From: Escherichia phage PP01
Direction: 5' to 3' (one strand)
Sequence record: NC_054930.1
DNA length: 64,000 nt
Shown: piece after piece, positions 1 to 64,000 of the stretch
How positions within the stretch are numbered: position 1 is the stretch's first letter
How the letters are laid out: every line of letters starts with the position of its first letter
The notes under the pieces: model-generated
What the model was told of the DNA's origin: nothing
Seen by the model: the letters and a program-made list of their open reading frames with translations, nothing else
Database searches by the model: none
Program-made: the position numbers and the translations under genes

Positions 1-11
1 AATTTTCCTTA

Positions 12-2189
12 TTAGGCCGCAAGGGCCTTCATAGTTTTAGCGATTTGGGAAACTTCATCATCACTTAAAGAGTTGCGATAACCGATGAAGTCAGAAACAA
101 TACGGAATTTCTTGGTAAACTCAGCAACCATTTTATCACTGTTTTTTGAAGCATTATTTGATAATACATCAAAAAGATTAGTTACTGTCCAGATGTCATG
201 ACCGATGGTATCTTTTCCACCATTAAAATATACACCCTGTAATGAACTAACCATATTAGCGAGTCGTGTATATTCTTCAGAAACTTCATCTACACTGAAG
301 TACTTCATCATAAAATCTAATTCAGGATACTTGATAATTTTATCAATATATCGTTTAGCTGAACTTGAATAACCTACATACTTATCATAATCTACATCAT
401 CAAAAGCATCTACATATAAATCACGCAAAGCTTCAAAAATACATTGGCACTGACCGAGTTCTTTTACCTTTTTCTGTAAAAGCGGACGAATAACATAAAA
501 TTCATTAATGCCAATAAGATTAGCCATACGAATCAAAATATTCATAGATGGATGACAAAGAGATGTAGTACCATCCATAGAGAAAATATCAGAACGATGC
601 ATATACGCTACATAACCAGTAATTTCATCTGCTTCTGATGTGAGCGTAAATAATTCCTCTTTTTCCCACCGCCCGTCTTTAATTTCAAACTTAAATGCTG
701 TAGCAGCTTTAGGACAAGGAGCTTTACTTTTAACTACCTTTGGAATATAACTTTTTACTAAAGCTTCAATTTCTGACAAATAATGAATGTTAACTTCATC
801 ACTTTCAAACATCGCCATAATATCAGGAAGTAAATCAATCTGTGATTCTACTTCCGGATTAATAAACAGAAGACGCTCATTGTGATGAATATTTAAAGTG
901 TTATTAAATTCTTTATCATCTAACGCATGTGCTAATCCACGGACAATATTAACACGATTTTTAATATTATCAATAACGATATTAATTTTTGTTGTATTAA
1001 TACCAAACAGACGATAACTTGATGCAACGGCTGAAGTTTCATGACTTTGCTTAATGCGTTTCAGTCGAGGGTCAAGATTTACTTCATACACAACTCCTGC
1101 ATTGCATAACTTACTATCAGGTTCAAACATGCTTTGCATCTTCTTATATGACAGATTTTTAGTCGTAAATTTGACTGAATTACTAATCATATAATCTCGA
1201 GCAGAATACCCCATCTTCATCAATTCACGGTATGTGTGACGAGGAGATGTAGATTCTTTAAATCGTTTTACATCTTCATTAAATGCTTTCTCACTGAGTT
1301 CTTTAACTCGTTCAATAATATTTTTACGAGTACGATCATCCAGTGAAAGAGCCTCACGAGATGGAGCAATATCAAGTGAACCCATTGGAAACTTAATGTA
1401 ATTCACTTCATTGCGAATGCTTAGCCAGTTACGGTCTCTAATAACACCATCGATAGGATAAACAATACCGCCATAGATAGCATATAATCCACCACGATCA
1501 GGCCAGTATCTTTCTGGATTTACGCCATAATAATCATCAAAATCCGGAAAATAATCAATTTCGCGGTCAAGACCATTAATGATAGCCAAATCTTTGAACG
1601 GTCGCATGATATAAGAAACTTCATAAGCAAAGTTTCTAAAGTCTTTTTCTTCAACTGGAACTACGATTTCAATACCAGTTTTATCATCTGGACCCATTTC
1701 TTTTACGAATGTAGGTTTAATCTGTGGACCATCACCATCCATATAAGCTACATAACCACGAATTTCACCTTTATGGTATGAAGTAATACTAAACGTATCA
1801 GTATAACTAAATGGAGATTTAGAACCTAAACCAAATCCACCAATGAAATCGTTAGATTCAGCCTTAGATGAACTGAAGTATGAATTATACAGACCAGGAG
1901 AATTATCATCACCCTGAATATCAAAATCACTCATACCCGGACCAAAATCTCGACAAACAAATCGTGGATCTAAACGTCCAGGAACTTGTATGATAAATTT
2001 TTCAGGATTTCCATTGAGTGCATGGGCATCAATCATGTTAGTAATCAATTCACGGACTACTGCGCGAATTTTGTTTGTATACAAATCAGATGACAGAATT
2101 TTAAATACTTTAGGAGATGCTGTGATGCTAAATGCTTTTGATTTAGAACCATTACCAAGAATTGTTTCTTTTTCAGTGGTGATAATCAT
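12..2189 (-). CDS. rIIA: rIIA protein (lysis inhibition / rapid-lysis locus)
   Basis: 725-aa ORF; length, N-terminus and position at the window start match T4 rIIA. Confidence 0.93.
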
Positions 2190-2199
2190 AATTTCCTCA

Positions 2200-2403
2200 T
2201 TAATTCATATTGCGTTTAATAACTTCAGCAACTTCTAGTAGTTCATCTTTAGTTGCGGTGTCGGATTGAATTTTATCTCTAATATCTTTAAAGCGGTTTT
2301 TAAATTCTTCGGCTTCTCCCATATCGAAAAAGCGTTGAATGATTCTATATTCTCGATGAACTGCTTTATCAAAAAGTTCTAAATTTACTTTATATGATTT
2401 CAT
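2200..2403 (-). CDS. rIIA.1: rIIA.1-like small protein
   Basis: 67-aa ORF between rIIA and the topoisomerase gene; GAGGA Shine-Dalgarno upstream; early promoter at 2429-2458. Confidence 0.65.
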
Positions 2404-2428
2404 TTCAATATCCTCATTTGCCCAATTA

Positions 2429-2458
2429 ATTATACCACATCCTTGTGGTAAAGTAAAC
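2429..2458 (-). promoter_or_regulatory. T4-type early promoter (minus strand)
   Basis: Minus-strand GTTTAC, 18 bp, TATAAT preceded by GTGG; upstream of rIIA.1. Confidence 0.65.
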
Positions 2459-4278
2459 TACTGGCTCATCCATTCTTTGCGAAGGTCAGCATTATCTCCC
2501 ATGAGCATTTCAAAAAGCTCTTTCCAGTTCTCAGGAAGTTTAACAACATCATATACTGGATTTTGAATCATCTCACGATATTCAGATTTTTCCAAAGAGC
2601 CAAGTCCCTTAATATAACGGATGCTATGTTTAGGTAGAGCATCTTTGGCACTCTCATATTCAGCGACTGTATAAAACCATTCTTGTTTTTTACCGACTTG
2701 AGCGATGATTACAGGAGTTTTGACAAAGCGAATTCGTCCTTGCTCAAACAGTTCTGGCCAATTACTAAAAAATCCAAGAAGAGAAGGATAAATGCTTCCT
2801 AAACCATCATGGTCAGCATCGGTCATAATAGCAATATTATGATAATTCAAGTTTTCAGCTTTTTCACCAAGAACTAATCCAGTGATTGCGCAAATATCAA
2901 ATAGTTCTTTGTTTTTAAGCATATCAGCATATGACATACCCCAACTGTTGAGAACTTTACCGCGCAATGGATAACCACCGTGAAGTTCTTTATCACGAAC
3001 ATCAATAAGATATCCGATAGCAGAATCACCCTCAGTCAAGAAAAGAGTAGTGTCAGCATCTTTACCGCAAAGATTCGCTTTGATATGTTTATGAACCTTA
3101 GCTTTAGAAGCCTTTTTAGCTGCTTTAGTTTCTGCTGCTTTTTCTGCTGCCAATTTACGGGCCAAGGCAGCTTCAATAATTGGCATCAGAATTGCTTCAT
3201 TATTTAAAATAGCGCGTGAAATCTTTTTAGCATCAAGTTGAATATGACTACGAATTTCGCCAAATGGAGAAGTCAAACGCTCTTTAGTTTGAGAATCAAA
3301 TCGCATGTTTTTCATATCACGGACAAACATAACGATAGTCAAACATTCTTTGACACGTGCTTTAGTTACATCAATTTTGAACTTACGTTTGATTTGTGGA
3401 ATAAGGTCTTCACAAATATCATCCATAACACAGTCAATGTGATGGCCACCATTCTTAGTGTGAATGTTATTCACGTAAGTTAATTGACGAAATCCATCCG
3501 GTGAACGACCAACCGCAATAGAACAATTTTCTTGTTCTTGAACAATAGCATGTTCATCATATTGGCGTGCATATTTCTTAAAATTACCCTGAACCTTTTT
3601 ACCGTTAAAGGTAAATTGAATATCAGGATAAACTACTGCAAGTGTCTGGAGACGATCCAGTGTAATGTCAAGATAAACTTGAGATAGCTCATTAGTTTCA
3701 AATGACATAAAATCAGGAATGAAAGTAACGCGAGTTCCTTTCCATTTTCCAGGAATAGTTTCCCATGATTTATTTTCCATGCCATTTGAACAACGAACCA
3801 CAATATTATTTTGACCGTCGCCAGTTTCACCGACAAACATCACAGAAAAAATGTTAGTTAAACTAGAACCAACACCGTTCATACCGCCAGTGACGCGTTC
3901 TTTATCATCACCAAAGTTGCCGCCTGCTTTTGGAATAGTCCAGGCGGCAACAGGACCAGGAATTTCTTCACCAGTAGGTGTTTTAACCATCGCTTGTGGA
4001 ATACCGCGACCGTTATCTTCAACTGTTACTTGATTGTTTTTAATAGTAACATTAATTTTATTCGCGAATTTAAACTTAGTACGAATACCTTCATCTACTG
4101 AGTTATCGATAATTTCATCAATAAGCTTAACAAGACCAGGTACATACTGAACACTTTCCCATTTACCAAACAGAAAGCGCTCATGCATTTCATTAGCAGA
4201 AGAACCAATGTACATGCCGCTACGCTTTTTGATATGTTCAATATCGCTCAGAATTTTAATTTCATTCTTAATCATCAC
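2458..4278 (-). CDS. 39: DNA topoisomerase II large subunit (GyrB-like ATPase + Toprim), uninterrupted
   Basis: 606-aa continuous ORF; GHKL ATPase motifs (DNGRGIP), Toprim LTEGDSA; corresponds to T4 gp39 plus gp60 as one gene. Confidence 0.9.
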   Translation of the reverse strand: MMIKNEIKILSDIEHIKKRSGMYIGSSANEMHERFLFGKWESVQYVPGLVKLIDEIIDNSVDEGIRTKFKFANKINVTIKNNQVTVEDNGRGIPQAMVKTPTGEEIPGPVAAWTIPKAGGNFGDDKERVTGGMNGVGSSLTNIFSVMFVGETGDGQNNIVVRCSNGMENKSWETIPGKWKGTRVTFIPDFMSFETNELSQVYLDITLDRLQTLAVVYPDIQFTFNGKKVQGNFKKYARQYDEHAIVQEQENCSIAVGRSPDGFRQLTYVNNIHTKNGGHHIDCVMDDICEDLIPQIKRKFKIDVTKARVKECLTIVMFVRDMKNMRFDSQTKERLTSPFGEIRSHIQLDAKKISRAILNNEAILMPIIEAALARKLAAEKAAETKAAKKASKAKVHKHIKANLCGKDADTTLFLTEGDSAIGYLIDVRDKELHGGYPLRGKVLNSWGMSYADMLKNKELFDICAITGLVLGEKAENLNYHNIAIMTDADHDGLGSIYPSLLGFFSNWPELFEQGRIRFVKTPVIIAQVGKKQEWFYTVAEYESAKDALPKHSIRYIKGLGSLEKSEYREMIQNPVYDVVKLPENWKELFEMLMGDNADLRKEWMSQ

Positions 4279-4327
4279 TTATCCTCGTTTGGTTTCGGGA
4301 ATATTATACTCCGGTAATCATAAAGCT

Positions 4328-4345
4328 AAAGGCCCGAAGGCCTTT
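4328..4345. terminator. palindromic GC hairpin (AAAGGCC-CGAA-GGCCTTT)
   Basis: Perfect stem with CGAA loop between the lipoprotein gene and gene 39; the T-run is better on the plus strand. Confidence 0.4.
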
Positions 4346-4617
4346 TATTTAAAACGGATAGTCGAATCCTTGAAGAATAGACCAGAACATACTGTTCCTT
4401 CTACTTTCTGCCCGGTAGGTCCAATAGCACGAAATCCAGTATGCTGGAAATCATTTTCAGAGCAACCGAACCAGTTGTATCCAGTGATTTCAATATTAGT
4501 AAAACCGCTTGAAGACAAAATTTTGGTTGCATTATCAGCATCAGTACATCCTACTAAAGATACTGCTAATACTAATGCTGCGATAGAACGATTAACATAT
4601 TTCATAATTTCACTCAA
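4345..4617 (-). CDS. putative lipoprotein
   Basis: 90 aa; N-terminal signal peptide with lipobox LVGC. Confidence 0.5.
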   Translation of the reverse strand: MSEIMKYVNRSIAALVLAVSLVGCTDADNATKILSSSGFTNIEITGYNWFGCSENDFQHTGFRAIGPTGQKVEGTVCSGLFFKDSTIRFK

Positions 4618-4981
4618 ATTTAATGGCTTGAAGAAGACTAATAATTCTCAAGCGACTTCTTTCATCTTTAACTGTAAAAGAAAGAGGGTCGCCAGATTTC
4701 ATAGTGATAGTGCATTCAAAATCAAAATCTTCAGGAACTTCTTCGAAGAAGTCAAATTCTTCATCATAAATTAGAACATTACTCTGAAAACTGTGAAGAA
4801 TTTTTCCATCATTTCCAGATGCTGTACTAATCATTGTAACATTATGGCCTTTCATATCTTCAACGATAAATTCGCTTGTAGATATTACGGCATTAATAGA
4901 ACCATTCCTATAAATAGAAGAAAGCAGATATTTCTTTTCTTCACCTTCGCGAACACGATATTTCTTACCGATTTTAAACAT
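4610..4981 (-). CDS. hypothetical protein
   Basis: 123-aa ORF in the co-oriented early gene chain. Confidence 0.45.
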   Translation of the reverse strand: MFKIGKKYRVREGEEKKYLLSSIYRNGSINAVISTSEFIVEDMKGHNVTMISTASGNDGKILHSFQSNVLIYDEEFDFFEEVPEDFDFECTITMKSGDPLSFTVKDERSRLRIISLLQAIKFE

Positions 4982-4983
4982 AA

Positions 4984-5160
4984 TTACCCTTTAAGTAAGT
5001 CGTAAAAACCACCATTCACATGCTTAGGAGCAGAAGGCCGACGAGTAGACAAACGATGACATTTAGGGCAAACATCATTTTCTCGTTCAGAAATCTTTTT
5101 AATTTTTTCATATTCATGCCCGCAATCTTCGGATTGGCATTTATAATCATACATTGGCAT
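4984..5160 (-). CDS. small zinc-ribbon protein
   Basis: 58-codon ORF found by hand (below ORF-track cutoff); two CxxC pairs (CQSEDC ... CPKC); fills gap between flanking genes. Confidence 0.4.
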   Translation of the reverse strand: MPMYDYKCQSEDCGHEYEKIKKISERENDVCPKCHRLSTRRPSAPKHVNGGFYDLLKG

Positions 5161-5162
5161 AA

Positions 5163-5582
5163 TTATTCCTTAAAGTGTGCTTTCAACATCTGATACAAGG
5201 ACCATGCCTGTTCATTATTTTCAATAGTAACTTTCATGACAGGAAATTCTGTGAAATCTTCTATTTGTTCTTGCTCTTCCTGCTCTTGCTCTTCAGCTGC
5301 CTGATATGGATTTTCCACTTCATCAAAGAACTCAGCTTCGTTAGTAGAAAGCCAGATAAAGTTTTCATCAAGGATATCACCATGTTTTGCATATCCAATT
5401 GTGCCAGTAAATGACATAATTTTAGTAGGACGACCAAGATGGTCAGCATCTAAAATTTTAAAAGGATGCATACCTAAACGGCGTGCATAGATTCCGTTAT
5501 CAGTATGGTCTTTAATAAAAGCTTCTTGAGCCTGTTTATTTTTAAATTGATACCATTTATTAACTTCAAATCTAATAGCCAT
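5163..5582 (-). CDS. hypothetical protein with acidic [10 protein letters not shown] tract
   Basis: 139-aa ORF; strongly acidic stretch near C-terminus. Confidence 0.5.
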
Positions 5583-5797
5583 TAATAAATTTCCTTCCAG
5601 TAAGTTGTGCCATCTTCAGTAATTTCACGAAATACACCGTAAATTGGCTGTTTATCACCAACCTTTTCATACACATAAACCGAAGTCAAGTGAGTAAACT
5701 TAACAGTATGTTCCTTTTGAACCACTACCAAATCTGGATCGAATAATACATCTTCAAATTCGTCATTAGTGCATTTCTGAACAGTTTTACGTTTCAT
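5582..5797 (-). CDS. hypothetical protein (size and position compatible with T4 cef)
   Basis: 71-aa ORF; start overlaps upstream stop. Confidence 0.45.
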
Positions 5798-5810
5798 TAC
5801 AATTTCCTCA

Positions 5811-6080
5811 TTAATTGAACAGTGGAGCGATGCGTTTCAGAAGAGTGGCAGCACCTTTGGCGAATTTTACATCATGAAAAACAGTTTCTTCTTCCGTTAC
5901 AACACGAGCTTTAATGTTTTCACAATCCCAATTTTTACGAACAATCTTCAAAAGCTGCAGTAAATCTTTACATTCAGCAATATCGATAACACATCCATGA
6001 GAATCTTCCATTATCGCACGATAACCATAAGCCATACCATAATCGTTGAAAGACTGTTCGATGATAATTAAGTTTTCCAT
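5811..6080 (-). CDS. hypothetical protein
   Basis: ORF track gives 5811-6092 (MENKM start); the ATG at 6080 follows the GGAG Shine-Dalgarno of a repeated start cassette and is the likelier start. Confidence 0.45.
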   Translation of the reverse strand: MENLIIIEQSFNDYGMAYGYRAIMEDSHGCVIDIAECKDLLQLLKIVRKNWDCENIKARVVTEEETVFHDVKFAKGAATLLKRIAPLFN

Positions 6081-6187
6081 TTTATTCTCCAAGTTGTTTT
6101 CTGTATCAGTAGTTGATATTGATATAGTACCATAATCAACTACTGATGTATATAGTTTTATGAAAAAATTTTAAACTTTATGCAAAT

Positions 6188-6607
6188 TTATGCTAAAGCT
6201 GCTTCGCACCATTTTTTAATTTGGAATTCAGGAACTACCATGAACTGGCCTGCAAAAACAATATTGTAGAGCTTGACACCATCTTCTACCCAACGGTCCG
6301 AAATAAAACCAGCGACTTGATTCGTTGTCCATGGAGTTCCATCTGTTGCCGCCGCAATTGTGAATTTATGGTCTTTTACAACTAAAACTGAAGAACAAAG
6401 TTTCCATTTAAATGCGCTTTCTTCTGGCTCAATGAATTGGCTTGAGACATAACCAATGTTACCATCAGCGTCACGAACTTTAACCTCGTTACGACCAAAA
6501 ACTGGATCACTTACAGAAAGAACTTCAACCAGCTTTCCTGCAACTTTAGAACGAGAAGCAACGGATACATATACGTAATCACCAGTAGAGAGATTTACAA
6601 TATTCAT
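6188..6607 (-). CDS. MotB-like paralogue (KOW-like N-terminus)
   Basis: 139 aa; shares RSKxAGxLVEV and C-terminal WxEDGxxLYNxVFxGxF motifs with the next two ORFs. Confidence 0.5.
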   Translation of the reverse strand: MNIVNLSTGDYVYVSVASRSKVAGKLVEVLSVSDPVFGRNEVKVRDADGNIGYVSSQFIEPEESAFKWKLCSSVLVVKDHKFTIAAATDGTPWTTNQVAGFISDRWVEDGVKLYNIVFAGQFMVVPEFQIKKWCEAALA

Positions 6608-6616
6608 AATAATTCC

Positions 6617-7093
6617 TTAAGCTTTACGAGGAGAAGCATAACGAATGATTTCAGATTCTTCAACAACCCGGAAGTCACCTAAAAATACAATATTGTATAG
6701 CTTTTTACCATCTTCAATCCATTGGTCTGTAATGAAGCCACACATCCTATCAGTTTTACTTGGACCAGCGAAATCATCAATATAATCGAATTTTTCAGCA
6801 GTTACAAATTCAACGCCTTTGCACAACGGCCATTTAAATTGTGCATTAGACTTAGTGGATTCAACTTCTTTAACAGAAGCAAAATGAGCGCTAACATGAG
6901 TTTCCAGAAATTTAGGACTTACGTAAGCGTACTGAGTTTCAATTTTTCCAGAACTAGGAATGATTCGAACTTTAACTTCTTTAACACGACCAGTACCATT
7001 AGTACGAAGTCCTACCACTTCAACTAGACGACCTGCAGCTTTAGAACGGGATTTATCAGATACACGAGCAATTTCACCAATATTAATAATCAT
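6617..7093 (-). CDS. motB: MotB-like DNA-binding protein
   Basis: 158 aa, near T4 MotB size and position; KOW-like N-terminal motif; paralogous to neighbours. Confidence 0.45.
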   Translation of the reverse strand: MIINIGEIARVSDKSRSKAAGRLVEVVGLRTNGTGRVKEVKVRIIPSSGKIETQYAYVSPKFLETHVSAHFASVKEVESTKSNAQFKWPLCKGVEFVTAEKFDYIDDFAGPSKTDRMCGFITDQWIEDGKKLYNIVFLGDFRVVEESEIIRYASPRKA

Positions 7094-7137
7094 AGTTATC
7101 TCTCACTTGTTAAAAAGATTTTATACTCCGCGGGACC

Positions 7138-7167
7138 ATTATACTCTGGTCCCAAGAGTTTGTAAAC
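7138..7167 (-). promoter_or_regulatory. early promoter; -10 region embedded in an inverted repeat
   Basis: GTTTAC / TATAAT with 18-bp spacing; -10 lies in the loop of GGGACCA...TGGTCCC. Confidence 0.5.
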
Positions 7168-7169
7168 TA

Positions 7170-7712
7170 TTAATTTAAAATAGCTACCACAGCACTACGA
7201 GGTACTACACTAAAATCACCTGCATGAACAACGTTCAGAAGTTCAACACCATCTTCAACCCACTGGTCTGTTACCCAACCACAGACCGAAATAAATGGGG
7301 TCTTGATAGCTACAGCACGAGTTAGAAGGTCGGTAGGGTCTTGTTCTTCAACTTCTTGGAACAGGATGAACTCTGCTTCATAAACCAGGATTTTCTCCAT
7401 TTTGTTATTGTCTAAACGACGACCGTGGACAATATAAGATTTAGTAAACCATTTACTTTTTTCAAAGTCTTCAACGGTAAATTCGCCTTCGCCAAAAACA
7501 TCAGTCAAAGTTTTATGGCCGGAAATCAAGGCATTAGTTTTAATTTCAGGTTCAACCAGTTTGTAGGTTTTGCCGATTTCAATAGCAGTAGTCATAGTAG
7601 GTTCCTTAATTTCCAGTGGTTTAACAGGGCATACATAAGTGCTTACAACATCAAAATCAATCAGTTTAGCTACCGGATTTGGTGTGTATTCAGGATTATA
7701 ATTAAATTTCAT
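7170..7712 (-). CDS. MotB C-terminal-domain paralogue
   Basis: 180 aa; C-terminal QWVEDGVELLNVVHAGDFSVV matches the family motif. Confidence 0.45.
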   Translation of the reverse strand: MKFNYNPEYTPNPVAKLIDFDVVSTYVCPVKPLEIKEPTMTTAIEIGKTYKLVEPEIKTNALISGHKTLTDVFGEGEFTVEDFEKSKWFTKSYIVHGRRLDNNKMEKILVYEAEFILFQEVEEQDPTDLLTRAVAIKTPFISVCGWVTDQWVEDGVELLNVVHAGDFSVVPRSAVVAILN

Positions 7713-7714
7713 AT

Positions 7715-8218
7715 TTATCTCATTTCAATAAAATCTACGAGTTCAGCATGCGATTTACGGAACATTACTTGGTGTCCGCCAATTATAACTTCATCTTCAG
7801 GAACTTCGTATACAGCGAGATAAAATCCTTTGGAAGATAATTCTTCACGCTCTTCTCGAGTAAACCATCTCATCATATCATATTCACTAGCGAAAGCAAA
7901 ATGATAAAGAGCTATAAACCATCCTGGAATATAGTGATCTACGCCTACATATTCCTCTTTCTCAAATTTAGTATTAATTGCTATATTAGCATTTTTAACT
8001 AATAATTTGTCTTCGCGCGGAAGAGGAATTCTTTTGTTATCATTACTATGATGTGTAAAATTAGGTCTATCATAACCTACGTGTAATAACCACTCTTCGC
8101 TCCATGAATCTATTATACTCCTGTATGGCGTTATTTGAACACAAAGATTTCGACGTATTGTTATAGCATCTTCACAATTAAGAATACTAAACGATGATTC
8201 AACACGATAAATTTTCAT
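7715..8218 (-). CDS. hypothetical protein
   Basis: ORF track 7715-8257; start moved to the Met at 8218, which lies downstream of the early promoter at 8246-8275 and has a GAGGA Shine-Dalgarno. Confidence 0.4.
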   Translation of the reverse strand: MKIYRVESSFSILNCEDAITIRRNLCVQITPYRSIIDSWSEEWLLHVGYDRPNFTHHSNDNKRIPLPREDKLLVKNANIAINTKFEKEEYVGVDHYIPGWFIALYHFAFASEYDMMRWFTREEREELSSKGFYLAVYEVPEDEVIIGGHQVMFRKSHAELVDFIEMR

Positions 8219-8245
8219 TTTATTATCCTCAGTAGCTATGGTGTT

Positions 8246-8275
8246 ATAATACCACAACTAACCGAGGAAGTAAAC
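8246..8275 (-). promoter_or_regulatory. early promoter
   Basis: GTTTAC, 18 bp, TATTAT with GTGG extension. Confidence 0.5.
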
Positions 8276-8281
8276 AACTTT

Positions 8282-8965
8282 TTATCGTTTTGTTGGAAGA
8301 GAAAGAGGATCGCACTCTTCCTCTGACGGAGCATCTTCAAGACCCATAGCATATCGCAAAGCATACTTCATCATCAGGATGTCTTTCGCACAGTCATGAA
8401 TAGAATCATGTGCAACGAATCCATCTAAAGTTCCCTTTGGAAGAGGACACGTGGTCATATCACGAACAAGCAGAAGTGCTTCAATTCTGGTACGAATATC
8501 ACGTTGATTCCAGAATTTACATGGTTCTAACTTAAATGTGTCAAGTTCATTCTCAGAAACGCCGTTAAGACGCTGAATATCGCGAATGAGATCGACTAAA
8601 ATTGGAAAATCAAACGACATTCCACGGCACCAGCCTTGAGATTTCCAAGGATCGATGTTATGTGCATTGATGTAATCATTAAATTTTGCAATACCATCGA
8701 TAGTGCTTACATCTTCATCTGATGGTGCAATATTTTTTCGAGCTTCAGGAGACTGATTTTTCCACCATTCGATAGTGCTTTTAGTAAAAAGACGATGTCC
8801 TTTTTGGCTTTTTAAATCAAACTTGATTTTAATGCCGCGTGAAACTAATTCATCAAATGTTTCAACTACTTCTGGATTAGGGTCAAAGGCAATAACAGCC
8901 AAATCAATAACAGCTGCCTTTTCACCGCTTCCCATTGTTTCAAAATCTATAATAAAATCAAACAT
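8282..8965 (-). CDS. dexA: exonuclease A (DnaQ-like 3'-5' exonuclease)
   Basis: 227 aa as in T4 DexA; DEDD-type exo motif IIDFETMG. Confidence 0.85.
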   Translation of the reverse strand: MFDFIIDFETMGSGEKAAVIDLAVIAFDPNPEVVETFDELVSRGIKIKFDLKSQKGHRLFTKSTIEWWKNQSPEARKNIAPSDEDVSTIDGIAKFNDYINAHNIDPWKSQGWCRGMSFDFPILVDLIRDIQRLNGVSENELDTFKLEPCKFWNQRDIRTRIEALLLVRDMTTCPLPKGTLDGFVAHDSIHDCAKDILMMKYALRYAMGLEDAPSEEECDPLSLPTKR

Positions 8966-9240
8966 TAAATTTTCCTCGCTAAATCGCGAATTTGACCTAC
9001 AGTATAATCTTGGATATAAACTTTATTAATGGGCTCATCAATAAATTTTGCCATAGATTCAATATCTTTTTGTATCTCTTCAAGACTGTATACTATCTTT
9101 AAAGCTTTTTCGCGAATAGTAACATTATCAGGTCCTGAATTTTCTTGAATGACAGCTTTAACATTTGCCATAAGAGATTTAAACTGATGCAAACTTAATT
9201 CAATCATTAATAACCGCCTTATAAAGATGGCTAATTTCAC
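8965..9240 (-). CDS. small hypothetical protein (dexA.1 position)
   Basis: 91-aa ORF; C-terminus paralogous to the next ORF. Confidence 0.45.
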   Translation of the reverse strand: MKLAIFIRRLLMIELSLHQFKSLMANVKAVIQENSGPDNVTIREKALKIVYSLEEIQKDIESMAKFIDEPINKVYIQDYTVGQIRDLARKI

Positions 9241-9445
9241 CTAAAACATAATCACTGATTGTAACAGTTTTCACTTCACCGCAAAAGAATTCTAATGCAA
9301 TCAAATCTCGTTCAATTTCTTCCAATTGAAGCATTAACTTGCCCGATTCAATTTTCACGTTTTTGCGATTTTTACTATAAGCTATTTCATAAATTTCGCT
9401 CACTTTATCTTGAAGCAGATAAAACTGGTCTTTAGTTATTTCCAC
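9200..9445 (-). CDS. small hypothetical protein (dexA.2 position)
   Basis: 81-aa ORF; paralogous to 8965-9240. Confidence 0.45.
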   Translation of the reverse strand: MEITKDQFYLLQDKVSEIYEIAYSKNRKNVKIESGKLMLQLEEIERDLIALEFFCGEVKTVTISDYVLGEISHLYKAVIND

Positions 9446-9466
9446 GAATAGCTTCCTCGAATTTAA

Positions 9467-10786
9467 TCATACGTAAAACACATCATAACGACCACGAGTG
9501 ACACCAACATAAAGAAGCTGCTGAGCTAGTTCAGCATCTGCATAATGAATACAAGGCGTATAGATAAAAGCACGGTCTACAGACATGCCCTGAGCTTTAT
9601 GGAATGTTGATGCGGGAAGTGCTTTCACTTTACTAAACTGTGATTTAGCATCCCAAAAATCGCTCCACGGAGCTTTTCCACCTTTATTCCAATTTTTATA
9701 AGTTTCTGCCGTTTTACCTAAAAATAAGTTAAACTTATACAACTCTTCATCAGATGAAATTATTTTAATCTTTTCACGATAATATTCATCATCGCCGTAA
9801 GTTTCTACTGTTAAATCCCAATGACGAATTAGATATTCTCCAGAAACACCACGAGCTTTAACAAATGTTGATGTATACTCTGCTTCTATAATACGAACTA
9901 ATTGTCCGTTATTAAAAATAATTTCTGACACAGGCTTTCCATCAATTTTATATGTTTTAATTAATGGTTCCTGCATTACAATAATTTCACCAACGATAAA
10001 ATCTTTATCAGTTTCAAAAATCTTTTTGCGAATAATGCTATTTAACTTGTCAACGGATTTATTCGTAAATGCCATTACACGATTTTCAAACAAATCATCT
10101 AGCGATTTGACGATTGAAAAATAATTTACCATAAAATCGCGTAAAGCGGTATCACCAGTAAATCCACGTACTCCATGCCCGTCAACAATTTTATCATAAA
10201 TCCACTTACCATTACGAACATCAGTAGCTACATCAATAATAGGAGCATTACTACGTTTAACTTCAGTGAGTTCACACTGATAAAAATCTTTGTGTGTAAA
10301 GAATGGACTGATATAAGCAGTGTTTTCTCCTGGGTCAACAGGTCTAATTTGCTTATTATCGCCTATTCCAATTATAGTACACCATGGCGGGATAGTTGAA
10401 AGCAAAATTTTAGATAGCTTTCTATCATACATTGACACTTCGTCGCAGATTAATACCCTGCATTTAGCCAAATCCGGTACTTCTTTTTGCTCAAAAAGAA
10501 CGTTTTCTTCGTATGTTACTGGGTTAATTTTAAGAATACTGTGAATAGTACTCGCTTCTTTCCCTGACAGTTTTGAAAGAATCTTTTTAGCTGCATGAGT
10601 AGGAGCTGCTAAAATAATGCCAGTTTCGCCTGTAGATATTAAGGCTTCAATGATGAACTTAGTAAGAGTAGTCTTACCAGTACCAGCAGGTCCATTAATA
10701 GTTACATGATGTTTCTTTTCTTTAATAGCCCTCATAACGATGTTAAAGGCATTTTTCTGGCCTTCTGTCAAATCATCAAATGTCAT
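9467..10786 (-). CDS. dda: Dda DNA helicase (SF1)
   Basis: 439 aa as in T4 Dda; Walker A GPAGTGKT, Walker B LICDEVSM. Confidence 0.9.
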   Translation of the reverse strand: MTFDDLTEGQKNAFNIVMRAIKEKKHHVTINGPAGTGKTTLTKFIIEALISTGETGIILAAPTHAAKKILSKLSGKEASTIHSILKINPVTYEENVLFEQKEVPDLAKCRVLICDEVSMYDRKLSKILLSTIPPWCTIIGIGDNKQIRPVDPGENTAYISPFFTHKDFYQCELTEVKRSNAPIIDVATDVRNGKWIYDKIVDGHGVRGFTGDTALRDFMVNYFSIVKSLDDLFENRVMAFTNKSVDKLNSIIRKKIFETDKDFIVGEIIVMQEPLIKTYKIDGKPVSEIIFNNGQLVRIIEAEYTSTFVKARGVSGEYLIRHWDLTVETYGDDEYYREKIKIISSDEELYKFNLFLGKTAETYKNWNKGGKAPWSDFWDAKSQFSKVKALPASTFHKAQGMSVDRAFIYTPCIHYADAELAQQLLYVGVTRGRYDVFYV

Positions 10787-11094
10787 CGTAAATTCCCTGC
10801 AATTGGTATACTAACAATACGCCCAGTATCTAAAATTCGCCGATATAATCTTTGTGTGTCTACATCAGGCTTAACATGTTTAACTTCTATTTTATTAAAC
10901 CAAAACTTGCGTGGAGTCTCAACTAATCTCGGAATTCCCATACCTAAAGCTAGTCGATACTGCTCTTTAAGAGTTGTAAAAACTTTATCGGCAATCTCCC
11001 TTTCAAAAAATACAGCAGGACGATGTTCATCAAGAGGAACAGGCACCGCAAATCCATCTTTATCTCTATACACTATCGCATATACATAAAACAT
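10783..11094 (-). CDS. hypothetical protein (dda.1 position)
   Basis: 103-aa ORF overlapping dda start by 4 nt. Confidence 0.5.
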   Translation of the reverse strand: MFYVYAIVYRDKDGFAVPVPLDEHRPAVFFEREIADKVFTTLKEQYRLALGMGIPRLVETPRKFWFNKIEVKHVKPDVDTQRLYRRILDTGRIVSIPIAGNLR

Positions 11095-11095
11095 A

Positions 11096-11842
11096 TTATC
11101 CTCGGATAAGTTTAAAAATTGAACAATTTAGCGGGTATCCTCTTTTCAGTTTAAGTTTATCAATAAAAGACAAGTTTTGATACCGCTCTACACCTTGAAT
11201 AATTTTATCACACATATCATATTGCATTTCTGCTTCTGACAACTTTTTCACAGTTTTCCAATCCGAGCCTTTAAGAAGAACGTTCAATTTAACAACTTCA
11301 GCGCCTTCTGCTATACGAGAACCATCAATACGAGCTTTGAGTGCTATAATCGTTAGCTTAACGTCAGAAGTTTGTTTTGATTTAGAAAGCTGAGAAATGT
11401 GCTCAATTCGGTTTTCACGTTTTTTCTGTATAGCTTTAATTTGATTATAAGTCTTTTTGATTTTAGCCCATTTCTTTTCATCTAAATTTAGTTTATGAAC
11501 TTTTTTCGCAGATGAACGACCAATTCGCAAAGCAAATAAATCACGCTTTTCAATCAACTCTTCTAAAGTATAATCAGAACGAAATGTATTGTACTTTTTC
11601 TTTACTGCAATAACATTCCCTTTAATGTATCCAACGTTATTATCAAAACGTTCTAATGATAATTTCTCTCCTTCAATACGATTATCAAAAGGTTCTCCTG
11701 AGTAAGCGCAAACTTTCTGATCTAAAATGTTCTTAATGTAATTGAAGTCTAAGTTAAAATCTTTAGAACGTCTTTTGGCAGATGCCTGAGTATGCTCTAG
11801 ACGACGTTTAATTTTACGAATTTGATTATTAGACAGTTTCAT
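11096..11842 (-). CDS. srd: Srd-like protein
   Basis: 248 aa, basic; position between dda and modA as in T4. Confidence 0.5.
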   Translation of the reverse strand: MKLSNNQIRKIKRRLEHTQASAKRRSKDFNLDFNYIKNILDQKVCAYSGEPFDNRIEGEKLSLERFDNNVGYIKGNVIAVKKKYNTFRSDYTLEELIEKRDLFALRIGRSSAKKVHKLNLDEKKWAKIKKTYNQIKAIQKKRENRIEHISQLSKSKQTSDVKLTIIALKARIDGSRIAEGAEVVKLNVLLKGSDWKTVKKLSEAEMQYDMCDKIIQGVERYQNLSFIDKLKLKRGYPLNCSIFKLIRG

Positions 11843-11872
11843 ATTTTTCTCACGGACGGGTTAACTACTTAT

Positions 11873-11902
11873 ACTATAACATTTTTACTTCAGCTTGTAA
11901 AC
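11873..11902 (-). promoter_or_regulatory. early promoter upstream of srd
   Basis: GTTTAC, 18 bp, TATAGT. Confidence 0.5.
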
Positions 11903-11916
11903 AACTTTATGAAAAA

Positions 11917-11941
11917 TGCTTTAAAACTTTCATGGTATAAT
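11917..11941 (+). promoter_or_regulatory. plus-strand middle-promoter-like element (MotA box + extended -10)
   Basis: TGCTTTA then 12 nt then TGGTATAAT on the plus strand, between srd and modA. Confidence 0.35.
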
Positions 11942-11958
11942 GAATCTAAGTCCTTCCA

Positions 11959-12561
11959 TTATAGATTAAATCCTTCAAAATCAAGAGTATAGATAGTGTA
12001 TGTTGAATACTTTTTATACTCGTATCTATCCGCAATTCTAAATACACTTCCAGCTGGTATCATTACTTCCTGTTCATCTGAAACTAATTCCATATTACGA
12101 TAACGATGGCTATCCGGAAATTTAAAACTCGGACTATATTCTTTACAACGTAGAGCTTTTATAGCATACTCCTGAAAATTAAATACCATAGGAGCTTTAA
12201 ATTCAAAAATAACTTGTGTGTTATACTCTAAACCAGAAGCAAAATGTAGAGCTATATTTTTATCATATGAAGCTGATACTACTTTATCAAATGTAATAAT
12301 ATCAATTCCTTGATTTAACACTTGCTTAGTCTCAACTGGAACACCTCTCCAAAGAGGTTTATCGTTTGGAACCAAACGAGATTTGATTATTTCATTTAAC
12401 CAGGAATGATCGTCTGGCTTATTAGTAATACAATGAATTAAAAGTTCAATTTCAGATAAATTAAATCCTTCAGAAAGTAATTCTTCACGAATAGAAGCAC
12501 GCACCGATGCATCCATTGATTTGATTTTAAAATCTTTTAATTGCATTGCTGAATATTTCAT
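11959..12561 (-). CDS. modA: ADP-ribosyltransferase ModA
   Basis: 200 aa as in T4 ModA; R / S-x-S / E-Q-E ART triad pattern; paralogue of next gene. Confidence 0.75.
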   Translation of the reverse strand: MKYSAMQLKDFKIKSMDASVRASIREELLSEGFNLSEIELLIHCITNKPDDHSWLNEIIKSRLVPNDKPLWRGVPVETKQVLNQGIDIITFDKVVSASYDKNIALHFASGLEYNTQVIFEFKAPMVFNFQEYAIKALRCKEYSPSFKFPDSHRYRNMELVSDEQEVMIPAGSVFRIADRYEYKKYSTYTIYTLDFEGFNL

Positions 12562-13193
12562 TCAACTACCTCAATATCATACACTTTAAATGTTCCAAAT
12601 GAATCGTGTAATTTTTCTTTTGAAATAGAAGTTATTTTATACTTTCCAATTGGAATCATCCATTCTTGTTCATGTACAATCATCATTAAGTTATCAGTAC
12701 GTTCTGAATCTAATCCATCAGTATCTTCATATGTATACTTAAACTCAGTATTAGGAGAAGAAAGTATAATATCGCTGATATGGTCAGAGTAATTAAAAGC
12801 TTTATCCGTTTTTAAGCGAAGTACTATTTCAGTGAAATATTCAGCATAAGAAAAAGAACACGCTGTATGCAAACTAGTAGTAAATGAATCTACTCTGTTC
12901 GTTGAAAACACTTCTCCAACTTGTAAATCTTTAATGAGTTCTTTTGTCGATTTTGATATACCACGATATAGCTGATACGGCGATTTAGTTAAATGCTTTT
13001 TAACGATTTTATTCAACTGCCGATGAAGAGCTTCATTCTTTTTGGCTTCCATACATTGCCAAAGAACTGACTGCTCAAAGTCAGTAAATTTTTCACAGAC
13101 CTTTTTATACATGTCATATTGAAAATCGACACTTTCAGCTTTTATAGATAACTGTTCAACATCTGCGAGATTAATAATCATGATAGCCTCCAT
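12558..13193 (-). CDS. modB: ADP-ribosyltransferase ModB
   Basis: 211 aa; ART motifs (YRG, STN, EQEWMIP); tandem paralogue of modA. Confidence 0.7.
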   Translation of the reverse strand: MEAIMIINLADVEQLSIKAESVDFQYDMYKKVCEKFTDFEQSVLWQCMEAKKNEALHRQLNKIVKKHLTKSPYQLYRGISKSTKELIKDLQVGEVFSTNRVDSFTTSLHTACSFSYAEYFTEIVLRLKTDKAFNYSDHISDIILSSPNTEFKYTYEDTDGLDSERTDNLMMIVHEQEWMIPIGKYKITSISKEKLHDSFGTFKVYDIEVVE

Positions 13194-13207
13194 ATACTTC
13201 AGAAGCT

Positions 13208-13237
13208 ATCATATCATTGTTAGGAAGGAAAGTAAAC
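13208..13237 (-). promoter_or_regulatory. early promoter upstream of modB
   Basis: GTTTAC, 18 bp, TATGAT. Confidence 0.45.
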
Positions 13238-13248
13238 AACTTTTTGAA

Positions 13249-13431
13249 TTATTTTGCCCAGGGAGCCCAGGGCGGAGGGTCAAGATGGTATGAAGCTAGT
13301 TCTTCTAGAAGAGCATCTGGGGCTTCAATTCCATAATTCTGTAATACTATACGGTACTCTTTCTTATAATCACTAGAATCATTCTGGATATTCGTAGAAT
13401 GATTATCTTCTAACATCTCAAATAAATCCAT
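13249..13431 (-). CDS. small hypothetical protein
   Basis: 60-aa ORF; GC-rich 3' end. Confidence 0.4.
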   Translation of the reverse strand: MDLFEMLEDNHSTNIQNDSSDYKKEYRIVLQNYGIEAPDALLEELASYHLDPPPWAPWAK

Positions 13432-13439
13432 ATTAATTC

Positions 13440-13910
13440 CTAGCGATAAAAACCAAAATAACGATTAGTTTCAATAATCTTTCTTTCTTCTTCGGACATT
13501 CTCCAGCGTAGTCCAACATCAAAATGAGCCCAGACCATCTTAACAAATGCATTTATATCTTTAATATCTTCAATAATGAATGTTTTACTTTTAGAAGGTT
13601 GACTCGCTAATTTAACTTTATCGTCTTCAAACAGGTCAAAAAGACCATATTCATGAGCTCTTTTATAGCCTTTAATAGTTAAAGCTTCAGAAGAAGAAAA
13701 TGGTGAATCAGTATTCTGCAAAATATCTTCAGTATGCTTTATAATTAGAATAACATTTTCTGGATATTTTCTTTCTTTTATATCTTTAATTAAAATATCC
13801 GGATTTTCTGCTAAAGGAATAATTAATGAGCACTTTTTATCAAGTGTATTTACTGATTTACCTTCTTTGGACATAAATTCTATTGAATAATGTTTTGCTA
13901 CTTCAATCAT
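13440..13910 (-). CDS. hypothetical protein
   Basis: 156-aa ORF in early gene chain. Confidence 0.5.
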
Positions 13911-14063
13911 GTGATTTCCTCTTGCCTACTAATGGGCCGTCAGGAATTTTGTTTTCCTGGATATATTTCTCATTTTCTTCCATCATTTTACTGCCAATTT
14001 TAAGAAGCAAATCCAATGCTTCATTTGCTTTAGCCTTGGCCTCTTCTAGCGTCATATCTCTGT

Positions 14064-14267
14064 TCACGATTTATCCCCATAGATGTCTCTCATCAATTTA
14101 AGCGCTGAGCGTTCTAATTTCTTTTCTTTCTCAGCACTAATCATTGATTTCATCCATTCTTCTGATTCGTTCTGCATTTCTTTATTTGCTTGTTCAACCC
14201 AACCATCATCAATGTACATTGAGTTTGGTCTACTGAACCATTCAAGCATTTTCTTCAGAACTTTCAT
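14064..14267 (-). CDS. small hypothetical protein
   Basis: 67-aa ORF. Confidence 0.4.
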
Positions 14268-14739
14268 TTGTTTTACCTAAAACAACAGTAGGAGCATCAT
14301 CAAATTCATGAATTTTTAGCAAATTTGGATGTAAACTATTCCATACAGAAGAAATAAAGTATGATAAAGCATCTTCACTCACAATTATAAATTTATTTCC
14401 TTTATCTATTTTCCAGCTATATACTGAATCATACGAATAGAAAGATAAAGGTTTATCATTATATTGTTCTGCGCTAACATTAATGTATTCGGATTTAGTA
14501 AATGCTTCAATTGCTCTAAATGGAATATTTGGTACAGTTTCAATAATACCAATCTTTTTAAGTTTTATTTCAGCATCTTCTGGAACTGGCATTGAAACAA
14601 AATTTTCTACGAGATACATTGGGTCACAATAACCCTTATCAATCATTACTGCTACTGTAATTGGAACATCTTTAGCAAACGACATGCTATTACTGCTAAT
14701 ATACATTTCAAACAAAATCGCTTCCATAATTTTCCTCAA
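14242..14739 (-). CDS. hypothetical protein
   Basis: 165-aa ORF. Confidence 0.45.
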
Positions 14740-15077
14740 TCACAAGATGTAGATGAACAACTAGAATCGCAAGAACTTCCACACGAATCGCCCGTCCATA
14801 CATGAACAGGAACATTAGTGTCATATGAATCAGAACTAGACTGTGTATTCTGCGTATTAGATGATGTAGTAGGTGTTGACCAGCGCCAAGGATTTTTATA
14901 ATATTCTTGGGCTTCTTCATAAGTCATAGTAACTGCTTCTACTGTTCCATCTCCCATATAAACATACTCAACTACAGTTAAAGGGAGGTAGTCATTTGAA
15001 ATAGGAACTACACCTTCTCCGGGAGTTGTAGAGAAAAAATCCGTAAAGAAACTTTTAAACCAATTAAAGATAAACAT
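14736..15077 (-). CDS. hypothetical protein with Cys/Ser-rich C-terminal tail
   Basis: 113 aa; C-terminus [18 protein letters not shown]. Confidence 0.45.
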
Positions 15078-15283
15078 TACAAAAAGCCTCTCTTGAATTC
15101 GACTTGCTTTTCGCCATAATCATATCGAATCTCTGCATTAAATTCGACAGAACCATCTGCGTACATCATAAATGAGTGCACAACAACTTCTGTAGACCAT
15201 GGCTGCAGTTCATATTTCTTCATTACATGCCGTGAAATGATAATATCTAAATCTTCATTTGGTTTAATCCAACGATTTAACAT
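15077..15283 (-). CDS. small hypothetical protein
   Basis: 68-aa ORF downstream of early promoter at 15310-15339. Confidence 0.45.
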   Translation of the reverse strand: MLNRWIKPNEDLDIIISRHVMKKYELQPWSTEVVVHSFMMYADGSVEFNAEIRYDYGEKQVEFKRGFL

Positions 15284-15309
15284 AGTACTCTCCTCTATAA
15301 GATAATTCT

Positions 15310-15339
15310 ATTATACCATACTCATTTTGGAAAGTAAAC
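15310..15339 (-). promoter_or_regulatory. early promoter
   Basis: GTTTAC, 18 bp, TATAAT with TGG extension; just downstream of the soc terminator. Confidence 0.6.
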
Positions 15340-15349
15340 CAGTAAAATG

Positions 15350-15373
15350 AAAAAGGACTCCCGAAGGAGTCCT
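15350..15373 (-). terminator. rho-independent terminator after soc
   Basis: GGACTCC-CGAA-GGAGTCC stem followed by a T-run on the minus strand. Confidence 0.65.
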
Positions 15374-15378
15374 TGAAT

Positions 15379-15624
15379 TTATTCACCAGTTACTTTCCAC
15401 AAATCTTCGTTTGCAGTAATCCATTCAGTACGTTGATTTTCTTCATATACTGTAGAATATGCTGCTTTTTCTGAAGGGAATATCTGATAATGAGCGCCAG
15501 AAATTTTGTGAACGTCAGAATAAAGAGGGAAAGCTACAGAAATTTCCTTTCCTTCAATTTTCTTATTTCCATCTAATTTTTGCTCAAATGTTTTAATATT
15601 AACATAACCGCGAGTACTAGCCAT
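15379..15624 (-). CDS. soc: small outer capsid protein Soc
   Basis: Sequence MASTRGYVNIKTFEQKLDG... matches T4 Soc as recalled; late-promoter TATAAATA upstream; terminator downstream. Confidence 0.9.
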   Translation of the reverse strand: MASTRGYVNIKTFEQKLDGNKKIEGKEISVAFPLYSDVHKISGAHYQIFPSEKAAYSTVYEENQRTEWITANEDLWKVTGE

Positions 15625-15640
15625 GTAATTCTCCTTTTAT

Positions 15641-15850
15641 TTAAATTACATGACTATTTATAATAAATTCTTGCGGAACGTTAAAATACCCAATTTTAGT
15701 TAATATAACAACATCACCGTTAATAATTACCGGAGAATAATCGGCTGGAGCATTAAACTTCCAATGAGCTCTAATATTATATCCATCAGAACCAAATGCT
15801 CGACTAGCCGGTCTCCCGGCTTTTTGCCATGCATAAAAATCAAATTTCAT
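15641..15850 (-). CDS. small hypothetical protein
   Basis: 69-aa ORF; occupies the locus where T4 has segF. Confidence 0.4.
   Translation of the reverse strand: MKFDFYAWQKAGRPASRAFGSDGYNIRAHWKFNAPADYSPVIINGDVVILTKIGYFNVPQEFIINSHVI
15655..15662 (-). promoter_or_regulatory. late promoter upstream of soc
   Basis: Exact minus-strand TATAAATA about 31 nt upstream of the soc ATG. Confidence 0.6.
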
Positions 15851-16047
15851 TTTGAATGCTCTATAATTAATTTTAAGGCTTCTTCATGCACCTTACCTAA
15901 TTGTATATGTCCAGTTTTAATTGTGTAAGCTTTGTGGAGCTGATTAGATAAGAGCTCGTATGTGAGCTCCTTGTCATAATTTTTAAATAGCTGGTCAATA
16001 CGTTTCTTGTGGGCTTTCTTAAGCTGGCGTTTATTTAAACGAGCCAT
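15847..16047 (-). CDS. small basic hypothetical protein
   Basis: 66-aa ORF overlapping neighbours by 1-4 nt. Confidence 0.4.
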   Translation of the reverse strand: MARLNKRQLKKAHKKRIDQLFKNYDKELTYELLSNQLHKAYTIKTGHIQLGKVHEEALKLIIEHSK

Positions 16048-16565
16048 TAATAACCTCGGTCTTGACGAGCGAAGTTTTCAGCATTTTTCAGATAATAAAG
16101 TTTAAAGATTTCTTCAGCTGACATTCCAAGAGCAATGAATTTATTCATGAAAAAGTGAAATTGATCAATCAATTCAAATTTAATTTCAAGTTGATCTTCA
16201 GGAGATAAATCTTGAATTTTCTTGGATTGCATTTCAGAATAACGTTTCTTCCAAGGTTTCCATACAGCAGAAGCTTCTTTTTCGCCATTGCTCATACCAC
16301 CAAGAGAAGTATATAGCTCGCGAGTTTCGTCTGCGATATAATCGTCTTGGTTTCGCAGCCAAGCAAGAACTTCTCCCGCAGTTTCAAGCGAATCGGGGTG
16401 ACGATTCGTTTCTGGTTTATCATTAGCCAAACGAATCTGTAAATGCCGCTGCATATCAAGCATAACCTGCAGTGGGTCAATATTGTGCATAATATTCTCA
16501 GCATATGCACGATTTGCTTTATCAACACCTTCGATCAAATGAGCGCATTCATTAAAGTAAGCCAT
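16047..16565 (-). CDS. 56: dCTPase/dUTPase (MazG-like NTP pyrophosphatase)
   Basis: ORF track 16047-16658; internal Met at 16565 gives about 171 aa as in T4 gp56. Confidence 0.75.
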   Translation of the reverse strand: MAYFNECAHLIEGVDKANRAYAENIMHNIDPLQVMLDMQRHLQIRLANDKPETNRHPDSLETAGEVLAWLRNQDDYIADETRELYTSLGGMSNGEKEASAVWKPWKKRYSEMQSKKIQDLSPEDQLEIKFELIDQFHFFMNKFIALGMSAEEIFKLYYLKNAENFARQDRGY

Positions 16566-16636
16566 TATTTTTCCTTTCAATTCATGAGTTAGTAGATTAA
16601 TTATACAATAAATATATAAAGCAATAAGGAGGATAT

Positions 16637-16837
16637 ATGGTACAAAAATTAATGGCACTTGTTAATGCCATAAAAGGTAATAAAAAACGTATAGCTTTTA
16701 CTATTTCTGCTATGATAGGAATTTTACTCTGGAATTTTGTTTTATCGCCAATTGCTATTGCTCATGGTGTTAATATTCCAGTAATTACTCTTGATACATT
16801 CGTAGATTTAGCATTTGCTTTGGTTGGGTTAATTTAA
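16637..16837 (+). CDS. small hydrophobic membrane protein (plus strand)
   Basis: 66-aa ORF preceded by AAGGAGG 7 nt from ATG; lies between the divergent 56 and 61 ends; two hydrophobic segments. Confidence 0.5.
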   Translation: MVQKLMALVNAIKGNKKRIAFTISAMIGILLWNFVLSPIAIAHGVNIPVITLDTFVDLAFALVGLI

Positions 16838-17862
16838 ATCTTAGCATATTTAGATAGCCGCATTTTAGCCATCAACCCTTGAGCAATATTATTTTTCATA
16901 TATTCCATAATTTGTTCAGGGGTTGCACCTTCCTTTCTAATCATATCATTAACATCTTTTGATTTCCAGGGAGATTTGTCCCAAAACATAACCCTTTCTC
17001 CTGCATCAACTAATTTAGTCATTCGTTTAATAGTGTCAGGATGACGAGGTTCATTATCTAAAACCCACACACGTCTATCTTTAAATGGAACAATTTCTAG
17101 GTCTAATTGACCACCCGTAATAGCTATACCATTTTCAATAAAAAGCGAATCTATAGGTCCTTCTAGAACATATACATCGCCATCTTTAACCCGTTCAACT
17201 CCATAGATTTTTGTTGCCTCAGGATAAGCTTTGATGGTGATATATTTTTGAGGAGCATCTTTCTTTAACGCACGGCCTTGAAAAGACTCAGCTTTTCCAT
17301 TAGCATTATAAATTGGAATAACAAGACGAGGCTCAGGTATTTCCTTTTTGTATGTTCCTGGTGCTATGCTATTAACTAATTTAGGCCATTCGGTTGTAAA
17401 CCAAAGATATTTCCATTTATCCTTTGGAATACAGCGAGCTTTTACATATTTTATAATTGGATGGTCTTCCGCCAGTTTATCTAATCTAACGCATGACGGA
17501 AGAGATTTAATTATTTTCTTCTCAGGTTGTTTAGGAAGTTCTTTAGGTTTTTCTACTGGACGACTTTTACCTTTTTCTTTTCTTATTTCAAAGATATACT
17601 CACGATATAAATCGGGTTCAAACTCCTTTAAATATATTCCGATTGGTGCATGATAGTTGCAGTTATAACAATGAATATTTCCTTCATTATTATCGCCATA
17701 ATACCATCCACGGGCTTTATTTTGGTCGGTTTTTGAATCTCCACAAACAGGGCATCTAAACCGCAATTTAAAAGTTGAACTATTATTTACTTGTGTGAAT
17801 TTAGGTAAATGAGCCAATGCACGGTATGCAAACTCATTATCAATCCAAGGTATTGATGACAT
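16834..17862 (-). CDS. 61: DNA primase
   Basis: 342 aa as in T4 gp61; zinc ribbon CPVCGDS...CYNC; Toprim region. Confidence 0.9.
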   Translation of the reverse strand: MSSIPWIDNEFAYRALAHLPKFTQVNNSSTFKLRFRCPVCGDSKTDQNKARGWYYGDNNEGNIHCYNCNYHAPIGIYLKEFEPDLYREYIFEIRKEKGKSRPVEKPKELPKQPEKKIIKSLPSCVRLDKLAEDHPIIKYVKARCIPKDKWKYLWFTTEWPKLVNSIAPGTYKKEIPEPRLVIPIYNANGKAESFQGRALKKDAPQKYITIKAYPEATKIYGVERVKDGDVYVLEGPIDSLFIENGIAITGGQLDLEIVPFKDRRVWVLDNEPRHPDTIKRMTKLVDAGERVMFWDKSPWKSKDVNDMIRKEGATPEQIMEYMKNNIAQGLMAKMRLSKYAKI

Positions 17863-17864
17863 TT

Positions 17865-18029
17865 TTACTCTTCTTTTTCTTTAGATTCCTCTTTTTTCTT
17901 TTTAGGAATCTGTTCAGGACCTTTATTTACTGCAGCGCCTGACGTTGTTCCAGTGGAGATATTTTCAGGATTACCACCCGAATCTCCAGCTACCATATCT
18001 TCTTTGATAAATTCTTTATATGTTTTCAT
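17865..18029 (-). CDS. small hypothetical protein (61.1 position)
   Basis: 54-codon ORF found by hand (MKTYKEFIKEDMVAGDSGGN...); fills gap between 61 and the next gene. Confidence 0.35.
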   Translation of the reverse strand: MKTYKEFIKEDMVAGDSGGNPENISTGTTSGAAVNKGPEQIPKKKKEESKEKEE

Positions 18030-18030
18030 A

Positions 18031-18387
18031 TTAACCTCTATTCATAAAAGCATTAAAAATTTGGTCATCAATCGATGGAATAGCAACCTTTTCGGCATCA
18101 TTTAGCAAATCATTAATTTCATCAGATAGCATAACGCATGTACCTTTATTTCCTGTAATTGTTACTGCACAATTACGAACGTTTTCTTTATCAAATTTTA
18201 GGTTAATATTTTCGTAGTGAAAATCCTTTAATGCCGAATATATTTTTAAAATGAAATTGTCTTTTACTACAATAAACCCAACCTCACTATTAAAACGTGG
18301 TTCATGGAAACTGTAATAAACCTTTTCATCTATAAAATCGTATGAAATTTTTTCCATTTTTAAATATGAAAATTCAGAACTATACAT
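18031..18387 (-). CDS. hypothetical protein (61.2 position)
   Basis: 118-aa ORF. Confidence 0.45.
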   Translation of the reverse strand: MYSSEFSYLKMEKISYDFIDEKVYYSFHEPRFNSEVGFIVVKDNFILKIYSALKDFHYENINLKFDKENVRNCAVTITGNKGTCVMLSDEINDLLNDAEKVAIPSIDDQIFNAFMNRG

Positions 18388-18399
18388 ACTAACCTCTAA

Positions 18400-18693
18400 T
18401 TACTCACCTACCACTTCAGCGATGATATTTTTATTATTGAAGTTTTTATCACAATACAGAACGTAATTATACTGCATTACACCACCAGACTTAAGTTGTT
18501 TTTGCACTTCAGCTTTCATTTCAGGACGATCACGCTCAACGATATTCATAATATCCGCTTCAATTTGAGTTTCAACTTCAGTCTGATCTGCAGTCATAGA
18601 CCACTCACACAAATCTTTGTCATAACCCGCCATAGCAGGCTGAGCAGCGCAAGAAGATAAAGCAAAAATTGCAGCAAAGATAAATTTTTTCAT
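18400..18693 (-). CDS. sp: Spackle periplasmic protein
   Basis: 97 aa with cleavable signal peptide MKKFIFAAIFALSSCAAQPAMA; size/position as T4 Sp. Confidence 0.65.
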   Translation of the reverse strand: MKKFIFAAIFALSSCAAQPAMAGYDKDLCEWSMTADQTEVETQIEADIMNIVERDRPEMKAEVQKQLKSGGVMQYNYVLYCDKNFNNKNIIAEVVGE

Positions 18694-18719
18694 GATAATC
18701 TCCTCAGTAGTTTATGTTT

Positions 18720-18749
18720 ATAGTATCTCAATTTTCAACAAAAGTAAAC
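18720..18749 (-). promoter_or_regulatory. early promoter upstream of sp
   Basis: GTTTAC, 18 bp, TACTAT. Confidence 0.45.
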
Positions 18750-18796
18750 ACTAGTAGAAGCAAACAGACAAATTGCAATAATTGGTGATTTCAGTT

Positions 18797-18982
18797 TCAT
18801 TCTCCTCCTCCTCCTTCATGTTGATGAACATATTCTTTTTCAAGTCTAGAGCACAAGTTTTCATATTCAACTAATAAAAATGAATCAAGTGCGTTATTTC
18901 TATGCTGACACCGTTCTTGTAAAGAATCCATCTCTGAACGTTGTTCTTGTGTTAATAATTGATAACCTGATACTTTAGACAT
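18797..18982 (-). CDS. small hypothetical protein
   Basis: ORF track 18797-18994 (MENKM); second Met is the likelier start. Confidence 0.4.
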   Translation of the reverse strand: MSKVSGYQLLTQEQRSEMDSLQERCQHRNNALDSFLLVEYENLCSRLEKEYVHQHEGGGGE

Positions 18983-19046
18983 TTTGTTCTCCATTTACTC
19001 GTTTGTTTTGATAGGTCTATAATAACATGTTTAAAATAAAAGTAAA

Positions 19047-19301
19047 CTATTTTATTTCCTCAAGTTCGTTAATCAATAAAAGTTCTCTGACGCTAAAAAC
19101 AAAGAAAAATGTGTTCCCATCAACCAGAGCATGACCGCTAATAGAACACCCTCTGCGGAATTTAGAAACTTCACAATCTAGAACTGTAAAGGGTTTTAAT
19201 CCTATGACTTTAGCTGTGCGTCTATTCAGTTCACAACCACTCGCGAATTTTTCCAAATCTTCTTCTGATTTAAACTGATATTCTCTATTAACTAGCATCA
19301 T
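19047..19301 (-). CDS. small hypothetical protein (61.4 region)
   Basis: 84-aa ORF downstream of early promoter at 19333-19362. Confidence 0.45.
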   Translation of the reverse strand: MMLVNREYQFKSEEDLEKFASGCELNRRTAKVIGLKPFTVLDCEVSKFRRGCSISGHALVDGNTFFFVFSVRELLLINELEEIK

Positions 19302-19332
19302 TTTCTTTTCTCCGCGATTAGCTGATAGAATT

Positions 19333-19362
19333 ACTATAACACAACTCTATCAGCTTGTAAAC
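19333..19362 (-). promoter_or_regulatory. early promoter
   Basis: GTTTAC, 18 bp, TATAGT. Confidence 0.5.
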
Positions 19363-19364
19363 TA

Positions 19365-19607
19365 CTATTTTACTAGCATCAATAACTGTTTCTCTAACTT
19401 GACGATTTTACGAAAGTATCTTTTGCATTGGCGAATCTGCCGCTTCGTAGGGCGCACAGCAAACTTAATAAATTCCACTCGACCAAATGGAGGACTTTCT
19501 TCTGCTGGAATATCTAACACCAATTCCCACGTATCTGCAACAAGTGCTTTGAATTGAGTATTTTTCCTGACATTATACGGAGTAGGTTTAAATAAAACAA
19601 TATGCAT
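19365..19607 (-). CDS. small basic hypothetical protein
   Basis: ORF track 19365-19649; the Met at 19607 directly abuts the dmd stop. Confidence 0.4.
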   Translation of the reverse strand: MHIVLFKPTPYNVRKNTQFKALVADTWELVLDIPAEESPPFGRVEFIKFAVRPTKRQIRQCKRYFRKIVKLEKQLLMLVK

Positions 19608-19608
19608 A

Positions 19609-19791
19609 TTATCCTCGACAATCAACTTCACATACTTTCTTGTCATCAATGAAAGCTTTAATTAATGCTTTATTAACTTCAGCATATTGAGTAGTAGCCC
19701 ATTGAACGTCATCTTTCATCATTGTGATTTCTTTAGTAAACATGCTTTCATTCTTAAACCGCCCCATAAAAACTACCTTTACCAATTCCAT
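19609..19791 (-). CDS. dmd: Dmd-like antitoxin (inhibitor of RnlA/LsoA)
   Basis: 60 aa; position next to gene 41 and size match T4 Dmd. Confidence 0.6.
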   Translation of the reverse strand: MELVKVVFMGRFKNESMFTKEITMMKDDVQWATTQYAEVNKALIKAFIDDKKVCEVDCRG

Positions 19792-19820
19792 AACAATCTC
19801 CCCATTTAACCAACAAGACT

Positions 19821-19850
19821 ACTATACCATAGTCTTGTCAGCTTGTAAAC
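19821..19850 (-). promoter_or_regulatory. early promoter upstream of dmd
   Basis: GTTTAC, 18 bp, TATAGT with TGG; overlaps the gene 41 stop. Confidence 0.5.
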
Positions 19851-21277
19851 TAAAATTTTAATTCATTTGCCAAAGCATCTAACTGAGCTCGAGCCGATTC
19901 ATTTCTTTGATAGCGATTCTGCTCAGCTTGAATCTGCTGTGAACCTGCCACTTCGTTCACTTCAGTTGGAGTAGAATCTTGTTCAATTTCTACCCATTTC
20001 TGATTTCCTTTTTGAACACCCATCAAAAACTTATTCCATTTATTCTTATCACCATATCGTGATTTGATTTGCTTAATTAGTTGTTGTTCAGCAGCTGCTA
20101 ACTCCTCGGTTTCAATGACCGCAAGCATAAAATCGGCTGTTGCTGGAAGACCGGCAGATTCTGCAATATCGCTCATGTTAACATCAGAAGAATCCCAAGC
20201 TTGTTTACCAACCTGTGCTGCGGTCCAAAGAACAGTTTCGGTTTCAACAGCCAGAGCACGCAATTCTTCTGCGATGGCTTTAACAGTTGTGTAACTATTT
20301 TCTGAGTAAACTCTGATGCGGCAAGATTTACAAATACCTAGATAGTCGACAATAATGATTGTTGGAACAAAATTCTTCTTGAGCTTTAATTCATTTAAAA
20401 GCGACCGAAATGTATTAGCGTCTGCTCCACCAGTAGGATACTGTTTAACGATTAAACGTCCAAGAGTAGATTTCTCACGCCATTTTTCCATTTTTCCTTT
20501 ATATTCAGCGTAAGAAATATGCCCATCATCAATGTCATCAAGAGAAACGTCAAGCATATTAGCATCAATACGTTTAGCACAGACTTCTTCTGCCATTTCC
20601 ATGGAAATGTAAAGAACATTATGTCCGAGCTGCAAATAATCTGCTGCCAATGAACACAGACCTAATGACTTACCAACGTTAACACCAGCCATTAAAACGT
20701 TCAGTGTTCCAGTTTCAGCTCCGCCTTTAGTAATTTTATTTAGAATTTTGAGTTTAAATGGAACCTTACGAGCTTTATTCATATAAGATAGCCAACGTGC
20801 TTCGTAGTCATCCATCCAATCATGACCAACGTAGCTATCAAATGAAATTGATAATGCTTGGCGCATGATGTCAGGAATAGCACCTACATCTGGCATTTTC
20901 TTATTTCGTTTTTCCGGAGGAAGCTCAGCATTAGTTTGAATTTCAATTATTTTAGATGTGGCGTTAAACATCGCCCTTTGCTGAACATATTTTTCTGTTT
21001 CTTTTACTAACCAGCTATGGTCTTCCGGAGAATCGGCCAGTTTTGAAATAAGTGTTTTTACACCAGAATATTCTGTTTCAGTAAATGAACTATTTTCTAA
21101 CGCAACATTTAACGCATTAATAGATGGAACGCTATGATACTCGTTAACATGAGATTTAATTAATTTGAATGTATTTTTAGCTGGACCACTTTCAAAATAT
21201 TCTGAATCCATATATGGCCAAACTTTTGAAAAATAAGCTTGATCAAATATGAGATGAGAAAGAATAATTTCTACCAC
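19850..21277 (-). CDS. 41: replicative DNA helicase (DnaB-like)
   Basis: 475 aa as in T4 gp41; Walker A GVNVGKS. Confidence 0.9.
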   Translation of the reverse strand: MVEIILSHLIFDQAYFSKVWPYMDSEYFESGPAKNTFKLIKSHVNEYHSVPSINALNVALENSSFTETEYSGVKTLISKLADSPEDHSWLVKETEKYVQQRAMFNATSKIIEIQTNAELPPEKRNKKMPDVGAIPDIMRQALSISFDSYVGHDWMDDYEARWLSYMNKARKVPFKLKILNKITKGGAETGTLNVLMAGVNVGKSLGLCSLAADYLQLGHNVLYISMEMAEEVCAKRIDANMLDVSLDDIDDGHISYAEYKGKMEKWREKSTLGRLIVKQYPTGGADANTFRSLLNELKLKKNFVPTIIIVDYLGICKSCRIRVYSENSYTTVKAIAEELRALAVETETVLWTAAQVGKQAWDSSDVNMSDIAESAGLPATADFMLAVIETEELAAAEQQLIKQIKSRYGDKNKWNKFLMGVQKGNQKWVEIEQDSTPTEVNEVAGSQQIQAEQNRYQRNESARAQLDALANELKF

Positions 21278-21286
21278 ACTTACTCC

Positions 21287-21649
21287 TTAAAAGAATTTAA
21301 ATTTTTTCTTTGACCTTTTATTAAATGCATCTTGTAGTTGCATTGTAATACATTTTTCTACATGAGGAGCTAACTCAGCTTTTCTTTCTTGGTCAAGAAC
21401 AGCAAAGTCCATTACGACTTTTCCATCAACCCAATCTAATTTTGTCACATACACAATGTGTGTAGAACCGTCTTCTAGTTTAATGACAATCTCCTGGATA
21501 ACATTTTCCATGGCAGATTTAATTATCTTAAGAGATTCATTAAAAAGACGTTCTTTTCTTTCTTCTTCCCCCTCCGAAGAGGGGGATTCGTCGATAATTT
21601 CTAGATCTAAATCCAAATCATCTTTATTCATTAAATTCTTCCATATCAC
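21287..21649 (-). CDS. 40: gp40-like head assembly protein
   Basis: 120-aa acidic ORF between 41 and uvsX as in T4. Confidence 0.5.
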   Translation of the reverse strand: MIWKNLMNKDDLDLDLEIIDESPSSEGEEERKERLFNESLKIIKSAMENVIQEIVIKLEDGSTHIVYVTKLDWVDGKVVMDFAVLDQERKAELAPHVEKCITMQLQDAFNKRSKKKFKFF

Positions 21650-22805
21650 TTAACTGATCTAGGTCAGTTTCTAAATCAGCTGCTGATTTACTTTTACTTT
21701 CTGGAGATTTAAATTTTTCAACCTTTGAGTTAATCAATTCATCAACTTCAGCTTCAACAATTTCATTACTATCAATAGCACCTAACTGATAAGCGCGTTT
21801 AATAGCATCTCGGAATGGTTGATGCTTAAATAAAGGACCCCAGAATGTAGTACAGTTGGTATCTTTTGCACGCCAAGATTTTTCTTCGCGAATCATCTCG
21901 CCTGTTTCTTCATCAAGAAATTCACGAGCATACCAGCCATTTTTAGGTTTTACTACAAATCCTAATTCAAGAGCCATATCTAACAATCCAGAATAAGGAT
22001 CGATACCACCGTCAAATTTAACATCAATAAAGAATTTACTTTTTTCTTTAACGGTACGAGATTTTTCTACATTTAGAACAAATTGATACCCCTGAAGATC
22101 AGAACCATCTTTAATCTGACGCTTACCGATAATGAATACAGTATCAGCCGAATACATTACGCCTGTACCACCTGTCATCACGGTTTTACTAAACATTTCA
22201 ATTGTTTCAATTGTGTGGTTAACCGCAACACATGGAATGTTTTTAATACTAAAATAAGGAGTAACAATACGGAATAATGACTTCAGTGATTTAGCACGAG
22301 TCATATCTGCCACAGATTTTTCATTTAAGGCATCTTCCGTTTCTTTCTTGGAAGCCATATTACCAATTGAGTCGATGAATACAATAACCTTTTCACCACG
22401 CTCAATAGCTTCAAGCTGATTCACCATATCAATTTTCAGCTGTTCAACTGACTGAATCGGCGTATGAATTACTCGTTCCGGGTCAACTCCCATGGATCGC
22501 AAATAAGCTGGAGTAATACCAAATTCGCTATCATAGAATAGACAAACCGCGTCAGGATATTTGTTCAAATATGCCGCAACCATAGTCAAAGACATATTTG
22601 ATTTAAAGTGTTTAGAAGGACCCGCGAAAATAGTTAAACCAGACTGCATACCACCATCAATCGCGCCAGAAATAGCGATATTGAGCATTGGAATTTTTGT
22701 ACGGATTACATCCTTTTCATTAAAGAATTTAGATGTAGTCAGTTCAGCAGTCATTTTAGAAGTGGAAGCTTTAATCAAACGGGATTTTAAATCTGCAATA
22801 GACAT
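21624..22805 (-). CDS. uvsX: UvsX recombinase (RecA-like)
   Basis: 393 aa; matches T4 UvsX as recalled; RecA fold P-loop GPSKHFKS. Confidence 0.92.
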   Translation of the reverse strand: MSIADLKSRLIKASTSKMTAELTTSKFFNEKDVIRTKIPMLNIAISGAIDGGMQSGLTIFAGPSKHFKSNMSLTMVAAYLNKYPDAVCLFYDSEFGITPAYLRSMGVDPERVIHTPIQSVEQLKIDMVNQLEAIERGEKVIVFIDSIGNMASKKETEDALNEKSVADMTRAKSLKSLFRIVTPYFSIKNIPCVAVNHTIETIEMFSKTVMTGGTGVMYSADTVFIIGKRQIKDGSDLQGYQFVLNVEKSRTVKEKSKFFIDVKFDGGIDPYSGLLDMALELGFVVKPKNGWYAREFLDEETGEMIREEKSWRAKDTNCTTFWGPLFKHQPFRDAIKRAYQLGAIDSNEIVEAEVDELINSKVEKFKSPESKSKSAADLETDLDQLSDMEEFNE

Positions 22806-22882
22806 TCATTTTTTCCATAGGCATCATTATATTTTCCTCACTGGTTAAAGATAGAGTAATTATAACACAATAAATTTAGGCA

Positions 22883-23731
22883 TTAATCGACTGCTATTGG
22901 ATGAATAGCATTAAACTTATGAAACGCTTCTGATTTTTCTTTGCGCGAAACACACATGCGAAGAACCTTTAATGGCTCGTCTTCTTCACCTAATGATTTT
23001 CGTTTTTCAATATTAGAAGTTTTCCAACGAGCTTGCTCTGGAAACTCTTTATTGATTTGCTCAAGAGCTCTATTATGTTTTGAATTACTACGAATTGAAC
23101 TACATCCGCCTGGAGCTTGTGCTTTTCCAGACACAACCAGATATTTGAACAAAGCCAAATGCGGATAACCCTGATTAATTAAATTGAGAAATGCATACAT
23201 ATCTTCGCATAAATCAATTTTTCCATACCCAATTTGTTCTGTAGTAAGTTTTCCGAGGTCATACCATGTATTCGTGAATCCATATGAATTTTCACGATAA
23301 TTACCCCAAGATGAAGTAATTTTAAAAATAGGTAGACGAGCATGACCGTGATAATACCCGCAATCCATGGCATCTTCAACGTATTGAATCAATTCATAGA
23401 ACTGTTCACGAGTTAATTGATTAATTTTATCTACGCAGCGACGATCATCTTTCTTTCGCATTGAACTCATACGAATAGTAGTATCATCATCAATCATCCA
23501 AATTCGTTGACCTGCATACATATCAGTAATTGCTTTACGAGTTCCAGCAATTCCATTAACATCATCAGGAATAGTTATAATTTTAGCCCTAGACCCGTAA
23601 GCGTCATAATAAGCTTTTTCTTCATGTTCACGTACTACAATATGAGGTTCATAATCAGTCGGAAACATATCAAGGGCAGAAACTGCCCCTACGCGTTGAT
23701 AGCTTGGAATTACGAATTGAATCATTTCCAC
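22883..23731 (-). CDS. glycosyltransferase, GT-A fold (candidate beta-glucosyl-HMC alpha-glucosyltransferase)
   Basis: 282 aa; DxD motif WMIDDDTTI; occupies the beta-gt locus between uvsX and gene 42 but is unlike T4 beta-gt (351 aa). Confidence 0.5.
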   Translation of the reverse strand: MEMIQFVIPSYQRVGAVSALDMFPTDYEPHIVVREHEEKAYYDAYGSRAKIITIPDDVNGIAGTRKAITDMYAGQRIWMIDDDTTIRMSSMRKKDDRRCVDKINQLTREQFYELIQYVEDAMDCGYYHGHARLPIFKITSSWGNYRENSYGFTNTWYDLGKLTTEQIGYGKIDLCEDMYAFLNLINQGYPHLALFKYLVVSGKAQAPGGCSSIRSNSKHNRALEQINKEFPEQARWKTSNIEKRKSLGEEDEPLKVLRMCVSRKEKSEAFHKFNAIHPIAVD

Positions 23732-24462
23732 TCACCGTTATAATCTTTTTTCGCAATATGAGTTTCGCCAGTTTTCCACCAATGGTCAACCAAATAAAAA
23801 TGACGGGAATACACATGAAGGCTCCCGACATTCCATATAATGGAACCTGCTTTATACTGACGAGTTGAATCACCTGCATTCAAATCAGATACTAATTTAT
23901 CTAGTACATATTTTTGCCATGCATAATCATTACGGAATCCGAAGACCACGTCATTTGAACGCATGTTAACCACTGCATTAATTTTCTTATCACGAATCAG
24001 GTACTGTACTGTATTAGTACACATGAAATCCGACATGCCATCTTTATTGTAGTCAAACTGCATGGATGGACGAGTATAAATCATGATACCGCGTCGAGAA
24101 TCAGGATTTTGACCAAGTTCAGCTAAACACATATCATACTGGGCATAGTTATCTTCTGACCAGATGGCCCAACCATAATTCGAGTTAATTTCGCCTTTAG
24201 AAGATGCTACCTGCTGCCAAATCTTCGGCGTTTCACCTGGAATATCTTTAACAAACAAACTTTGAGACTTATACCATTCAAGTTCACGCTGAATGTATTC
24301 ATCATTAAGAGCGCCAAAAATAAAAGGTTCATCTGCTACAAATGATGCACCAATAATTTCAATAGTTTTAACACCGGTTTTATCAATTACGAAATCTTTT
24401 TCCTTTAATGCAAGACCCAAATCAAGACGGATTTCTTCAACTGTCATATAATCGTTAATCAT
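23722..24462 (-). CDS. 42: dCMP hydroxymethylase
   Basis: 246 aa as in T4 gp42; thymidylate-synthase-like fold. Confidence 0.9.
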   Translation of the reverse strand: MINDYMTVEEIRLDLGLALKEKDFVIDKTGVKTIEIIGASFVADEPFIFGALNDEYIQRELEWYKSQSLFVKDIPGETPKIWQQVASSKGEINSNYGWAIWSEDNYAQYDMCLAELGQNPDSRRGIMIYTRPSMQFDYNKDGMSDFMCTNTVQYLIRDKKINAVVNMRSNDVVFGFRNDYAWQKYVLDKLVSDLNAGDSTRQYKAGSIIWNVGSLHVYSRHFYLVDHWWKTGETHIAKKDYNGEWK

Positions 24463-24469
24463 TTAAACC

Positions 24470-24619
24470 TCAATTGATGCATTCATATTTAATTTGTAAC
24501 AGTAATAAACTCCAACCTATAATAAGTGGCGGAATCATAAGAGGAACTGTTACGCTATAGTATATACTTATTATAATCATCAAGATTAAAAGCAATACTG
24601 CTAAAATTTTGCTTTTCAT
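24470..24619 (-). CDS. small hydrophobic peptide
   Basis: 49-codon ORF found by hand (MKSKILAVLLLILMIIISIYY...); ATGA overlap with imm stop. Confidence 0.35.
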   Translation of the reverse strand: MKSKILAVLLLILMIIISIYYSVTVPLMIPPLIIGWSLLLLQIKYECIN

Positions 24620-24867
24620 TCCTTCTCTCTGATGATAATTACTTGATTTTGCTGTACAGATTTTTTAGTTTCACCCGCAATTGACCAAATAAATGTAATA
24701 AACCAACCAATGATTGACCAGTTAAACAGTAAAGATGTGAAAAAGATTCCTACTGTCGATTTTGACCCACGCATCAAGGCGATGAACCATGGAAGCATGT
24801 ATATAATAATAGCCAACACGCCTGAAACTAAAACCATAAAAATTGAACCTGCTACTAAAGTTTCCAT
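24616..24867 (-). CDS. imm: Imm superinfection immunity membrane protein
   Basis: 83 aa as in T4 Imm; two TM helices. Confidence 0.78.
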   Translation of the reverse strand: METLVAGSIFMVLVSGVLAIIIYMLPWFIALMRGSKSTVGIFFTSLLFNWSIIGWFITFIWSIAGETKKSVQQNQVIIIREKE

Positions 24868-24874
24868 ATTTTCC

Positions 24875-25255
24875 TCACTTAGTCAAATTTTTTACGCATG
24901 AATTATAAGAATTCACTACATACTCCATCGGAGCATTTTTACCTGTACGCCATTGGTAATTATTAGCCCAATTAGCCCAAAGCTCAGCGCAGTAGTTTTC
25001 AATTTTTTCTTCGCGTGTAATTACATCTGAATTACGATATGCTTGAGCAGATTCATCTGGGCGAATAGCTTCGTCAAAATTCGCCTGCATCTGTTCTACT
25101 GTCTGTTTTGGAGCTTCTTTATAACACTTGACGTTAGGATTATAAAATTTGCTTGAACAGTTTACAATTTTTCCTACATCAGACTGATTTACTACCGGTC
25201 CTTGAGCTACACATCCAGTAAGACCCAATACAATAACCAAAATAGCGATTTTCAT
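24875..25255 (-). CDS. putative lipoprotein
   Basis: 126 aa; signal peptide with lipobox LTGC. Confidence 0.55.
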   Translation of the reverse strand: MKIAILVIVLGLTGCVAQGPVVNQSDVGKIVNCSSKFYNPNVKCYKEAPKQTVEQMQANFDEAIRPDESAQAYRNSDVITREEKIENYCAELWANWANNYQWRTGKNAPMEYVVNSYNSCVKNLTK

Positions 25256-25265
25256 AATAATTTCC

Positions 25266-25502
25266 TCAAATACAAGTAGTAATTACTCCAGTAGTGCTTA
25301 TGCAGGTATTACCCATTTGCACACCTAAAGATCCATTTGTATTCACATGAAGATTATCATCAATTTTAACTGATATTTTACCATTAGTGTGAATAACGGT
25401 GCTAGATTTAATCACAGGTTGAGTATCATTTTCAACACTAACAAATGGAACTGCTACTAATGCAACTAAACAAACTGCTAAGCATCCCATAACAATTTTC
25501 AT
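25266..25502 (-). CDS. small secreted/membrane protein
   Basis: ORF track 25266-25514 (MENKM); hydrophobic N-terminus. Confidence 0.45.
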   Translation of the reverse strand: MKIVMGCLAVCLVALVAVPFVSVENDTQPVIKSSTVIHTNGKISVKIDDNLHVNTNGSLGVQMGNTCISTTGVITTCI

Positions 25503-25539
25503 TTTATTCTCCAAATCTGTATCAGTAGTTGATAGTTGT

Positions 25540-25569
25540 ATAGTACCACAGAAGAACAGTCTTGTAAAC
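25540..25569 (-). promoter_or_regulatory. early promoter (repeat cassette)
   Basis: GTTTAC, 18 bp, TACTAT preceded by GTGG; about 45 nt near-identical to 52368-52407. Confidence 0.5.
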
Positions 25570-25650
25570 AGTTTTGTGAAAATTTTTTAGGGAATTCTAA
25601 AGGTCCAGAATCATCTGTTTTTCATAAGTATAGATTTATATTACTTGTAT

Positions 25651-25672
25651 GAAAAAGGGACCCGGAGGTCCC
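25651..25672 (-). terminator. rho-independent terminator after gene 43
   Basis: GGGACC-CGGA-GGTCCC stem plus minus-strand T-run. Confidence 0.6.
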
Positions 25673-25685
25673 TAGATTTATTCTA

Positions 25686-28382
25686 TCAGCCAAACAGGAA
25701 GTCTAACGAAGCTTTTTCTTCATAGTCCATACCAGCCGATTCACACATGCCTGCAAGCGGTTTAACAAACGATTTTTGGAACAAAGTTGAGTAGTCAATC
25801 CAAGATAGTACGTCAGAACGAATTTCTTTTGGAAGTTCCGTACCCGATGGCCAAGCAATGCACTTGTCACCAAATGGATTTCCTTCACGTAATGGAAGAA
25901 CCATTACCTTATTTCCATCCAAAATTGGAGCTACACCTAAACCACTAACAGCTCGACGATAAGTTAACACACCACGAATATGGAACGGGCATTTAAATCC
26001 TGGCCAACCTTTATCGTCATATTTCGCTATATCGTTCGCGGTTTTTACTTCAGCAATAACTTTATAGTCAAGTTGACGATATTCTTTCTCAAAGTTCTTG
26101 TAGTATTCTTGGACAGACTCTTCGCCTTCCTGAAGAATACGACGAATACTTTCTTCGAGAGCTTCTTGTACTGCTTTTGGTGTTGAACTCTGCTGAGTTT
26201 CCATACCCATGATTTTTAGATGTGGTTCAGCAAATCGCTTATCTTCCATATCATAAACGTTCAGAGCATAACGCTTTTTCGCTTTCCAAAATCCACCAAC
26301 ACCCTTTGAACCAAGTGGAGGGCAAGAAATAGCTTCACGGTCCATATGCATCAGATGCTCGCGGTTATTCATATAATCACATAACTCACGATATGCAACA
26401 TCAATCATAGGTTCCATCTTTTTCTTACCGAACTGATTCATGAATTCAACTAAATCGTTCTGCTCTTTGAATCGGTCAAGACCTACTTTTTCAATTACTT
26501 TATCTACACAAACATATACCGAATCAGTATCACCTGCTGCGATGAAATCTTCGCCATTAGTTCCGCATACTTTATTCAGATACTCATTAATTTTACGAGC
26601 AATCCACTGAATACCAACTTGGCCGAAAATTGTGATAGCAGTAGCATTTCGCAAATCATAGTAACGGAAATGAATATTACCAAGAGCACCATAAAGACTG
26701 TTAATAAGAATTTTACGGTTCAGCTGATTTGTGTTAGCAAGTGTAGCTGCTTTTTCACATTCTTCGATCAGACTATTAAGAACAGATTCAGTATAATTCG
26801 ATAGTTCATTTAAGAAATCATCACTGAACTTAACATATCGTTCAACTTCAGGTTTAGTTGAACAAGACCCTGCGCCTTTCATAATAATCTTTTTAATAGC
26901 TTCGGCATTCATTTCTTCAGCGAACATTTTCTTTTTCCAATCTTTACGCTGGAAAAATACTTTAGCGATTTCCTTTGGAATGATACCTTCTTGATGCTTA
27001 TCGTACATCCATCCATTCGGAGAACAAGAATATTCATCACTTGGCTTAGGAGCTGTTCCTGCGATATATTCATGAATTGGATGAACTTTAAACTGCCCAC
27101 GAATAGTCTCAGGACTAATGTTAACCTGACGAATAATGCTAGGATACAGAGACGTCAAGTCAAAACTCATAATGTATCGACGAGCAATCGGTTTAGGTTC
27201 AAACACAAATGCACCTGGAAAACTCTGTTTAACGTGCGAACCTTGTTGAGGAATAACCTTATGTTCACCTTTCAGTGAGTTAAAAATAATAGCATCCCAA
27301 GTTTTAATAGGACTCATTACACCAGAAAAAGGCATTTTAGCATAATAAGACATACTTAAAACTAGATCGATAAACCCACGAATTTTATCAATTGCTTGAA
27401 CTGATTCTACGTCAATGATGTTATAACTAATGTATCGTTGATGATTAGTCTCACGAAGTTTATTAATAGGACCATCGTACGGCAATTTACCTTTTTTGGT
27501 TTCGTGCTGAGCAACTGATTCCAAAGAGAATGATGGCAAATTAGTAAATGCGAATTTTTTGTACAAATCTAAATAATCAAGAATAGATACGCCATCAATC
27601 GAATAAATTTCTTTGCTACCGTACATATTTTGAATTAGTTTAGATTTTACTCGACCGATTGGAGAGAAACGTTTCATACTGCGTTCACCTAGAATCATTT
27701 TAACACGATTCATGATATACGGAACGTCAAACCCCTCAATATTCCAACCAGTAAAAATAGCAGGTCGTTTCTGTTCCCAGAGATTGATATATTCCATGAG
27801 CATATCACGCTCATTATCGAATGGCATATAAATTACTCGGTCAAGAATTTCTTGAGGAACTTCATCACCACCTTCACAGTCAAGCTTAGCAGCTAACTTT
27901 GCATCCCATTTTGATACTGAACCGTACATTGAATTCAAAAGGTCGAAAACATAAAAACGATCGTCAATTGAATCGTAATGAGTGATAGCATCAATTTCAT
28001 ATTCTGCTTTCATTGGGTCAGGAAATTTATCACCAGTAACCTCAATGTCACAATTAGCTACACGAACAAATTTTCGGTCATAAACAATTTCTGAACCATA
28101 TGTATCACTAATATAAGCGAGTTTAAAATCGTTCATACCGAGAGCTTCGAGACCGATGTCTTCCATTCGCTTCATCCAATCTCGAGCATCTTTCATTGAT
28201 GGAAATTTTTGAGGAGCGCAGTTTTTACCATAGATGTCTTTGTATTTTGACTCTTCCTTACAATGCCTAAACATAGTTGGAAGATATTCTACTTCACGGG
28301 TACGTTCCTTTCCATTTTCATCAATATAACGTTCAACAATGTTATTTCCGACTGTTTCAATAGAGATATAAAATTCTTTCAT
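25686..28382 (-). CDS. 43: DNA polymerase (family B)
   Basis: 898 aa as in T4 gp43; exo and pol motifs (DIE, YGDTDS). Confidence 0.95.
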   Translation of the reverse strand: MKEFYISIETVGNNIVERYIDENGKERTREVEYLPTMFRHCKEESKYKDIYGKNCAPQKFPSMKDARDWMKRMEDIGLEALGMNDFKLAYISDTYGSEIVYDRKFVRVANCDIEVTGDKFPDPMKAEYEIDAITHYDSIDDRFYVFDLLNSMYGSVSKWDAKLAAKLDCEGGDEVPQEILDRVIYMPFDNERDMLMEYINLWEQKRPAIFTGWNIEGFDVPYIMNRVKMILGERSMKRFSPIGRVKSKLIQNMYGSKEIYSIDGVSILDYLDLYKKFAFTNLPSFSLESVAQHETKKGKLPYDGPINKLRETNHQRYISYNIIDVESVQAIDKIRGFIDLVLSMSYYAKMPFSGVMSPIKTWDAIIFNSLKGEHKVIPQQGSHVKQSFPGAFVFEPKPIARRYIMSFDLTSLYPSIIRQVNISPETIRGQFKVHPIHEYIAGTAPKPSDEYSCSPNGWMYDKHQEGIIPKEIAKVFFQRKDWKKKMFAEEMNAEAIKKIIMKGAGSCSTKPEVERYVKFSDDFLNELSNYTESVLNSLIEECEKAATLANTNQLNRKILINSLYGALGNIHFRYYDLRNATAITIFGQVGIQWIARKINEYLNKVCGTNGEDFIAAGDTDSVYVCVDKVIEKVGLDRFKEQNDLVEFMNQFGKKKMEPMIDVAYRELCDYMNNREHLMHMDREAISCPPLGSKGVGGFWKAKKRYALNVYDMEDKRFAEPHLKIMGMETQQSSTPKAVQEALEESIRRILQEGEESVQEYYKNFEKEYRQLDYKVIAEVKTANDIAKYDDKGWPGFKCPFHIRGVLTYRRAVSGLGVAPILDGNKVMVLPLREGNPFGDKCIAWPSGTELPKEIRSDVLSWIDYSTLFQKSFVKPLAGMCESAGMDYEEKASLDFLFG

Positions 28383-28394
28383 AGATATTCCTTA

Positions 28395-28425
28395 GTTTAT
28401 AGCCCGAGTTATTAGGCTCTTGATA
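28395..28425 (-). promoter_or_regulatory. gene 43 translational operator hairpin
   Basis: Minus-strand AGCCUAAUAACUCGGGCU stem-loop just 5' of the gene 43 Shine-Dalgarno; matches the T4 gp43 autoregulation operator as recalled. Confidence 0.5.
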
Positions 28426-28437
28426 TATTATACTCCA

Positions 28438-28458
28438 AATAAGGGGCCGAAGCCCCCT
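28438..28458 (-). terminator. terminator hairpin after regA
   Basis: GGGGC-CGAA-GCCCC stem with TTATTT on the minus strand. Confidence 0.5.
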
Positions 28459-28460
28459 GC

Positions 28461-28829
28461 TTAATTACCAATCGTATATTTAGGAACGAGTTTCCATTCA
28501 TGTTTTTGTTTAAAAGAAATAACTCGGAAGTTATTAGTTAAATCTTTCATAAAAGTTCTTTGACCAGGAACGATTTCAATCAGTCCCCAATCTTCTAATA
28601 GCCATGCAATCGAATCACGACGAACTTCATCTTCTTCTGTCATTTCAACTTGACGACCATCCATACGAAGCATTTCTTTAAAATGAACGATATAGTATAG
28701 TCCTTTTTTCTGAAGAATATGACAGGACTGATACAGAACTTTATCTTTATTATTAGCAATTCCCATACGAGTCAAAGTTTCTTTTACTTTCAGAAAATCT
28801 TCAGGTTTTTTAAGAGTAATTTCAATCAT
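28461..28829 (-). CDS. regA: translational repressor RegA
   Basis: 122 aa as in T4 RegA; position upstream of 43. Confidence 0.85.
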   Translation of the reverse strand: MIEITLKKPEDFLKVKETLTRMGIANNKDKVLYQSCHILQKKGLYYIVHFKEMLRMDGRQVEMTEEDEVRRDSIAWLLEDWGLIEIVPGQRTFMKDLTNNFRVISFKQKHEWKLVPKYTIGN

Positions 28830-28830
28830 T

Positions 28831-29394
28831 TTACCATTCCAATGCTAGTTTTTTGAGTTGTTTCTGTTCTTTTACATTCTTAGTCACTTCTTTTAAAAAA
28901 TCATCCGTGACTAAACCTTTTAGTTCTTTTAATACTAAAGGAAGTTTTCCATTTTTAGTAAGAATTGATTTATAGTTAATTGCATCATTTGTATTAACTT
29001 GATACCGCTTAGCAAGTAACTTAATAATCAATACTTCAGTAGAATCTTCGACCAGTTTTGCCCATTTACCACATCTTTTACCCCGAGGAACAGCAGCCAT
29101 CAGGTAATTAAAATGGGCTTCATCGCTTAAACCTGATCCAATTAAATTCATAGCATATACAGCTGGCATGCATTCAGGAAATTGTGATAATGCATTCTCA
29201 ACCATGTATTTTGAATAATCTTTTTGAGCAATAGAGCATTTAGTTTTATTATTAATAGCTCCAATTATTTCAAAAAACTCATTTTCAGCTTTTTCTTTAA
29301 AAGAATCAGCAGCAGATTGGACAGCTGTCCAATCTTTTGAATACCAAGCAACTTGATGCTCGTTTAATTGAATATCATCTTCAAATAAGCTCAT
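28831..29394 (-). CDS. 62: clamp loader small subunit
   Basis: 187 aa as in T4 gp62. Confidence 0.85.
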
Positions 29395-29395
29395 A

Positions 29396-30355
29396 TCACT
29401 TCCACTGCATTTCGCATGCCAATTGAATGAAAAGATATGCTAAATGTAATTCCGTATTAGCCGCAATTCCGTGATACTGGTTATTTTCACCAACAATTTC
29501 ATACATACGAATAATACTTTGTGGAGTTACGCGTGTATAGATTTCTTCGGCAAGTTTACCTACGAACCACGAATAATCAGCTGCATATTTTGGTGCTAAA
29601 GCTCTGAGCTGTTTAACATCTTTATTTTTGAGAGATTCAAGAACATCATCAATAGCACCACGATCGTTAGTAACCAGTGATAAAATACCAGCATCCAAAA
29701 CACCTTTAGACGAATAACTATCGAGCTCGCCAATAGTTTTACGAAAATCAGGAAAATTCTTTTTAACCAAAGCTGCTACAACTTTCATATCAGCTATAGC
29801 AATTCCTTCATGCTTACAGATTTCAGTCAATCGGCGAATCATCTGCTTCATCATTTCAATTTTATCTTCATCGGTTGGTTGACCGAACGTAATAACTCGG
29901 CAGCGTGACTGAAGCGGTTTAATAATACCATCAATATTGTTAGCAGTAATAATAATACTACAGTTTGAACTATAAGCTTCCATAAAGGAACGAAGATGTC
30001 GCTGAGACTCTGCTAACCCTGAACGGTCAAATTCATCAATAACGATTACTTTTTGACGACCATCAAATGAAGCTGCACTAGCAAAATTAGTTAAAGGACC
30101 ACGAACGAAATCAATTTTACAATCTGACCCATTCACAAACATCATATCAGCATTTACATCATGACACAATGCTTTTGCTACAGTTGTTTTACCTGTTCCT
30201 GGAGAAGGAGAATGAAGAATAATATGTGGAATCTTACCTTTACTTGTAATAGATTTAAAGGTTTCTTTATCAAAGGCGGGAAGAATACATTCATCGATAG
30301 TAGATGGACGATATTTCTGTTCAAGAATGTGTTCTTTTTCATTTACAGTAATCAT
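29396..30355 (-). CDS. 44: clamp loader ATPase subunit (AAA+)
   Basis: ORF track 29396-30370; Met at 30355 gives 319 aa as in T4 gp44; Walker A GTGKTT. Confidence 0.9.
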
Positions 30356-30384
30356 AATTTCCTCATTCAAGTTTTAGTGTAAAT

Positions 30385-30403
30385 TATAAAGGGCCGAAGC
30401 CCT
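30385..30403 (-). terminator. terminator hairpin after gene 45
   Basis: GGGC-CGAA-GCCC stem followed by TTTATAATTT on the minus strand. Confidence 0.5.
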
Positions 30404-30406
30404 CTA

Positions 30407-31093
30407 TTAAAAATCGTGGGTAGAATCAGCTTCAAGAGCTACTACATAATTCGCATGTTCACCTTCAAATTTAGCAGCGCCTTGTTTACCTTTTGCCCAG
30501 AGAAGAAGTTTATAATTTCCTGGTTGCATTTTCATATTTGCCATATTGATAATGAAATTAAATGTATTTTCACCATCATAATCACCAAGAGTCAAAGAAT
30601 ATTTAACACGGGTCAAAGCAGAATCTTCTACTTTGTTAAAACCGTTAATTACAATTTTACCTTCTTTTACTGTGATAGCAATTGTATCAATCTGCAGACC
30701 GCGAGATACACGCAACAGCTGTTGAAGGTCTTCAGCTTTAATTTCAGTAACAACAGATGCTACCGGGAATGGAATTGGTTTATTAGGAGCAACTACTGTA
30801 CTCGGATCAGCTGCTGGCCAAAAAATTGTTGAACGGGCATCAGCAATTTTAATATTACCATCTTCTGACTGGGAAATTTCTGCATCATCATTAACGAGAG
30901 ACAGAATACCAAGAAAACCGTTCAAATCGTAAATCGCTACATCAAAATCAATAGTGTCAGAAATATTTGCTTCTGCATAAGTTGTACCATTAACCGCGCG
31001 AGTCATAATAAATTGACCGGATTTAAGCATAATACCAGAGTTAATAGTAGCGAAATTTTTGAGCAGAGCAGTAGTATCTTTAGACAGTTTCAT
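30407..31093 (-). CDS. 45: sliding clamp
   Basis: 228 aa as in T4 gp45. Confidence 0.9.
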   Translation of the reverse strand: MKLSKDTTALLKNFATINSGIMLKSGQFIMTRAVNGTTYAEANISDTIDFDVAIYDLNGFLGILSLVNDDAEISQSEDGNIKIADARSTIFWPAADPSTVVAPNKPIPFPVASVVTEIKAEDLQQLLRVSRGLQIDTIAITVKEGKIVINGFNKVEDSALTRVKYSLTLGDYDGENTFNFIINMANMKMQPGNYKLLLWAKGKQGAAKFEGEHANYVVALEADSTHDF

Positions 31094-31148
31094 GTAATTT
31101 CCTTCAATTCAAATGAGATTTAATTTTATAACTAATTTAATAAAGCAA

Positions 31149-31538
31149 TTAACGATTAAAATCAGCAGCAATTGTTTCCGCAACAATTTGAGCAGCAACA
31201 ATTAGACGTTCATCTGCATTACCACAATAACCATCTTCAAGACGTTCACCACATGAAGTCATAATAAATTTAGCACCAGCATTTAGAGATTCTGCCGTAT
31301 GTTTGCGCATCAGTTCAATCCATTTATCACTCACTTCACGATCGATAGCTTCATAATACGCATGACGAGCAGGTGCAGATTTAATTTTGTTCTGAATAAC
31401 TTCCATTGCGTTATCAGAAAGAGACAAAACCCATGCTCGACGAATTTTATTTTGGTTTTGTGGATTTGAATCAGAACGCACGTGTTTTGGTTGAATATCT
31501 TTTACATCAACAGTATAATTCACAGTAATTTTAGTCAT
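31149..31538 (-). CDS. rpbA: RNA polymerase-binding protein RpbA
   Basis: 129 aa; position downstream of 45. Confidence 0.65.
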
Positions 31539-31547
31539 AATACACCT

Positions 31548-31736
31548 TTAGTCATAATAATCAGTAACAGTCCAAGCTTCATTTCTGTTGGACATTATTT
31601 TCGTATATTCTGATTTAAATGCATTCTTAAGCATAGATTCAGTAACTATATGCTCTTCATTAGAAAAATTATTTCTCAGAATATATCGTTTTATTTCAGG
31701 AATAGTTAATAGATGCTGTCCAGTTGAATATTCCAT
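31548..31736 (-). CDS. small hypothetical protein
   Basis: 62-aa ORF. Confidence 0.45.
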   Translation of the reverse strand: MEYSTGQHLLTIPEIKRYILRNNFSNEEHIVTESMLKNAFKSEYTKIMSNRNEAWTVTDYYD

Positions 31737-31749
31737 GTTTTTCCTCCAT

Positions 31750-31785
31750 AGAGATTATACTCTAATAAATTAAAGTATAATCTCT
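31750..31785. promoter_or_regulatory. perfect 11-bp inverted repeat carrying TATAAT in both orientations
   Basis: AGAGATTATAC ... GTATAATCTCT separated by 14 nt, between gene 46 and the 45.2-rpbA-45 block. Confidence 0.4.
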
Positions 31786-31791
31786 TATAAA

Positions 31792-33474
31792 TTAAACCAT
31801 TACAGTAAATCGACCAACTTTCTTCATTTGAAGATGCTGACCATATGCTTGCGGGTCATGGTCTCTGTGTGAAATAACAAAAACATTAGTATTTTTTAAA
31901 CTATCTAAAATAGTTGAAATAGCTTTTACACCTTCAACATCGGTTGCTGAATCAAAAACTTCATCAAGAATTAATGTGTTTATTTTAACACCTGAAACTT
32001 TTTCAGCAATATCACGCCAAGTAAATAAAAGAGCAATATCAATTCGTGCTTTTTCACCTTGACTAAATGAAGCATAACTAAAATCTTCACGACCACGGGA
32101 TTTAATTGTCTCATTAAATTCTTCATCTAATGTAAACACATAATCCGCTTCCATTATTTTAAGATAATGGTTAATCTGCTTATTAAATAATGGAATGTAC
32201 TTTTTAATAATAGCACCTTTAATACCAGAATCTTTGAGCATATCAGTCAAAATTCCTCGGTGGTATTTTTCCATTACTAAATTAGTTTTTGTCTTAACAA
32301 TTTTATCAAGTTCTTCTTGAAGCAGTGCTATTTCATCAGCATGGTCAATAAACTCAGAAGATGCTTTTTCTATAGCCGCTTTAACCTTTTTAGCTTTATC
32401 TACCGTCGTGATTAGAGATTGCTTTTTATTGCGAATATCATTTGCCAACGACTGTTGGGTTTTAATATTATCTCGGTATTCATCAACAAGAACTTTTAAA
32501 TTATCACGATGTGTTGAAAGCTGTTCAAACGAATGCGTACATTCAGAAACTTTATCTTTAATTTTAGAAACAACTTTATCACCGGAACTTAATTGTGACA
32601 AACAGGTTGGACATAATCCACCTTCGTGATACATATTAATGACTTTATTATACGAGTCAATTTTTGATTTAATTAAAACTGCTTCTTGACCGATTTTATT
32701 AAATGCATCAGTAGGGTCTTCATCTAAAACAATATTAACTAATCTTTCGTTAGCTTCTTCTATTTCCGATTTTAGCGTTCTAGCTTCTTTTGCCAAATCA
32801 TCATACATATTTTGCAGACGAGTAAGGTTGTCACCCGTTAATTTTTTCTGGCGTTCAACGTTATCATTATATATTTTAATTTGTTGGATAATACTATCTT
32901 TTTTAACATCAAGCACTTGGTTCTGCGAATTTAATTCACGTATTAGTGCTTTATTAAGCTTATCCATTTCAGCTAATGTTCCTACCTCAAGCAAGTCTTC
33001 CACAAGCTTTCTTCGTGCAGGGGTCGACAAACCCATGAAAGGGGTATACCCTGCTGTACCAAGAACAACAATCTGCTTGAAACTGGCATATGACATTCCG
33101 ATAAGCTGTTCAAATTCTGCTTGGAAATCTTTACTGCTGGCAGATTCATTAAGACGTGTACCGTTAACGGTGATTTCGAAAACGTTTGGTTTTTGTCCTC
33201 TTTTGATATAGTACTTTTTCTCATCATATTCCATCCACAGTTCAACTAAAAGTTCTTTCTTATTTGTGCTGTTTATTAATTGACCTTTCTTTACATCACG
33301 AAATGGCTTGCCAAAAAGCCCAAATGTGATGGCTTCTAGCATAGTAGACTTACCACCGCCATTTCGCCCAGTAATAAGAGTTTTTTGAACCTTATCTAAT
33401 TGAATGTCAACTCCATTTTGACCAACTGACATTATATTTTTATATTTTACTCTATTAAGTTTAAATGATTTCAT
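31792..33474 (-). CDS. 46: recombination endonuclease subunit (Rad50/SbcC-like)
   Basis: 560 aa as in T4 gp46; Walker A GRNGGGKST, coiled coil, CPTC zinc hook. Confidence 0.9.
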   Translation of the reverse strand: MKSFKLNRVKYKNIMSVGQNGVDIQLDKVQKTLITGRNGGGKSTMLEAITFGLFGKPFRDVKKGQLINSTNKKELLVELWMEYDEKKYYIKRGQKPNVFEITVNGTRLNESASSKDFQAEFEQLIGMSYASFKQIVVLGTAGYTPFMGLSTPARRKLVEDLLEVGTLAEMDKLNKALIRELNSQNQVLDVKKDSIIQQIKIYNDNVERQKKLTGDNLTRLQNMYDDLAKEARTLKSEIEEANERLVNIVLDEDPTDAFNKIGQEAVLIKSKIDSYNKVINMYHEGGLCPTCLSQLSSGDKVVSKIKDKVSECTHSFEQLSTHRDNLKVLVDEYRDNIKTQQSLANDIRNKKQSLITTVDKAKKVKAAIEKASSEFIDHADEIALLQEELDKIVKTKTNLVMEKYHRGILTDMLKDSGIKGAIIKKYIPLFNKQINHYLKIMEADYVFTLDEEFNETIKSRGREDFSYASFSQGEKARIDIALLFTWRDIAEKVSGVKINTLILDEVFDSATDVEGVKAISTILDSLKNTNVFVISHRDHDPQAYGQHLQMKKVGRFTVMV

Positions 33475-33489
33475 TTTGTATCCAATTGT

Positions 33490-34344
33490 TCACAATGAAG
33501 AAAATTCTTTAACTAAAGCCTGTAATGAAGCCTCTATTGGATATCCATTCTTAACTAACATTTTCCTAAACATTACATGTTTAGGACGATTATATGATAT
33601 CCACAATTCATACAATTTATCTTTATTATCCCAATGATAGCCTTTTCGTCGAGATGCTATATGAGCTTTTCTAATCTCCGGATTTTTCCAACTAGCAGCT
33701 ACTGAATTTGATATAGCTATTTTATATTCAGGTTTTGATAAAGCAGCACGAACAGCCTTTTGGTGTTTAATTTTATTTTCTTCGTTATTAAACCATTCCC
33801 TTGAAGCCATTGAAATTTTTTGTTTTGTTTTAAAATTATTTAATCTTTCTTTATTATCTTTCCTATTTTTTGCTACTGAAAAATATTTTAATGCCCTTTC
33901 TCTAGCAGCATTTCTATTTTGCGGATTTGAATAATACTGTTGAAGCCTTTTTGATATTGTGTCACTTACATCTTGTTTTATAAAACTATATTCAGCAGCT
34001 ATTAAATCAACTTCGGCTAAAGATAAATTTTTATATGTTTTTCCTGACATCATTCTATTTAAAGCATTTAACATTTTTCCATTTTTACCTTTTGCTAATA
34101 AGAAGTGTGCTTTAAAATGATTAAAATGACTTAAATTAACTAAATTCCATGTAGATTTTAAATATTCAGGAAATATTGATTTAGGAAGCACGTGGTGTGC
34201 TTCCGTTTTACCTGGAGTTTTAACAGTTGAATTCACAGAAATAAAATTAATGTAAGACTTGGCGTCTTCTTCACTCAACGCTAATTTTTCAACTAATTCC
34301 TTTATTAAAAATTCATCATTAATGTCAAGTTTAAAATTCTTCAC
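33490..34344 (-). CDS. free-standing HNH homing endonuclease
   Basis: 284 aa; HNH motif EAHHVLPKS...NLVNLSHFNHFKAH; basic repeat-rich C-terminus; GTG start. Confidence 0.7.
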   Translation of the reverse strand: MKNFKLDINDEFLIKELVEKLALSEEDAKSYINFISVNSTVKTPGKTEAHHVLPKSIFPEYLKSTWNLVNLSHFNHFKAHFLLAKGKNGKMLNALNRMMSGKTYKNLSLAEVDLIAAEYSFIKQDVSDTISKRLQQYYSNPQNRNAARERALKYFSVAKNRKDNKERLNNFKTKQKISMASREWFNNEENKIKHQKAVRAALSKPEYKIAISNSVAASWKNPEIRKAHIASRRKGYHWDNKDKLYELWISYNRPKHVMFRKMLVKNGYPIEASLQALVKEFSSL

Positions 34345-34604
34345 AAAAGATTCCTTTTAATGTATCTTTTAGACCATTCTATCATATCATCATAATCTAA
34401 AAAGTATTCATCAAATTCAGCCATGCAAACAACACCTTGTGCTGTTTTTGATGTAATATAAATTATTCCAACATATCTAGAATCTTCTTCGGTATAATCA
34501 ATGTTTGCTATGAATTCATCATTAATGTCAAATGTCGAAAACTTCACAGTATGCATCCTTAATACAAGATACAGCCATATCTCGCAATGATTTAGGTGTG
34601 TCAT
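34341..34604 (-). CDS. small hypothetical protein (46.1/46.2-like)
   Basis: 87-aa ORF; contains FDINDEFI duplicated from the HNH gene N-terminus. Confidence 0.4.
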   Translation of the reverse strand: MTHLNHCEIWLYLVLRMHTVKFSTFDINDEFIANIDYTEEDSRYVGIIYITSKTAQGVVCMAEFDEYFLDYDDMIEWSKRYIKRNLL

Positions 34605-34791
34605 TATCTAAAATGTTGAAGTTAAAAGATACAGCCCAGTCAGTGCAGACCGTAACCTTTTTAATACAATTATCTTCAACCTCTAGCGGTTCAAACCAAT
34701 ATTCAATAATTTCTTTATGCCCAATATCATCTTTTACTTCGCATTCAAAATGCTGACTCATCATAACATTTTTAAATTCATCAAAAGTCAT
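34528..34791 (-). CDS. small hypothetical protein
   Basis: 87-aa ORF overlapping the gene 47 stop and the previous ORF. Confidence 0.4.
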   Translation of the reverse strand: MTFDEFKNVMMSQHFECEVKDDIGHKEIIEYWFEPLEVEDNCIKKVTVCTDWAVSFNFNILDNDTPKSLRDMAVSCIKDAYCEVFDI

Positions 34792-35807
34792 TGTGTTGCC
34801 TCTACATATAACTGATTTGCATATTGAATAAGTGCTTCGCGGTCAGAATCAGTGATGTCTGGAATTGCATTAATATATTCTTCCATCAACGTTTGAAGAG
34901 ATTGAACTTCAACTTCTTCACTATCATCTGACTCGACAGAGTTATCAATCTTTGACACAACTCGTAATGAATGCACAACTTTTTCTAGTTCAGATTCGAA
35001 CTTCGTTAGATTTTTGTCTACTTCAGTTACTATAACACGTACTGATAGATTTGTAAAATCTTTATAGTCAATTTTTCCTTTAAATGGATAATGAATTCTA
35101 CGATGCCAGGTAGTATTGTTTGGAATAAATTCCATTCGTTCTGTTTCTGTATCAAACATCCAGAACCCGCGAGGGTCATTCTCGTCACCTGCAGTTAGTG
35201 TCCATGGTGTCCCAATATATCTGACGTTTGCAGCCTCAGAAATAGTATGGAAGTGACCAGACCACACTTCTTTATAAGTCTTAAGGAAATCAGGTTCAAG
35301 ACCGTGAGATTTCATTCCTTTATAAAAATAAAATCCATTCAGTTCCCAGTGACCAACACAAAAAGAAGCAGATGAAGTTTTGATGTGTTCAAGAATTTCA
35401 CCAGTATTTTCTTCGCACATCCAAGGAATTAAATCAATCAAACATCCGTCAAAATCTACTGTAGTAGGCTTATCATATACTTTAACATTAGGATATTTAG
35501 CCAAAAGCTCAGTAGAAGCATTTGGAGTTAAAGTATTTTTAAAGTGCATATCATGGTTTCCTACAACAGTATGTAGGGTAATACCAGCATCATCAAGCAT
35601 TTGAACTATTTCACGAGCGAACTCCATAGTTTTATGCGTGATTGCTTTTCGCACATCAAAAATATCGCCGTATTGAATCCATGTAGTAATTCCGTTTTTC
35701 TTAGAATATTCTATTGCTTGTTTAATTCCATCCAACTGAATGGATTGAACCCACTCATCATCGGCTTTAACACCTAAATGCCAATCACCTAAATTTAAAA
35801 TTTTCAT
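34788..35807 (-). CDS. 47: recombination nuclease subunit (Mre11/SbcD-like phosphoesterase)
   Basis: 339 aa as in T4 gp47; metallophosphoesterase motifs GDWH, GNHD. Confidence 0.9.
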   Translation of the reverse strand: MKILNLGDWHLGVKADDEWVQSIQLDGIKQAIEYSKKNGITTWIQYGDIFDVRKAITHKTMEFAREIVQMLDDAGITLHTVVGNHDMHFKNTLTPNASTELLAKYPNVKVYDKPTTVDFDGCLIDLIPWMCEENTGEILEHIKTSSASFCVGHWELNGFYFYKGMKSHGLEPDFLKTYKEVWSGHFHTISEAANVRYIGTPWTLTAGDENDPRGFWMFDTETERMEFIPNNTTWHRRIHYPFKGKIDYKDFTNLSVRVIVTEVDKNLTKFESELEKVVHSLRVVSKIDNSVESDDSEEVEVQSLQTLMEEYINAIPDITDSDREALIQYANQLYVEATQ

Positions 35808-35966
35808 ATATCAAGAACCGTCATTGAAATGCAAAATAAAATTATTGAAATAAATCCATCTGGAGTACTAAAGAACCCAATCCAACATGCTCTGGTGAAT
35901 AGATAAAACGCTAGAAAAAGTATCACATATCCAAGAAATATCATTATATCAAACTCCGTATAAAGC

Positions 35967-35984
35967 TAAAGGGCCGAAGCCCTT
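35967..35984. terminator. palindromic GC hairpin between alpha-gt and gene 47
   Basis: AAAGGGC-CGAA-GCCCTTT; same architecture as 4328-4345. Confidence 0.45.
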
Positions 35985-37186
35985 TATTTTGTAATAATGT
36001 CAAACTGTTCTTTAAAGCAGAAGCTTGAATCTTGATGCTGATACAAAAATTCATAAGCTTTTTCGCGTTCACGGTCATAAAGAGCTCGGTCAGATGACAG
36101 TTCTTTAATACGCTCAAATGTTGATTCCATGTCATTTTCATCAAACCAAACGATACCGCTATCATGAGAAATTAACGGAGTATTATCAACACGGAATTTT
36201 AAATTTTCGCCAGTAGATTTCCAAAATACCGGAATTGTTCCACACGCACCAAGCTCGAGATGAGTATATTCTAAAGAACGCTGTAGATATTTTTTATCTA
36301 ATTTACTCAGCTGATAACCAAATCCGGATTTACTCATGCGTTCAAGCATTTCGCTATTTACATAACGGTCGAGAATTTGCGTTGGCAAATTAGGAGCAAT
36401 TTTAATTTGGTCTACTTGATGAAGACGATAATACTCGTATGGAATTCCTTTTTCTTTAATAGGAATGAACGCTGGAGAACGTTCCAGACCTTCCATAACA
36501 GTACTTAGTCCTGCAGGTTTAAGATGTTTTTCGTGAAAATCAAACATCTGATAAAAGCCTTTCCATGTAGTAGTACGACCAATCCAACGGTTGATATTCA
36601 TGTTAATTTCAGAAACATCTTTCCAGTAAGTTGATCGAACCTTCGCAATATCCATAGGAGGCTGAAAGTTATATACGGTCGGTGCTTCTTCAATATCATC
36701 AAACAAAGAAACTGTTTCTGGATACCATTCTTTCATTAAAACTTTATTAAAATCACCATTATCAGAATGGCTAAAAATAACATCAGCTCGACGAACAGTT
36801 TCTTCTAATCCCAAATTTCGGCGCAAAGAAAGAGAAGAATGGTCATGTTGATAAACTACAACACGAACCGAAGGTTTAATGTTATCAATAATTTTTTTAT
36901 AGTTATTAATCGTGTCTTCTTCAACTGAAGTAGCAGGAACTGAATTGATAATTAGAATATCACAATCATTTACCAACTTAAGTGTTTTATCGTATTCTTT
37001 TGCCAATAAAACCGGAATTGAAAATGACTTATAATCATGTGCGCAATTACGAGTAAATGATTTATCTTTAGCATAAACCAAAGTTACTTCATGACCATTT
37101 TTAATAAACCAATCACGTTGCTCAAGAGAAAATTTAGTTACACCACAACCTTCAAGACCTCGAGCCATAAAAATGCATACTTTCAT
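35984..37186 (-). CDS. a-gt: alpha-glucosyltransferase
   Basis: 400 aa as in T4 alpha-gt; position after gene 47. Confidence 0.85.
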   Translation of the reverse strand: MKVCIFMARGLEGCGVTKFSLEQRDWFIKNGHEVTLVYAKDKSFTRNCAHDYKSFSIPVLLAKEYDKTLKLVNDCDILIINSVPATSVEEDTINNYKKIIDNIKPSVRVVVYQHDHSSLSLRRNLGLEETVRRADVIFSHSDNGDFNKVLMKEWYPETVSLFDDIEEAPTVYNFQPPMDIAKVRSTYWKDVSEINMNINRWIGRTTTWKGFYQMFDFHEKHLKPAGLSTVMEGLERSPAFIPIKEKGIPYEYYRLHQVDQIKIAPNLPTQILDRYVNSEMLERMSKSGFGYQLSKLDKKYLQRSLEYTHLELGACGTIPVFWKSTGENLKFRVDNTPLISHDSGIVWFDENDMESTFERIKELSSDRALYDREREKAYEFLYQHQDSSFCFKEQFDIITK

Positions 37187-37238
37187 TTAATATCCTCATT
37201 GTTTTGGTTTATTTTACCAAAAATTTATAAAGCAATAT

Positions 37239-37254
37239 AGGAGCCGAAGCTCCT
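37239..37254 (-). terminator. terminator-like hairpin
   Basis: AGGAGC-CGAA-GCTCCT. Confidence 0.4.
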
Positions 37255-37426
37255 ATCCACATAATACACCATACAGAGGCTCATTAGAGCTTCTAAATTT
37301 TATGCGCTTATATGTTATAGTTCCTTCTGCTTTAGCTTTATCATGAGACTCTTTAAAGCGTCTCATCATTTCTACTTTAGAGGAACGAATTTTATTATAA
37401 TCTATTTCAGAAGTCTGGGCGTTCAT
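37253..37426 (-). CDS. small hypothetical protein
   Basis: 57-codon ORF found by hand; starts 5 nt after the upstream stop; ends in a terminator hairpin. Confidence 0.35.
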   Translation of the reverse strand: MNAQTSEIDYNKIRSSKVEMMRRFKESHDKAKAEGTITYKRIKFRSSNEPLYGVLCG

Positions 37427-37429
37427 CTT

Positions 37430-37636
37430 TCACAGTTGCCACCATTTTTTGACTTGATAAGAATCAACCCACACTTTCATATTAGGGTCTGCTCTTACAA
37501 TAGGAGGATTAACTTCTTTGATTGAACTATCATGGTATTCTTTTTCAGAAATTTTCACGCAAAGATGACCATTCAAAGATTCAGTAAATCCTGCATTAAT
37601 TTTAAGACGCTTGAATTTTACGTGTGTAAGCATCAA
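37430..37636 (-). CDS. small hypothetical protein
   Basis: 68-aa ORF. Confidence 0.4.
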   Translation of the reverse strand: MMLTHVKFKRLKINAGFTESLNGHLCVKISEKEYHDSSIKEVNPPIVRADPNMKVWVDSYQVKKWWQL

Positions 37637-37919
37637 TCATATCCTCAATCTGCGATCTAGTAGTCTTCCAAAGAATACTAATAAGTTCATCGTTATATGG
37701 CTGTTTTAGAATATCCCGACTTTTCTTGATAGCATATTCGTATTGAGCAAAATTATTGTTTTCAGCTGCAATCTGAGCGTGCTTGTAAAGACGGTTCAGT
37801 TCGCGTTTGTTTTTAGACAATAACTTATTTGCTTTTCTTTCTGCTTCAAGACGGTTCTTTTCTTCAATAGAAGAAATAAGCTTTTCCACTTCATCATTAA
37901 TTTCGGGTTTATCAGTCAT
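37602..37919 (-). CDS. hypothetical coiled-coil protein
   Basis: 105-aa ORF. Confidence 0.45.
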   Translation of the reverse strand: MTDKPEINDEVEKLISSIEEKNRLEAERKANKLLSKNKRELNRLYKHAQIAAENNNFAQYEYAIKKSRDILKQPYNDELISILWKTTRSQIEDMIDAYTRKIQAS

Positions 37920-37920
37920 A

Positions 37921-38139
37921 TTATTTCTCTAATATAAAATAAAAATCATCATCTGTTAAATGATACCGATAGTTTAATTCTACACCATTAGATTTAAAAG
38001 CGGTATCATACGGATTTTCTGGATCAATATCAATGTCAAGAGCTAAAACTTCCCTGAGATACATTTTAAGTAAATAGGGAATAGCTTCAACTTCAGGTAT
38101 TTCTTCCAAGAATCCGGAGAGGTTAATCGTTAGCCTCAT
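37921..38139 (-). CDS. small acidic hypothetical protein
   Basis: 72-aa ORF. Confidence 0.45.
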
Positions 38140-38680
38140 ATAAAAAATCCAAACTAGGAGAATCGTCTACAACACTTTTCTTTTCAGCCCCTGGTGTTCT
38201 ATAGGTTGATTCTTCGTAATGCGTCATTTTATCGTAGATGTCTTGAATAAAAGTTTCATCTACTAACGCAACCATATCGTCGTCACGACTGTCATAGACA
38301 TTGTGAACGAAGTAACTATATTTCTTTGCAACTTCCTTACGTTCTTTTTTAATACGTTGGACGAATGCATTAAAACAAGCTTGAGTTATATATGCATGTG
38401 GGTTTTTATATTTCGTTTCATCAAAATTATGAAGCCCCTTAATAGAAGCTTCTATACCATCTGCAATCATTTCTTGTTTCCAAGACTGGGTGTATCCTGA
38501 AAAGTTGAAACGTTTAGATAAGCCTTCTGCAATAAGCATAATGGCTAATCCGATGGTATCATTCTGACGAACTACTTTATTTGGGTCTTTATTATTTGCT
38601 AATTCTGTTTTCCAATCAATAATAGCTTGTAAAAGCTCTTTATTGTTTACGTAATTATATTTAGGCTTAGTTTCTGACAT
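38123..38680 (-). CDS. 55: late-transcription sigma factor
   Basis: ORF track 38123-38686; Met at 38680 gives 185 aa as in T4 gp55 ([17 protein letters not shown]...). Confidence 0.88.
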
Positions 38681-38758
38681 TTTCACCTCTTAGCTCAATT
38701 CATAGATCTATTATATCATAATATTTGAAGATCTATCTTAAAGCATAGAGGATATCAG

Positions 38759-39028
38759 TTATCTAAGTAAACAGTATGCTTGGAATACTTTCTCCATCAT
38801 CTTTTTAAATTCATGAATATCTATATAATGACTAGTTAGATCAGCATGATATAAAAAGTCTAAAAACTTTTCATGTGTACTAACATATTCACTTTCATTT
38901 AATTCAGAAACATGGCTTTCCCAATATCCAACACCAGTCTTATTTGGGAAAAATGAAATTTTCATGTATTGGTCAACATAGAAAATGCCATAATTTTCAA
39001 TAGTAATAGAAATATTAATAAATTTCAT
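38759..39028 (-). CDS. hypothetical protein
   Basis: 89-aa ORF. Confidence 0.45.
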   Translation of the reverse strand: MKFINISITIENYGIFYVDQYMKISFFPNKTGVGYWESHVSELNESEYVSTHEKFLDFLYHADLTSHYIDIHEFKKMMEKVFQAYCLLR

Positions 39029-39240
39029 ACATTCATCAACTTAGCCGCTTCGAGAGCTGCATCTAGTGAATCAAATTGATCGACATATTCAATCAGTTTG
39101 CCGTAATTAGCGTATAACCACCATTGGCTAAATTCATACTCAAGGATAAATCCATTTCCTTCAATTTGAGTTAAACCAATGCCATTTGTATTTACTTCAT
39201 ACCCAGCAAGACGTAAATCGTTAATAAGAGCTTCGTTCAT
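39025..39240 (-). CDS. small hypothetical protein
   Basis: 71-aa ORF overlapping neighbour by 4 nt. Confidence 0.45.
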   Translation of the reverse strand: MNEALINDLRLAGYEVNTNGIGLTQIEGNGFILEYEFSQWWLYANYGKLIEYVDQFDSLDAALEAAKLMNV

Positions 39241-39242
39241 AA

Positions 39243-39569
39243 TTATACCTTAGTAATTTTCAGGTCTGCAAATTTTTTCTTGCGTTGATTTTTCATACGA
39301 CGAATAGTTTTATCGGAAATTTCATGCTTTTGATAAGCTTTAGATTCTACACCAAAAGCTTTAACATCAAATTCTGACAAGATATATTGAACCAACAATT
39401 CACGGACAGTATTTCGTCCAATTTTCTGATCATTCTGTTTCATCGTCTGATGAAGCTCTTTTTCCCATTTATCCAAAATTTGAGGAGTTACAATATCGCC
39501 TTTTTCTAGCAAAGAAACTACTTTATCATATGCGTAAGAATTGATGGCGTTTTTAATTTGAATAGTCAT
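39243..39569 (-). CDS. hypothetical protein
   Basis: 108-aa ORF. Confidence 0.45.
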   Translation of the reverse strand: MTIQIKNAINSYAYDKVVSLLEKGDIVTPQILDKWEKELHQTMKQNDQKIGRNTVRELLVQYILSEFDVKAFGVESKAYQKHEISDKTIRRMKNQRKKKFADLKITKV

Positions 39570-39604
39570 ACATTATCCTCAATTACGTTAAAATTTTATT
39601 ATCC

Positions 39605-39621
39605 AAAAAGGGCCGAAGCCC
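39605..39621 (-). terminator. rho-independent terminator
   Basis: GGGC-CGAA-GCCC stem followed by TTTTT on the minus strand. Confidence 0.6.
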
Positions 39622-39822
39622 TTAGCTAAACTGTTTGGCACCCTTCCAGCCTTCGTACATCATTGCGACTGACAATGACAAAGCTCCTTCGCATGCTGCA
39701 TACTTATTATTCCAGAACCAATTTAGAAAAACTTCATCCTCAATACCATTGTGTTTCATGTTCTGGAAAAATTTGGCGCGTTCTTCACGAAGCTTTTGCG
39801 ATAACATAGATTCAGGATTCAT
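39622..39822 (-). CDS. small hypothetical protein
   Basis: 66-aa ORF followed by terminator. Confidence 0.45.
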   Translation of the reverse strand: MNPESMLSQKLREERAKFFQNMKHNGIEDEVFLNWFWNNKYAACEGALSLSVAMMYEGWKGAKQFS

Positions 39823-39961
39823 TTAAATTTTCCAGTTACCGTTTTCATCAATAAATTTAATCCAGTCATTTACTGACCACTTAGTTGTATCGCCTTTTGG
39901 AGTAACATTTAAAGTATATAGCCCTTGCTTAAAAAGCATTCGTTTGATATTCATATTTTCC

Positions 39962-40294
39962 TCAGCTGTAACGATAGCACTCGTTTGATTTACGCTTAGC
40001 AACTAGTTGAGAAGTATTATAATCAAAATCATCGTCAATGTAAACTGATTTTTTCAACTTTCTTACTTCACCACGTAATTGGCGATTTAGCTCATCTTTA
40101 ACTTCTGAATCAATACCTTTCATTCTACGCCATTTATCTGAGCGAAAAATGTTTTCAACCATATCTTTATGACTTACACCGTCTGGAGCTTTACGCTTTC
40201 CAAAATAGTCATAATCACGCACTTTTAAGTCTTTACGACGATACGTTTTACCCATGGAGTTTAATTTCCTTAGCAACTGAACTAAATGCAGCAC
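39962..40294 (-). CDS. basic hypothetical protein
   Basis: 110-aa ORF (likely start at internal Met 40255). Confidence 0.4.
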   Translation of the reverse strand: MLHLVQLLRKLNSMGKTYRRKDLKVRDYDYFGKRKAPDGVSHKDMVENIFRSDKWRRMKGIDSEVKDELNRQLRGEVRKLKKSVYIDDDFDYNTSQLVAKRKSNECYRYS

Positions 40295-40430
40295 GATCGC
40301 AAATCATGCGTTTATGTAACTTGAGTATAATATAGCAAACTTCAAAACTATTTACATGAGTAACACGAACAGCATTACCATTAATGAGATAATACTGTCC
40401 CTTTTTAATTTCTTTATCAACCACAACCAT
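40248..40430 (-). CDS. small hypothetical protein
   Basis: 60-aa ORF downstream of early promoter at 40461-40490. Confidence 0.35.
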   Translation of the reverse strand: MVVVDKEIKKGQYYLINGNAVRVTHVNSFEVCYIILKLHKRMICDRAAFSSVAKEIKLHG

Positions 40431-40460
40431 ATCAAATCCTCAAAGGCAATTCATATGTTA

Positions 40461-40490
40461 ATAATACCACGGTTTGAACTTGTTGTAAAC
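40461..40490 (-). promoter_or_regulatory. early promoter
   Basis: GTTTAC, 18 bp, TATTAT with GTGG. Confidence 0.5.
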
Positions 40491-40569
40491 AACTTTGTGA
40501 AAAATATTTTAGGGAATGACAAGAAGGGAACGATAGCTTAGAATGGTAATATACAGAATGCGAGAAAGA

Positions 40570-40586
40570 AAGGCCCAGAGGGCCCG
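40570..40586 (-). terminator. terminator-like hairpin after nrdH
   Basis: GGCCC-AGA-GGGCC stem with T-rich minus-strand tail. Confidence 0.45.
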
Positions 40587-40588
40587 TC

Positions 40589-40912
40589 TTAATCTTCTAT
40601 GATATCTCTATCATATCCAAGTGAAATGAGAGTTTCTTTGAAGTGTTTAATGTTCTTTTGTCTAGAATCATTAATGAAAATGACTGGATAACGAATGTTA
40701 AGAGATGTGAATCCAGCGCGTTTAGCAAGAGATACAATCAGCGGACGATCATACTCAATCTTACCATTATTTGTAAGAACTTTATAGAAAGTAAAAGGAG
40801 CATTGAGCTCCTTTAGAAGTTTTGTAACTGATTGACATCCAGGACAACGACCTACTTCATCTGGAATTCCATAGACTTCAATCTTATTCTTTAAGTTCGA
40901 GTTTTGTTCCAC
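40589..40912 (-). CDS. nrdH: NrdH-like glutaredoxin
   Basis: CPGC redox motif; ORF track reports 40589-41041 but probable GTG start at 40912 with AGGA upstream (about 107 aa). Confidence 0.55.
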   Translation of the reverse strand: MEQNSNLKNKIEVYGIPDEVGRCPGCQSVTKLLKELNAPFTFYKVLTNNGKIEYDRPLIVSLAKRAGFTSLNIRYPVIFINDSRQKNIKHFKETLISLGYDRDIIED

Positions 40913-41195
40913 GAGAAATAATTCCTTGGTAAGCCCAATAAGGAGGATTAACAGAATCCTCACCAGAGTTTTCTTCAGGAAAATAAACCTGGATAACGAA
41001 GCCGGATTCATCAAAGGTAAAATAAACCGTAGGCAGTTCACCTAACAAATCGGCACGAGCGTTGATTTCTTCGAGGTCTTGTTCACGTCCAGCCCAGAAG
41101 CTTGGGTTCAGACTACATTCATAGAAATAATAGTCATTACCGAACATATCAAAACCATTCCAACTCTCTACTACATACCGCTCAAAACTAATCAT
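40884..41195 (-). CDS. hypothetical protein
   Basis: 103-aa ORF. Confidence 0.45.
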   Translation of the reverse strand: MISFERYVVESWNGFDMFGNDYYFYECSLNPSFWAGREQDLEEINARADLLGELPTVYFTFDESGFVIQVYFPEENSGEDSVNPPYWAYQGIISRGTKLELKE

Positions 41196-41197
41196 AA

Positions 41198-41413
41198 TTA
41201 AGCCTTTTTATCAAGAACAGCATTCAGCTTATTAGTAATTTTATCCAGACGCTCATTGAACTCACTAGAAGATAGTCCTTTTTCTGGAGAAATCAAACTA
41301 ATCACGAAAAATATAGCAATAAAAGGAATAAGGAAAATAGCTCCAACTGCCATAAACAAAAAGAATGTTACGGTTGTAAGAAAATCAGCTAAACCTTTAC
41401 GAAATTTATACAT
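41198..41413 (-). CDS. small membrane protein
   Basis: 71 aa with hydrophobic helix. Confidence 0.45.
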   Translation of the reverse strand: MYKFRKGLADFLTTVTFFLFMAVGAIFLIPFIAIFFVISLISPEKGLSSSEFNERLDKITNKLNAVLDKKA

Positions 41414-41528
41414 ATTTTACCCTTAATTAATTAACCAAGCATTGATAAGCACTAAACTATATTGGGAATAAAATTCTGGACCAAAATGAAAAATCATATC
41501 ATTTATAGTATCCATAATGTAATTCAAT

Positions 41529-41999
41529 TTAATCATGTTTCCACACCCCATCGGTATTTGACCAAAGTCGCTGATTATCTGATCCTCGCCACAGCTTTTT
41601 GGTCGGAAGATTTTTCTCATACTTCCCATCAATAATAACATCAACATATTTAAGCATTTCTAGTTGTTTAATATCTTCAAACTTATATCCTGTCCACAAC
41701 CAAATGCTTTTATTTGGATAAAGATTTTTTACTGTTTGAACAATGCAATGAACAACATCTCGGTTATCAGGATAGAGAGGGTCTCCTCCAGTTATAGTTA
41801 ATCCTTCTATATAATCATTATTCAAACATTCAATTAATTGTTCCAGCGTTTCACCAGTGAATGGAATGCCATTTCTAGCATTCCATGTTGATTTATTATA
41901 ACACCCTTCACATTTATGCAAACAACCTGTAACGAAAAGAACGACCCTGCAACCAGGGCCATTCACAAAGCAGCACGGGTATATTCTGTCATAATTCAT
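41529..41999 (-). CDS. nrdG: anaerobic ribonucleotide reductase activating protein (radical SAM)
   Basis: CxxxCxxC radical SAM cluster motif (CLHKCEGC); start at Met 41999 (about 156 aa). Confidence 0.85.
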   Translation of the reverse strand: MNYDRIYPCCFVNGPGCRVVLFVTGCLHKCEGCYNKSTWNARNGIPFTGETLEQLIECLNNDYIEGLTITGGDPLYPDNRDVVHCIVQTVKNLYPNKSIWLWTGYKFEDIKQLEMLKYVDVIIDGKYEKNLPTKKLWRGSDNQRLWSNTDGVWKHD

Positions 42000-42826
42000 A
42001 ATAATATCCAATTTTTCCAAGCTTCATCAGTAGAATTACAGCGTTTTAGTATAAGATGTCTAGAAACTTTTATGGCATTTGAGCACTTTTTAATTGAATC
42101 ATATTTAATACCGTCAACTGAAACGGTTTTGCTAGTTGGAGAAATTTTTCCATACATTGGATTTTTTGAACCAACTTGAAGTCCTTTTAAAGCTTTTGAA
42201 AGCTTTTGTCTAGATTCCAATGACATGGGAGAATTCTTTTTACCTTCAATAATTCGCTTGCGATGAAGTTCGCGTTCTTCTTCACTCAAAGAATTGTAAT
42301 ATTTTTTAACACCGTTTGATATAGATAATTTATCTTTCTCAGACCGCTCTCCAGCTAATTTACTTCTAACATCTTTTCGCTTCATAGCTATGCTTACGGC
42401 TTTATTTAAATTTGCTTGATGCTCTGGCGTACGTTTATATTTCTTTAAAGCACGTGAAATAGCTATTTTAGTTTCTTCTGTTCTCTTTTTACCTTTATTT
42501 GCTAAACTATTTTTGCGGCGATGTTCAAGTGTCTGTTCATAGGCAGTTCCACCTTTTCCACCAGGTTTAATATTATATGTATTTTCTTTTAGACAATACT
42601 CTTCGGTTACAAGTTCAGCTTCTTTATCATACATTTGTTTTTCATTATCAAAAACATGTAAAATTTCTTTATTAAAATTTTTTCTACCATATTTTAATAA
42701 AGCGGCACGAATCAATGTTCCTGACCCCATATAACCGTCATTTATGTTATCGGTGCTATGCGCACCGATATATTCCTTTGAATTAATTATATTTGTTATT
42801 TTATAAATTATATAATACCTATGCAT
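41996..42826 (-). CDS. free-standing GIY-YIG homing endonuclease (Seg-like)
   Basis: 276 aa; GIY-YIG motif YIIYKITN...KEYIGAHS; basic C-terminal DNA-binding repeats; inserted between nrdG and nrdD. Confidence 0.7.
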   Translation of the reverse strand: MHRYYIIYKITNIINSKEYIGAHSTDNINDGYMGSGTLIRAALLKYGRKNFNKEILHVFDNEKQMYDKEAELVTEEYCLKENTYNIKPGGKGGTAYEQTLEHRRKNSLANKGKKRTEETKIAISRALKKYKRTPEHQANLNKAVSIAMKRKDVRSKLAGERSEKDKLSISNGVKKYYNSLSEEERELHRKRIIEGKKNSPMSLESRQKLSKALKGLQVGSKNPMYGKISPTSKTVSVDGIKYDSIKKCSNAIKVSRHLILKRCNSTDEAWKNWILL

Positions 42827-44636
42827 GTTTTACTCGTTTTACCATTTCTTTCATTTTACCTAAATTCCATGGAACAACGCTAGGAGTTCCAAGATAACCG
42901 CATGTTCTTCTTATGGTGTTCATCTTTTTAGGATCAGTTTCTCCACAAATAGAACAAACAAATCCGTTTTCAGTAGGAGTCATTTCATGGGTACTTCCAC
43001 ACGTAAAACATTTATCTACCGGCATGTTAACACCAAAATAATCTAAATGTTGTGCAGCATAATCCCATACGGCCTCAAGACCCTTTAAGTTATTTTTCAT
43101 ATCAGGAAGTTCAACATAAGAAATGTGACCGCCTGTCGCAATGAAATGATATGGCGCTTCACGAGAAATCTTTTCAAACGGAGTAATATTTTCTTCTACT
43201 GAAACATGGAAACTGTTAGTGTACCAGCCTTTATCGGTAACATCTTTTACGCTTCCATATTTTTCTGTATCGAGTTTACAGAAGCGATAACAAAGGTTTT
43301 CAGCAGGAGTAGAATACAAGCTAAAAGCAAAACCGGTTCTTTCAGTCCACTGCTTAAGACGAGCATTCATTTTAGTCAAAATTTCCTGTCCAATATCACG
43401 ACCGACAAGAATATTCAATTCGTGAATACCAATGTATCCTAGGGACACTGAACTTCTACCGTTTTTAAATAACTCAATTATGTCGTCATCAGGTTTAAGA
43501 CGAACCCCGAATGCACCTTCTTGGTAAAGAATAGGAGCAACAGTCGCTTTAACTCCTTTTAAGGAACTAATTCTACACATCAAAGCTTCAAAACACAAAT
43601 CCATACGTTCATTGAATAATTCAACAAATTTCTGTTCATTGAACTGTGTTCCAATATAAGAATCTAACGCGATGCGAGGAAGATTCAGTGTTACAACACC
43701 AAGATTATTACGTCCATCAAGAATTTCATTACCAGTCGAATCTTTCCATACGCTCAAGAAACTACGGCAACCCATTGGAGAAACAGGAACAGATGAACCA
43801 GTGATAGCTTTATTGTTCTTAGCTGAAATAATATCAGGATACATCCTTTTGCTTGCACACTCTAGAGCAAGCTGCTTAATATCATAGTTCGGATCGTCTT
43901 TATAAAGATTAACACCTTCTTCAACGAACATAACAAGTTTAGGGAAAATAGGAGTTATCCCATCACGACCAAGACCTTTAATACGATTTTTCAGAATTGC
44001 TTTCTGAATCATTCGTTCAGTCCAGTCAGTTCCCGTACCAAATGTAATTGTTACAAAAGGCGTTTGTCCGTTTGAACTAAAGAGAGTATTTACTTCATAT
44101 TCATAAGCTTGGAACGCATCGTATACGTCTTTTTCTGTTTTAGATTGGGCATAATTCAACGCGTCAGCGATTTGCCATTTTTCTGCATCCTCAATATGTT
44201 TTGCATAGGTGCGTTTAACATAAGGAGAAAGGACTTTATCTACATTCGCAAAAGTCGTTCCACCGTATTGATGGGAAGCAACCTGTGCAGTAATTTGTGC
44301 CATAATTGCAGTAGCAACACCGATTGATTTAGGAGTTTCAATCTGTGCATTACCGAGCTTAAATCCGTTCTCAAGCATTCCTTTTAAATCTACTAAACAG
44401 CAATTAGTAAATGGAAGAGCAGGGGAATAATCAATATCATGGAAATGAATAATTCCGCTTTCATGCGCTTTCATAATAAAAGACGGGACCATATTTTTGG
44501 CAATGTGTTTAGACACAATACCAGCCATAAGGTCCCGTTGAGTTGGAAAAACACGAGAATCTTTATTAGCATTCTCGTTTAAAAGGTCTTTATTAGTTTT
44601 ATGAATCAATCCTTCAATTTCTTTTTCAATTGTCAT
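42819..44636 (-). CDS. nrdD: anaerobic ribonucleoside-triphosphate reductase (glycyl radical enzyme), intron-less
   Basis: 605 aa continuous ORF; C-terminal glycyl radical motif RTCGYLG; Zn ribbon CFTCGS...CSICG. Confidence 0.92.
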   Translation of the reverse strand: MTIEKEIEGLIHKTNKDLLNENANKDSRVFPTQRDLMAGIVSKHIAKNMVPSFIMKAHESGIIHFHDIDYSPALPFTNCCLVDLKGMLENGFKLGNAQIETPKSIGVATAIMAQITAQVASHQYGGTTFANVDKVLSPYVKRTYAKHIEDAEKWQIADALNYAQSKTEKDVYDAFQAYEYEVNTLFSSNGQTPFVTITFGTGTDWTERMIQKAILKNRIKGLGRDGITPIFPKLVMFVEEGVNLYKDDPNYDIKQLALECASKRMYPDIISAKNNKAITGSSVPVSPMGCRSFLSVWKDSTGNEILDGRNNLGVVTLNLPRIALDSYIGTQFNEQKFVELFNERMDLCFEALMCRISSLKGVKATVAPILYQEGAFGVRLKPDDDIIELFKNGRSSVSLGYIGIHELNILVGRDIGQEILTKMNARLKQWTERTGFAFSLYSTPAENLCYRFCKLDTEKYGSVKDVTDKGWYTNSFHVSVEENITPFEKISREAPYHFIATGGHISYVELPDMKNNLKGLEAVWDYAAQHLDYFGVNMPVDKCFTCGSTHEMTPTENGFVCSICGETDPKKMNTIRRTCGYLGTPSVVPWNLGKMKEMVKRVKHA

Positions 44637-45106
44637 TTTAAACTCTTTCTAAGCTGCTTCTTAAATGAAGCTATTAATTGTGTTTTAGTGTCAGATTCAT
44701 TATATTCAAATCCTCTTTGAAGCATCTCAGCCATCATTTCCTCTTTTCCTAAACGAGAAAATTCCTTTGATTTATCTCCAACGAAGTTAGGGTGAATATT
44801 ATTTTGGGTGTAATCGGATTTTAAATAAGTAAGTAAATTTTCTAGCCATTCAAGATAATCAACACCTTGTCCCTTTAAGCCAGAACGATTGAATTTATGC
44901 TTCATTTGACCTTCTGCAGCATTACAGAGATTACATAGCAACCCACGTACCTTTCCTGCTTTTGGTCCATTTAATTCATGGTCATGGTCAAGGTGATTAG
45001 CTTGAACATCAGGATTTAGTTCTCGTTGGCAAATTAAGCATTTACCGTTTTGTGCATCATAAAATTTCTGTTTTTCTTCTTTGTATAATTTGCCAGTCAA
45101 TAACAT
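44633..45106 (-). CDS. 49: endonuclease VII (Holliday junction resolvase)
   Basis: 157 aa as in T4 gp49; Cys-rich Zn site and HNH-like core. Confidence 0.88.
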   Translation of the reverse strand: MLLTGKLYKEEKQKFYDAQNGKCLICQRELNPDVQANHLDHDHELNGPKAGKVRGLLCNLCNAAEGQMKHKFNRSGLKGQGVDYLEWLENLLTYLKSDYTQNNIHPNFVGDKSKEFSRLGKEEMMAEMLQRGFEYNESDTKTQLIASFKKQLRKSLK

Positions 45107-45145
45107 AATAAAACCCTTACCTTGAATAGATAAGGGTATTTATTA
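45107..45145 (-). promoter_or_regulatory. hairpin abutting the gene 49 translation start
   Basis: CCCTTA...TAAGGG stem immediately 5' of the gene 49 ATG; T4 gene 49 is known to be controlled by RBS sequestration on the early transcript. Confidence 0.45.
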
Positions 45146-45148
45146 TTT

Positions 45149-45325
45149 TCAAGTATTGTAAAACATTCGATGCAATCGCTTATATTGTCGAATCATCTTT
45201 TTAGTAGGACGAGAATAAGTTCCTATACAAGTGGTCATATTAGGGTCAGTAGGACTTCCTTTAATAAAAAGTTTCCAAACCTTACCGCCATTTAACTTTT
45301 CAGTATAAATTAATTCGGTTTTCAT
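45149..45325 (-). CDS. small hypothetical protein
   Basis: 58-codon ORF found by hand; TAATG overlap with upstream stop; followed by hairpin. Confidence 0.35.
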   Translation of the reverse strand: MKTELIYTEKLNGGKVWKLFIKGSPTDPNMTTCIGTYSRPTKKMIRQYKRLHRMFYNT

Positions 45326-45789
45326 TAAAACGCTCGGTCAGAAAAAGAAATTTGAGTTTCAAGCCATTCAATATATTCTGCCGCAGCTTGCATCAAATTT
45401 CCTTCATAACCATCGTTATTTTCTTGTGCAGCTAATTTAGCTAATGCATATGAAATGCGTTCACCTTGAAAAGCGGCTTTAGGTTTATGAATAACTTGAT
45501 CAACTCGTTCTACGACCTCTTCAATTTCGCCATTTTCTGTGGATTCAGTATTCCACAAGCACCAATACGTAATTGGCTTATCATAGATGTTAATAATCTT
45601 TCCATCAGAAAGTTCAATTTCAATAATTCCAGTATCAGGTTCTATATCATCTTCGCATTCTTTTGCAAGTTCACGAACTTTAAAGACAGTACCTGCACTA
45701 AGTTCCGGCCAGTAATTACACAGCCCTTTATCAGCACGATTAATTCTAAACCACTTATCTACTGTAATCATGTCCCATCTCCATATCAA
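45325..45789 (-). CDS. hypothetical protein (pin-region)
   Basis: 154-aa ORF (probable start at Met 45771). Confidence 0.45.
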   Translation of the reverse strand: MIWRWDMITVDKWFRINRADKGLCNYWPELSAGTVFKVRELAKECEDDIEPDTGIIEIELSDGKIINIYDKPITYWCLWNTESTENGEIEEVVERVDQVIHKPKAAFQGERISYALAKLAAQENNDGYEGNLMQAAAEYIEWLETQISFSDRAF

Positions 45790-45894
45790 TTAAGTCATTT
45801 ATCGTTGGTTCATTATATACTGTTTCTTCATCAGTGTAAACCGGTTCTTCCGGCTCTGGCTCTACAGTTTCCCATCTAGCCGCCCACCAGGGTT

Positions 45895-46215
45895 TTATAG
45901 CGTAATCCATTCTCGTATTGTCTGAGTTACTACGCGTTCACGAGGCTCGACTAGTTCAACAGTTGGAACTGCATAATACCAGTCAGAATGGTAAGAACCT
46001 GAGCGAGATTCATTTACGGAAACATGTACATTATGTTTCGGACTAAAATAAACGCACTGCCGATATTGGCATTTGCCATCTTGTACCCAATCTTCTATTT
46101 CGACAGGTTTAAGATAATCCGAAAAATCGAAATCATAATTTTCTGAAAATGCATCATGGTCTTCGATGATTTCACTCAGAACTGCATCAACATCTAATTT
46201 ATTTTCAATAGTCAT
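45895..46215 (-). CDS. hypothetical protein
   Basis: 106-aa ORF. Confidence 0.45.
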   Translation of the reverse strand: MTIENKLDVDAVLSEIIEDHDAFSENYDFDFSDYLKPVEIEDWVQDGKCQYRQCVYFSPKHNVHVSVNESRSGSYHSDWYYAVPTVELVEPRERVVTQTIREWITL

Positions 46216-46226
46216 TTGTCACCACT

Positions 46227-46436
46227 TTAATTTCGCAATTTATTAAGTTCTTCATAATCAATCCAGGATTCTAATCCTGATGGCAAATCAGATTCAATTT
46301 CCCAAAGAAGCTCTTCAATTTTCTGAAGACGATCTAATTCTTCGGCAGGAATAGTAACCATTGACGGAGTTCTTGATACACTAATATCGTAAATCATATT
46401 TACCCCAGTTTGACCATGCAATCGCCATATTTCCAT
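46227..46436 (-). CDS. small hypothetical protein
   Basis: 69-aa ORF. Confidence 0.4.
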   Translation of the reverse strand: MEIWRLHGQTGVNMIYDISVSRTPSMVTIPAEELDRLQKIEELLWEIESDLPSGLESWIDYEELNKLRN

Positions 46437-46615
46437 TTAGAAATAGACTTTTCACCGTTAGAATAATAAACTTCGAGTTTAGCACGATTATTTTTAATTT
46501 GAATAACCTTTGCTGTCATCAAAGTTCCATACCCGTAATAAACTGCAACCTCATCACCTACATATACCGCGCTTCCGCGGTAGTCATGGATATAATCAGT
46601 TCCTTCGAGCATCAT
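46400..46615 (-). CDS. small hypothetical protein
   Basis: 71-aa ORF overlapping the nrdC stop. Confidence 0.4.
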   Translation of the reverse strand: MMLEGTDYIHDYRGSAVYVGDEVAVYYGYGTLMTAKVIQIKNNRAKLEVYYSNGEKSISKWKYGDCMVKLG

Positions 46616-46875
46616 TTAAAGTATTCCCGCAATTGGTCAAATCCACCAATATGACTTCCATCAGGAGCAAATACTTGTGGCATTGTCAACCCAATTTGAG
46701 TATCACGACCTAGTTTCGTCAGAAGCTCAGCGATTTTCTCATCATCAAAAACACCTTTTTCCGGCATAATGTTGATAAATTCAAATGGCTGTTTCTTCAC
46801 AGTCAAGAGACGTTTTGCATTATCGCAATACACACATTTATGGATGCTGCTATCATAACCATATACTTTAAACAT
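46612..46875 (-). CDS. nrdC: thioredoxin/glutaredoxin NrdC
   Basis: 87 aa as in T4 NrdC; CVYC active site. Confidence 0.88.
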   Translation of the reverse strand: MFKVYGYDSSIHKCVYCDNAKRLLTVKKQPFEFINIMPEKGVFDDEKIAELLTKLGRDTQIGLTMPQVFAPDGSHIGGFDQLREYFK

Positions 46876-46876
46876 A

Positions 46877-47119
46877 TTATTCCTTAATTCCTAGTACTTG
46901 TTTAAAAGTCTCGTCGTAATCAAGACTTTGACCTGTTTGTTCTTTATGTTTGTATATAATATCACTTACTTCTGATAGCATATTTTTATATGAACGAGTT
47001 AAAGCAGATTTAAGCACGCTATATCTATCAGGAAATTTACCGTGTTCATTATAATACGCTATTGCTAATTCACGGACTGCCTTTTCAGCAGTCTCCATAT
47101 ATTCTTTACGCTTTGTCAT
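46877..47119 (-). CDS. small hypothetical protein (nrdC.1 position)
   Basis: 80-aa ORF. Confidence 0.45.
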
Positions 47120-47402
47120 TTTCTTCTCGGTTAAATCGGTGTTTGCAATGACGGCATTTATAACGAAGATTACTAGTCTGCCAATGAACTAATTGTACCT
47201 GTTCGGTACCACATTCAGGACAATTAGGAACGTTTTTAGAAGCCCTTTCGCGACGTTCAACCATAGCCATAATGGCATCCCAAGCTGGAGGTTTAAAATC
47301 TAAATCGTCAGTAACTAGCAGTCCTTTATCAAACCCAGCGCATGGAGTCCATTCAGGAAAATCTGAAGCTTCGGCAATATCTTCTAATAAACGCTTTTTC
47401 AT
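47106..47402 (-). CDS. zinc-ribbon protein
   Basis: 98 aa; CPECGTEQ...CRHCKH. Confidence 0.45.
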
Positions 47403-48325
47403 TTCAGTACCTCAATAGCATCACGTAAACCATTTGCTTTGGCGGTTAAAGCCTTAATAACTTTAGTATGCTCTTCAATCTGTTTTTCAACTTCAATCAA
47501 ACGAGCACTGAGATATTCGCGTTCTTCTTTCATAGTATCATTCCCATGATTAGGCTTTGGCGTAGGTTTAAATTTACTAGGGTCCTTTAACTTAATAACA
47601 ACTTTAGTTTCAAACAGTGAAAGACCATAATTCGTATTATCATCAAAGGATTCAACTACGTCCATTTTAGACAATAACGTGCGAAGATTATAAGTCAAAG
47701 AACGAATCGTTTTATTATGTTTATTAGCTTCACATGGTTTCATATATGGAAGATTTTTATATATTTCATGTGGAGCACAAACAATAATTGACAATTCAAA
47801 TGGTCCATTCTGTGATGATGGAATGAATTTAGCCGTAACCCAATCTTTTACATTTACATTAATAGTACGGTCATCGCCATGACAAAACAGTCTACGAGAA
47901 TGCTTAAAAAGCATATTCACATTATTATTAAATTCATGTGAAAACTCACTAGCAAATTTTTCTTTACTATTTTTAGAAAACCATTCTTCTAAATAAGTTC
48001 TTTTCACGTCATTAATAATATTAAATGTAACAACATTAGCATTTGATACATTAGTCTCAATGTAGCTTGGATACATAAATTTTTTAACATTATTAACAGC
48101 TATCACAGAAGATAGTAATCGGGAACGTTTGAACCACTCTAGCAAAGAACCAAGAGAATGTGAATACGCATTTTGTGTATCTTTACAAATATGGTTTTCC
48201 CATCCAATATAGTCTAAAAAATCACGAAGAATATTATTGATTACTGCTCTATGTCCTATCTGATAATTACGATGTTTAGTAATAAGACTGTCAAAATAAT
48301 CAATATAATGTTTACGAGTTTTCAT
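47399..48325 (-). CDS. hypothetical protein with C-terminal coiled coil
   Basis: 308-aa ORF; last about 40 aa heptad-like. Confidence 0.5.
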   Translation of the reverse strand: MKTRKHYIDYFDSLITKHRNYQIGHRAVINNILRDFLDYIGWENHICKDTQNAYSHSLGSLLEWFKRSRLLSSVIAVNNVKKFMYPSYIETNVSNANVVTFNIINDVKRTYLEEWFSKNSKEKFASEFSHEFNNNVNMLFKHSRRLFCHGDDRTINVNVKDWVTAKFIPSSQNGPFELSIIVCAPHEIYKNLPYMKPCEANKHNKTIRSLTYNLRTLLSKMDVVESFDDNTNYGLSLFETKVVIKLKDPSKFKPTPKPNHGNDTMKEEREYLSARLIEVEKQIEEHTKVIKALTAKANGLRDAIEVLK

Positions 48326-48377
48326 GTTCTTCTCACTTGGTTAATGATTTATACTCCGAGCCATCCTTGGCTTTAAA

Positions 48378-49379
48378 TTACTTAATTAACTGTAAAGCTT
48401 GTTCCAAACGATCAAGGCGATTAACAGATTCTTCCCAAATCCTTTTAGCCTTCTCATATTCTTTCTGCGCTTTATTAGAAATTTCTAGAACTTCTTTATA
48501 AGCTTTTTCTAGTGCAATAACTTCTGGACGAATTTCTATCGGTTCAGGCGAATCGTCAAGACATTCCATTAGTTCTTCAAGGGTAGTTTCTTCTTTAGGA
48601 GTATTCACAATTTCATCACATTTTTGTTGGTAAATTTCTTTATCAGTCGGTGAGTACGTACGTTTCACTTCACGAAGGCTAATTATAATTTTATATCCTT
48701 CCCAACCACACATATTTTTGAAAGGATATGTATGAATACTTTTTACGGTTTCCATACAGCCCAAAGCCGCCTCTAATTGATAAGTTATAGTGCTAGCAAT
48801 TGAGAAAAATTTATTAATATTCTTTTGGTTAGCGTTTGGTGTAAAAAATCCATAATTCACAAAAATAGCTACTTTATTTTTATCAAGCTCATATTCTTTT
48901 ACGATAATCATATCAGAAGCCAAAGGATGAATTTGACGATAATCGCCATAACATAATTTAGAAGCTGATTTTAGAATCTGTCCTTTGAAAAGCCTGAAAT
49001 TACTAATCCAACGACGAGTAAAAATATTCTCAGGGTCTTCTTTATTATTAAGATGATAAGAATTAACATCACCGAACCAATTATATCCTACTACATCTTT
49101 AGTTCGTTTAATTTCTTTCCCAAATTTACCAAGAATATCTCTGTTGACTAAGTATGAAAGAAGACGAGACCCTTTAAAGGTTTTCTTAATGTCATCTTTA
49201 TCTGTACGACTAGAAATTTCACGAACTTCGTGAATAAATCTGCTGGAAGAAACAATGCTTACATCAATATTATTGAGCCATTGATTGATAATAGAAAGAA
49301 CACTATTCTGACTAGACATAGGTTTAACTTTATCATCAATAACGCTATTGAATGATTTGATATATTCGTTACGAGTCAT
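48378..49379 (-). CDS. hypothetical protein with C-terminal coiled coil
   Basis: ORF track 48378-49430; start moved to Met 49379 (GAGGAG Shine-Dalgarno, downstream of promoter 49408-49437). Confidence 0.5.
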   Translation of the reverse strand: MTRNEYIKSFNSVIDDKVKPMSSQNSVLSIINQWLNNIDVSIVSSSRFIHEVREISSRTDKDDIKKTFKGSRLLSYLVNRDILGKFGKEIKRTKDVVGYNWFGDVNSYHLNNKEDPENIFTRRWISNFRLFKGQILKSASKLCYGDYRQIHPLASDMIIVKEYELDKNKVAIFVNYGFFTPNANQKNINKFFSIASTITYQLEAALGCMETVKSIHTYPFKNMCGWEGYKIIISLREVKRTYSPTDKEIYQQKCDEIVNTPKEETTLEELMECLDDSPEPIEIRPEVIALEKAYKEVLEISNKAQKEYEKAKRIWEESVNRLDRLEQALQLIK

Positions 49380-49407
49380 ATTAATCTCCTCAGTAGAAAG
49401 TAAGAAC

Positions 49408-49437
49408 ATTATACCACATCCTTGTGGCAAAGTAAAC
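49408..49437 (-). promoter_or_regulatory. early promoter
   Basis: GTTTAC, 18 bp, TATAAT with GTGG; near-identical to the 2429-2458 promoter. Confidence 0.6.
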
Positions 49438-50327
49438 TAGTTTAGTGCATTTAGTGCATTGTTCAGTTTAGAACGTTGCTTCGTGAGATTTTTGACTTTT
49501 TCTTGAGCTTTTTCTAGCATCTTTTCAGCTTCTAGCACTTCATTAGTTGCTTTAACGAGTTCATCATCTACTGCCTTGATAGACTTCTCAATCGCATCGG
49601 CATGCCATTTTTCAACAGGTTTAAGACTCGGATTTTCAACAGGAAGAAAATTCACTTTATTGAATTTCCATGCATCCTTATTACCTGAACTATACATCCA
49701 AAATTTAGGATCGTTTGATGAGTAATTGGATAAATTTAAATTTAAGTTATCTTGCACTTCTTGCTTTTTCTCTTGCGTGACTTCGTCCTTTCTCAAAAAT
49801 TCATATTTAAATGAAACGATCATATCAAGTTCATATGTTGTTGTGTCTAATTTAAATCGTTCGAAATGTTGTGAAATCTTAGACTGAACAGCAGCAACAA
49901 CATCCATATACTTAAATGCTTCTGTCAACTGCGATTTAAGACATTCGCAAATTGAAAGAGAATTTTTTGTATTAGGTTTAAAGCTAATTCGTGCAGTTCT
50001 GTTATTTTCTTTTAATGGTCTTACTTCCATCTGAAGAGTATAACCGTCAAATTTCAGGTTCTTTAAGTTAATGTCAGAACCTTTTAATCGACTAGCCGTC
50101 GACAAAATTTGCTTTAATTGTCTACGGAACAGAGCAATAAATCTCCATTCAATACGATAATGATTTGGATTGAAAAATCCAGATGATAAATCGACCTTAC
50201 TTTGACCAACGCCTTGAACAAATAGAGGATTTTTATAATCAATAGTTTTACAGAAATCGGTGAGTTGCTCACGAGCAGTCATTTGTGTAATATACCCCCG
50301 CTTTACTAAAATGACGTAACCATTCAC
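49437..50327 (-). CDS. hypothetical protein with C-terminal coiled coil
   Basis: 296-aa ORF. Confidence 0.5.
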   Translation of the reverse strand: MNGYVILVKRGYITQMTAREQLTDFCKTIDYKNPLFVQGVGQSKVDLSSGFFNPNHYRIEWRFIALFRRQLKQILSTASRLKGSDINLKNLKFDGYTLQMEVRPLKENNRTARISFKPNTKNSLSICECLKSQLTEAFKYMDVVAAVQSKISQHFERFKLDTTTYELDMIVSFKYEFLRKDEVTQEKKQEVQDNLNLNLSNYSSNDPKFWMYSSGNKDAWKFNKVNFLPVENPSLKPVEKWHADAIEKSIKAVDDELVKATNEVLEAEKMLEKAQEKVKNLTKQRSKLNNALNALN

Positions 50328-50463
50328 TGCTATTCATATATTTAAAGTGAATATCACGATTAACTTTATCAGGGTCTAAATTATTTTGGCACAAAAATGT
50401 CATAACATCACGAGTATAGCTGGCATTACGAACCATATCTTCAATTTGAGAACGAGTTTTCAT
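50269..50463 (-). CDS. small hypothetical protein
   Basis: 64-aa ORF. Confidence 0.4.
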   Translation of the reverse strand: MKTRSQIEDMVRNASYTRDVMTFLCQNNLDPDKVNRDIHFKYMNSSEWLRHFSKAGVYYTNDCS

Positions 50464-50471
50464 GGTGTTCC

Positions 50472-51305
50472 TTAAGATTTAAGTAAATCAACAATTTTAA
50501 TTAACTTTTCACGCTCAGATTTAGCTTTACTACTCAATCCAGATAGTCTGAAAATTTCATCGTCATATTGTTGAATAGAAATATTCAGCTCTTCAATCTG
50601 CTTATTAAAATAATCAATTTGTTCAGAATGTTTTTCGTTACTACGAACTGGTACAGGTTTTGTAGGCAATTTAGTTGAACTGGATTCATCCGGGCGATAA
50701 ATTAAAATACAACTTGAACCAATAGGGCATTTTGCACCAGATGAATATTCTAATGTTCCAGCTTCTTTTAAAACTTCAAAAGCTAAACAGAGATGATGCC
50801 CCATATTAACATAATCTGTAGAGTGAGCTCTGATGTAATAATCATCGCCACGAATACTAAATTTAAAGCATTTAAGGTCTTCTGTATTATTGGTCTTAAA
50901 AATCATTTGTTTATCTAGACCTTTAGCTAATCGAGCGCCTAATGCTAATAATCGGCGTTGATTTTCCCACAAATCCGCAATCATTTGATCGAATGATAAT
51001 TTTGGCATCAGTCGACCATAAAGGTCATATCCTTTATTATAATTACGAAGAATTTCACTCGCATTAATACGAGACAACGCTCCAATTTTATTAAGGGCTT
51101 TCATAATACGATTAGATAAACTCATTCCAGACCCGTTTGTTCGCTGTAAATGTTTTTCTAATCCAAATCCAATATCAACTTTAAACTTATCTAAAATTTC
51201 TGCATGAACATCTCTGTCGATAACATTCAAATCCAAAGTTGAGTTAAATCTATGAAAAAATTTATCTGGCTCTGCACTGCGAAATACAGTCCATTCATTC
51301 ATCAT
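50472..51305 (-). CDS. hypothetical protein with C-terminal coiled coil
   Basis: 277-aa ORF. Confidence 0.5.
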   Translation of the reverse strand: MMNEWTVFRSAEPDKFFHRFNSTLDLNVIDRDVHAEILDKFKVDIGFGLEKHLQRTNGSGMSLSNRIMKALNKIGALSRINASEILRNYNKGYDLYGRLMPKLSFDQMIADLWENQRRLLALGARLAKGLDKQMIFKTNNTEDLKCFKFSIRGDDYYIRAHSTDYVNMGHHLCLAFEVLKEAGTLEYSSGAKCPIGSSCILIYRPDESSSTKLPTKPVPVRSNEKHSEQIDYFNKQIEELNISIQQYDDEIFRLSGLSSKAKSEREKLIKIVDLLKS

Positions 51306-51368
51306 TTTTTATTAACTAAAGATTTAATTACTGCATTGACATTATTAATTACTACTGACATATTTTCC

Positions 51369-51776
51369 TCACTCAATTTCAATTTTACTAAATACACAGA
51401 ATATGATTGAACAGACTACATAAGCACCACACACAGATTGAACTAATACCATCCCAAAGAACCAAACAATATTATCAAACAATGTTTGTTTTACGTCGAA
51501 AGGACGTAAACTTACAGTAATATTATCACCTTTTTCTATTGAAGAATACATCTCTGGGGAAATATATTCACTAAATCTATAACCGTCTTTGAGTTCATAT
51601 ACGGCAATAAACGATAAACTAGACCCTTTTCCTTGTGTTCCTGTAATGGTATTAACTACAGTAACATCATAATCTTTATAATGCATATAATCATTAATTG
51701 CGTAATAACCGTATGCAACTACTACACATAAACAACATATCAATAAATTCAATCTTTTAATTATCAACTGTTTCAT
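51369..51776 (-). CDS. membrane protein
   Basis: 135 aa; N-terminal and C-terminal hydrophobic helices. Confidence 0.5.
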   Translation of the reverse strand: MKQLIIKRLNLLICCLCVVVAYGYYAINDYMHYKDYDVTVVNTITGTQGKGSSLSFIAVYELKDGYRFSEYISPEMYSSIEKGDNITVSLRPFDVKQTLFDNIVWFFGMVLVQSVCGAYVVCSIIFCVFSKIEIE

Positions 51777-51831
51777 AATAATCTCAATTAAAAGGGCTTA
51801 GAACCATTATACCATCCTTGGTATAAAGCGG

Positions 51832-52359
51832 TTATGCGAGTGCCGTCTTTAACCGTTCTTCAAACTTCCGAAGAGTATTTTGGCGTTCAGCTCTTTGCTT
51901 TTTGTAAGTTTCAATACGCTCTGAAATGAGAGTGTATCGTTCATTTACTGATTCTTTCATAAAATCAGGAATTTCACGAGAAGCTTTAATCTCGTCAAAT
52001 TTATCAATAACAGCTTGCTCTTCAGCAATTAAGTTATCATACATTAAAATATCTTTCTTGATGAACTCAATATCTTCTTGAGTTACACGAGATAATTTAG
52101 ATGCTTTATCCTTTTTGTACTGTTCGTTAGTATCACGAGACCAATGTAATGTACGATTTTTATTCGTATTCTTGTAAATTTCTACAATACCAATCTCATC
52201 AATAATAACGATCCAATTCCAGCGGGATTTGTAAATTTGTCCTCCATCAACAGCGATTTCACCTCCGATTGAGATGTCGTTAAAGAACTTGCTTTGTGCT
52301 TCAGATTTAAATTTACCATCGTTGTAATTTACTAAGTTGAAAATATCTTTAGCGTTCAT
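51832..52359 (-). CDS. hypothetical protein with C-terminal coiled coil
   Basis: 175-aa ORF downstream of promoter 52378-52407. Confidence 0.5.
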   Translation of the reverse strand: MNAKDIFNLVNYNDGKFKSEAQSKFFNDISIGGEIAVDGGQIYKSRWNWIVIIDEIGIVEIYKNTNKNRTLHWSRDTNEQYKKDKASKLSRVTQEDIEFIKKDILMYDNLIAEEQAVIDKFDEIKASREIPDFMKESVNERYTLISERIETYKKQRAERQNTLRKFEERLKTALA

Positions 52360-52377
52360 TTTCTGTTCCTCCGTAGT

Positions 52378-52407
52378 TGATAGTTGTATAGTACCACAGA
52401 GGAACAG
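52378..52407 (-). promoter_or_regulatory. early promoter (repeat cassette)
   Basis: GTTTAC, 18 bp, TACTAT. Confidence 0.5.
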
Positions 52408-52419
52408 TCTTGTAAACCA

Positions 52420-52734
52420 CTAAAAGAAACTTCTTTCACAATTTTTTCCACTGAACCATGCGCTCACTGCTTTCTTAGTCTCAGGAGCAGTGTTATCCAT
52501 AAACCATTCAAAGGCAGCCTTTTTATGATTCTGGAGGGCTTCTCGGGCTTTAATCTGCTCACGGTCTATTAACACTAACATGTGAGCCTTTCTTGTCACC
52601 ATGGGCTTCTTATGATTTTTTGAATACTCCCAGTCATTTGTCCATCGCATTGTTGTTGCGAACTGAAATACTGCTTCTTTAATTTTAGTTTCGTAAATTT
52701 CATGAGCCTTTGAGTATAACATCACTACCTCCAT
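52420..52734 (-). CDS. hypothetical protein
   Basis: 104-aa ORF. Confidence 0.45.
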   Translation of the reverse strand: MEVVMLYSKAHEIYETKIKEAVFQFATTMRWTNDWEYSKNHKKPMVTRKAHMLVLIDREQIKAREALQNHKKAAFEWFMDNTAPETKKAVSAWFSGKNCERSFF

Positions 52735-52823
52735 TCACCAGTTTAATTCTAGTCATCTTTTTAATGGCAGTCCATATAATCTATTTCTGAACTGCCTTTT
52801 TGTCATAGAAGTCCTCTTATGAA

Positions 52824-53792
52824 TTATTTCAGAAGAGTAACCTCAGCAATTTCTTCCCAACCGTTTTTGTCGGTCATAATAAAGTCAGCAAGATAAAGAG
52901 CAGTACGCAGTGAAACATTGCGTAAACGATTAACATTAACTTTCATCCATGATAATGCTTTATAAGTTTCTTCATCAGAAAGACCGCGCTTTTGCATCAT
53001 GTCAGTTGAAAGAATAACATCTTCAACCCTGACCATAATTTCTTCATTAGTGTGAACACCCAAATCTAAATAAACCGAGCGGGACACTAATGCTTGTAAG
53101 TGTGGAGCAAGTTTAGTACCACGGTCTAATTCGCGGTCAATGTCAACGTTTGTGATAAAAACAATCGTTCCTTTAAATTCAAACTCACGGTCAATGCCTT
53201 TTTCTTCTAAGTAAGAAGATGCAGTGCTCCAGCAGACTTTACGGGTCTCTCCAGTGTCCAGAGCGGCTTTTAGAAGATTAAGAATGTCCATATCAGAGAA
53301 AACATCCACATCATCAATCAAAAGGACAGAATTCTCTTCACGATTATTCCAAAGCTGCTCATAAAGACCAATACCAGAGATTTTACCATTAATGCTTTTA
53401 TATTCAATGTATCCGTTATCATTTGCTTTATTTAAAGCTTTATCTAAAGAATACGTTTTACCAATACCTGCTGCGCCAGAGATAATTAATGAACGAATAT
53501 TTCCATTAATAATACCATTCGTCATCATTCCCATAACATTAAATCTTTTATTAATGCGGGTTTTCATATCTTCATACGATTCTTTAACTTCTTCAACTTT
53601 TACACCATCATATGAAATATCTGATTTGTAAACCCAAACACCGCGACGTTTACCGTCAATTTCAACAAAAACTTTACCATCTCCTTGTGCATCTACCGGA
53701 GCATTATCTGGGAACCATTCGCCTAAGAGCTCAAAAGTTCCAGAGATTTCTTTACCGAAGTAGATACCCTTATTGATAGTTACAGTTTTCAT
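52824..53792 (-). CDS. P-loop NTPase (AAA-like)
   Basis: ORF track 52824-53804 (MENKM); Walker A GAAGIGKTYS, Walker B VLLIDDVD. Confidence 0.6.
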   Translation of the reverse strand: MKTVTINKGIYFGKEISGTFELLGEWFPDNAPVDAQGDGKVFVEIDGKRRGVWVYKSDISYDGVKVEEVKESYEDMKTRINKRFNVMGMMTNGIINGNIRSLIISGAAGIGKTYSLDKALNKANDNGYIEYKSINGKISGIGLYEQLWNNREENSVLLIDDVDVFSDMDILNLLKAALDTGETRKVCWSTASSYLEEKGIDREFEFKGTIVFITNVDIDRELDRGTKLAPHLQALVSRSVYLDLGVHTNEEIMVRVEDVILSTDMMQKRGLSDEETYKALSWMKVNVNRLRNVSLRTALYLADFIMTDKNGWEEIAEVTLLK

Positions 53793-53826
53793 TTTATTCT
53801 CCAAATCTGTATCAGTTGATAGTTGT

Positions 53827-53856
53827 ATAGTACCATAAAGCTTTATGCTTGTAAAC
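53827..53856 (-). promoter_or_regulatory. early promoter (repeat cassette)
   Basis: GTTTAC, 18 bp, TACTAT; follows terminator 53881-53903. Confidence 0.5.
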
Positions 53857-53880
53857 CGTTTTGTGAAAAATTTTTGAAAT

Positions 53881-53903
53881 AAAAAGGGAGCCCGAAGGCT
53901 CCC
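53881..53903 (-). terminator. rho-independent terminator
   Basis: GGGAGCC-CGAA-GGCTCCC stem followed by TTTTT on the minus strand. Confidence 0.7.
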
Positions 53904-53906
53904 TTA

Positions 53907-54920
53907 TCATTTATAATAACTTCGGTGGTTTTCAAGATAAACCCTCTCAAGGAAGTCATCCCAGAAACTCATGTCTACTTTTTGCTGCATACCGTTCTTA
54001 GAAGCTTCAATGGATGCTGCTTCTACTTGATCGACCACATCTTCCAAAAACTCTTGAACAGTTTTAAATGGATGCTTACCCAACTTCACGTCGAGAATAA
54101 ATGAAGCATCTTGGAGTGGATAAACCAAGTCACCAGTTTTGTAAATTTCCAATAGTTGGAGTCCACCACGACAAGCATGGCTCAAAGCTTTCCAGTCAAT
54201 GCCCTCATTCGCTTCAGCTTTACGAGCGCGTTCACCGTATTCGGCATCAAGTTTATTCAATGACTGCTTGAGCTCTGTAATTGATAACGTTGTTTGGTAC
54301 TTACGTCCAAGAACAGTATAGAACGTTTGCGGGCCTGTTTTCTCATGATTATGGAACACCCATTCACAGAACTCGTTTTCAGGGAGTCTGTGTTTGATAT
54401 CTTCTACTTTAGTACGACGAAGTCTATCAGGGATTCCTTCTTGATAATCAACCCACTGGTCAGGGATTTGATTAACTACTTTCAATACATCACGTAATGC
54501 GGCCAAACGAGAACCCTTGACACCGTATTTAGAAGCTTGCTTGCGGACATATCCTAAATAGGATTTCATGTTAGTTGTATAAAACCGTGAACGATTGTCT
54601 TGGATAAATTTCCATACATCAGGCAAATCAGATTTAACCACTAGTTCAGGCGGAGTGTGAAGCATATCCAATGCTACAGTTTCACCATCTGCTGCTAATT
54701 TAAAGAAATACTTAAGACTGTATAGTTCATGGTCAATATCATCTTTAGTGTTTTTAGATGATGTGTTGTTAGTGTTTTTACTCATATGCTCTTTAACATT
54801 TCCGATAAGAATATCGCGAGCACGAGGAACAAAGATTTCTTTAAAATCTACATCAGATTCTGGAGTAGAAGTTCCATAAAGATGACTACCAAAATAGCTT
54901 TTCATTACTGTTTTCATCAT
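53907..54920 (-). CDS. nucleotidyltransferase-fold protein (Pol-beta superfamily)
   Basis: 337 aa; N-terminal GS-x9-DVD motif (GSHLYGTSTPESDVDF) typical of minimal NTases. Confidence 0.55.
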   Translation of the reverse strand: MMKTVMKSYFGSHLYGTSTPESDVDFKEIFVPRARDILIGNVKEHMSKNTNNTSSKNTKDDIDHELYSLKYFFKLAADGETVALDMLHTPPELVVKSDLPDVWKFIQDNRSRFYTTNMKSYLGYVRKQASKYGVKGSRLAALRDVLKVVNQIPDQWVDYQEGIPDRLRRTKVEDIKHRLPENEFCEWVFHNHEKTGPQTFYTVLGRKYQTTLSITELKQSLNKLDAEYGERARKAEANEGIDWKALSHACRGGLQLLEIYKTGDLVYPLQDASFILDVKLGKHPFKTVQEFLEDVVDQVEAASIEASKNGMQQKVDMSFWDDFLERVYLENHRSYYK

Positions 54921-55378
54921 TCAGCCTTATATTCAATAACAGGACATACTTTAGCTTTACGCGCTTTTAAAAATTCGACGATAATAGATTTCTTGGGTTG
55001 AATAGGAGGTAAGCCTTTATACGCCCTATCAATATTTTCTACATGTAAAGCATAATCCTTTTTCCATTTATAATCTTTATATTTTTCATGCAGTTGTGCA
55101 GGAATAACAAATGAACCGATAATAAGTAAAACAACCAAAAGCGCAAGTATAAATGCTGATGGAAGAAGAGTCCATAAACTACCGAAAATAAGCCAACGTT
55201 GTAGGCTTTCTGCACAAATAATTGTTAGCCCTACGAGTATAGTACACCCAAAAATAGAAACGAAAAATGTAGGAATGGCAATAGACCAAAAATATGCGCA
55301 TAGTGTCTTAGGTCGTTGCCATTCATCGTTAAACAATTTGAATAATTTATAGTGCCAAGAGTTTTCATTAATAATCAT
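54917..55378 (-). CDS. membrane protein
   Basis: 153 aa; 3 predicted TM helices. Confidence 0.5.
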   Translation of the reverse strand: MIINENSWHYKLFKLFNDEWQRPKTLCAYFWSIAIPTFFVSIFGCTILVGLTIICAESLQRWLIFGSLWTLLPSAFILALLVVLLIIGSFVIPAQLHEKYKDYKWKKDYALHVENIDRAYKGLPPIQPKKSIIVEFLKARKAKVCPVIEYKAE

Positions 55379-55380
55379 AA

Positions 55381-55902
55381 TTATCCTTTCATTGAAGGCG
55401 TAACGGTTGTTAAATACTTAATCATCGCTTCAGCTTCTGATTTTGATAATGAAATTTCTCCATTGTTTTGACGAATAGAAATAAAATCCGGATGACGGTC
55501 ACCACCAGCTTTTAAAACACACATATAAGTATCAGTTTCATCTTCAATATTTGAAATGATTGAAGCAGTTCCGCATGAATGCGGTTTTTGATAAATCAAT
55601 ACAGCTTTTCTTCCGCCATTTGACTGTTCATAAACTTTTAATACATCAAACAAATCACTTCTTTTATCAATAGCTAAAATGTTATTTTCATCTTCAATGT
55701 TAAATCCTTCGGATACTTCATAAAGTGTTACCCATAAATCACCGATGTCAATAACAGCATTTACTTTTCCACGGCTTTCAAGAGTATGACAAATTTTCTT
55801 GATTTCGTCATAACTCATTTTAATAATATCATCTCCTTGACTAAGAAAGATGTCATTTTTAAATTCAACACGAATTAAACCGCTTTCACTTGAAATAAAC
55901 AT
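55381..55902 (-). CDS. hypothetical protein (paralogue pair A)
   Basis: 173 aa; C-terminus similar to next ORF. Confidence 0.45.
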   Translation of the reverse strand: MFISSESGLIRVEFKNDIFLSQGDDIIKMSYDEIKKICHTLESRGKVNAVIDIGDLWVTLYEVSEGFNIEDENNILAIDKRSDLFDVLKVYEQSNGGRKAVLIYQKPHSCGTASIISNIEDETDTYMCVLKAGGDRHPDFISIRQNNGEISLSKSEAEAMIKYLTTVTPSMKG

Positions 55903-55908
55903 ATTTCC

Positions 55909-56451
55909 TCACTTTGAAATCATAGTTGGAATAACAGAATCAAGATAAGTCTTTAGTGCAATAGCTTCGTCTTTGGTAAATGTGACAATATGCGATCGAA
56001 AATCATCAATTTGACGAATAGTTAAGACATCTCCATCTTCATAACATTTTGATACGTTTAAAACAGTTTCATCATTCTGATTGCAAGCGTTAGTAATAAT
56101 AGCATTGCAATTTTTAAACCATTTTAAACTATGTTTTCTTTCATTAGAATAATAAAAATATTTAATCTTAGTTATAAAATTATCCCAATTATTAATTGAT
56201 AAGCATATTGACTCGCTTTCAATATTAAATCCTGGGCATAAAGAATAGAAATGAATTTTATGCTCATCATTAATGCTTACAATTTTATCAGTATAAGAAT
56301 TTTCAATTTGGGTTAAACGAACAATTTCGTTAGGCGTAAAATATAGCATATCGTCTTCTTGTGTCAAACGATACATATTATTTACTTTTTCTATAGCCAA
56401 TTCACCAAAAAGTGAACTAACTTCTAATACTAATCGTTTCGCCTCACTCAT
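55909..56451 (-). CDS. hypothetical protein (paralogue pair B)
   Basis: ORF track 55909-56454 with GTG; ATG at 56451 has GAGGAG Shine-Dalgarno. Confidence 0.45.
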   Translation of the reverse strand: MSEAKRLVLEVSSLFGELAIEKVNNMYRLTQEDDMLYFTPNEIVRLTQIENSYTDKIVSINDEHKIHFYSLCPGFNIESESICLSINNWDNFITKIKYFYYSNERKHSLKWFKNCNAIITNACNQNDETVLNVSKCYEDGDVLTIRQIDDFRSHIVTFTKDEAIALKTYLDSVIPTMISK

Positions 56452-56585
56452 CACTGTATACTCCTCTGAATCATATCAATAATGTTGTTCACCAGATTAT
56501 AAGTAAACATTGGGTAATTATATTGAATCATCACATACACAACAAACAAAATTTTCATTCTCTTCTCCTTGACAGTTGACAAGAT

Positions 56586-56615
56586 TACTATACCATAACC
56601 TTGCCAACTTGTAAA
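56586..56615 (-). promoter_or_regulatory. early promoter
   Basis: GTTTAC, 18 bp, TATAGT. Confidence 0.45.
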
Positions 56616-56781
56616 CCATTAAATGACGTTTTCAATAAAATTCTGAAGCTTTGTGTGAGCATCAACCATGATTTTCATTTCTTCTTTTGCGAAAGCTGTA
56701 CCTCTTTCCCGAGCAGAATACTCATAGTCAGAAACTGCATTAGCATATTCTTCAATTAGTTTCATTAAAAACATCTGCTTT

Positions 56782-56976
56782 TCAGTTTTCATTATTCCAC
56801 CTAATCATTTCAAGATATTGAACTAACTTAGCTTTAGATTTATCCAAATCCTTTTTAGCTGCTTCTATACCGTCGTATGAATATCCTTCACAATGCTCAA
56901 CTGCTAATTGATATGAATCTATTTCAATATCACGTGCTAATTTAATGATTTTTTCAAACTGTTCGCGTGTTAGCAT
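56782..56976 (-). CDS. small hypothetical protein
   Basis: 64-aa ORF. Confidence 0.4.
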   Translation of the reverse strand: MLTREQFEKIIKLARDIEIDSYQLAVEHCEGYSYDGIEAAKKDLDKSKAKLVQYLEMIRWNNEN

Positions 56977-56978
56977 AC

Positions 56979-57218
56979 TTAAACTCTCGTATTATGATCG
57001 ATAATTTCATCAAGAAACATATCTAACGCTTCTAAAGCATTATCAACTTTAGCTTCAAGTTCATCAATACCTTTATTTGCAATGCCTGACGAAAACCAAG
57101 CAAAGTCACTAAGTTCCTCATCTGCTTTACGAATTAAAGCTACCAATTCTTTAATCTTATCCGCTTGTTCGATACTAATCATTATTCCACCACATATGAA
57201 AGAGAGAATATTGCACAC
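56979..57218 (-). CDS. small hypothetical protein
   Basis: 79-aa ORF. Confidence 0.4.
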
Positions 57219-57370
57219 GCCATGTGAGTTGCAACTTCATCACACATATTATAACGTTTCTTAAGAAGTTCTACAAGTTCTTCACTAGTAACTTCATCCA
57301 TGTCGACGAAAAAATCACCATTAATGATGACGTAGATATTTCCTTCTTGATTAAGTGCTTCAATTTTCAT
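57182..57370 (-). CDS. small acidic hypothetical protein
   Basis: ORF track 57182-57415; start moved to Met 57370 (GAGGAG Shine-Dalgarno, downstream of promoter 57399-57428). Confidence 0.4.
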
Positions 57371-57398
57371 GATGTTCTCCTCTTTATCCGATGGTTGT

Positions 57399-57428
57399 AT
57401 AGTACCACGGCTCAAACGAAAAGTAAAC
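57399..57428 (-). promoter_or_regulatory. early promoter
   Basis: GTTTAC, 18 bp, TACTAT; follows terminator 57438-57460. Confidence 0.5.
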
Positions 57429-57437
57429 CGGTAAAAT

Positions 57438-57460
57438 GAAAAAAGTCTCCCGAAGGAGAC
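57438..57460 (-). terminator. rho-independent terminator
   Basis: GTCTCC-CGAA-GGAGAC stem followed by TTTTTTC on the minus strand. Confidence 0.7.
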
Positions 57461-57465
57461 TAATG

Positions 57466-57852
57466 TTATTCGAGGGAAAGAAGATACTTACTCTGGTAAA
57501 ACATCCCAGTAATATCATCTATCGTGCTTTGAATGGCTGGAGGCATTTCTTTATAAATGCTATTAGATTGGTCTAGTATGCGATCAATCATTTTAATTGT
57601 GTCGGTAGGAAGTTTACTGGCATCTGGAATTAAAGGTGTGTATTTTCTACCAGAATACCCCAAATATTGCTCACCAAATTTATCAATCAAATCTGGCAAC
57701 TCGGAGAAAATAAAATCGTATGCTTTGTGTCTAGCATAACTTTTAGTTTCAAAATGCGCAGAATGAAAATAAGCTTGTGCAGCCATTAATAAACCTAAGT
57801 ATTCATCTGCCTTTGAAGGTTTTCCACTTTGTGAAAAGTCGCTGAATTTCAT
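57466..57852 (-). CDS. hypothetical protein (rI.-1 position)
   Basis: 128-aa ORF followed by strong terminator. Confidence 0.5.
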
Positions 57853-58142
57853 TCAGTCTCCAATTTAATGTTCATAATTCTAGCGTATGATTGTGCCATC
57901 TCCGCGCCTCGTTCTATACATTCAAAATCAGAAGAGCACGGGTCATTTTTATAGGTCGTTCTCATAAAACTATAGAACTGTTCAGATGATTCTACGCTTT
58001 TATTTTCAAAAAGCATATAAACATGTCTAATACCAGATTCCATAAATTTATCAAAATGAGGATCGACATTCGCTTCAATCGATGGAGATAAAACAAATGA
58101 CAATCCTAGCATGGCAAATAGTGCCGTTGCTTTTAAGGCCAT
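57849..58142 (-). CDS. rI: lysis inhibition regulator RI (periplasmic, signal-anchor)
   Basis: 97 aa; N-terminus MALKATALFAMLGLSFVLSPSIEA matches T4 RI as recalled. Confidence 0.75.
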   Translation of the reverse strand: MALKATALFAMLGLSFVLSPSIEANVDPHFDKFMESGIRHVYMLFENKSVESSEQFYSFMRTTYKNDPCSSDFECIERGAEMAQSYARIMNIKLETE

Positions 58143-58154
58143 AAAGGCCTCCTA

Positions 58155-58367
58155 TCATTTTTGTCCTGTATTTACTTTATGCCGATGCACGGCCTTAACT
58201 TTATCAAGGTATTTTTCAAAATTTCGCAATCTAGTATAGTCTGCCGGAGATTGGTTGAGTGATACTTCTCGACGCAAAGCTGAAATGATATTTCCAACTT
58301 CCCTACGAATTTCATCTAATTGAAGCACAGTAAGATTGCGAAGTTGCTTTTCAGTTAATTGTAGCAT
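58155..58367 (-). CDS. small hypothetical protein (rI.1 position)
   Basis: 70-aa ORF. Confidence 0.45.
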
Positions 58368-58409
58368 ATATACCCCTTTAGTTAGATAAACCTATTTATA
58401 ACTTTTGCA

Positions 58410-58991
58410 CTAACCGAGCTTTTTAGTTAATTCATTCCAATGTTTTCTACACAAAGAAACATAAATTTCATCACCTATACAGATTTGATTACCTTCTTTA
58501 ACTGGTGTTCCATCTTCCATTAATCGAGCTGTCATGATCGCTTTTTTGCCGCAATGACAAACTGCCTTTAGTTCAATAAGTTTATCTGCAATCGCTAAAA
58601 GTTCTTTAGAACCTTCAAATAATTTTCCAGCGAAATCAGTCCTTAATCCATAAGCCATAACAGGAACATTATATGTATCAACAATTCGGCTCAATTGATG
58701 TACTTGTTCAGTTTTTAAAAACTGAGCTTCATCTACAAATACGCAATGAATATCTTTTTGTGCTTCAGCCCATTTATAGAATTCGAAAATGTCCATATCA
58801 TCTGTAATAATATTCGCTTCCTGCTTAATTCCAATGCGAGAAACGACTTCACAGACAGAATCGCGAGTATCAATAGCAGGCTTAAGAACTAATACACTCA
58901 TTCCACGTTCTTTATAATTATGTGCAGCAGTCAAAAGAGAAGCAGATTTTCCAGCATTCATTGCTGCATAAGTAAAAATTAAACTCGCCAT
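58410..58991 (-). CDS. tk: thymidine kinase
   Basis: 193 aa as in T4 Tk; P-loop AAMNAGKS; Zn-binding CHCGKK. Confidence 0.9.
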   Translation of the reverse strand: MASLIFTYAAMNAGKSASLLTAAHNYKERGMSVLVLKPAIDTRDSVCEVVSRIGIKQEANIITDDMDIFEFYKWAEAQKDIHCVFVDEAQFLKTEQVHQLSRIVDTYNVPVMAYGLRTDFAGKLFEGSKELLAIADKLIELKAVCHCGKKAIMTARLMEDGTPVKEGNQICIGDEIYVSLCRKHWNELTKKLG

Positions 58992-59000
58992 ATCACCTTC

Positions 59001-59186
59001 TTAAAGCGTATTCACATAAGCTATTAATTCGTTTTCTTTCTTATCAAACCGGTCAGCAAATTCTTCTTGTTGTTCGGGAGATAGCGGGCCGTATTCATCA
59101 TAAAAGGTGTTTGCTTCTGCATGCTCATCTAGAAGTTCATGGATAAGCTCAAACAATTTATCTTTTTGTTCTTTACTCAGACTCAT
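59001..59186 (-). CDS. small acidic hypothetical protein (tk.1 position)
   Basis: 61-aa ORF. Confidence 0.45.
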   Translation of the reverse strand: MSLSKEQKDKLFELIHELLDEHAEANTFYDEYGPLSPEQQEEFADRFDKKENELIAYVNTL

Positions 59187-59352
59187 ATATTAATTTCCAG
59201 GAGTTTTAAAATAATTCGCTTTTGCTTAAATATTTCCGTAGTTAAATGGTCAGTATCTTTTTGACCGATTCCAATGGCAAAACCTTTATTAACAGCGAGT
59301 TCAATTAAATTATCAAGCTCACGTAACACTTCATATTGTAACTCAAAATTAT

Positions 59353-59580
59353 TCATTTTGGTTTACCTTCTTTAACGAAATCAGGATAAGGATAAAATCC
59401 TGAATAAAATCCTTCACCTTTATGATTGATGCATCCTTTATTAGAACAATAGCACCAATAATCGAAATCACAAGCCATTTCATCATTACATAAAGCAAAA
59501 ACAACTGGCCATTCACACTTTTCGCAGTGGGCATTTTTAAGAATACTAGTTTGGCTCATAACCATGTAACCTTTAAACAA
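59353..59580 (-). CDS. Cys-rich small protein (putative zinc binding)
   Basis: 75 aa; HCEKCEW...CNDEMACDFDYWCYCSNKGCINH. Confidence 0.45.
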   Translation of the reverse strand: MFKGYMVMSQTSILKNAHCEKCEWPVVFALCNDEMACDFDYWCYCSNKGCINHKGEGFYSGFYPYPDFVKEGKPK

Positions 59581-59768
59581 TATTCTTCTACGTGCTGTTT
59601 ACGACCTTTCTTATCAATAAAGGTATATTCAACGAATGTTCCAATATAGTCTTTATCTACATCATGAGGACTATTAATTGGGCATTTAGTACGGCAAATG
59701 CGTTCCCATTGACGAATAATTTCCACTTTGTTTTTAGGATCAAACGGATGCGGGTAATGTACTTTCAT
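59556..59768 (-). CDS. small hypothetical protein
   Basis: 70-aa ORF. Confidence 0.4.
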   Translation of the reverse strand: MKVHYPHPFDPKNKVEIIRQWERICRTKCPINSPHDVDKDYIGTFVEYTFIDKKGRKQHVEEYCLKVTWL

Positions 59769-60219
59769 AATCCACCACTATTAAATCAATATCAGGAGTA
59801 AACATGTCGATTAATTTAGAAACCTTATCCCAATCACCGCCAGCAATACCACAACCTATGCGTGGAATGTAAATTACTGGTTTAAACAAAAGGGTCTCTG
59901 CCTGTAGATTTAATTCTATCATGCAGTTTACTAAAGCACCATAATCAAGATTAGGACCCGGTTCGTATTGCGTATACAGGTTATAGCACATACTAAATCC
60001 TGTAGGATTATGTTTAAAAACAATAGACATATCGCCTAATTTATCACGAGAACCGTACTCGGTAGTAGTTTTATCTATTTCTAAAATTTTGGGATAGGCT
60101 CTTGCTAATTGACCCGCTACACCAGAGCCCATTGTGTGGAAGCAGTTGCATCCGTGCGCAATAATATTACCTTGAAGAAATAGGGCGACAATATCGCCCT
60201 TGATATATTTTACAATCAT
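59740..60219 (-). CDS. macro-domain-like protein (putative ADP-ribose binding/hydrolase)
   Basis: 159 aa; GDI...IAHGCNCFHTMGSGVAGQLA resembles the macro-domain nucleotide-binding core. Confidence 0.45.
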   Translation of the reverse strand: MIVKYIKGDIVALFLQGNIIAHGCNCFHTMGSGVAGQLARAYPKILEIDKTTTEYGSRDKLGDMSIVFKHNPTGFSMCYNLYTQYEPGPNLDYGALVNCMIELNLQAETLLFKPVIYIPRIGCGIAGGDWDKVSKLIDMFTPDIDLIVVDYESTLPASV

Positions 60220-60557
60220 CTAGTACTCAATCCTCGATTATAAGAATCTACCAAACGGTCAACCATTGAATGACAAGCGGCTTTATCTTTCTCCTCCGCA
60301 ACTGAACATTCTAAGGTATTCCACTTTTTAGCATATCGTTTTAACAATGTATCATTTTTATATCTGCTTGATTTATCTCTTTCTCCGTCTTTATATGCAT
60401 ATATTAATTTCTGCGCAAATTCAGCTTGGCATGCTTTATTTTTCCCACAATAATCCGCGGCAGTACGGTTTACATACTCTCTAATTTCAGTATATGATGT
60501 ATCTGCTAACGCAGAAAATGAAATTAATCCTATACATAAAACCAAAATTTTAGTCAT
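60216..60557 (-). CDS. secreted small protein
   Basis: 113 aa; cleavable signal peptide MTKILVLCIGLISFSALA; four Cys. Confidence 0.5.
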   Translation of the reverse strand: MTKILVLCIGLISFSALADTSYTEIREYVNRTAADYCGKNKACQAEFAQKLIYAYKDGERDKSSRYKNDTLLKRYAKKWNTLECSVAEEKDKAACHSMVDRLVDSYNRGLSTR

Positions 60558-61095
60558 TTACTATTTCCAAAAGTTTATTATTTTTAAGGTAATTAGCCTT
60601 TTCTAGGACTTCAGAAGCATATTTAGAACCTGCTTTAACATTCCATCCCGAATTATAAGAGGATATCGCCTTTCTTATATCGCCCTTATGTATATTTAAC
60701 CAATAAGAAAGTTCAATGTACGCCCAGGAAGCTGAATTGGACCGTTTATTCAACATTCTTTTTATTTCAGCATCGGTCATATTATAACCAAGTTCCTTAA
60801 CTCTTGCTCGCATAGTCGGCAAATAATTTTGGAACATTCCATAGGCATGATGCTTTGGTTTAGATTTTAAATTAACTCCGGCAGAGCTTTCTTGCCATAA
60901 AATAGCAGCCATTATATGACCTAATCCGCTCTTATGGATATTTTTGTGTGTTTTATATTTTCCATCCTTAGAAAATTGTTCCCCGAATTGATACGCGTAA
61001 CGCATGTTATCGAGTTGGACATTACTGAAAGTATGCTCGGAGCTATGTGCCATCATAGAAATGGCCAATAGACCAGCGAGTAGTGCTTTTCTCAT
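60550..61095 (-). CDS. secreted lytic transglycosylase-like protein (SLT domain)
   Basis: 181 aa; signal peptide; catalytic E-S motif LWQESS...YGMFQ. Confidence 0.5.
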   Translation of the reverse strand: MRKALLAGLLAISMMAHSSEHTFSNVQLDNMRYAYQFGEQFSKDGKYKTHKNIHKSGLGHIMAAILWQESSAGVNLKSKPKHHAYGMFQNYLPTMRARVKELGYNMTDAEIKRMLNKRSNSASWAYIELSYWLNIHKGDIRKAISSYNSGWNVKAGSKYASEVLEKANYLKNNKLLEIVND

Positions 61096-61102
61096 GCTTA
61101 CC

Positions 61103-61564
61103 TCATTGAGTTTTAATTACTGCTTTAGAAGCCTTTCCTGGTAAACGACGACTGTTAATAATTGCCATCCTGCATTGAAGCGACGGGTCTTTGAACTTCG
61201 CATTAGGTTTACAAACTGTAAATCCAAGCCAAAGATTTCCATCTGTGATTTCTAAACGCCCAGGACGATATTCAACCCCATCAATAAAATCCTCGTCAAT
61301 GTCAGGACGCGGAGGCATACTCAGGAATTCATTAACTTCTAAAACATGGTCTTTTATTTTATGGAATAATTCAAAAACATATGTCTCATCAATCTCCCGT
61401 TGAATTGCACGATCAAGAAGATGTTGAGAATATTTTAGATGAAACGATGAGACCCCTGCTGCTTTTGATGCCTCACGAATCTCATTGTTAATTTGACGAA
61501 ACTCCGACTCAAAGTGACGACGGAGCTTATTTCGACGGATAAAAACTTCTATGTTGATAGTCAT
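61103..61564 (-). CDS. regB: RegB endoribonuclease
   Basis: 153 aa as in T4 RegB; basic; early promoter at 61592-61621. Confidence 0.65.
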   Translation of the reverse strand: MTINIEVFIRRNKLRRHFESEFRQINNEIREASKAAGVSSFHLKYSQHLLDRAIQREIDETYVFELFHKIKDHVLEVNEFLSMPPRPDIDEDFIDGVEYRPGRLEITDGNLWLGFTVCKPNAKFKDPSLQCRMAIINSRRLPGKASKAVIKTQ

Positions 61565-61591
61565 GTTATTCTCCTCTTAACTGATAGAAAA

Positions 61592-61621
61592 ATTATACCA
61601 CAGTCAAGAGGAAAAGTAAAC
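61592..61621 (-). promoter_or_regulatory. early promoter upstream of regB
   Basis: GTTTAC, 18 bp, TATAAT with TGG. Confidence 0.6.
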
Positions 61622-61623
61622 AG

Positions 61624-61944
61624 TTATTCTTTAAATCTAATCAATTTATTCATAGACTTTGAAACTTCTGCACGAACCTCATGTAGGTTTTTAAGCTGTT
61701 CAAGACGCTGCTCATAGTAAGCAATTTCATCTTCTTCGAGACAGTCCTGCGAATCTTCTTTAAGATAACGTGCATAGTCCTGGAAAGCTTTACGGACTAC
61801 TTCCTGGAAGTCATCAAGACTTTGAATTTTCTTAGGAGCAACAGATACACGACGAGGGGCAGTATAATATTCATAACCAAACCCTGCGCTTAATTGAGCC
61901 ATTAATATTTTTCCTCTGGTTGGAACACAGCACGACAAGCCCAC
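61624..61944 (-). CDS. hypothetical protein (vs.3 position)
   Basis: 106-aa ORF (likely start at internal Met). Confidence 0.4.
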
Positions 61945-62168
61945 ATACTGGCTTCTTTGAGTTTCGTTTTAGCAATAGTTAACTGATCGAGGCTTTCAGC
62001 ATAATTCTTTGCGAATTCACAGTCTTCACAATTATCTAGTGCTTCCCAGAATTCATCATACAAAGCATCAAAGATAAGTCCTAAACGAACTTCAGCATCT
62101 TTGATAGCATTCACTTTACCGATTTTCTCTTCAGTGTGCGGCTTATAACCTTTAATGTCTTCAATCAT
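61902..62168 (-). CDS. small helical protein (vs.4 position; candidate Acb2-like nucleotide sponge)
   Basis: 88-aa ORF; position counted from regB; identity inferred only from size and synteny. Confidence 0.4.
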
Positions 62169-62382
62169 ATTTTACTTCCTCGCCAGTACATAAATCATAT
62201 TCAACTAAACGAATAGGTTCATGAATGCCATATCCCTGAACAGAAATTTCTGTCGTAGGATAAATTCCACTAATATCACCCATGTTCCATGCTTCATTAA
62301 ATTGCTGTTCGCCTGAATTACTAAACCACTCGGCGAAAGCATTTAGCACATCTTTAGAACCTTCAATAATTATCTTTGCCAT
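62161..62382 (-). CDS. small hypothetical protein
   Basis: 73-aa ORF. Confidence 0.4.
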   Translation of the reverse strand: MAKIIIEGSKDVLNAFAEWFSNSGEQQFNEAWNMGDISGIYPTTEISVQGYGIHEPIRLVEYDLCTGEEVKYD

Positions 62383-62756
62383 TACAAGCTCTCAGTAAAG
62401 GTACGAGCGATAACGTCGCGCTGCTGTTCCGGAGTCAGAGAGTTAAAGCGAACTGCATAACCTGATACACGGATGGTCAGCTGCGGATATTTTTCCGGAT
62501 GCTTAACTGCATCTTCCAGAGTTTCACGACGCAGAACGTTAACATTCAGGTGTTGACCACCTTCAATTTTAACCGTAGGCTGTGGTTCAATTTCAATTTC
62601 ACGGGCATGCAAACCGTAGAAAATTTCCGGGTCTACAAAAGAGTCCTCTTTAAAGGTTTTAGAGACAATAATTCGTGCTTGAATACCATCTTCAAAATAA
62701 ATAGTACCTTTATGCGTGCCTTCAAGAATTTGATATGCTTTCATATAACCTCTCAA
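62382..62756 (-). CDS. autonomous glycyl radical cofactor (GrcA/YfiD-like)
   Basis: 124 aa; C-terminal 70 aa match the E. coli GrcA/PflB glycyl radical domain as recalled (RVSGYAVRF); locally GC-rich host-like codons. Confidence 0.8.
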
Positions 62757-63133
62757 TTAGAAAATAAATTTATCCAAGATTGCTCTTTAATTAAAAATGG
62801 CTCAGAATCATATGCCATTAAACTTTGGGTAATTAGTCCTTTAAAAGGCCCATCAATAAATTCCATGGTAAAATATGGAATTTTATTCATTAATCTTGCA
62901 TTAGGAGCCGTGCACAAAACTCTGCATCCTTTGAATACACCTTTTTGTAATTTGTATTGCTTAGGATAAAATTCGCTCAAGACGTTGTTATTTGCCAAAA
63001 TTTCAAAATGATTCACCAATTTATTTTTAATAGTTTTTGGCGAAAAATAAAGATATTCGAAAAGTTGCGTATCTGTCATCATTGCATTCCAATTACGAAA
63101 AACTGCGGACGAGTAATACCACCAATGCAACAT
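62753..63133 (-). CDS. hypothetical protein
   Basis: 126-aa ORF. Confidence 0.4.
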
Positions 63134-63618
63134 TTACTATTGCAACAGTAATGCACAGTTTCAATATGAATATCGTAAATTTTATCCATATCAGGAGCTT
63201 TAACAGGCTCATCAATTATATACAAAATTCGTGAAAGCGATAAACCTCTGAACTTACTTCCTTTATTGCCAATAAAACTACGCACAGAATCAGTAAATAA
63301 ACGAAAACGTATATCATCATTAGAATAACGCGAAAATTCCTTTTTAATGTTATTTGCAGAAATTTTAGCGTAAGCTGAAGTGTTAGAAAGAACAATAACT
63401 GTTCCACCATCATACAGCCAATTAGCAGCAAAGTTAGTCACAGCAGTTGATTTACCAGATTGACGTCCACCATCTAGTCGAAGTGTGCAATACTGTTTGA
63501 GTAAGTCTTCAAATGGTGGGATATAATCGTTTTTACAAATTTCTTCTACTCTAGCATCAGAATGGTGTGTAAAAGCATTCATCAGGGATAGATAAGGACC
63601 AGTTAAAAATGTTCTCAT
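63079..63618 (-). CDS. small P-loop NTPase
   Basis: 179 aa; Walker A GRQSGKST, Walker B LYIIDEP. Confidence 0.5.
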   Translation of the reverse strand: MRTFLTGPYLSLMNAFTHHSDARVEEICKNDYIPPFEDLLKQYCTLRLDGGRQSGKSTAVTNFAANWLYDGGTVIVLSNTSAYAKISANNIKKEFSRYSNDDIRFRLFTDSVRSFIGNKGSKFRGLSLSRILYIIDEPVKAPDMDKIYDIHIETVHYCCNSKCCIGGITRPQFFVIGMQ

Positions 63619-63770
63619 TTCTTCTCTCTAAATTTGGGCCATTCCGTGGCGCATGAATTGTCCATTTCTGTATTTACCCATTACCGCACTTGGGCTCGAC
63701 CTTATTACAGGTTGGCGGGAATCCCTCACAGAACCATGAGGTCCAGCTTGTTCCCATATTTCTTATTTGC

Positions 63771-64000
63771 TTATTTGAACGATTTAACGTACTGAATAGA
63801 ACCTTTACTATTCACAAAGGCAATTTTACCATTTTTGTTATACATGGTAGCAGTACGTTGATAGCCATAAGTTTGTTTACCAGATTGATAACCAACTAAT
63901 GCAAAATTATCTTCACCCATTTTATTCTGTTTAGCGCGAATGCGTTCATGACCATGTGCCATAAGAACCTTAGCATCACCAGTTGCAATGGATCGACGAG
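63771..64000 (-). CDS. hypothetical protein, 5'-truncated by window end
   Basis: Reading frame is open to the window edge; C-terminal 63 aa seen. Confidence 0.4.
   Translation of the reverse strand, partial: RRSIATGDAKVLMAHGHERIRAKQNKMGEDNFALVGYQSGKQTYGYQRTATMYNKNGKIAFVNSKGSIQYVKSFK

Follow-up and report, generated by a model that had tools for sequence, protein, structure and literature searches.

Several small membrane proteins described in bacteria and phages offer a frame of reference for the locus studied here. The bacterial modulators AcrZ, MgrB, KdpF and CydX are single-span proteins of about 30-70 residues with conserved residues inside the helix. The T4 antiholin RI, the T4 protein Imm and the phage 21 pinholin S68 have 60-100 residues, an N-terminal membrane helix rich in small residues and probable late timing. 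With respect to gene position, T4 soc is a late gene in an early-gene region: it is small, lies in an early/middle cluster and has a TATAAATA-type box plus a Shine-Dalgarno (SD) sequence about 20-30 nt before its ATG. Early and middle transcription of T4 is always counter-clockwise, and both directions are used by late transcripts only (PMC2988020). Below we compare these systems with a plus-strand open reading frame (ORF) of 66 codons, for which it is probable, overall, that it represents a real gene encoding a small membrane protein, most likely expressed late.

The window (the whole stretch of 64,000 nucleotides that was analysed) covers the left ~64 kb in the genome of a T4-type phage (Tequatrovirus), and minus-strand ORFs (at least 50 aa) occupy 93% of it. 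A query of 701 bp around the ORF matches 509 phage records (best identity 98.9%), with the annotation order dCTP pyrophosphatase (gene 56), hypothetical protein and DNA primase (gene 61). Based on the annotation of phage records with more than 96% identity, gene 56 (dCTPase, 172 aa) is located at 16047-16565 and gene 61 (primase, 342 aa) at 16834-17862, both on the minus strand. The gap of 268 nt between the start of gene 56 (16565) and the stop of gene 61 (16834) is mostly filled by the ORF at 16637-16837 (+). The first-pass annotation had placed the ORF in a divergent gap between these two genes; the location stands, with the ORF divergent from gene 56 and convergent with gene 61. It had also pointed to a lone SD-led plus-strand gene among minus-strand genes, and indeed this is the sole SD-led plus-strand ORF (at least 40 aa) located in a gap of the minus-strand coverage of the 64-kb window.

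The stop codons of the ORF and gene 61 share the palindrome TTAA at 16834-16837. This tail-to-tail overlap is kept in most genera (the window and loci L001, L004-L006, L020-L022, L024 and L025). In metagenomic lineage B the overlap with the primase gene amounts to 14 nt, and in Jiaodavirus and metagenomic lineage A a spacer is found instead (18 and 9 nt, respectively), each with a GC-rich hairpin inside.

The ORF starts with ATG, comprises 66 codons and ends with TAA at 16835-16837. It is preceded by the Shine-Dalgarno sequence TAAGGAGG at 16625-16632 (+), 4 nt before the ATG. Within it the AAGGAGG reported earlier for a 66-codon plus-strand ORF was found exactly, at 16626-16632 and separated from the start by ATAT. 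Since AAGGAGG occurs in the window no more often than expected (3 sites versus 4), it is the position of the motif that counts rather than its frequency. Both elements are kept in relatives: the ORF is present in at least eight genera and (A)AGGAGG or a close variant precedes the start in all 15 family members examined. We assign the start to 16637, because every lineage aligns at the first Met and Met6 is unconserved. The alternative start at Met6 (16652), which has no SD, was ruled out.

Multiple lines of comparative evidence show how the frame evolves. In close pairs dN/dS ranges from 0.10 to 0.37 (Nei-Gojobori), and the variable sites are distributed over the three codon positions as 7/2/12 for Tequatrovirus and as 6/0/10 for Mosigvirus. 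Comparisons across genera show saturation at synonymous sites (pS 0.65-0.83 against pN 0.25-0.38, Nei-Gojobori), whereas the protein is still recognisable at 17-50% identity. These codon-patterned substitutions argue against the view that the frame is open by chance and that the region is conserved as the 3' untranslated tail or terminator of gene 61 together with the promoter of gene 56. Such a view would find some ground in a terminator-like hairpin on the minus strand within the ORF, in a middle-promoter-like element just upstream (both described below) and in the T4 reference annotation, which has no gene here. The hairpin, however, is unconserved outside Tequatrovirus, the family includes a duplicated copy in Gaprivervirus, and a closed ATG-initiated ORF of at least 66 codons is expected in the gap in only about 1% of cases (first-order Markov simulations, 28% GC). 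Judged by comparative data alone a chance frame already appears very unlikely, and in total we regard its probability as close to negligible. The ORF at 16637-16837 is thus, as far as can be read from sequence comparison, almost certainly a real protein-coding gene.

A tblastn search with the 66-aa protein returned 702 phage records, 690 of which are covered over at least 80% of the length. About 500 records show more than 90% identity (T4, T2 and RB phages) and about 200 fall at 43-54% (Mosigvirus, Gaprivervirus). A plus-strand ORF directly 3' of gene 61 is found in Tequatrovirus, Mosigvirus, Gaprivervirus, Dhakavirus, Jiaodavirus, Moonvirus, Gelderlandvirus and Marfavirus, and likewise in an unclassified Yersinia phage and two metagenomic lineages. 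The distant versions (Jiaodavirus, Moonvirus, Gelderlandvirus, Dhakavirus, Marfavirus, the Yersinia phage and the metagenomic lineages) were located by position plus weak similarity. Protein length in the family is 63-69 aa with the first Met aligned. What lies on the other side of the ORF differs between genomes: it may be gene 56, dam (T4), a homing endonuclease or another small ORF. The conserved linkage thus consists of the ORF itself and the end of gene 61.

Three sequence types can be distinguished: type A (pattern AIKGNKK...LWNF...AHG), type B (pattern IWKL..KKDKK...LWNLLVVP...SQG) and type C (Jiaodavirus, Moonvirus and Gelderlandvirus). All three match the PHROG family phrog_2024, with E-values from 1e-24 to 1e-31 (1e-24 to 1e-28 for types B and C). 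The protein of the window matches with E=8.2e-31, residues 2-66 aligning to profile positions 1-65 of 65; it is a member of this family, with the same position and strand, a full-length HMM match and no difference. A profile HMM search across 1.84 billion representative proteins hit only six clusters, each belonging to this family. That profile was built from type A sequences and missed types B and C, which were found by position and weak tblastn similarity and confirmed through the PHROG model. A search for related loci around the ORF returned 7 loci only. Six positions are invariant in all 14 aligned members (M1, W32, N33, P38, G44 and P48), and A40 and G64 are nearly so. Overall, the first-pass reading that the plus-strand ORF is a real gene and encodes a small hydrophobic peptide is borne out by purifying selection, by conservation of frame, start, SD and position, and by membership in one PHROG family.

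In Gaprivervirus types A and B occur as tandem paralogs. Tandem A/B loci are found at L005 1495-1901 (MN01), L004 1495-1901 (VR7) and L023 1268-1583 (Yersinia phage vB_YenM_P8). The B copy of VR7 is unannotated, differs in its C-terminus and has no stop at the expected place. The B copy of vB_YenM_P8, a truncated remnant of 33 aa, is annotated as 'DNA packaging ATPase' and is separated from the primase gene by a homing endonuclease gene.

The gene is not new as an entity, as most relatives already have it catalogued under the label 'hypothetical protein'. Annotated proteins with 100% identity to that of the window exist (for example XAN63867.1 from Salmonella phage F13076), and the cluster of the window protein comprises 156 sequences. 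Names used for the family include RB69ORF029w, RB32 ORF030w and VR7ORF033w, next to hundreds of 'hypothetical protein' entries in Tevenvirinae. In T4 an intact copy with 92% identity is present at 17738-17938 (+) (L001 2739-2939). Nonetheless, neither GenBank AF158101.6 nor RefSeq NC_000866.4 contains a feature between dam and gene 61, and the exact T4 protein sequence is found only in read-archive assemblies without NCBI accession. Literature searches for transcript, ribosome-profiling, proteomic (peptide) or genetic reports on the ORF returned none. T4 serves as the reference for the whole phage group, so that proteomics databases, knock-down libraries and expression tables built on its annotation are blind to this conserved gene. 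Adding the ORF to the T4 annotation at 17738-17938 (+) would be a small but real correction. An intact copy that is absent from the annotation is also seen in JS10 (Dhakavirus; L022 1265-1465).

Upstream of the SD, at 16607-16614 (+), we observe a T4 late-promoter-like box AATAAATA, 22 nt before the ATG. It matches the consensus TATAAATA (positions -13 to -6) at 7 of 8 positions. Among 50 listed late sites of T4, the perfect TATAAATA accounts for 32 and the form with A at -13 for nine (PMC2988020); AATAAATA falls in the latter, the commonest variant class. In relatives of T4 the -13 T is poorly conserved according to a comparative study (PMC1524935). Although the flanks have diverged, 11 of 15 members retain NATAAATA. 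The box takes the form GATAAATA in T4, CATAAATA in Gaprivervirus and Jiaodavirus, AATAAATA in Mosigvirus, Dhakavirus and metagenomic lineage B, ATTAAATA in Moon and STP4-a, and TATTAATA in metagenomic lineage A. The perfect TATAAATA is found in Marfavirus, the only one among the members examined with the consensus T at -13.

The motif ATAAATA, which forms the core of the late box, is about six times rarer than expected in this early-gene window (7 sites; expectation 40.7 +/- 7), with sites at 4910(+), 7712(-), 15655(-), 16608(+), 45137(-), 58393(-) and 62697(+). Four of these seven are located 22-30 nt before SD-led ORFs, namely soc, gene 49, a 70-aa ORF (following the site at 58393(-) and starting with MLQLTEKQ) and the ORF at 16637; soc and gene 49 are known late-promoter genes. 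A consensus scan for a sigma-70-like promoter upstream on the plus strand found none. Against a late promoter speaks a published HMM scan of RB69 late promoters, which gives none near 16.2 kb on the plus strand, the site homologous to the box, and the same paper places late promoters only 5' of orthologs of T4 late genes. Weighing these observations and the strand usage of T4 transcripts, we consider it reasonably likely that the ORF is driven by a late promoter. RNA polymerase directed by gp55 would then initiate late in infection at the AATAAATA box, near 16620. The resulting transcript would have a leader of roughly 17 nt that includes TAAGGAGG and would serve for translation of the 66-aa protein. 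The arrangement resembles that of soc, whose late box is located in the window at 15655-15662 (-). The two differ in that soc shares the strand of its early neighbours and its product is a soluble protein that decorates the capsid, whereas the ORF lies on the opposite strand and encodes a putative membrane peptide.

The remaining plus-strand ATAAATA sites at 4910 (a perfect TATAAATA) and 62697 have no credible downstream ORF. They could start antisense late transcripts.

The same region also contains candidate control elements for the minus strand. Read as the reverse complement, a middle-promoter-like element for gene 56 extends over 16600-16624 (-). It consists of TTGCTTTA (16624-16617), which we take to be a MotA-box, an 11-nt spacer and a TATAAT -10 sequence (16605-16600), followed by the SD of gene 56, all within the 71-nt spacer. 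The same site is annotated as 'predicted middle promoter' in Yersinia phage fPS-90. The late box AATAAATA sits within the 11-nt spacer of this element, and divergent promoters of two temporal classes would thus share the same 25 bp. Part of the local conservation of the box could serve the middle promoter, though the late box is also kept in T4, where the upstream sequence differs.

A consensus scan further revealed a terminator-like hairpin (ATGGCATTAACAAGTGCCAT followed by TAATTTTTG) at 16643-16671 (-), within codons 6-12 of the ORF. The 65-nt stretch folds at -10.4 kcal/mol (z=-1.8). The hairpin is annotated as a terminator in fPS-90 and unconserved in Mosigvirus. Possibly transcripts of gene 61 end at this hairpin, some 165-190 nt past the gene 61 stop, in which case the mRNA would have a tail of that length fully complementary to the ORF. 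On the plus strand no terminator follows the ORF in the window (the nearest weak candidate is at 21364), and late transcription would consequently continue into gene 61 in antisense direction. Given this geometry, it might be argued that the main role of the locus is at the RNA level: the late plus-strand transcript would shut off the primase mRNA, or the locus would act as a type I toxin-antitoxin system, the peptide being secondary. The missing plus-strand terminator, the full complementarity of the ORF to the gene 61 transcript tail (if that ends at the 16652-16671 hairpin) and the fact that T4 transcribes both strands at some sites at different times (PMC2988020) are in line with such a role. 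Selection, however, acts on the amino-acid sequence, and a hairpin terminator is found directly 3' of the ORF in Jiaodavirus and metagenomic lineage A, so antisense read-through is not a conserved feature. With regard to a toxin-antitoxin system, a hydrophobic peptide is present, and the sole antisense RNA to be expected is the gene 61 mRNA tail. No dedicated promoter for an antisense sRNA was found, and Rfam searches of the region and the whole window yielded nothing at the gathering threshold (two sub-threshold matches to eukaryotic RNAs are attributable to chance). We regard a main role at the RNA level as distinctly unlikely.

The N-terminal residues 1-18 contain five K/R and no acidic residue. 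They are followed by a strongly hydrophobic run of about 24 residues (~19-42), and Kyte-Doolittle averages over 19 residues reach maxima of 2.02 (residues 23-41) and 1.87 (residues 47-66). The second segment (47-66) contains two Asp and its modelled helix spans only 11 residues. AlphaFold2 (six-sequence alignment) places helices at 2-14, 16-42 and 52-62 with only moderate confidence (mean pLDDT 72.8, pTM 0.42). The C-terminal 24 residues include two Asp and no K/R, and end with ALVGLI. Digestion at K/R would leave a single large fragment, the hydrophobic residues 19-66, so the protein is poorly covered by tryptic peptides. We conclude that the product is very probably a membrane protein. The two hydrophobic segments of the two-helix peptide proposed earlier are present, but they are not equal membrane helices: the AlphaFold2 model and a published transmembrane (TM) prediction for RB69ORF029w (residues 21-41, no signal peptide) point to one clear TM helix plus a short amphipathic C-terminal helix. 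By the positive-inside rule the N-terminus would be cytoplasmic and the amphipathic helix would lie on the periplasmic side. In the proposed topology the basic N-terminus (1-18) would stay in the cytoplasm, residues ~19-42 would span the inner membrane, and the loop HGVNIP together with the acidic amphipathic helix 52-62 would either be exposed to the periplasm or rest on the outer leaflet.

Alternatively, residues 1-42 might act as a long cleavable signal peptide, leaving an acidic amphipathic secreted peptide of about 24 residues (HGVNIPVITLDTFVDLAFALVGLI) in the periplasm or at the membrane. Small residues indeed occupy the would-be -3 and -1 positions: 13 of 14 members have A40, and all 14 have A, S or T at position 42. 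The residue at -5 is the invariant P38, and the n-region is basic. Yet the hydrophobic core measures about 24 residues against roughly 7-15 for a signal peptide; a core of this length is typical of an uncleaved anchor. The invariant W32 and N33 inside the core would also be unusual for a signal peptide, and the published SignalP result for RB69ORF029w is negative. Cleavage therefore seems unlikely to us, and a membrane-anchored protein remains the preferred reading.

Beyond phrog_2024, database searches linked the protein to no known family or solved structure. Pfam and PADLOC yielded no match and NCBIfam only a sub-threshold one (SspI, E=0.12, with a bit score far below the curated cut-off). 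A profile search of PDB sequences returned weak chance matches only (YejA, E=0.04; NqrE, E=6). Foldseek against viral models found family members only, the rest having E>0.5. UniRef/UniProt gives the name 'Holin' to a 63-aa variant (A0A482MZV5). A holin or pinholin-like lysis protein would fit the small size, the hydrophobic segments and the probable late expression, and the pinholin of phage 21 (68 aa) is close in length. On the other hand, the hydrophobic C-terminus (ALVGLI) has no charged cytoplasmic tail, the neighbours are dCTPase and primase rather than endolysin or spanins, no Pfam or PHROG holin match is obtained and every other database name is 'hypothetical protein'. T4-type phages, moreover, already carry holin T. 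We did not adopt the label, given the lack of a charged tail and of a lysis cassette and the presence of holin T, and rate a holin function as highly improbable.

The invariant residues within the membrane hint, on the basis of the alignment, at a binding partner: as the most likely mode of action, W32-N33...P38, together with G44 and P48, would mediate helix-helix binding to a membrane partner. The likeness to AcrZ, MgrB, KdpF and CydX suggests, by analogy, that the product could act by binding a larger membrane protein; there is no homology and the analogy is purely functional. Compared with T4 RI, Imm and S68, the ORF product lacks sequence or profile similarity, a charged C-terminal tail and a lysis cassette. 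The protein might serve as a small transmembrane modulator of a late envelope function, for instance lysis timing or envelope integrity, even though any specific role in lysis or the envelope is doubtful at best. The most far-reaching option would be an overlooked and functionally important late gene of the T4 family, whose product, a small protein of the inner membrane, uses its invariant W-N...P helix face to bind a membrane component of host or phage and controls a late envelope event such as lysis timing, lysis inhibition or exclusion. We consider this improbable, but if late envelope control were true a missing player would be added to one of the best-studied phage systems. A protein acting on the envelope late in infection would provide a new handle on T-even lysis and envelope biology.

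Besides the ORF locus, the window contains three gaps of at least 120 nt without minus-strand ORF (25515-25685, 40431-40588 and 63619-63770), of which the first two were read. Each of these two contains a GC-rich hairpin (AGGGACCCGGAGGTCCCT and GGCCCAGAGGGCC, respectively) beside an early-promoter-like sequence on the minus strand, and they look like ordinary terminator-promoter spacers. In comparison to T4 (L001), dam and segF are absent from this phage (15641-16047 and 16566-16636 compared). Between soc and gene 56 two small ORFs of 69 and 66 aa resemble soc.1 and soc.2, and the ORF downstream of 61.1 measures 118 aa against 208 aa for T4 61.2.

Follow-up and report, generated by a model that had tools for sequence, protein, structure and literature searches.

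Small genes between primase gene 61 and helicase gene 41 of Escherichia phage PP01: a probable Tequatrovirus version of the T4 anti-TA island

The stretch of Escherichia phage PP01 DNA analysed here (NC_054930.1, 64,000 nucleotides; hereafter the window) carries an islet of seven co-oriented minus-strand ORFs (17865-19791), tiled between primase gp61 and helicase gp41. This islet is very probably (about 85%) the Tequatrovirus version of the anti-TA island of phage T4, a group of small toxin inhibitors together with a superinfection-exclusion protein, with cassettes exchanged via PeSL elements. The T4 region dmd-tifA-sp-adfA-61.1 was named 'anti-TA island' by Srikant, Guegler & Laub (2022, eLife 11:e79549), and this published island agrees with the original statement that the T4 interval holds dmd together with other counter-defence genes. 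The wider reading of the 61-41 interval as a hotspot of counter-defence genes is likewise supported: three of the seven ORFs are homologous to characterised anti-toxin factors (Dmd, TifA and the AdfA family), and the gene content varies cassette by cassette. The region is an example of a compact locus, dense in promoters, that T4-like phages maintain and in which small anti-toxin genes are swapped at regulatory repeats. The literature already has the hotspot idea, this principle of exchange and, as main genes, dmd, tifA, adfA and sp; the islet is real and well explained, it is not new, and the window adds little new knowledge. Its practical value lies in three conserved small candidate proteins and in natural near-isogenic phages that are one cassette apart and usable for target finding.

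Layout of the islet and comparison with T4

All seven short ORFs expected between genes 61 and 41 were located, and the flanking genes are those claimed (Table 1). The coding density of the islet is 87%. Of the six sizes announced, five are as predicted, but the ORF announced as 62 aa has 61 residues; its start was placed at the ATG at 18982, and not at the ATG at 18994 of the 65-aa mechanical ORF, because the SD sequence GGAG and the joint in phage Ec_MI-02 fix it there. Each ORF had been credited with its own early promoter or with tight coupling to its neighbour. This agrees with three strong promoters, a weaker site ahead of sp and the narrow gaps of dmd/tifA, sp/118-aa, 118-aa/61.1 and 61.1/61, which measure 1-12 nt or abut with 0-2 nt.

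Table 1 Features of the islet and its surroundings, in window coordinates
Feature	Position	Strand	Remarks
goF, the window's own copy	5163-5582		
gp61, primase	16834-17862		Flanking gene of the islet
Gene 61.1, 54 aa	17865-18029	-	Low-complexity Lys/Glu-rich tail; translationally coupled to primase gene 61
Short AdfA paralog, 118 aa	18031-18387	-	61.2 slot, T2-type occupant; homology to the C-terminal ~100 AdfA residues only
sp (Spackle), 97 aa	18400-18693	-	Secreted periplasmic superinfection-exclusion protein; N-terminal signal peptide ending AMA/G (slash, cleavage)
Promoter-like site (weaker) for sp-118aa-61.1-61	18720-18749	-	GTTTAC-18-TACTAT; downstream 61-aa cassette joint at its -35 box
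Acidic helical-hairpin protein, 61 aa, cassette 2	18797-18982	-	Small phage-only family; not in T4 or T2
Early promoter of the 61-aa cassette	19019-19047	-	TG-extended GTTTAC-17-TATTAT, running over the 84-aa stop codon
84-aa protein, cassette 1	19047-19301	-	Corresponds to the GoF N-terminal domain alone; second GoF paralog
PeSL-type element, upstream border region of the insertion	19309-19372	-	Early promoter 19333-19362 (GTTTACA-17-TATAGT), 14-bp hairpin 19320-19355, SD of the 84-aa ORF
tifA (gene 61.4), 80 aa	19365-19607	-	ToxN-inhibitory RNA-binding protein by homology; mechanical ORF 94 aa from TTG
dmd (61.5), 60 aa	19609-19791	-	Antitoxin mimic versus RnlA/LsoA; leads the dmd-tifA operon
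PeSL-type element upstream of dmd	19797-19860	-	Early promoter 19821-19850, 15-bp hairpin embedded in it at 19808-19843; element runs over the gene 41 stop codon
gp41, helicase	19850-21277		Flanking gene of the islet

Since all seven ORFs match PHROG families (E<=3e-20), they are not chance ORFs. None of the seven proteins matched NCBIfam, PDB sequence searches with the 118-, 84-, 61- and 80-aa proteins gave nothing significant, a word-indexed protein search returned close relatives only (5, 1 and 5 clusters), and no RNA family was found by Rfam over 16500-21500. The genome is that of a Tequatrovirus, with 98-99% identity to phages IME339 and ime09. The interval is covered to at least 80% in only 27 of 520 matching phage records.

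The T4 anti-TA island has the same position, strand, flanks and early-promoter organisation as the islet. The comparison with T4 61.1-61.4/dmd that had been proposed holds for Dmd, TifA, Sp and gp61.1 (93-97% identity), but the 84-aa and 61-aa proteins are not found in T4, and the 118-aa protein stands against a T4 AdfA of 208 aa. The T4 island has the long AdfA and no cassettes, whereas the window has the 118-aa paralog, two cassettes between tifA and sp and an altered TifA tail. The non-dmd ORFs had been regarded as unassignable from sequence, which proved too pessimistic, as the 80-aa protein is TifA and the 118-aa protein an AdfA-family paralog. The systems once put forward for plating assays, toxIN, DarTG and RnlAB/LsoAB, are those against which T4 genes of this interval are already proven to act.

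Proteins shared with the T4 island

The gene dmd is the first one downstream of gene 41, stands under an early promoter and is co-operonic with tifA, its stop codon lying 1 nt from the tifA start. In T4, an early promoter drives dmd-tifA (Srikant, Guegler & Laub 2022, eLife 11:e79549). The 60-aa ORF beside gene 41 had been called Dmd-like, correctly so: it matches Pfam Dmd (PF17587, E=1.5e-44) over residues 1-60 of 60 and is 97% identical to T4 Dmd. By homology to tested proteins, Dmd would bind and block the RNase toxins RnlA/LsoA.

TifA affiliates with Pfam DUF7279 (PF23945; E=6e-20, 71.3 bits versus a cut-off of 24.5) and shares 93% identity with T4 TifA, residues 1-74 being the same apart from V23I. 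Published work on TifA (PMC10853763) describes a PT cap with a basic, RNA-binding C-terminal helix, and a loop around residue 41 that faces ToxN. T4 has the same residues in P53-T54-KRQIRQCKRYFRKIVK, where the cap leads into the basic helix, and in the residue-41 loop (...PPFGRVE...). The tail is rewritten because the cassette joint falls inside the 3' end of tifA: the last 6 codons read LLMLVK versus 11 in T4 (FVTCDYAEILK), and the C-terminal extension of the T2/T4/T6 type is missing. This extension is not essential, since RB69 TifA is active without it (Srikant et al. 2022, eLife 11:e79549). Homology to tested proteins suggests that TifA would bind ToxN and RNA, blocking the type III system toxIN.

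A secreted Spackle-like protein had been expected, and the 97-aa protein answers this description with a match to Pfam T4_Spackle (PF25676, E=2.8e-45) over residues 1-96 of 96, a signal peptide (MKKFIFAAIFALSSCAAQPAMA) read from the sequence, the conserved Cys residues and 97% identity to T4 Sp. As its homolog, it would be exported and would inhibit the tail lysozyme of a superinfecting phage. Since Spackle serves superinfection exclusion and not anti-defence, the island is not functionally homogeneous. A similarity of the Sp C-terminus to AdfA residues 74-90, seen as a tblastn extension, was rejected as chance; the T4 Sp C-terminus is the same and lies upstream of a full-length adfA. The last shared protein, gp61.1, is 94% identical to its T4 counterpart and affiliates with phrog_1823 (E=1.5e-32), with no match in Pfam or NCBIfam.

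Regulatory repeats, cassettes and the GoF-like protein

The 64-kb window has 14 copies of the T4-type early-promoter motif GTTTAC-N17-19-TAWWRT, always on the minus strand, versus 0.45 expected; three of these sites belong to the islet and precede dmd, the 84-aa ORF and the 61-aa ORF. The elements ahead of dmd and of the 84-aa ORF form a 64-nt direct repeat (70% identity), and both contain a hairpin (dG -18.9 kcal/mol, z=-4.7, and dG -18.0 kcal/mol, z=-3.8, respectively). No hairpin was found at the 61-aa promoter (z=+1.1). The promoter-like element of sp is identical in T4 and T2 and is a direct repeat with the 61-aa promoter. Published PeSL elements follow the promoter consensus TTTACW-N17-TAYWAT and enclose a stem-loop (Comeau et al. 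2014, PMC4122927). As in PeSL shuffling, repeated hairpin promoters border ORFan indels of near-identical phages (Arbiol et al. 2010, PMC2839356; Comeau et al. 2014, PMC4122927). In contrast to that scheme, only two of the four islet promoters have a hairpin, and the Ec_MI-02 joint uses SD microhomology (GGAGAA), not a promoter.

Relative to T2, the window has gained about 610 bp, which lie between the 3' end of tifA and the promoter of sp; this insertion carries the 84-aa and 61-aa genes. The T2 interval (MH751506) has the gene order of the window, including the 118-aa '61.2' at 94% identity, without both cassettes and with a TifA tail of the T4 type. A series of relatives carries neither cassette (T2), the 84-aa gene only (SH7), the 61-aa gene only (Ec_MI-02) or both (the window and IME339/ime09). 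The joints lie at GGAGA (SD) and at GTTTACTTTT (early-promoter -35 boxes), that of SH7 at GTTT(A/G)CTTTT. The cassettes would be gained and lost singly via recombination at these repeated motifs (-35 box GTTTAC(T)TTT and SD GGAGA), that is, by the PeSL mechanism. The interval of RB69 holds 11 genes, including imm and imm.1 at the sp/61.4 junction, and that of Gaprivervirus SP18 carries its own set.

The 84-aa protein of cassette 1, whose gene is missing from T4 and T2 at the islet site, affiliates with phrog_2980 'goF' (E=3e-20) and more distantly with phrog_13003 (E=1.7e-3). BLASTP aligned it with T4 GoF residues 7-47 (37% identity, E=2e-8), and full-length alignment with the GoF N-terminal domain gave 25-28% identity. 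The GoF/MotB.1/Frd.2 family consists of early proteins for which an LSm-like fold of five antiparallel beta strands is predicted (Kim et al. 2025, PMC12152347). The motif VNxxYQFK...PF.(I/V)LD is common to the GoF N-terminal domain and the 84-aa protein. GoF has in addition an acidic linker and a C-terminal domain, whereas the 84-aa protein is without both and has four residues (C23, C43, C52 and H57) that are invariant in the short family and missing from GoF. Of the 82 phage records with this protein, 69 have it at >=95% identity and the other 13 at ~57%; SP18 is among the latter, and its homolog adjoins gene 41 inside the 41-61 interval. The AF2 model of the 84-aa protein is of low confidence (pLDDT 61, pTM 0.47), showing two helices, three long strands and, at the C-terminus, a further helix, so that it does not confirm an LSm-like fold; a BFVD fold search with this low-confidence model returned its own homolog only. 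The variant GoF(D25Y) stabilises RNA, and the sole known phenotype of the GoF family concerns the stability of phage gene 41 mRNA. Most plausibly, though with low confidence, the 84-aa protein may act on RNA or on an RNase-type toxin.

The most serious alternative, to which we give slightly less than an even chance, is that the two cassettes and gp61.1 are ordinary accessories of host takeover or phage RNA metabolism, placed here by recombination-permissive PeSL/promoter repeats. The GoF-like protein could then modulate phage mRNA stability, for instance that of the neighbouring gene 41 transcript, in keeping with the only phenotype known for its family. In T4-like genomes every hyperplastic region has ORFans bounded by PeSLs, whatever their function (PMC4122927), which also suits accessories, as do the superinfection immunity genes imm/imm.1 at the RB69 sp/61.4 junction and the fact that Spackle is not an anti-defence protein. 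The clustering of three experimentally supported anti-toxin families within 2 kb argues against it, and so does the GoF-like gene in the 41-61 interval of another genus (SP18), which is a neighbourhood association only.

Read as an anti-TA island, the interval would be a hyperplastic region of early genes, set between two core replication genes, in which small stoichiometric inhibitors of host abortive-infection toxins are stockpiled. The 84-aa and 61-aa proteins might then be further early-expressed binders of host factors, a suggestion of low confidence. It is possible, if rather doubtful, that at least one of the 84-aa, 61-aa and 118-aa 'mini-AdfA' proteins is a new inhibitor of a TA or abortive-infection system with a target other than RnlA, ToxN or DarT1.

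The short AdfA paralog and the helical-hairpin protein

The 118-aa protein scores 34.1 bits with Pfam AdfA (PF23813, cut-off 27) at profile positions 113-211 of 211. In an hhalign comparison of the short family with long AdfA, residues 21-118 align to 109-208 (probability 97%, E=7.8e-11). Long AdfA (anti-DarT factor A, gp61.2 of T4 and RB69) is a two-part protein of ~208 aa, with 30-37% identity to the 118-aa protein. Common to both are residues ~109-208, the residue-164 segment and the invariant C-terminal motif IDDQIFNAFMNRG, whereas the 118-aa protein lacks the N-terminal ~95-110 residues; no AdfA N-terminal half was found elsewhere in the window. In AdfA, residue 164 decides binding of the ADP-ribosyltransferase DarT1, His being the neutralising allele and Arg an inactive one (AdfA paper). 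The position aligned with RB69 R164 and T4 H164 is Cys73 in the 118-aa protein, which thus has neither His nor Arg there, and this Cys is invariant across the short family. The protein appears to be a stand-alone AdfA C-terminal domain that would bind a DarT-like or other toxin; the Cys at position 164 suggests that its specificity would be different.

In the AdfA paper, phage T2 counts as 'naturally lacking an adfA homolog'; T2 turns DarTG1-sensitive on deletion of adfN. As T2 carries the short paralog, the latter gives no protection from that DarT1 at native level. The bona fide AdfA of T4 is likewise not protective against that DarT1 at native level. The T2 phenotype and the missing N-terminal half would both suit a decaying adfA remnant, an N-terminally truncated pseudogene without a function of its own. 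Such a remnant is nonetheless very unlikely, as 291 phage records, T2 included, carry an intact ORF at >=90% identity, and SP18 keeps it at 46% identity with an invariant core (NV..CAV.ITGN) and tail (IDDQIFNAFM.RG). It also has its own SD, 12 nt past the sp stop codon, and phiD1 has a full-length adfA together with two tandem copies, as paralog families do and remnants do not. Among Tequatrovirus phages, this AdfA paralog reduced to a single domain is no rarer than the long form that has been studied.

The 61-aa protein of cassette 2 affiliates with phrog_37915 (E=8e-45) and has no match in Pfam, NCBIfam or PDB. It was found in 19 phage records, all >=98% identical, and forms a single 90% cluster in 5.8e9 proteins. 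A full HMMER scan added nine distant relatives (47-69% identity) with 14 invariant positions; the family motif is GYxLLTxEQRxEMDxLxER..H...LDA..L.EYE.LC.RLE.EY. The positions of Cys vary among them, and a Zn-ribbon reading was rejected because the Cys residues are not conserved in the family. Two of the distant relatives lie in an unrelated 87-kb viral contig and in a 21.6-kb contig; their gene neighbourhoods were uninformative, and the 84-aa gene adjoining one of them has no relationship to the GoF-like ORF. No relative turned up when 185,579 bacterial and archaeal genomes were scanned for the family, so the scan lends no support to an origin from a bacterial antitoxin. Fold searches of PDB and BFVD with the AF2 model, which has helices at 12-27 and 31-56, returned generic helical hairpins and one unnamed homolog. 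That the ORF arose by chance in an AT-rich spacer would agree with the blank family and structure searches and with 19 copies too alike to reveal selection within Tequatrovirus, but this is scarcely credible given the nine relatives with their invariant positions, one of them in the unrelated viral contig, the confident model (pLDDT 88) and the ORF's own early promoter and GGAG SD.

Gene content and early promoters of the interval between genes 61 and 41

The interval between the primase and helicase genes is tiled by seven small minus-strand ORFs with a coding density of 87%, each matching a PHROG family at E ≤ 3e-20. The original prediction of seven co-oriented ORFs thus holds, and its ORF lengths needed only small corrections: the ORF given as 62 aa has 61 aa, and the start codon of the 80-aa ORF was reassigned (see table). 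GenBank holds the same sequence with the islet ORFs annotated.

Features of the window and of two homologous loci
Feature	Position	Strand	Assignment or remark
Topoisomerase ORF	2458-4278	-	single ORF, 606 aa
goF proper	5163-5582
soc, 56, 61 region	15379-16834
66-aa ORF	16637-16837	+	hydrophobic; resembles RB69ORF029w
Primase gp61	16834-17862	-
Small-ORF islet	17865-19791	-	seven ORFs
54-aa ORF		-	gp61.1; 94% identity to T4
97-aa ORF		-	Spackle; 97% identity to T4, Pfam E=2.8e-45, signal peptide
Segment at Sp C-terminus	18400-18450	-	likeness to T4 AdfA residues 74-90
Mini-ORF	18735-18800	-	21 codons, hydrophobic
61-aa ORF, start	18982	-	ATG, with GGAG Shine-Dalgarno (SD) sequence
TifA tail	19365-19385	-	LLMLVK
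80-aa ORF, start	19607	-	ATG; TifA (gp61.4); 93% identity to T4, Pfam DUF7279
60-aa ORF		-	Dmd; 97% identity to T4, Pfam E=1.5e-44
Helicase gp41	19850-21277	-
phiD1 adfA locus (L005)	1821-3357		Yersinia phage
SP18 homolog of 84-aa ORF (L006)	3771-4019		adjoins gene 41

The gene order in T4 is 61, 61.1, 61.2, sp, 61.4, dmd, 41. T2 shares this order, but its 61.2 slot is filled by a 118-aa protein; the window has the T2 layout with two ORFs added in the sp/61.4 gap. Among 520 phage records matching the 2.4 kb around the islet, the best were Tequatrovirus IME339 (98.8% nucleotide identity), ime09 (98.3%) and relatives, and only 27 covered at least 80% of the interval. The window begins at rIIA, exactly as in a T4-type genome record.

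For the strict T4 early-promoter motif, GTTTAC-N17-19-TAWWRT, the 64-kb window has 14 sites where chance would give 0.45, and every one is on the minus strand. Three of these sites fall inside the 1.9-kb islet, before dmd, the 84-aa ORF and the 61-aa ORF. Upstream of sp lies a weaker site, and the islet genes without a promoter site of their own are translationally coupled, as had been predicted; the dmd stop codon, for example, lies 1 nt before the tifA start.

Conserved counter-defence genes and the AdfA family

Spackle acts on the gp5 lysozyme of superinfecting phage. TifA was discovered as an inhibitor of ToxN (Srikant et al. 2022, eLife 11:e79549) and binds ToxN plus RNA (Guegler et al., PMC10853763). 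The Pro-Thr cap, the basic helix and the residue-41 loop are unaltered in the window TifA, and its difference from the T4 protein is confined to the dispensable C-terminal tail, which reads FVTCDYAEILK in T4 and T2. The tail is altered because the upstream joint of the inserted ORFs falls within the last tifA codons, and tail type co-varies with the presence of a downstream cassette.

The 118-aa ORF scores 34.1 bits against Pfam AdfA (gathering score 27), covering profile positions 113-211 only. Profile-profile comparison aligned residues 21-118 of this short family with residues 109-208 of the long AdfA (97% probability, E=7.8e-11), and the C-terminal motif IDDQIFNAFM(N/K)RG is common to both families across genera. 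The non-dmd ORFs had been considered unassignable from sequence, which was wrong for TifA and for this AdfA paralog. AdfA (gp61.2) is an anti-DarT factor in which His or Arg at position 164 decides DarT1 binding. The aligned residue of the 118-aa protein, Cys73, lies within the best-conserved block of the short family (NV..CAV.ITGN) and is invariant throughout it, including the 46%-identical homolog from Gaprivervirus SP18.

A reading of the 118-aa form as an adfA remnant was rejected: intact copies are found at ≥90% identity in 291 records, T2 among them (the long T4-type AdfA in about 232 at that identity), and phage phiD1 encodes a full-length adfA followed by two tandem 118-aa copies with a 33-codon ORF between them. 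In phiD1 the AdfA family has expanded locally. T2 was scored as lacking adfA (LeRoux and colleagues) and is DarTG1-sensitive when adfN is deleted; therefore, the short paralog does not neutralise that DarT1 at its native level. With tblastn, the alignment to T4 AdfA continued past the sp stop codon and took in the C-terminus of Sp (DKNFNNKNIIAEVVGE vs DYNWFNHDNLVHIEGVG). This likeness was judged to be chance, since T4 Sp has the same C-terminus.

The GoF-like and 61-aa cassettes

The 84-aa protein, encoded at 19047-19301 on the minus strand, matches phrog_2980 (E=3e-20) and GoF (37% identity over 41 residues, E=2e-8; 25-28% over its full length against the GoF N-terminal domain). This domain is predicted to adopt an LSm-like fold, and GoF(D25Y) stabilises RNA (Kim et al. 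2025, PMC12152347). In contrast to GoF, the 84-aa protein has neither the acidic linker nor the C-terminal domain, and residues C23, C43, C52 and H57, absent from GoF, are invariant in the short GoF-like family (82 phage records). These residues may form a metal site. The homolog in SP18, located in the same 41-61 interval, has a below-threshold zf-CGNR match (E=0.002). The AlphaFold2 (AF2) model of the 84-aa protein gave low confidence for the fold (pLDDT 61).

The 61-aa ORF is a real, phage-restricted small protein. Its start is confirmed by Ec_MI-02, which lacks an upstream in-frame ATG. Copies were present in only 19 phage records, all at least 98% identical, and form one cluster among 5.8 billion proteins. 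A full HMMER scan recovered nine relatives (47-69% identity, 14 invariant positions); an unrelated viral contig of 87 kb and a contig of 21.6 kb contain one each, and bacterial genomes gave no match. AF2 predicted a confident helical hairpin (pLDDT 88), for which a search of structural neighbours found nothing informative.

A mini-ORF (MKLKSPIIAICLFASTSVYFC) follows, its ATG sharing bases with the TGA that ends the 61-aa ORF (ATGA). The GGAGGAGGAGGAG run just upstream, which encodes a GGGGE tail, is a strong SD sequence. The mini-ORF belongs to the 61-aa cassette; Ec_MI-02 has it too, differing at a single amino acid, and the copies are all near-identical.

Four states of the tifA/sp junction exist among close relatives: neither cassette (T2, T4), the 84-aa ORF only (SH7), the 61-aa ORF only (Ec_MI-02) and both (the window, ime09, IME339). 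In DNA alignments the joints fall on regulatory motifs. The 61-aa cassette is absent from SH7 exactly between two -35 boxes (GTTTACTTTT), and the 84-aa ORF from Ec_MI-02 between two SD sequences (GGAGAA). A direct repeat of 64 nt (70% identity) has one copy upstream of dmd and one upstream of the 84-aa ORF. Both copies comprise an early promoter in which a hairpin of 14-15 bp is embedded (dG -18 to -19 kcal/mol; z-scores -3.8 and -4.7); its structure is conserved between them although the stem sequences differ. These elements match the promoter-early stem-loops (PeSL) known from T4-type phages, including the consensus TTTACW-N17-TAYWAT (PMC2839356, PMC4122927). More distant relatives differ in the cargo of this interval: RB69 carries 11 genes, among them imm and imm.1, which also lie at the tifA/sp junction, and SP18 has another gene set.

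Proposed action of the islet and neighbouring loci

Homology to tested proteins supports a view of the islet as an early-expressed set of small proteins, each binding one host or rival-phage target: Dmd directed at RnlA/LsoA, TifA at ToxN, AdfA-type proteins at DarT and Spackle at the gp5 lysozyme. The 118-aa protein would resemble the AdfA C-terminal domain in action, but towards a toxin with another specificity. RNA or an RNase-type toxin would be the target of the GoF-like protein, and the proposed role of the 61-aa hairpin is stoichiometric binding. Recombination at the repeated promoter and SD motifs would account for turnover.

The counter-defence hotspot is real and its main point was correctly read, but it is already known: Srikant, Guegler and Laub proposed the region as an 'anti-TA island' with its other genes as antitoxin candidates. 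No later paper characterising the remaining island genes was found in the literature searched. The natural single-cassette variants could help to find the targets of three conserved small proteins that are candidate inhibitors.

Outside the islet, the 66-aa ORF is the sole plus-strand gene in this part of the window, convergent with the primase gene (4-nt overlap at the 3' ends) and hypothetical in the annotations of ime09, T2 and RB69; all genes of the islet region itself are on the minus strand. The soc, 56, 61 region contains no dam or segF ORF, in contrast to T4 (segF and dam) and T2 (dam and an extra ORF), and the soc-56 gap holds two small ORFs of 69 and 66 aa. The topoisomerase ORF is the unsplit form of T4 genes 39 and 60, which in T4 are split, with mobA and a 50-nt translational bypass.

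Follow-up and report, generated by a model that had tools for sequence, protein, structure and literature searches.

We analyzed a window of 64,000 nucleotides from Escherichia phage PP01 (NC_054930.1), a mosaic Tequatrovirus that, over 24 kb, shares about 97% identity with many records. An open reading frame on the minus strand, 22883 to 23731, contains RIWMIDDDTTIR and encodes 282 aa when read from a GTG; it is flanked by uvsX (21624 to 22805, 393 aa), the recombinase gene that is its downstream neighbor, and by gene 42 (23722 to 24462, 246 aa), a dCMP hydroxymethylase matching Pfam Thymidylat_synt, both on the same strand. In T4 the corresponding order is uvsX, segA, b-gt (351 aa), 42. The original prediction of a 282-aa frame in the position of T4 b-gt is thus borne out by the list of open reading frames and the T4 layout, with a correction to the start. 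Judged from the sequence, the gene, hereafter ba-gt (also g-gt or TAGT), most likely begins at the ATG at 23725, the third codon of the 282-aa frame, and would span 22883 to 23725 with a product of 280 aa. This start is favored by its ATGA overlap with the TGA of gene 42 (23722 to 23725, minus strand), by a GGTGA 6 nt upstream, by two independent T2 records in which an 843-nt coding sequence of 280 aa is annotated from the same ATG in the same arrangement, and by the 90% cluster of the protein, in which 14 of the 15 members listed are 280 aa long; the GTG at 23731 was dropped on the same grounds. The ATGA overlap suggests that translation of ba-gt is coupled to that of gene 42.

The space between the ba-gt stop and the start of uvsX (22806 to 22882), the site of segA in T4, measures only 77 nt, which leaves the locus without segA, as had been claimed. 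T2 and T6 likewise have 77 nt before uvsX, and the layout of gene 42, ATGA, ba-gt, 77 nt and uvsX is identical in both. When the window is compared with T4 by blastn, homology ends at 22793, 12 nt inside uvsX, and restarts at 23740, within the final six codons of gene 42; upstream of this point DNA identity to T4 is 94%. Both boundaries of the variable cassette (22794 to 23739) lie within coding sequence, one in the final codons of gene 42 and one in the opening codons of uvsX, and the exchangeable unit is therefore 946 bp here versus 1941 bp, comprising segA and b-gt, in T4. An 11/11 match between the spacer and T4, TATCTTTAACC, has an E value of 0.35 and was taken as chance. Read by eye, the spacer contains a possible uvsX promoter, TGTTATAAT; a scan of 22600 to 25000 for sigma-70 promoters and terminators gave no excess over shuffled sequences (11 promoter-like sites versus 10.6, and 1 terminator-like site versus 1.5). 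A strong hairpin, GGGGCAG/CTGCCCT with a 3-nt loop, lies on the minus strand at 23691 to 23671, shortly after the gene 42 stop and 35 to 55 nt into the ba-gt coding region, and has the same sequence in T2 and T6. It is unexceptional when the surrounding 106 nt are folded (z = -0.55), and the terminator scan is unremarkable there too.

The ba-gt protein matches PHROG 842, "beta-glucosyl-HMC-alpha-glucosyltransferase," with an E value of 1.2e-89, and Pfam PF20691 (TET-associated glycosyltransferase, TAGT) with 38.8 bits against a cutoff of 27.5 bits, residues 5 to 209 covering profile positions 2 to 205 of 205. A weak Pfam match of the C-terminal tail to RNA_binding (E 0.15, below the cutoff) was set aside. 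Direct alignment with the T2 and T6 enzymes, the check that had been proposed for this gene, gives 5 and 7 differing residues, respectively, out of 280, and identity to T2 by tblastn is 97.9%. The gene shares with its T2 and T6 counterparts the length of 280 aa, the position between gene 42 and uvsX, the overlap, the spacer, an accompanying alpha-gt, and the IPSYxR and DDD motifs. There is no substantive difference: relative to both enzymes the window protein has K92, I101 and K226, and at position 11 it has the consensus Arg, in contrast to the His of T2. Homologs are abundant. Megablast of the locus retrieves 595 phage records, 455 of them with at least 80% query coverage and the best 99.7% identical; tblastn of the protein retrieves 688, of which 471 are at least 90% identical, about 200 are Klebsiella and Enterobacter T4-like phages at 63 to 66%, and Serratia PS2 stands at 48%. 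A public cluster holds 485 near-identical sequences, and its representative and the window protein are the same at all but one residue. The match to PHROG 842 and the 688 phage records place this reading frame far beyond chance. Across nine homologs with identities down to 32% (alignment A1), all 40 invariant columns, among them I6, P7, S8, Y9, R11, D79, D80, D81, D121 and D175, are intact in the window protein.

The DxD-type metal/UDP-sugar binding motif, Asp79-Asp80-Asp81 (GATGATGAT; 23489 to 23497, minus strand), which had been predicted as a GT-A-type motif within WMIDDDTTI, is invariant in alignment A1, follows directly upon strand 74 to 77 in the structure model, which places it where a beta strand ends, and pairs with DDD in the alignment to AvpGT (9jma), a GT2 enzyme. 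The N-terminal IPSYxR motif, I6-P7-S8-Y9-Q10-R11 (23693 to 23710, minus strand), in which I6, P7, S8, Y9 and R11 are invariant, is aligned with IPTYNR of 9jma, the nucleotide-binding motif of GT2 enzymes, and would be its counterpart. The structure model is of moderate confidence, with pLDDT below 50 for residues 128 to 151 and 195 to 211, and its Foldseek matches, at modest E values of 6e-4 and weaker, comprise GT-A enzymes along with nucleotidyltransferases related to them and include no GT-B protein. The glycosyltransferase fold that had been anticipated is thus supported by the model, in which the protein has a GT-A fold that carries the acidic DxD motif. None of the Pfam GT2 models, including Glycos_transf_2, matches the protein at E ≤ 1, and what it shares with GT2 enzymes is the fold alone. 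GT2-family GT-A enzymes such as AvpGT, TarP/TarS, K4CP, BcsA and SpsA have no significant sequence match to ba-gt, and their acceptor is a lipid, polysaccharide or teichoic acid, whereas that of ba-gt is a sugar on DNA. Searches of PDB sequences with the single protein and with a nine-sequence profile gave nothing significant (the best profile match, a GT2 enzyme, has an E value of 0.25), and on these searches there is no solved structure for the TAGT family, so the fold was assessed on a model. Beyond the TAGT domain, the protein continues for about 70 C-terminal residues; this extension is basic and may contact DNA.

The second component expected of a T2/T6-type system is also encoded in the window. 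A DNA alpha-glucosyltransferase of 400 aa, alpha-gt, is found at 35984 to 37186 on the minus strand, where it had been predicted, and is full length (PHROG 2888, E 7e-222; PF11440, AGT, 785 bits with the profile covered end to end). No T4-type beta-gt was found in the 64-kb window, where the best tblastn match of T4 b-gt has an E value of 1.5. T4 b-gt (GT63, PF09198, PHROG 7922) shares with ba-gt the position between uvsX and gene 42, the use of UDP-glucose and a beta linkage on modified phage DNA, but the two are unrelated in sequence and fold: the former is a GT-B protein of 351 aa, the latter a GT-A protein of 280 aa assigned to a different PHROG, with neither the sequence similarity nor the GT-B fold that define T4 b-gt. 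T4 b-gt also travels with the homing endonuclease gene segA, and it acts directly on naked hmC, whereas ba-gt extends alpha-glucosyl-hmC (PMC13216743).

We conclude, with a probability of about 0.95, that the reading frame encodes a T2/T6-type beta-glucosyl-HMC-alpha-glucosyltransferase that extends alpha-glucosyl-hmC to gentiobiosyl-hmC. The direct support here is the identity to the T2 and T6 enzymes, the family assignment, the synteny, the fold and the intact reading frame, along with an alpha-gt in a window that contains no beta-gt, and nothing speaks directly against the assignment; the original reading, a further modifier of alpha-glucosylated DNA, is upheld by the same evidence. The enzymatic product and the effect on defense that we assign to ba-gt are carried over from the literature on T2, T6 and wild phages and would hold for PP01 by analogy. 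The alpha-gt of T2 and T6 places glucose on about 75% of hmC, and ba-gt then adds a second, beta-1,6-linked glucose to yield gentiobiosyl-hmC (PMC6024577); T6 without ba-gt has alpha-glucosyl-hmC only (PMC11078745). In ten wild Tequatroviruses that carry alpha-GT together with TAGT, the latter syntenic with the beta-GT of T4, LC-MS detected hmC, alpha-glucosyl-hmC and gentiobiosyl-hmC and no beta-glucosyl-hmC (PMC13390438). In PP01, gene 42 would accordingly supply hydroxymethyl-dCMP, put into DNA in place of cytosine, alpha-gt would attach one glucose in alpha linkage to roughly three quarters of hmC, and ba-gt would use UDP-glucose to add a second glucose, beta-1,6, onto the alpha-linked one. 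Within ba-gt, Asp79 to Asp81 would hold a divalent metal and the UDP diphosphate, the N-terminal IPSYxR strand may bind the nucleotide, and Asp175 (CEDMY), invariant and about 95 residues after the DxD motif, is a plausible catalytic base. The chemistry is probably metal dependent and, since a beta linkage would be made from an alpha-linked donor, inverting, as in GT2.

How much of the DNA would carry the second glucose? The extent of gentiobiosylation cannot be read from the sequence, since gentiobiosyl-hmC ranges from about 5% in T2 to about 72% in T6 between near-identical enzymes (PMC6024577). The T2 and T6 enzymes differ at only a few residues, which allows an unlikely alternative, namely, that ba-gt is present yet contributes little, as in T2, so that the DNA would be mostly alpha-glucosyl-hmC and naked hmC and T2-like towards defenses; the window protein is indeed closer to T2, with its 5 differences, than to T6, with 7. 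Against a T2-like enzyme, the window has Arg11, which is invariant in all nine homologs of alignment A1, in 15 of 15 sampled cluster members and in three IMG/VR contigs and is present in T6, whereas position 11 is His in both T2 records, and a search of IMG/VR for the His codon pattern gave no match; moreover, gentiobiosyl-hmC accounts for 40% or about two-thirds in the ten natural Tequatroviruses examined by LC-MS (PMC13390438). Gentiobiosylation in PP01 would more likely be high, as in T6, than low, as in T2.

Another alternative, that ba-gt transfers a different sugar or acts on beta-glucosyl-hmC or naked hmC, draws on the variety within the family. Full-length homologs of the same Pfam family adjoin gene 42 in Klebsiella, Enterobacter and Serratia T4-like phages, several of which pair the homolog with a beta-gt and not with an alpha-gt, so that the acceptor linkage may differ. 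TAGT adjoins beta-gt in phages of the Karamvirus, Moonvirus and Gelderlandvirus type, and TAGT stands alone in 288 of 753 phages (PMC13216743), implying that specificity varies across the family. Those homologs, however, are only about 48 to 66% identical to the window protein, which is about 98% identical to T2 and T6 enzymes of established product and is accompanied by alpha-gt but no beta-gt, and we regard a different specificity here as highly improbable. Still less probable, to the point of being nearly negligible, is a T4-type beta-gt outside the window that would add beta-glucosyl-hmC to the DNA. The genome is about 167 kb long and the window 64 kb, so that some 100 kb lies beyond it, and one phage among 753 that carry glycosyltransferases does have all three types (PMC13216743); yet the beta-gt of T4 and its relatives occupies exactly the locus that ba-gt fills here (PMC13390438), and the window contains no beta-gt match.

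In Karamvirus, Moonvirus and Gelderlandvirus-type phages (CC31, NC_014662; Merlin, NC_028857; S16, NC_020416), the beta-gt that adjoins the TAGT homolog is T4-like, with about 49% identity; the acceptor for TAGT in those phages would have to be beta-glucosyl-hmC or some other substrate. Only 29 records of the phage collection have a T4 beta-gt at 90% identity or more, versus 471 for ba-gt. Among sequenced T4-like coliphages, the arrangement seen in PP01 is more common than any other, and the exception is T4 itself. The ba-gt assignment is therefore correct but ordinary and already known.

With a T2/T6-type ba-gt, the DNA of PP01 is predicted to contain hmC, alpha-glucosyl-hmC and gentiobiosyl-hmC and no beta-glucosyl-hmC. 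The DNA glycosylase Brig1 excises alpha-glucosyl-hmC and spares T6 DNA, and T6 lacking ba-gt is more sensitive to it, indicating that the gentiobiosyl pattern would allow partial escape from this enzyme (PMC11078745). BapA is unable to take glucose off gentiobiosyl-hmC, and Brig3 attacks the roughly 25% of naked hmC in T2/T6-type DNA (bioRxiv 10.64898/2026.02.25.707755). GmrSD targets both glucosyl stereoisomers as well as gentiobiosyl-hmC (PMC13216743), and BrxU cleaves the DNA of such phages (PMC13390438), so a PP01-type pattern would still be sensitive to enzymes of these types. The predicted change in sensitivity to modification-dependent restriction is, on this literature, correct in general terms (PMC11078745, PMC13216743, PMC13390438, bioRxiv 10.64898/2026.02.25.707755). 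The assignment is of use for phage choice in therapy and for host-range prediction and adds no new biology.

The low gentiobiosyl content of T2 DNA has been known for decades. His11 (CAT) occurs in both T2 records, NC_054931 (2537 to 2539) and MH751506, in an otherwise invariant IPSYxR motif, the corresponding window codon being at 23693 to 23695; speculatively, it might underlie the contrast between about 5% in T2 and 72% in T6 (PMC6024577). The two T6 records carry lesions of their own. MH550421 has a TAG amber at codon 10 (around 4951 to 4953), because of which the protein is annotated with 261 aa from an internal Met, and AP018814 (coding sequence 4135 to 4974) has DD instead of DDD and thus 279 aa; the window gene has neither the amber codon nor the one-Asp deletion. 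That the two lesions differ suggests stock-specific drift or a suppressor-host history in laboratory T6.

A trace of ba-gt is also seen in T4. In the b-gt/segA spacer of T4 (NC_000866, 24238 to 24262), 3 nt upstream of the segA ATG, 23 of 25 nt match the last codons and stop of ba-gt (window 22881 to 22905), with an E value of 9e-5 and 34.2 bits versus a maximum of 32.2 in 200 shuffles. The match is probably a relic of an ancestral ba-gt that was replaced by b-gt and segA, and this remnant suggests that the T4 arrangement is derived. A broader scenario, which we hold tentatively and at somewhat less than even odds, is that the window represents the ancestral state of the locus, with b-gt and segA arriving later in T4, and that the wild Arg11/DDD alleles are fully active while the laboratory T2 and T6 strains are lesioned.

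Several other genes in the window deserve mention. A very hydrophobic frame of 49 aa (24470 to 24619, minus strand) lies in the gap between gene 42 and imm, has no Pfam match, and is annotated in neither T4 nor T2. Another small frame, of 82 aa (25266 to 25514, minus strand), lies between imm.1 and gene 43 and has an N-terminal hydrophobic segment and likewise no Pfam match; T2 lists it as hypothetical (T2_046 / RB51ORF048), whereas the T4 annotation omits it. A segA match at 42482 to 42820, which might have indicated that segA had moved elsewhere, belongs to SegH, a paralog already known, whose gene lies between nrdD and nrdG. This GIY-YIG/NUMOD3 homing endonuclease (41996 to 42826, minus strand) overlaps both nrdD (42819 to 44636) and nrdG (41529 to 42020); it matches SegH of phage RB3 (AY262138) at 100% identity and T4 SegA at 49% over the N-terminal 115 aa. 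The nrdD gene itself is a single uninterrupted frame of 605 aa.

Follow-up and report, generated by a model that had tools for sequence, protein, structure and literature searches.

Recurrent early promoter cassettes in phage PP01

The near-identical cassettes that recur in the early region of Escherichia phage PP01 very probably serve as early promoters of a T4-like phage, dependent on sigma-70, in the form of the composite units published as promoter-early stem-loop (PeSL) cassettes and with a RegB-type start module. A T4 early promoter, or PeSL cassette, whose ribosome-binding site is of the RegB type is a feature that is already known, PeSL cassettes have previously been described as places of accessory-gene gain and loss, and the finding leaves current understanding unchanged. 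Our analysis covered a 64,000-nt window (the whole stretch of DNA studied) of the PP01 genome (NC_054930.1), which spans the early region from rIIA to e of a T4-like coliphage (Tequatrovirus). The gene order from rIIA to the lysozyme gene e is collinear with that of T4 (NC_000866) and of phage vB_EcoM_ASO78A (hereafter ASO78A), and a 3-kb query around the copy in the gene 43/imm region, taking in the DNA polymerase gene 43, imm.1 and imm, had 97-98% identity to many Tequatrovirus genomes. The window is AT-rich, with a G+C content of 34%, and a crude gene call placed 123 of its 128 ORFs on the minus strand. Since nearly all the genes lie on that strand, the strings first quoted in an earlier note on this DNA need to be reverse-complemented for the cassettes to be read; all the features described below are on the minus strand. 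That note had placed a cassette of approximately 45-80 nt at about 6077-6180, 25497-25575, 52362-52410 and 53789-53860, and we found all four copies at these positions. They are referred to here as cassettes A (6.1 kb), B (25.5 kb), C (52.4 kb) and D (53.8 kb).

We then compared the window with itself. With a word size of 20, five exact direct repeats of at least 20 nt were detected, against none in 20 first-order Markov, composition-matched simulations, confirming that the repeats are not random; with a word size of 16 nt, there were 19 exact repeats for a simulated mean of 2.2. Four of the five repeats of at least 20 nt joined cassettes B, C and D, namely B/D at 25496/53786 (31 nt, the longest), B/C at 25525/52373 (28 nt), B/D at 25527/53814 (22 nt) and C/D at 52375/53814 (22 nt), while the fifth (2429/49408) corresponded to another pair of the same promoter kind. 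Cassettes A and B had a 19-nt repeat in common (6100/25516). The copies at 25.5 and 52.4 kb, previously described as almost identical, agreed at 44 of 45 positions (25525-25569 versus 52373-52417). Chance matches would be conceivable in a window of such AT-rich DNA, where short two-copy repeat families are common, but their probability is negligible given the excess over the simulations at both word sizes. Moreover, the copies all lie on the same strand, occupy the same place relative to the start codon and have been kept in hundreds of related genomes.

The copies form a mosaic and do not correspond to a single uniform cassette. The spacers between the -35 and -10 elements of B and C are alike at 16 of 17 positions, whereas B and D have the UP region and the leader in common, including 31 consecutive bases that run through the leader, the Shine-Dalgarno sequence and the first codons. 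Because spacer sequences are otherwise unrelated across the window's ~19 promoters, the sequence common to B and C and to B and D reflects descent or exchange and not promoter function alone.

Anatomy of the cassettes

The early promoter consensus was drawn from the ASO78A annotation notes and from two publications (PMC2988021; PMC4122927), according to the first of which T4 early promoters are 'uber' UP/-35/TGn/-10 promoters in which further positions are conserved. The PP01 cassettes have in common with T4 early promoters an A/T-rich UP region, a -35 element GTTTAC(A/T), a 17-nt spacing and a TGn plus TAYWAT -10 element, as well as the direction of early transcription and a location before prereplicative genes. 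Cassettes B, C and D read TTTACA, 17 nt, TACTAT and cassette A reads TATACA, 17 nt, TACTAT, with TGG directly before TACTAT in all four copies (extended -10). An A/T-rich stretch lies upstream of the promoter in A, B and D, and GGAG is found 7 nt before the ATG in these three copies, with GGAGG in C. Nothing essential distinguishes the cassettes from T4 early promoters, the degenerate -35 of copy A aside, but A to D share more (spacer, leader, Shine-Dalgarno sequence, first codons) than the promoter consensus requires. The shared promoter and Shine-Dalgarno/ATG modules proposed in the earlier note are thus those of T4 early promoter architecture, and orthologues of B, C and D are annotated as promoters. 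Promoter activity and start sites in PP01 are predicted from sequence and orthology, with starts ~7 nt downstream of the -10 boxes, near 6117, 25533, 52381 and 53820: the UP element, the -35 GTTTACA, the 17-nt spacer and the TGG-TACTAT would recruit the unmodified host RNA polymerase right after infection.

Cassette B (25500..25592) precedes a 78-aa ORF. Its A/T-rich UP region (AAAAAATTTTCACAAAAC, ~25570-25592) is followed by the -35 TTTACA at 25568-25563, with a G at 25569, then by the 17-nt spacer and by an extended -10 made of TGG (25548-25546) and TACTAT (25545-25540). Downstream of the -10 come ACAACT, a leader of ~30 nt (ATCAACTACTGATACAGATTT) and GGAGAATAAA-ATG, with a predicted transcription start near 25533, the Shine-Dalgarno GGAG at 25512-25509 and the ATG at 25502-25500. 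The stem-loop part is an intrinsic terminator hairpin after gene 43 (25656..25673; GGGACC-UCCG-GGUCCC and a U run), with a folding energy of -13.9 kcal/mol (z -2.6). In ASO78A, the orthologue of B is annotated as 'T4 early promoter GTTTAC(N14)gtggTAttaT' and has a terminator upstream, the counterpart of the PP01 hairpin being annotated as a rho-independent terminator. The product of the first gene of the unit (25266..25502) has 78 aa and a hydrophobic N-terminus (MKIVMGCLAVCLVALVAVPFV...); it belongs to PHROG 4189 and has no assigned function.

Cassette D (53790..53878) precedes the nrdC.10 homologue, and its T4 orthologue is annotated 'early promoter 54.4' (U76612). It consists of an A/T-rich UP region (AAAAATTTTTCACAAAAC), the -35 TTTACA at 53855-53850, a spacer that holds the palindrome CATAAAGCTTTATG, the -10 TACTAT at 53832-53827 and a leader, ending with the module GGAGAATAAAA at 53802-53792 and the ATG at 53792-53790. 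Its stem-loop part is an intrinsic terminator located after the nrdC.11 homologue (53884..53905; AAGGGAGCC-UUCG-GGCUCCCUU and a U run). The fold of this terminator (-20.8 kcal/mol, z -5.7) is stronger than that of the B hairpin, and it is an annotated terminator in T4 (U76612). The nrdC.10 homologue itself (52824..53792) has 322 aa and contains a P-loop NTPase-like region.

Cassette A (6078..6175) precedes an 89-aa ORF upstream of cef. After an A/T-rich upstream region (AAAATTTTTTCATAAAAC), it has a degenerate, weak -35 (TATACA, 6152-6147), a 17-nt spacer and a -10 TACTAT at 6129-6124 with TGG before it, followed by GGAGAATAAAA at 6090-6080 and the ATG at 6080-6078. A 13-bp perfect inverted repeat surrounds the -10 (6147-6135 and 6117-6105; -20.2 kcal/mol, z -6.0). 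Only this inverted repeat was seen at cassette A, where no terminator-like site was found, and no promoter annotation was found for its orthologues. The first gene (5811..6080, 89 aa) belongs to PHROG 3720, with function not assigned. Cassette C (52357..52417) precedes the nrdC.8 homologue, and its T4 orthologue carries -35 and -10 annotations (U76612). The -35 TTTACA (52416-52411) comes directly after the nrdC.9 stop codon (52420-52422), and it is followed by the -10 TACTAT at 52393-52388, the GGAGG Shine-Dalgarno sequence and the ATG at 52359-52357. As the stop codon abuts the -35, cassette C has no upstream terminator or stem-loop; the sequence upstream of the -35 belongs to the 3' end of the nrdC.9 coding region, with a lower A/T content than in the other copies.

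The family is larger than the four copies first listed. Approximately 19 GTTTAC-N17-TAnnnT sites were found in the window, all on the minus strand and upstream of genes, and a 121-nt query taken from cassette B matched 7-10 places per Tequatrovirus genome, for 4218 places in 544 records. One family member (40461..40509), with a -10 TATTAT, has a UP region (TTTTTCACAAAGTTGTTTACA) that resembles those of B and D (repeat families D1 and D11). A predicted early promoter at 57399..57428 has GGTACTATACAAC in common with A to D and a terminator-like hairpin just upstream, and another at 18980..19047 carries a second recurring leader type (CTATCAAAACAAACGAGTAAATGGAGAACAAAATG). The predicted early promoter at 2429..2458, whose partner promoter lies at 49408-49437, bears the fifth exact repeat of at least 20 nt (repeat family D4).

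RegB-type start module

The module GGAGAATAAAA of cassettes A, B and D is an exact match to GG*AGRAYARAA, the consensus of strong intergenic sites of the RegB endoribonuclease, which together with ribosomal protein S1 cuts early mRNAs within Shine-Dalgarno sequences (reviewed in PMC3014915). GGAGRAYARAA has four matches in the window for 0.33 expected, each of them within a Shine-Dalgarno sequence a short way downstream of an early promoter; the fourth perfect match (18982-18992) belongs to the promoter with the second leader type. As with the RegB/S1 sites of T4 early mRNAs, the modules of A, B and D lie in the Shine-Dalgarno sequences of early genes and in an unstructured context, whereas copy C (GGAGGAACAGA) is off the consensus at one position. 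Cleavage at the PP01 sites is predicted: RegB would cut the A, B and D early mRNAs in the Shine-Dalgarno sequence, causing shut-off a few minutes later. We infer that the conserved TTGGAGAATAAAATG may have been retained for two roles, efficient ribosome binding and shut-off. A regB homologue is located just downstream of the promoter at 61621, as deduced from collinearity with the regB of ASO78A.

Four ORFs had been reported to start with MENKM, and this common start was attributed to the shared Shine-Dalgarno/ATG module and not to a domain. The explanation holds, as the MENKM readings come from an upstream TTG, but the count does not: the reading exists for three ORFs (5811-6092, 25266-25514 and 52824-53804), and not for the 52.4-kb copy, in which the Shine-Dalgarno sequence differs from those of the other copies (GGAGGAACAGAAAATG) and the ORF starts with MNAKD. 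The real start of nrdC.10 is the ATG at 53792, and the MENKM start listed at 53804 is a TTG artefact. In the annotation, each MENKM start should give way to the ATG downstream of it.

PeSL architecture and exchange of accessory genes

Arbiol et al. (2010; PMC2839356) and Comeau, Arbiol and Krisch (2014; PMC4122927) gave the composite unit the name PeSL. For RB49 and phi1, they set up reporter assays of promoter and terminator activity with representative PeSLs, the stem-loops being called effective terminators in their abstract. In the 2014 paper, the PeSLs of the PST/T4 pair have the consensus TTTACW-N17-TAYWAT, with a Shine-Dalgarno sequence and ATG at the 3' end, a stem-loop upstream and a location near indels, and copies that lack the stem-loop or a canonical terminator are named degraded or 'half' PeSLs (PMC4122927). 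The PP01 cassettes likewise bring together a stem-loop terminator, an AT-rich region, a sigma-70-like promoter, a Shine-Dalgarno sequence and an ATG, the consensus fits B, C and D, and the cassettes lie in accessory-gene regions tied to insertions, deletions and replacements. The upstream stem-loop is present in B and D but not in C, which has none, nor in A, which has no canonical terminator, and in A, C and several other PP01 promoters an inverted repeat encloses the -10 rather than sitting upstream. With its poor -35 and lack of a canonical terminator in the case of A, and without a stem-loop in the case of C, not every copy is a complete PeSL. Mini-circles were demonstrated in RB49 and phi1, whereas the PP01 cassettes are known here from their sequence.

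Gene-sized insertions, deletions and replacements were observed in related phages, with junctions inside or beside cassettes B and D. At locus B, the 78-aa ORF is kept in 318 of 516 records, the others having no ORF or a different one. In T4, the same cassette is found upstream of imm.1 and is fused directly to this gene, the 78-aa ORF being absent and the junction lying in ATGAAAAT. In phage Ac3, an unrelated 83-aa ORF replaces the 78-aa ORF behind the same promoter, and the leader turns to the C type exactly at ATCAACTAC. At locus D, insertions of ~260, 480, 625 or 1100 nt were found in 19 of 60 sampled records, making at least four insertion classes. In phage phiD1, one ORF is inserted directly after ACAACTATCAA, with a degenerate second promoter behind it; at the same point, ASO78A carries two ORFs (one DUF4031) and a second promoter. 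G4500 carries both insertions, resulting in three tandem promoters. A 30-nt direct repeat lies on both sides of the inserted ADP-ribosylase-like gene of G4500, and the CTATCAAAACAAACGAGTAAATGGAGAACAAAATG leader type is also present at insertion junctions in phiD1, ASO78A and G4500. Searches of the cargo ORFs against Pfam and PHROGs returned only families without known function, DUF4031 and one ADP-ribosylase-like match. At locus C, no variation was seen among the related records compared. Downstream of cassette A, the 89-aa ORF is cut to a stub in T4 and ASO78A by a deletion that starts immediately behind the ATG; this deletion lies inside the gene, and a few bases of microhomology suffice for it, without the need for a second cassette.

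The exact homology between copies amounts to 22-31 nt. According to the discussion section of PMC2839356, T4 recombination needs only small homology patches (<50 bp), which makes repeats of this length plausible substrates. Across the window, the excess of alignment breakpoints in cassettes was modest, with 4 of 42 breakpoints in the comparison with T4 (1.7 expected, 2.4-fold, P 0.09) and 4 of 22 in that with ASO78A (0.9 expected, 4.5-fold, P 0.011), two of the four hits being common to both comparisons. We also searched for a deletion between C and D, which lie 1.44 kb apart and would give the one plausible local product, with AGTTGATAGTTGTATAGTACCA as the expected crossover sequence, by screening 50,697 phage records with the predicted 592-nt junction; it was contiguous in none of the 616 records with partial matches. 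The interval of ~27 kb from B to C/D holds genes 43, 62, 44, 45, 46, 47 and 55. It is established from T4 genetics that a 27-kb deletion between B and C/D would be lethal and that an equally long duplication is too large for the T4 headful. Owing to these essential genes, a deletion between B and C/D cannot yield viable phage, and long-range products of B and C/D could occur only as rare dead-end molecules. The proposal that the repeats are substrates for rearrangement is upheld, as relatives have gene-sized insertions and deletions whose junctions fall in cassettes B and D, but it does not extend to viable products of ~27 kb. The promoter shuffling that had also been put forward holds as well. 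The rearrangements seen, and those that survive, are local, with modules inserted, lost or replaced at single cassettes.

The complete layout, as found in B and D, has four parts, C being without the hairpin and A having a degenerate -35. In the mechanism that we favor, the terminator hairpin, as the first part, would insulate the unit from upstream transcription; the promoter comes second, followed by an unstructured leader of ~30 nt and by the GGAG, which is separated from the ATG by 7 nt. The sequence that the copies have in common over and above the promoter consensus reflects shared descent and exchange between cassettes. As direct repeats with their own promoter and terminator, the cassettes are usable as portable linkers, and the homologous recombination system of the phage would use them in this way, so that accessory modules could be gained, lost or swapped at cassettes without upsetting the expression of neighbors.

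Convergent constraint alone could be put forward instead, with each site separately optimised to the promoter and RegB consensus and with no role for descent, exchange or rearrangement. The conserved positions that T4 early promoters have in addition to the -35, TGn and -10 elements (PMC2988021), the fit of GGAGAATAAAA to a functional consensus and the absence of a C x D recombinant among the 616 records are compatible with this explanation. We nevertheless regard it as improbable, since the spacer is not conserved over 19 promoters and yet is common to B and C at 16 of 17 positions, and since B and D are identical over 31 consecutive bases. The same promoter with a C-type leader at locus B of Ac3, with its switch at ATCAACTAC, and the 30-nt repeat around the inserted gene of G4500 also argue for exchange. 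Nor are the cassettes likely to be the termini or relics of a mobile element (transposon, MITE or homing endonuclease target) that moves autonomously by means of its own enzyme. Gene modules do come and go at cassettes, T4-like genomes are rich in homing endonucleases, with annotated seg and mob genes, and a possible helper protein is raised by the PeSL authors (PMC2839356). However, the inserted modules are small ORFs, DUF4031 and an ADP-ribosylase-like gene, with no transposase or endonuclease among them, neither terminal inverted repeats nor target-site duplications were seen, and the junctions lie in sequence common to the flanking cassettes, as homologous recombination predicts. Together these points make a mobile element very improbable.

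Under the favored reading as T4-type early promoters in PeSL form, the cassettes delimit early transcription units and allow prediction of the genes silenced by RegB. In addition, they flag spots of accessory-gene gain and loss in Tequatrovirus, near imm and imm.1 (superinfection immunity) and in the nrdC.8-nrdC.11 block. On the practical side, such repeats can mislead assemblers or give low-level junction reads.

Hairpins around the promoters

The leaders of A to D fold no better than shuffled sequences (0 to -3.4 kcal/mol, z 0 to +1.5), and an Rfam scan of the whole window gave no family match. Both results argue against the transcribed part being a structured regulatory RNA (riboswitch-like leader or small RNA), a possibility suggested by the 31 leader nucleotides identical in B and D and by the strong hairpins in cassettes A and C. 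These hairpins, moreover, need bases 5' of the predicted transcription start and so exist only in read-through RNA; we thus hold a structured RNA to be highly unlikely. Perfect stems of at least 6 bp around the -10 were found in 8 of 19 promoters for a shuffle mean of 3.8 (maximum of 9 in 300), making a hairpin around the -10 weak as a general feature of the class. Such hairpins are individually strong at A, C, 19362, 19850 and 61621.

In cassette C, a 15-bp hairpin (52363..52407) is formed by pairing of the spacer (52407-52393) with the Shine-Dalgarno region of nrdC.8 (52377-52363), with a folding energy of -27 kcal/mol (z -5.2); none of 200 shuffled sequences folded as well. This hairpin forms only in RNA read through from upstream, transcripts from the local promoter being without its 5' arm. 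The regB promoter has the same design, with a 15-bp stem between spacer and Shine-Dalgarno sequence (-23 kcal/mol) that is likewise confined to read-through RNA. In T4 genes e, soc, 49 and I-TevI, a hairpin hides the ribosome-binding site in read-through RNA and a promoter inside the hairpin gives rise to a translatable RNA. The stems of C and of the regB promoter resemble these T4 hairpins in pairing sequence upstream of the predicted transcription start with the Shine-Dalgarno sequence; the promoters are late or middle in the T4 cases, whereas here the promoter is early and the effect is predicted.

This hairpin design suggests, as a prediction only, that the halves of a cassette may set whether read-through RNA is translated. 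More specifically, the cassette might consist of two exchangeable halves that recombine at ATCAACTAC, a swap that would set both the translation of read-through RNA and the speed of RegB silencing for the first gene; we put this forward tentatively and consider it rather doubtful. In the promoter half, the spacer may act as an anti-Shine-Dalgarno sequence, and the leader/Shine-Dalgarno half may either pair with the spacer (C type) or leave a strong RegB site open (B and D type). If true, this two-half arrangement would be a refinement inside known T4 biology and no new kind of system. Cassette B has nearly the spacer of C but a D-type leader, and it has no hairpin. At locus B of Ac3, where the promoter is joined to a C-type leader, the leader pairs back more weakly (-13.5 kcal/mol, z -1.8).

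Hairpins associated with early promoters and intergenic regions

In predicted folds of read-through RNA, the spacer of an early promoter base-pairs with the Shine-Dalgarno sequence of the downstream nrdC.8 or regB homologue. The hairpin at the nrdC.8 homologue, within the repeated promoter and leader unit at 52.4 kb (cassette C; 52363-52407, minus strand), has a 15-bp stem with a folding energy of -27 kcal/mol (z -5.2), and that at the promoter of the regB homologue (61564-61621, minus strand) also has a 15-bp stem (-23 kcal/mol, z -4.6). The 5' arm of either hairpin would be missing from RNA initiated locally, and these structures may restrict translation of both genes to locally initiated mRNA.

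Several early promoters have their -10 box inside a perfect inverted repeat of 7 to 13 bp. At cassette A, the copy of the repeated unit at 6.1 kb, the inverted repeat (6105-6147, minus strand) forms a 13-bp stem (-20.2 kcal/mol, z -6) whose left arm repeats the shared leader ATCAACTACTGAT in inverted orientation. Inverted repeats also surround the -10 box of the early promoters at 7167, 19362 and 19850. As a class, they were found at 8 of the 19 promoters against a shuffle mean of 3.8, a weak excess. Several sites of this kind are annotated as terminators overlapping promoters in the collinear relative ASO78A.

Intergenic hairpins of the GGGCC-GAAG-GCCC type (repeat family D5) recur at 4327-4348, 28440-28461, 30387-30408, 35967-35988 and 39606-39627, and rho-independent terminators are annotated in ASO78A at the orthologous positions. 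GGGC/GCCC motifs have been tied to T4 deletion endpoints by Mosig et al., as noted in PMC2839356.

Leader reuse and variable gene content

A second recurrent leader family, CTATCAAAACAAAYG(A/T)GTAAAT(T)GGAGA-ACAAAATG, is represented in the window at 18980-19047 (minus strand). Leaders of this type were found 3' of early promoters that are unrelated, and also where insertions join the sequence before the nrdC.10 homologue (locus D) in phages phiD1, G4500 and ASO78A. Judging from these sequences, the reused modules seem to include leaders as well as promoters.

A 78-aa ORF (25266-25502, minus strand; PHROG 4189) with a hydrophobic, signal-peptide-like N-terminus lies immediately upstream of the homologues of the superinfection immunity genes imm.1 and imm. 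Of 516 Tequatrovirus records, 318 contain this ORF; T4 lacks it, and the related phage Ac3 carries an unrelated 83-aa ORF in its place. Several T4 insertions are missing from PP01 (compared at window positions 2806-2858 and 44098-44101) and explain most large gaps in the T4 alignment. In the topoisomerase gene the absent feature is the gene 60/mobA split, and in nrdD it is the intron with I-TevII; the regions of segA, mobB, mobC and mobD are also lacking. The motB-side region aligns poorly with both T4 and ASO78A, except for a conserved island surrounding the 7167 promoter. This region holds three ORFs in a row (139, 158 and 180 aa; 6188-7712, minus strand), whose C-termini share the motif G-F-I-[ST]-D-[RQ]-W-[VI]-E-D-G-x-x-L-Y/L-N-[IV]-V.
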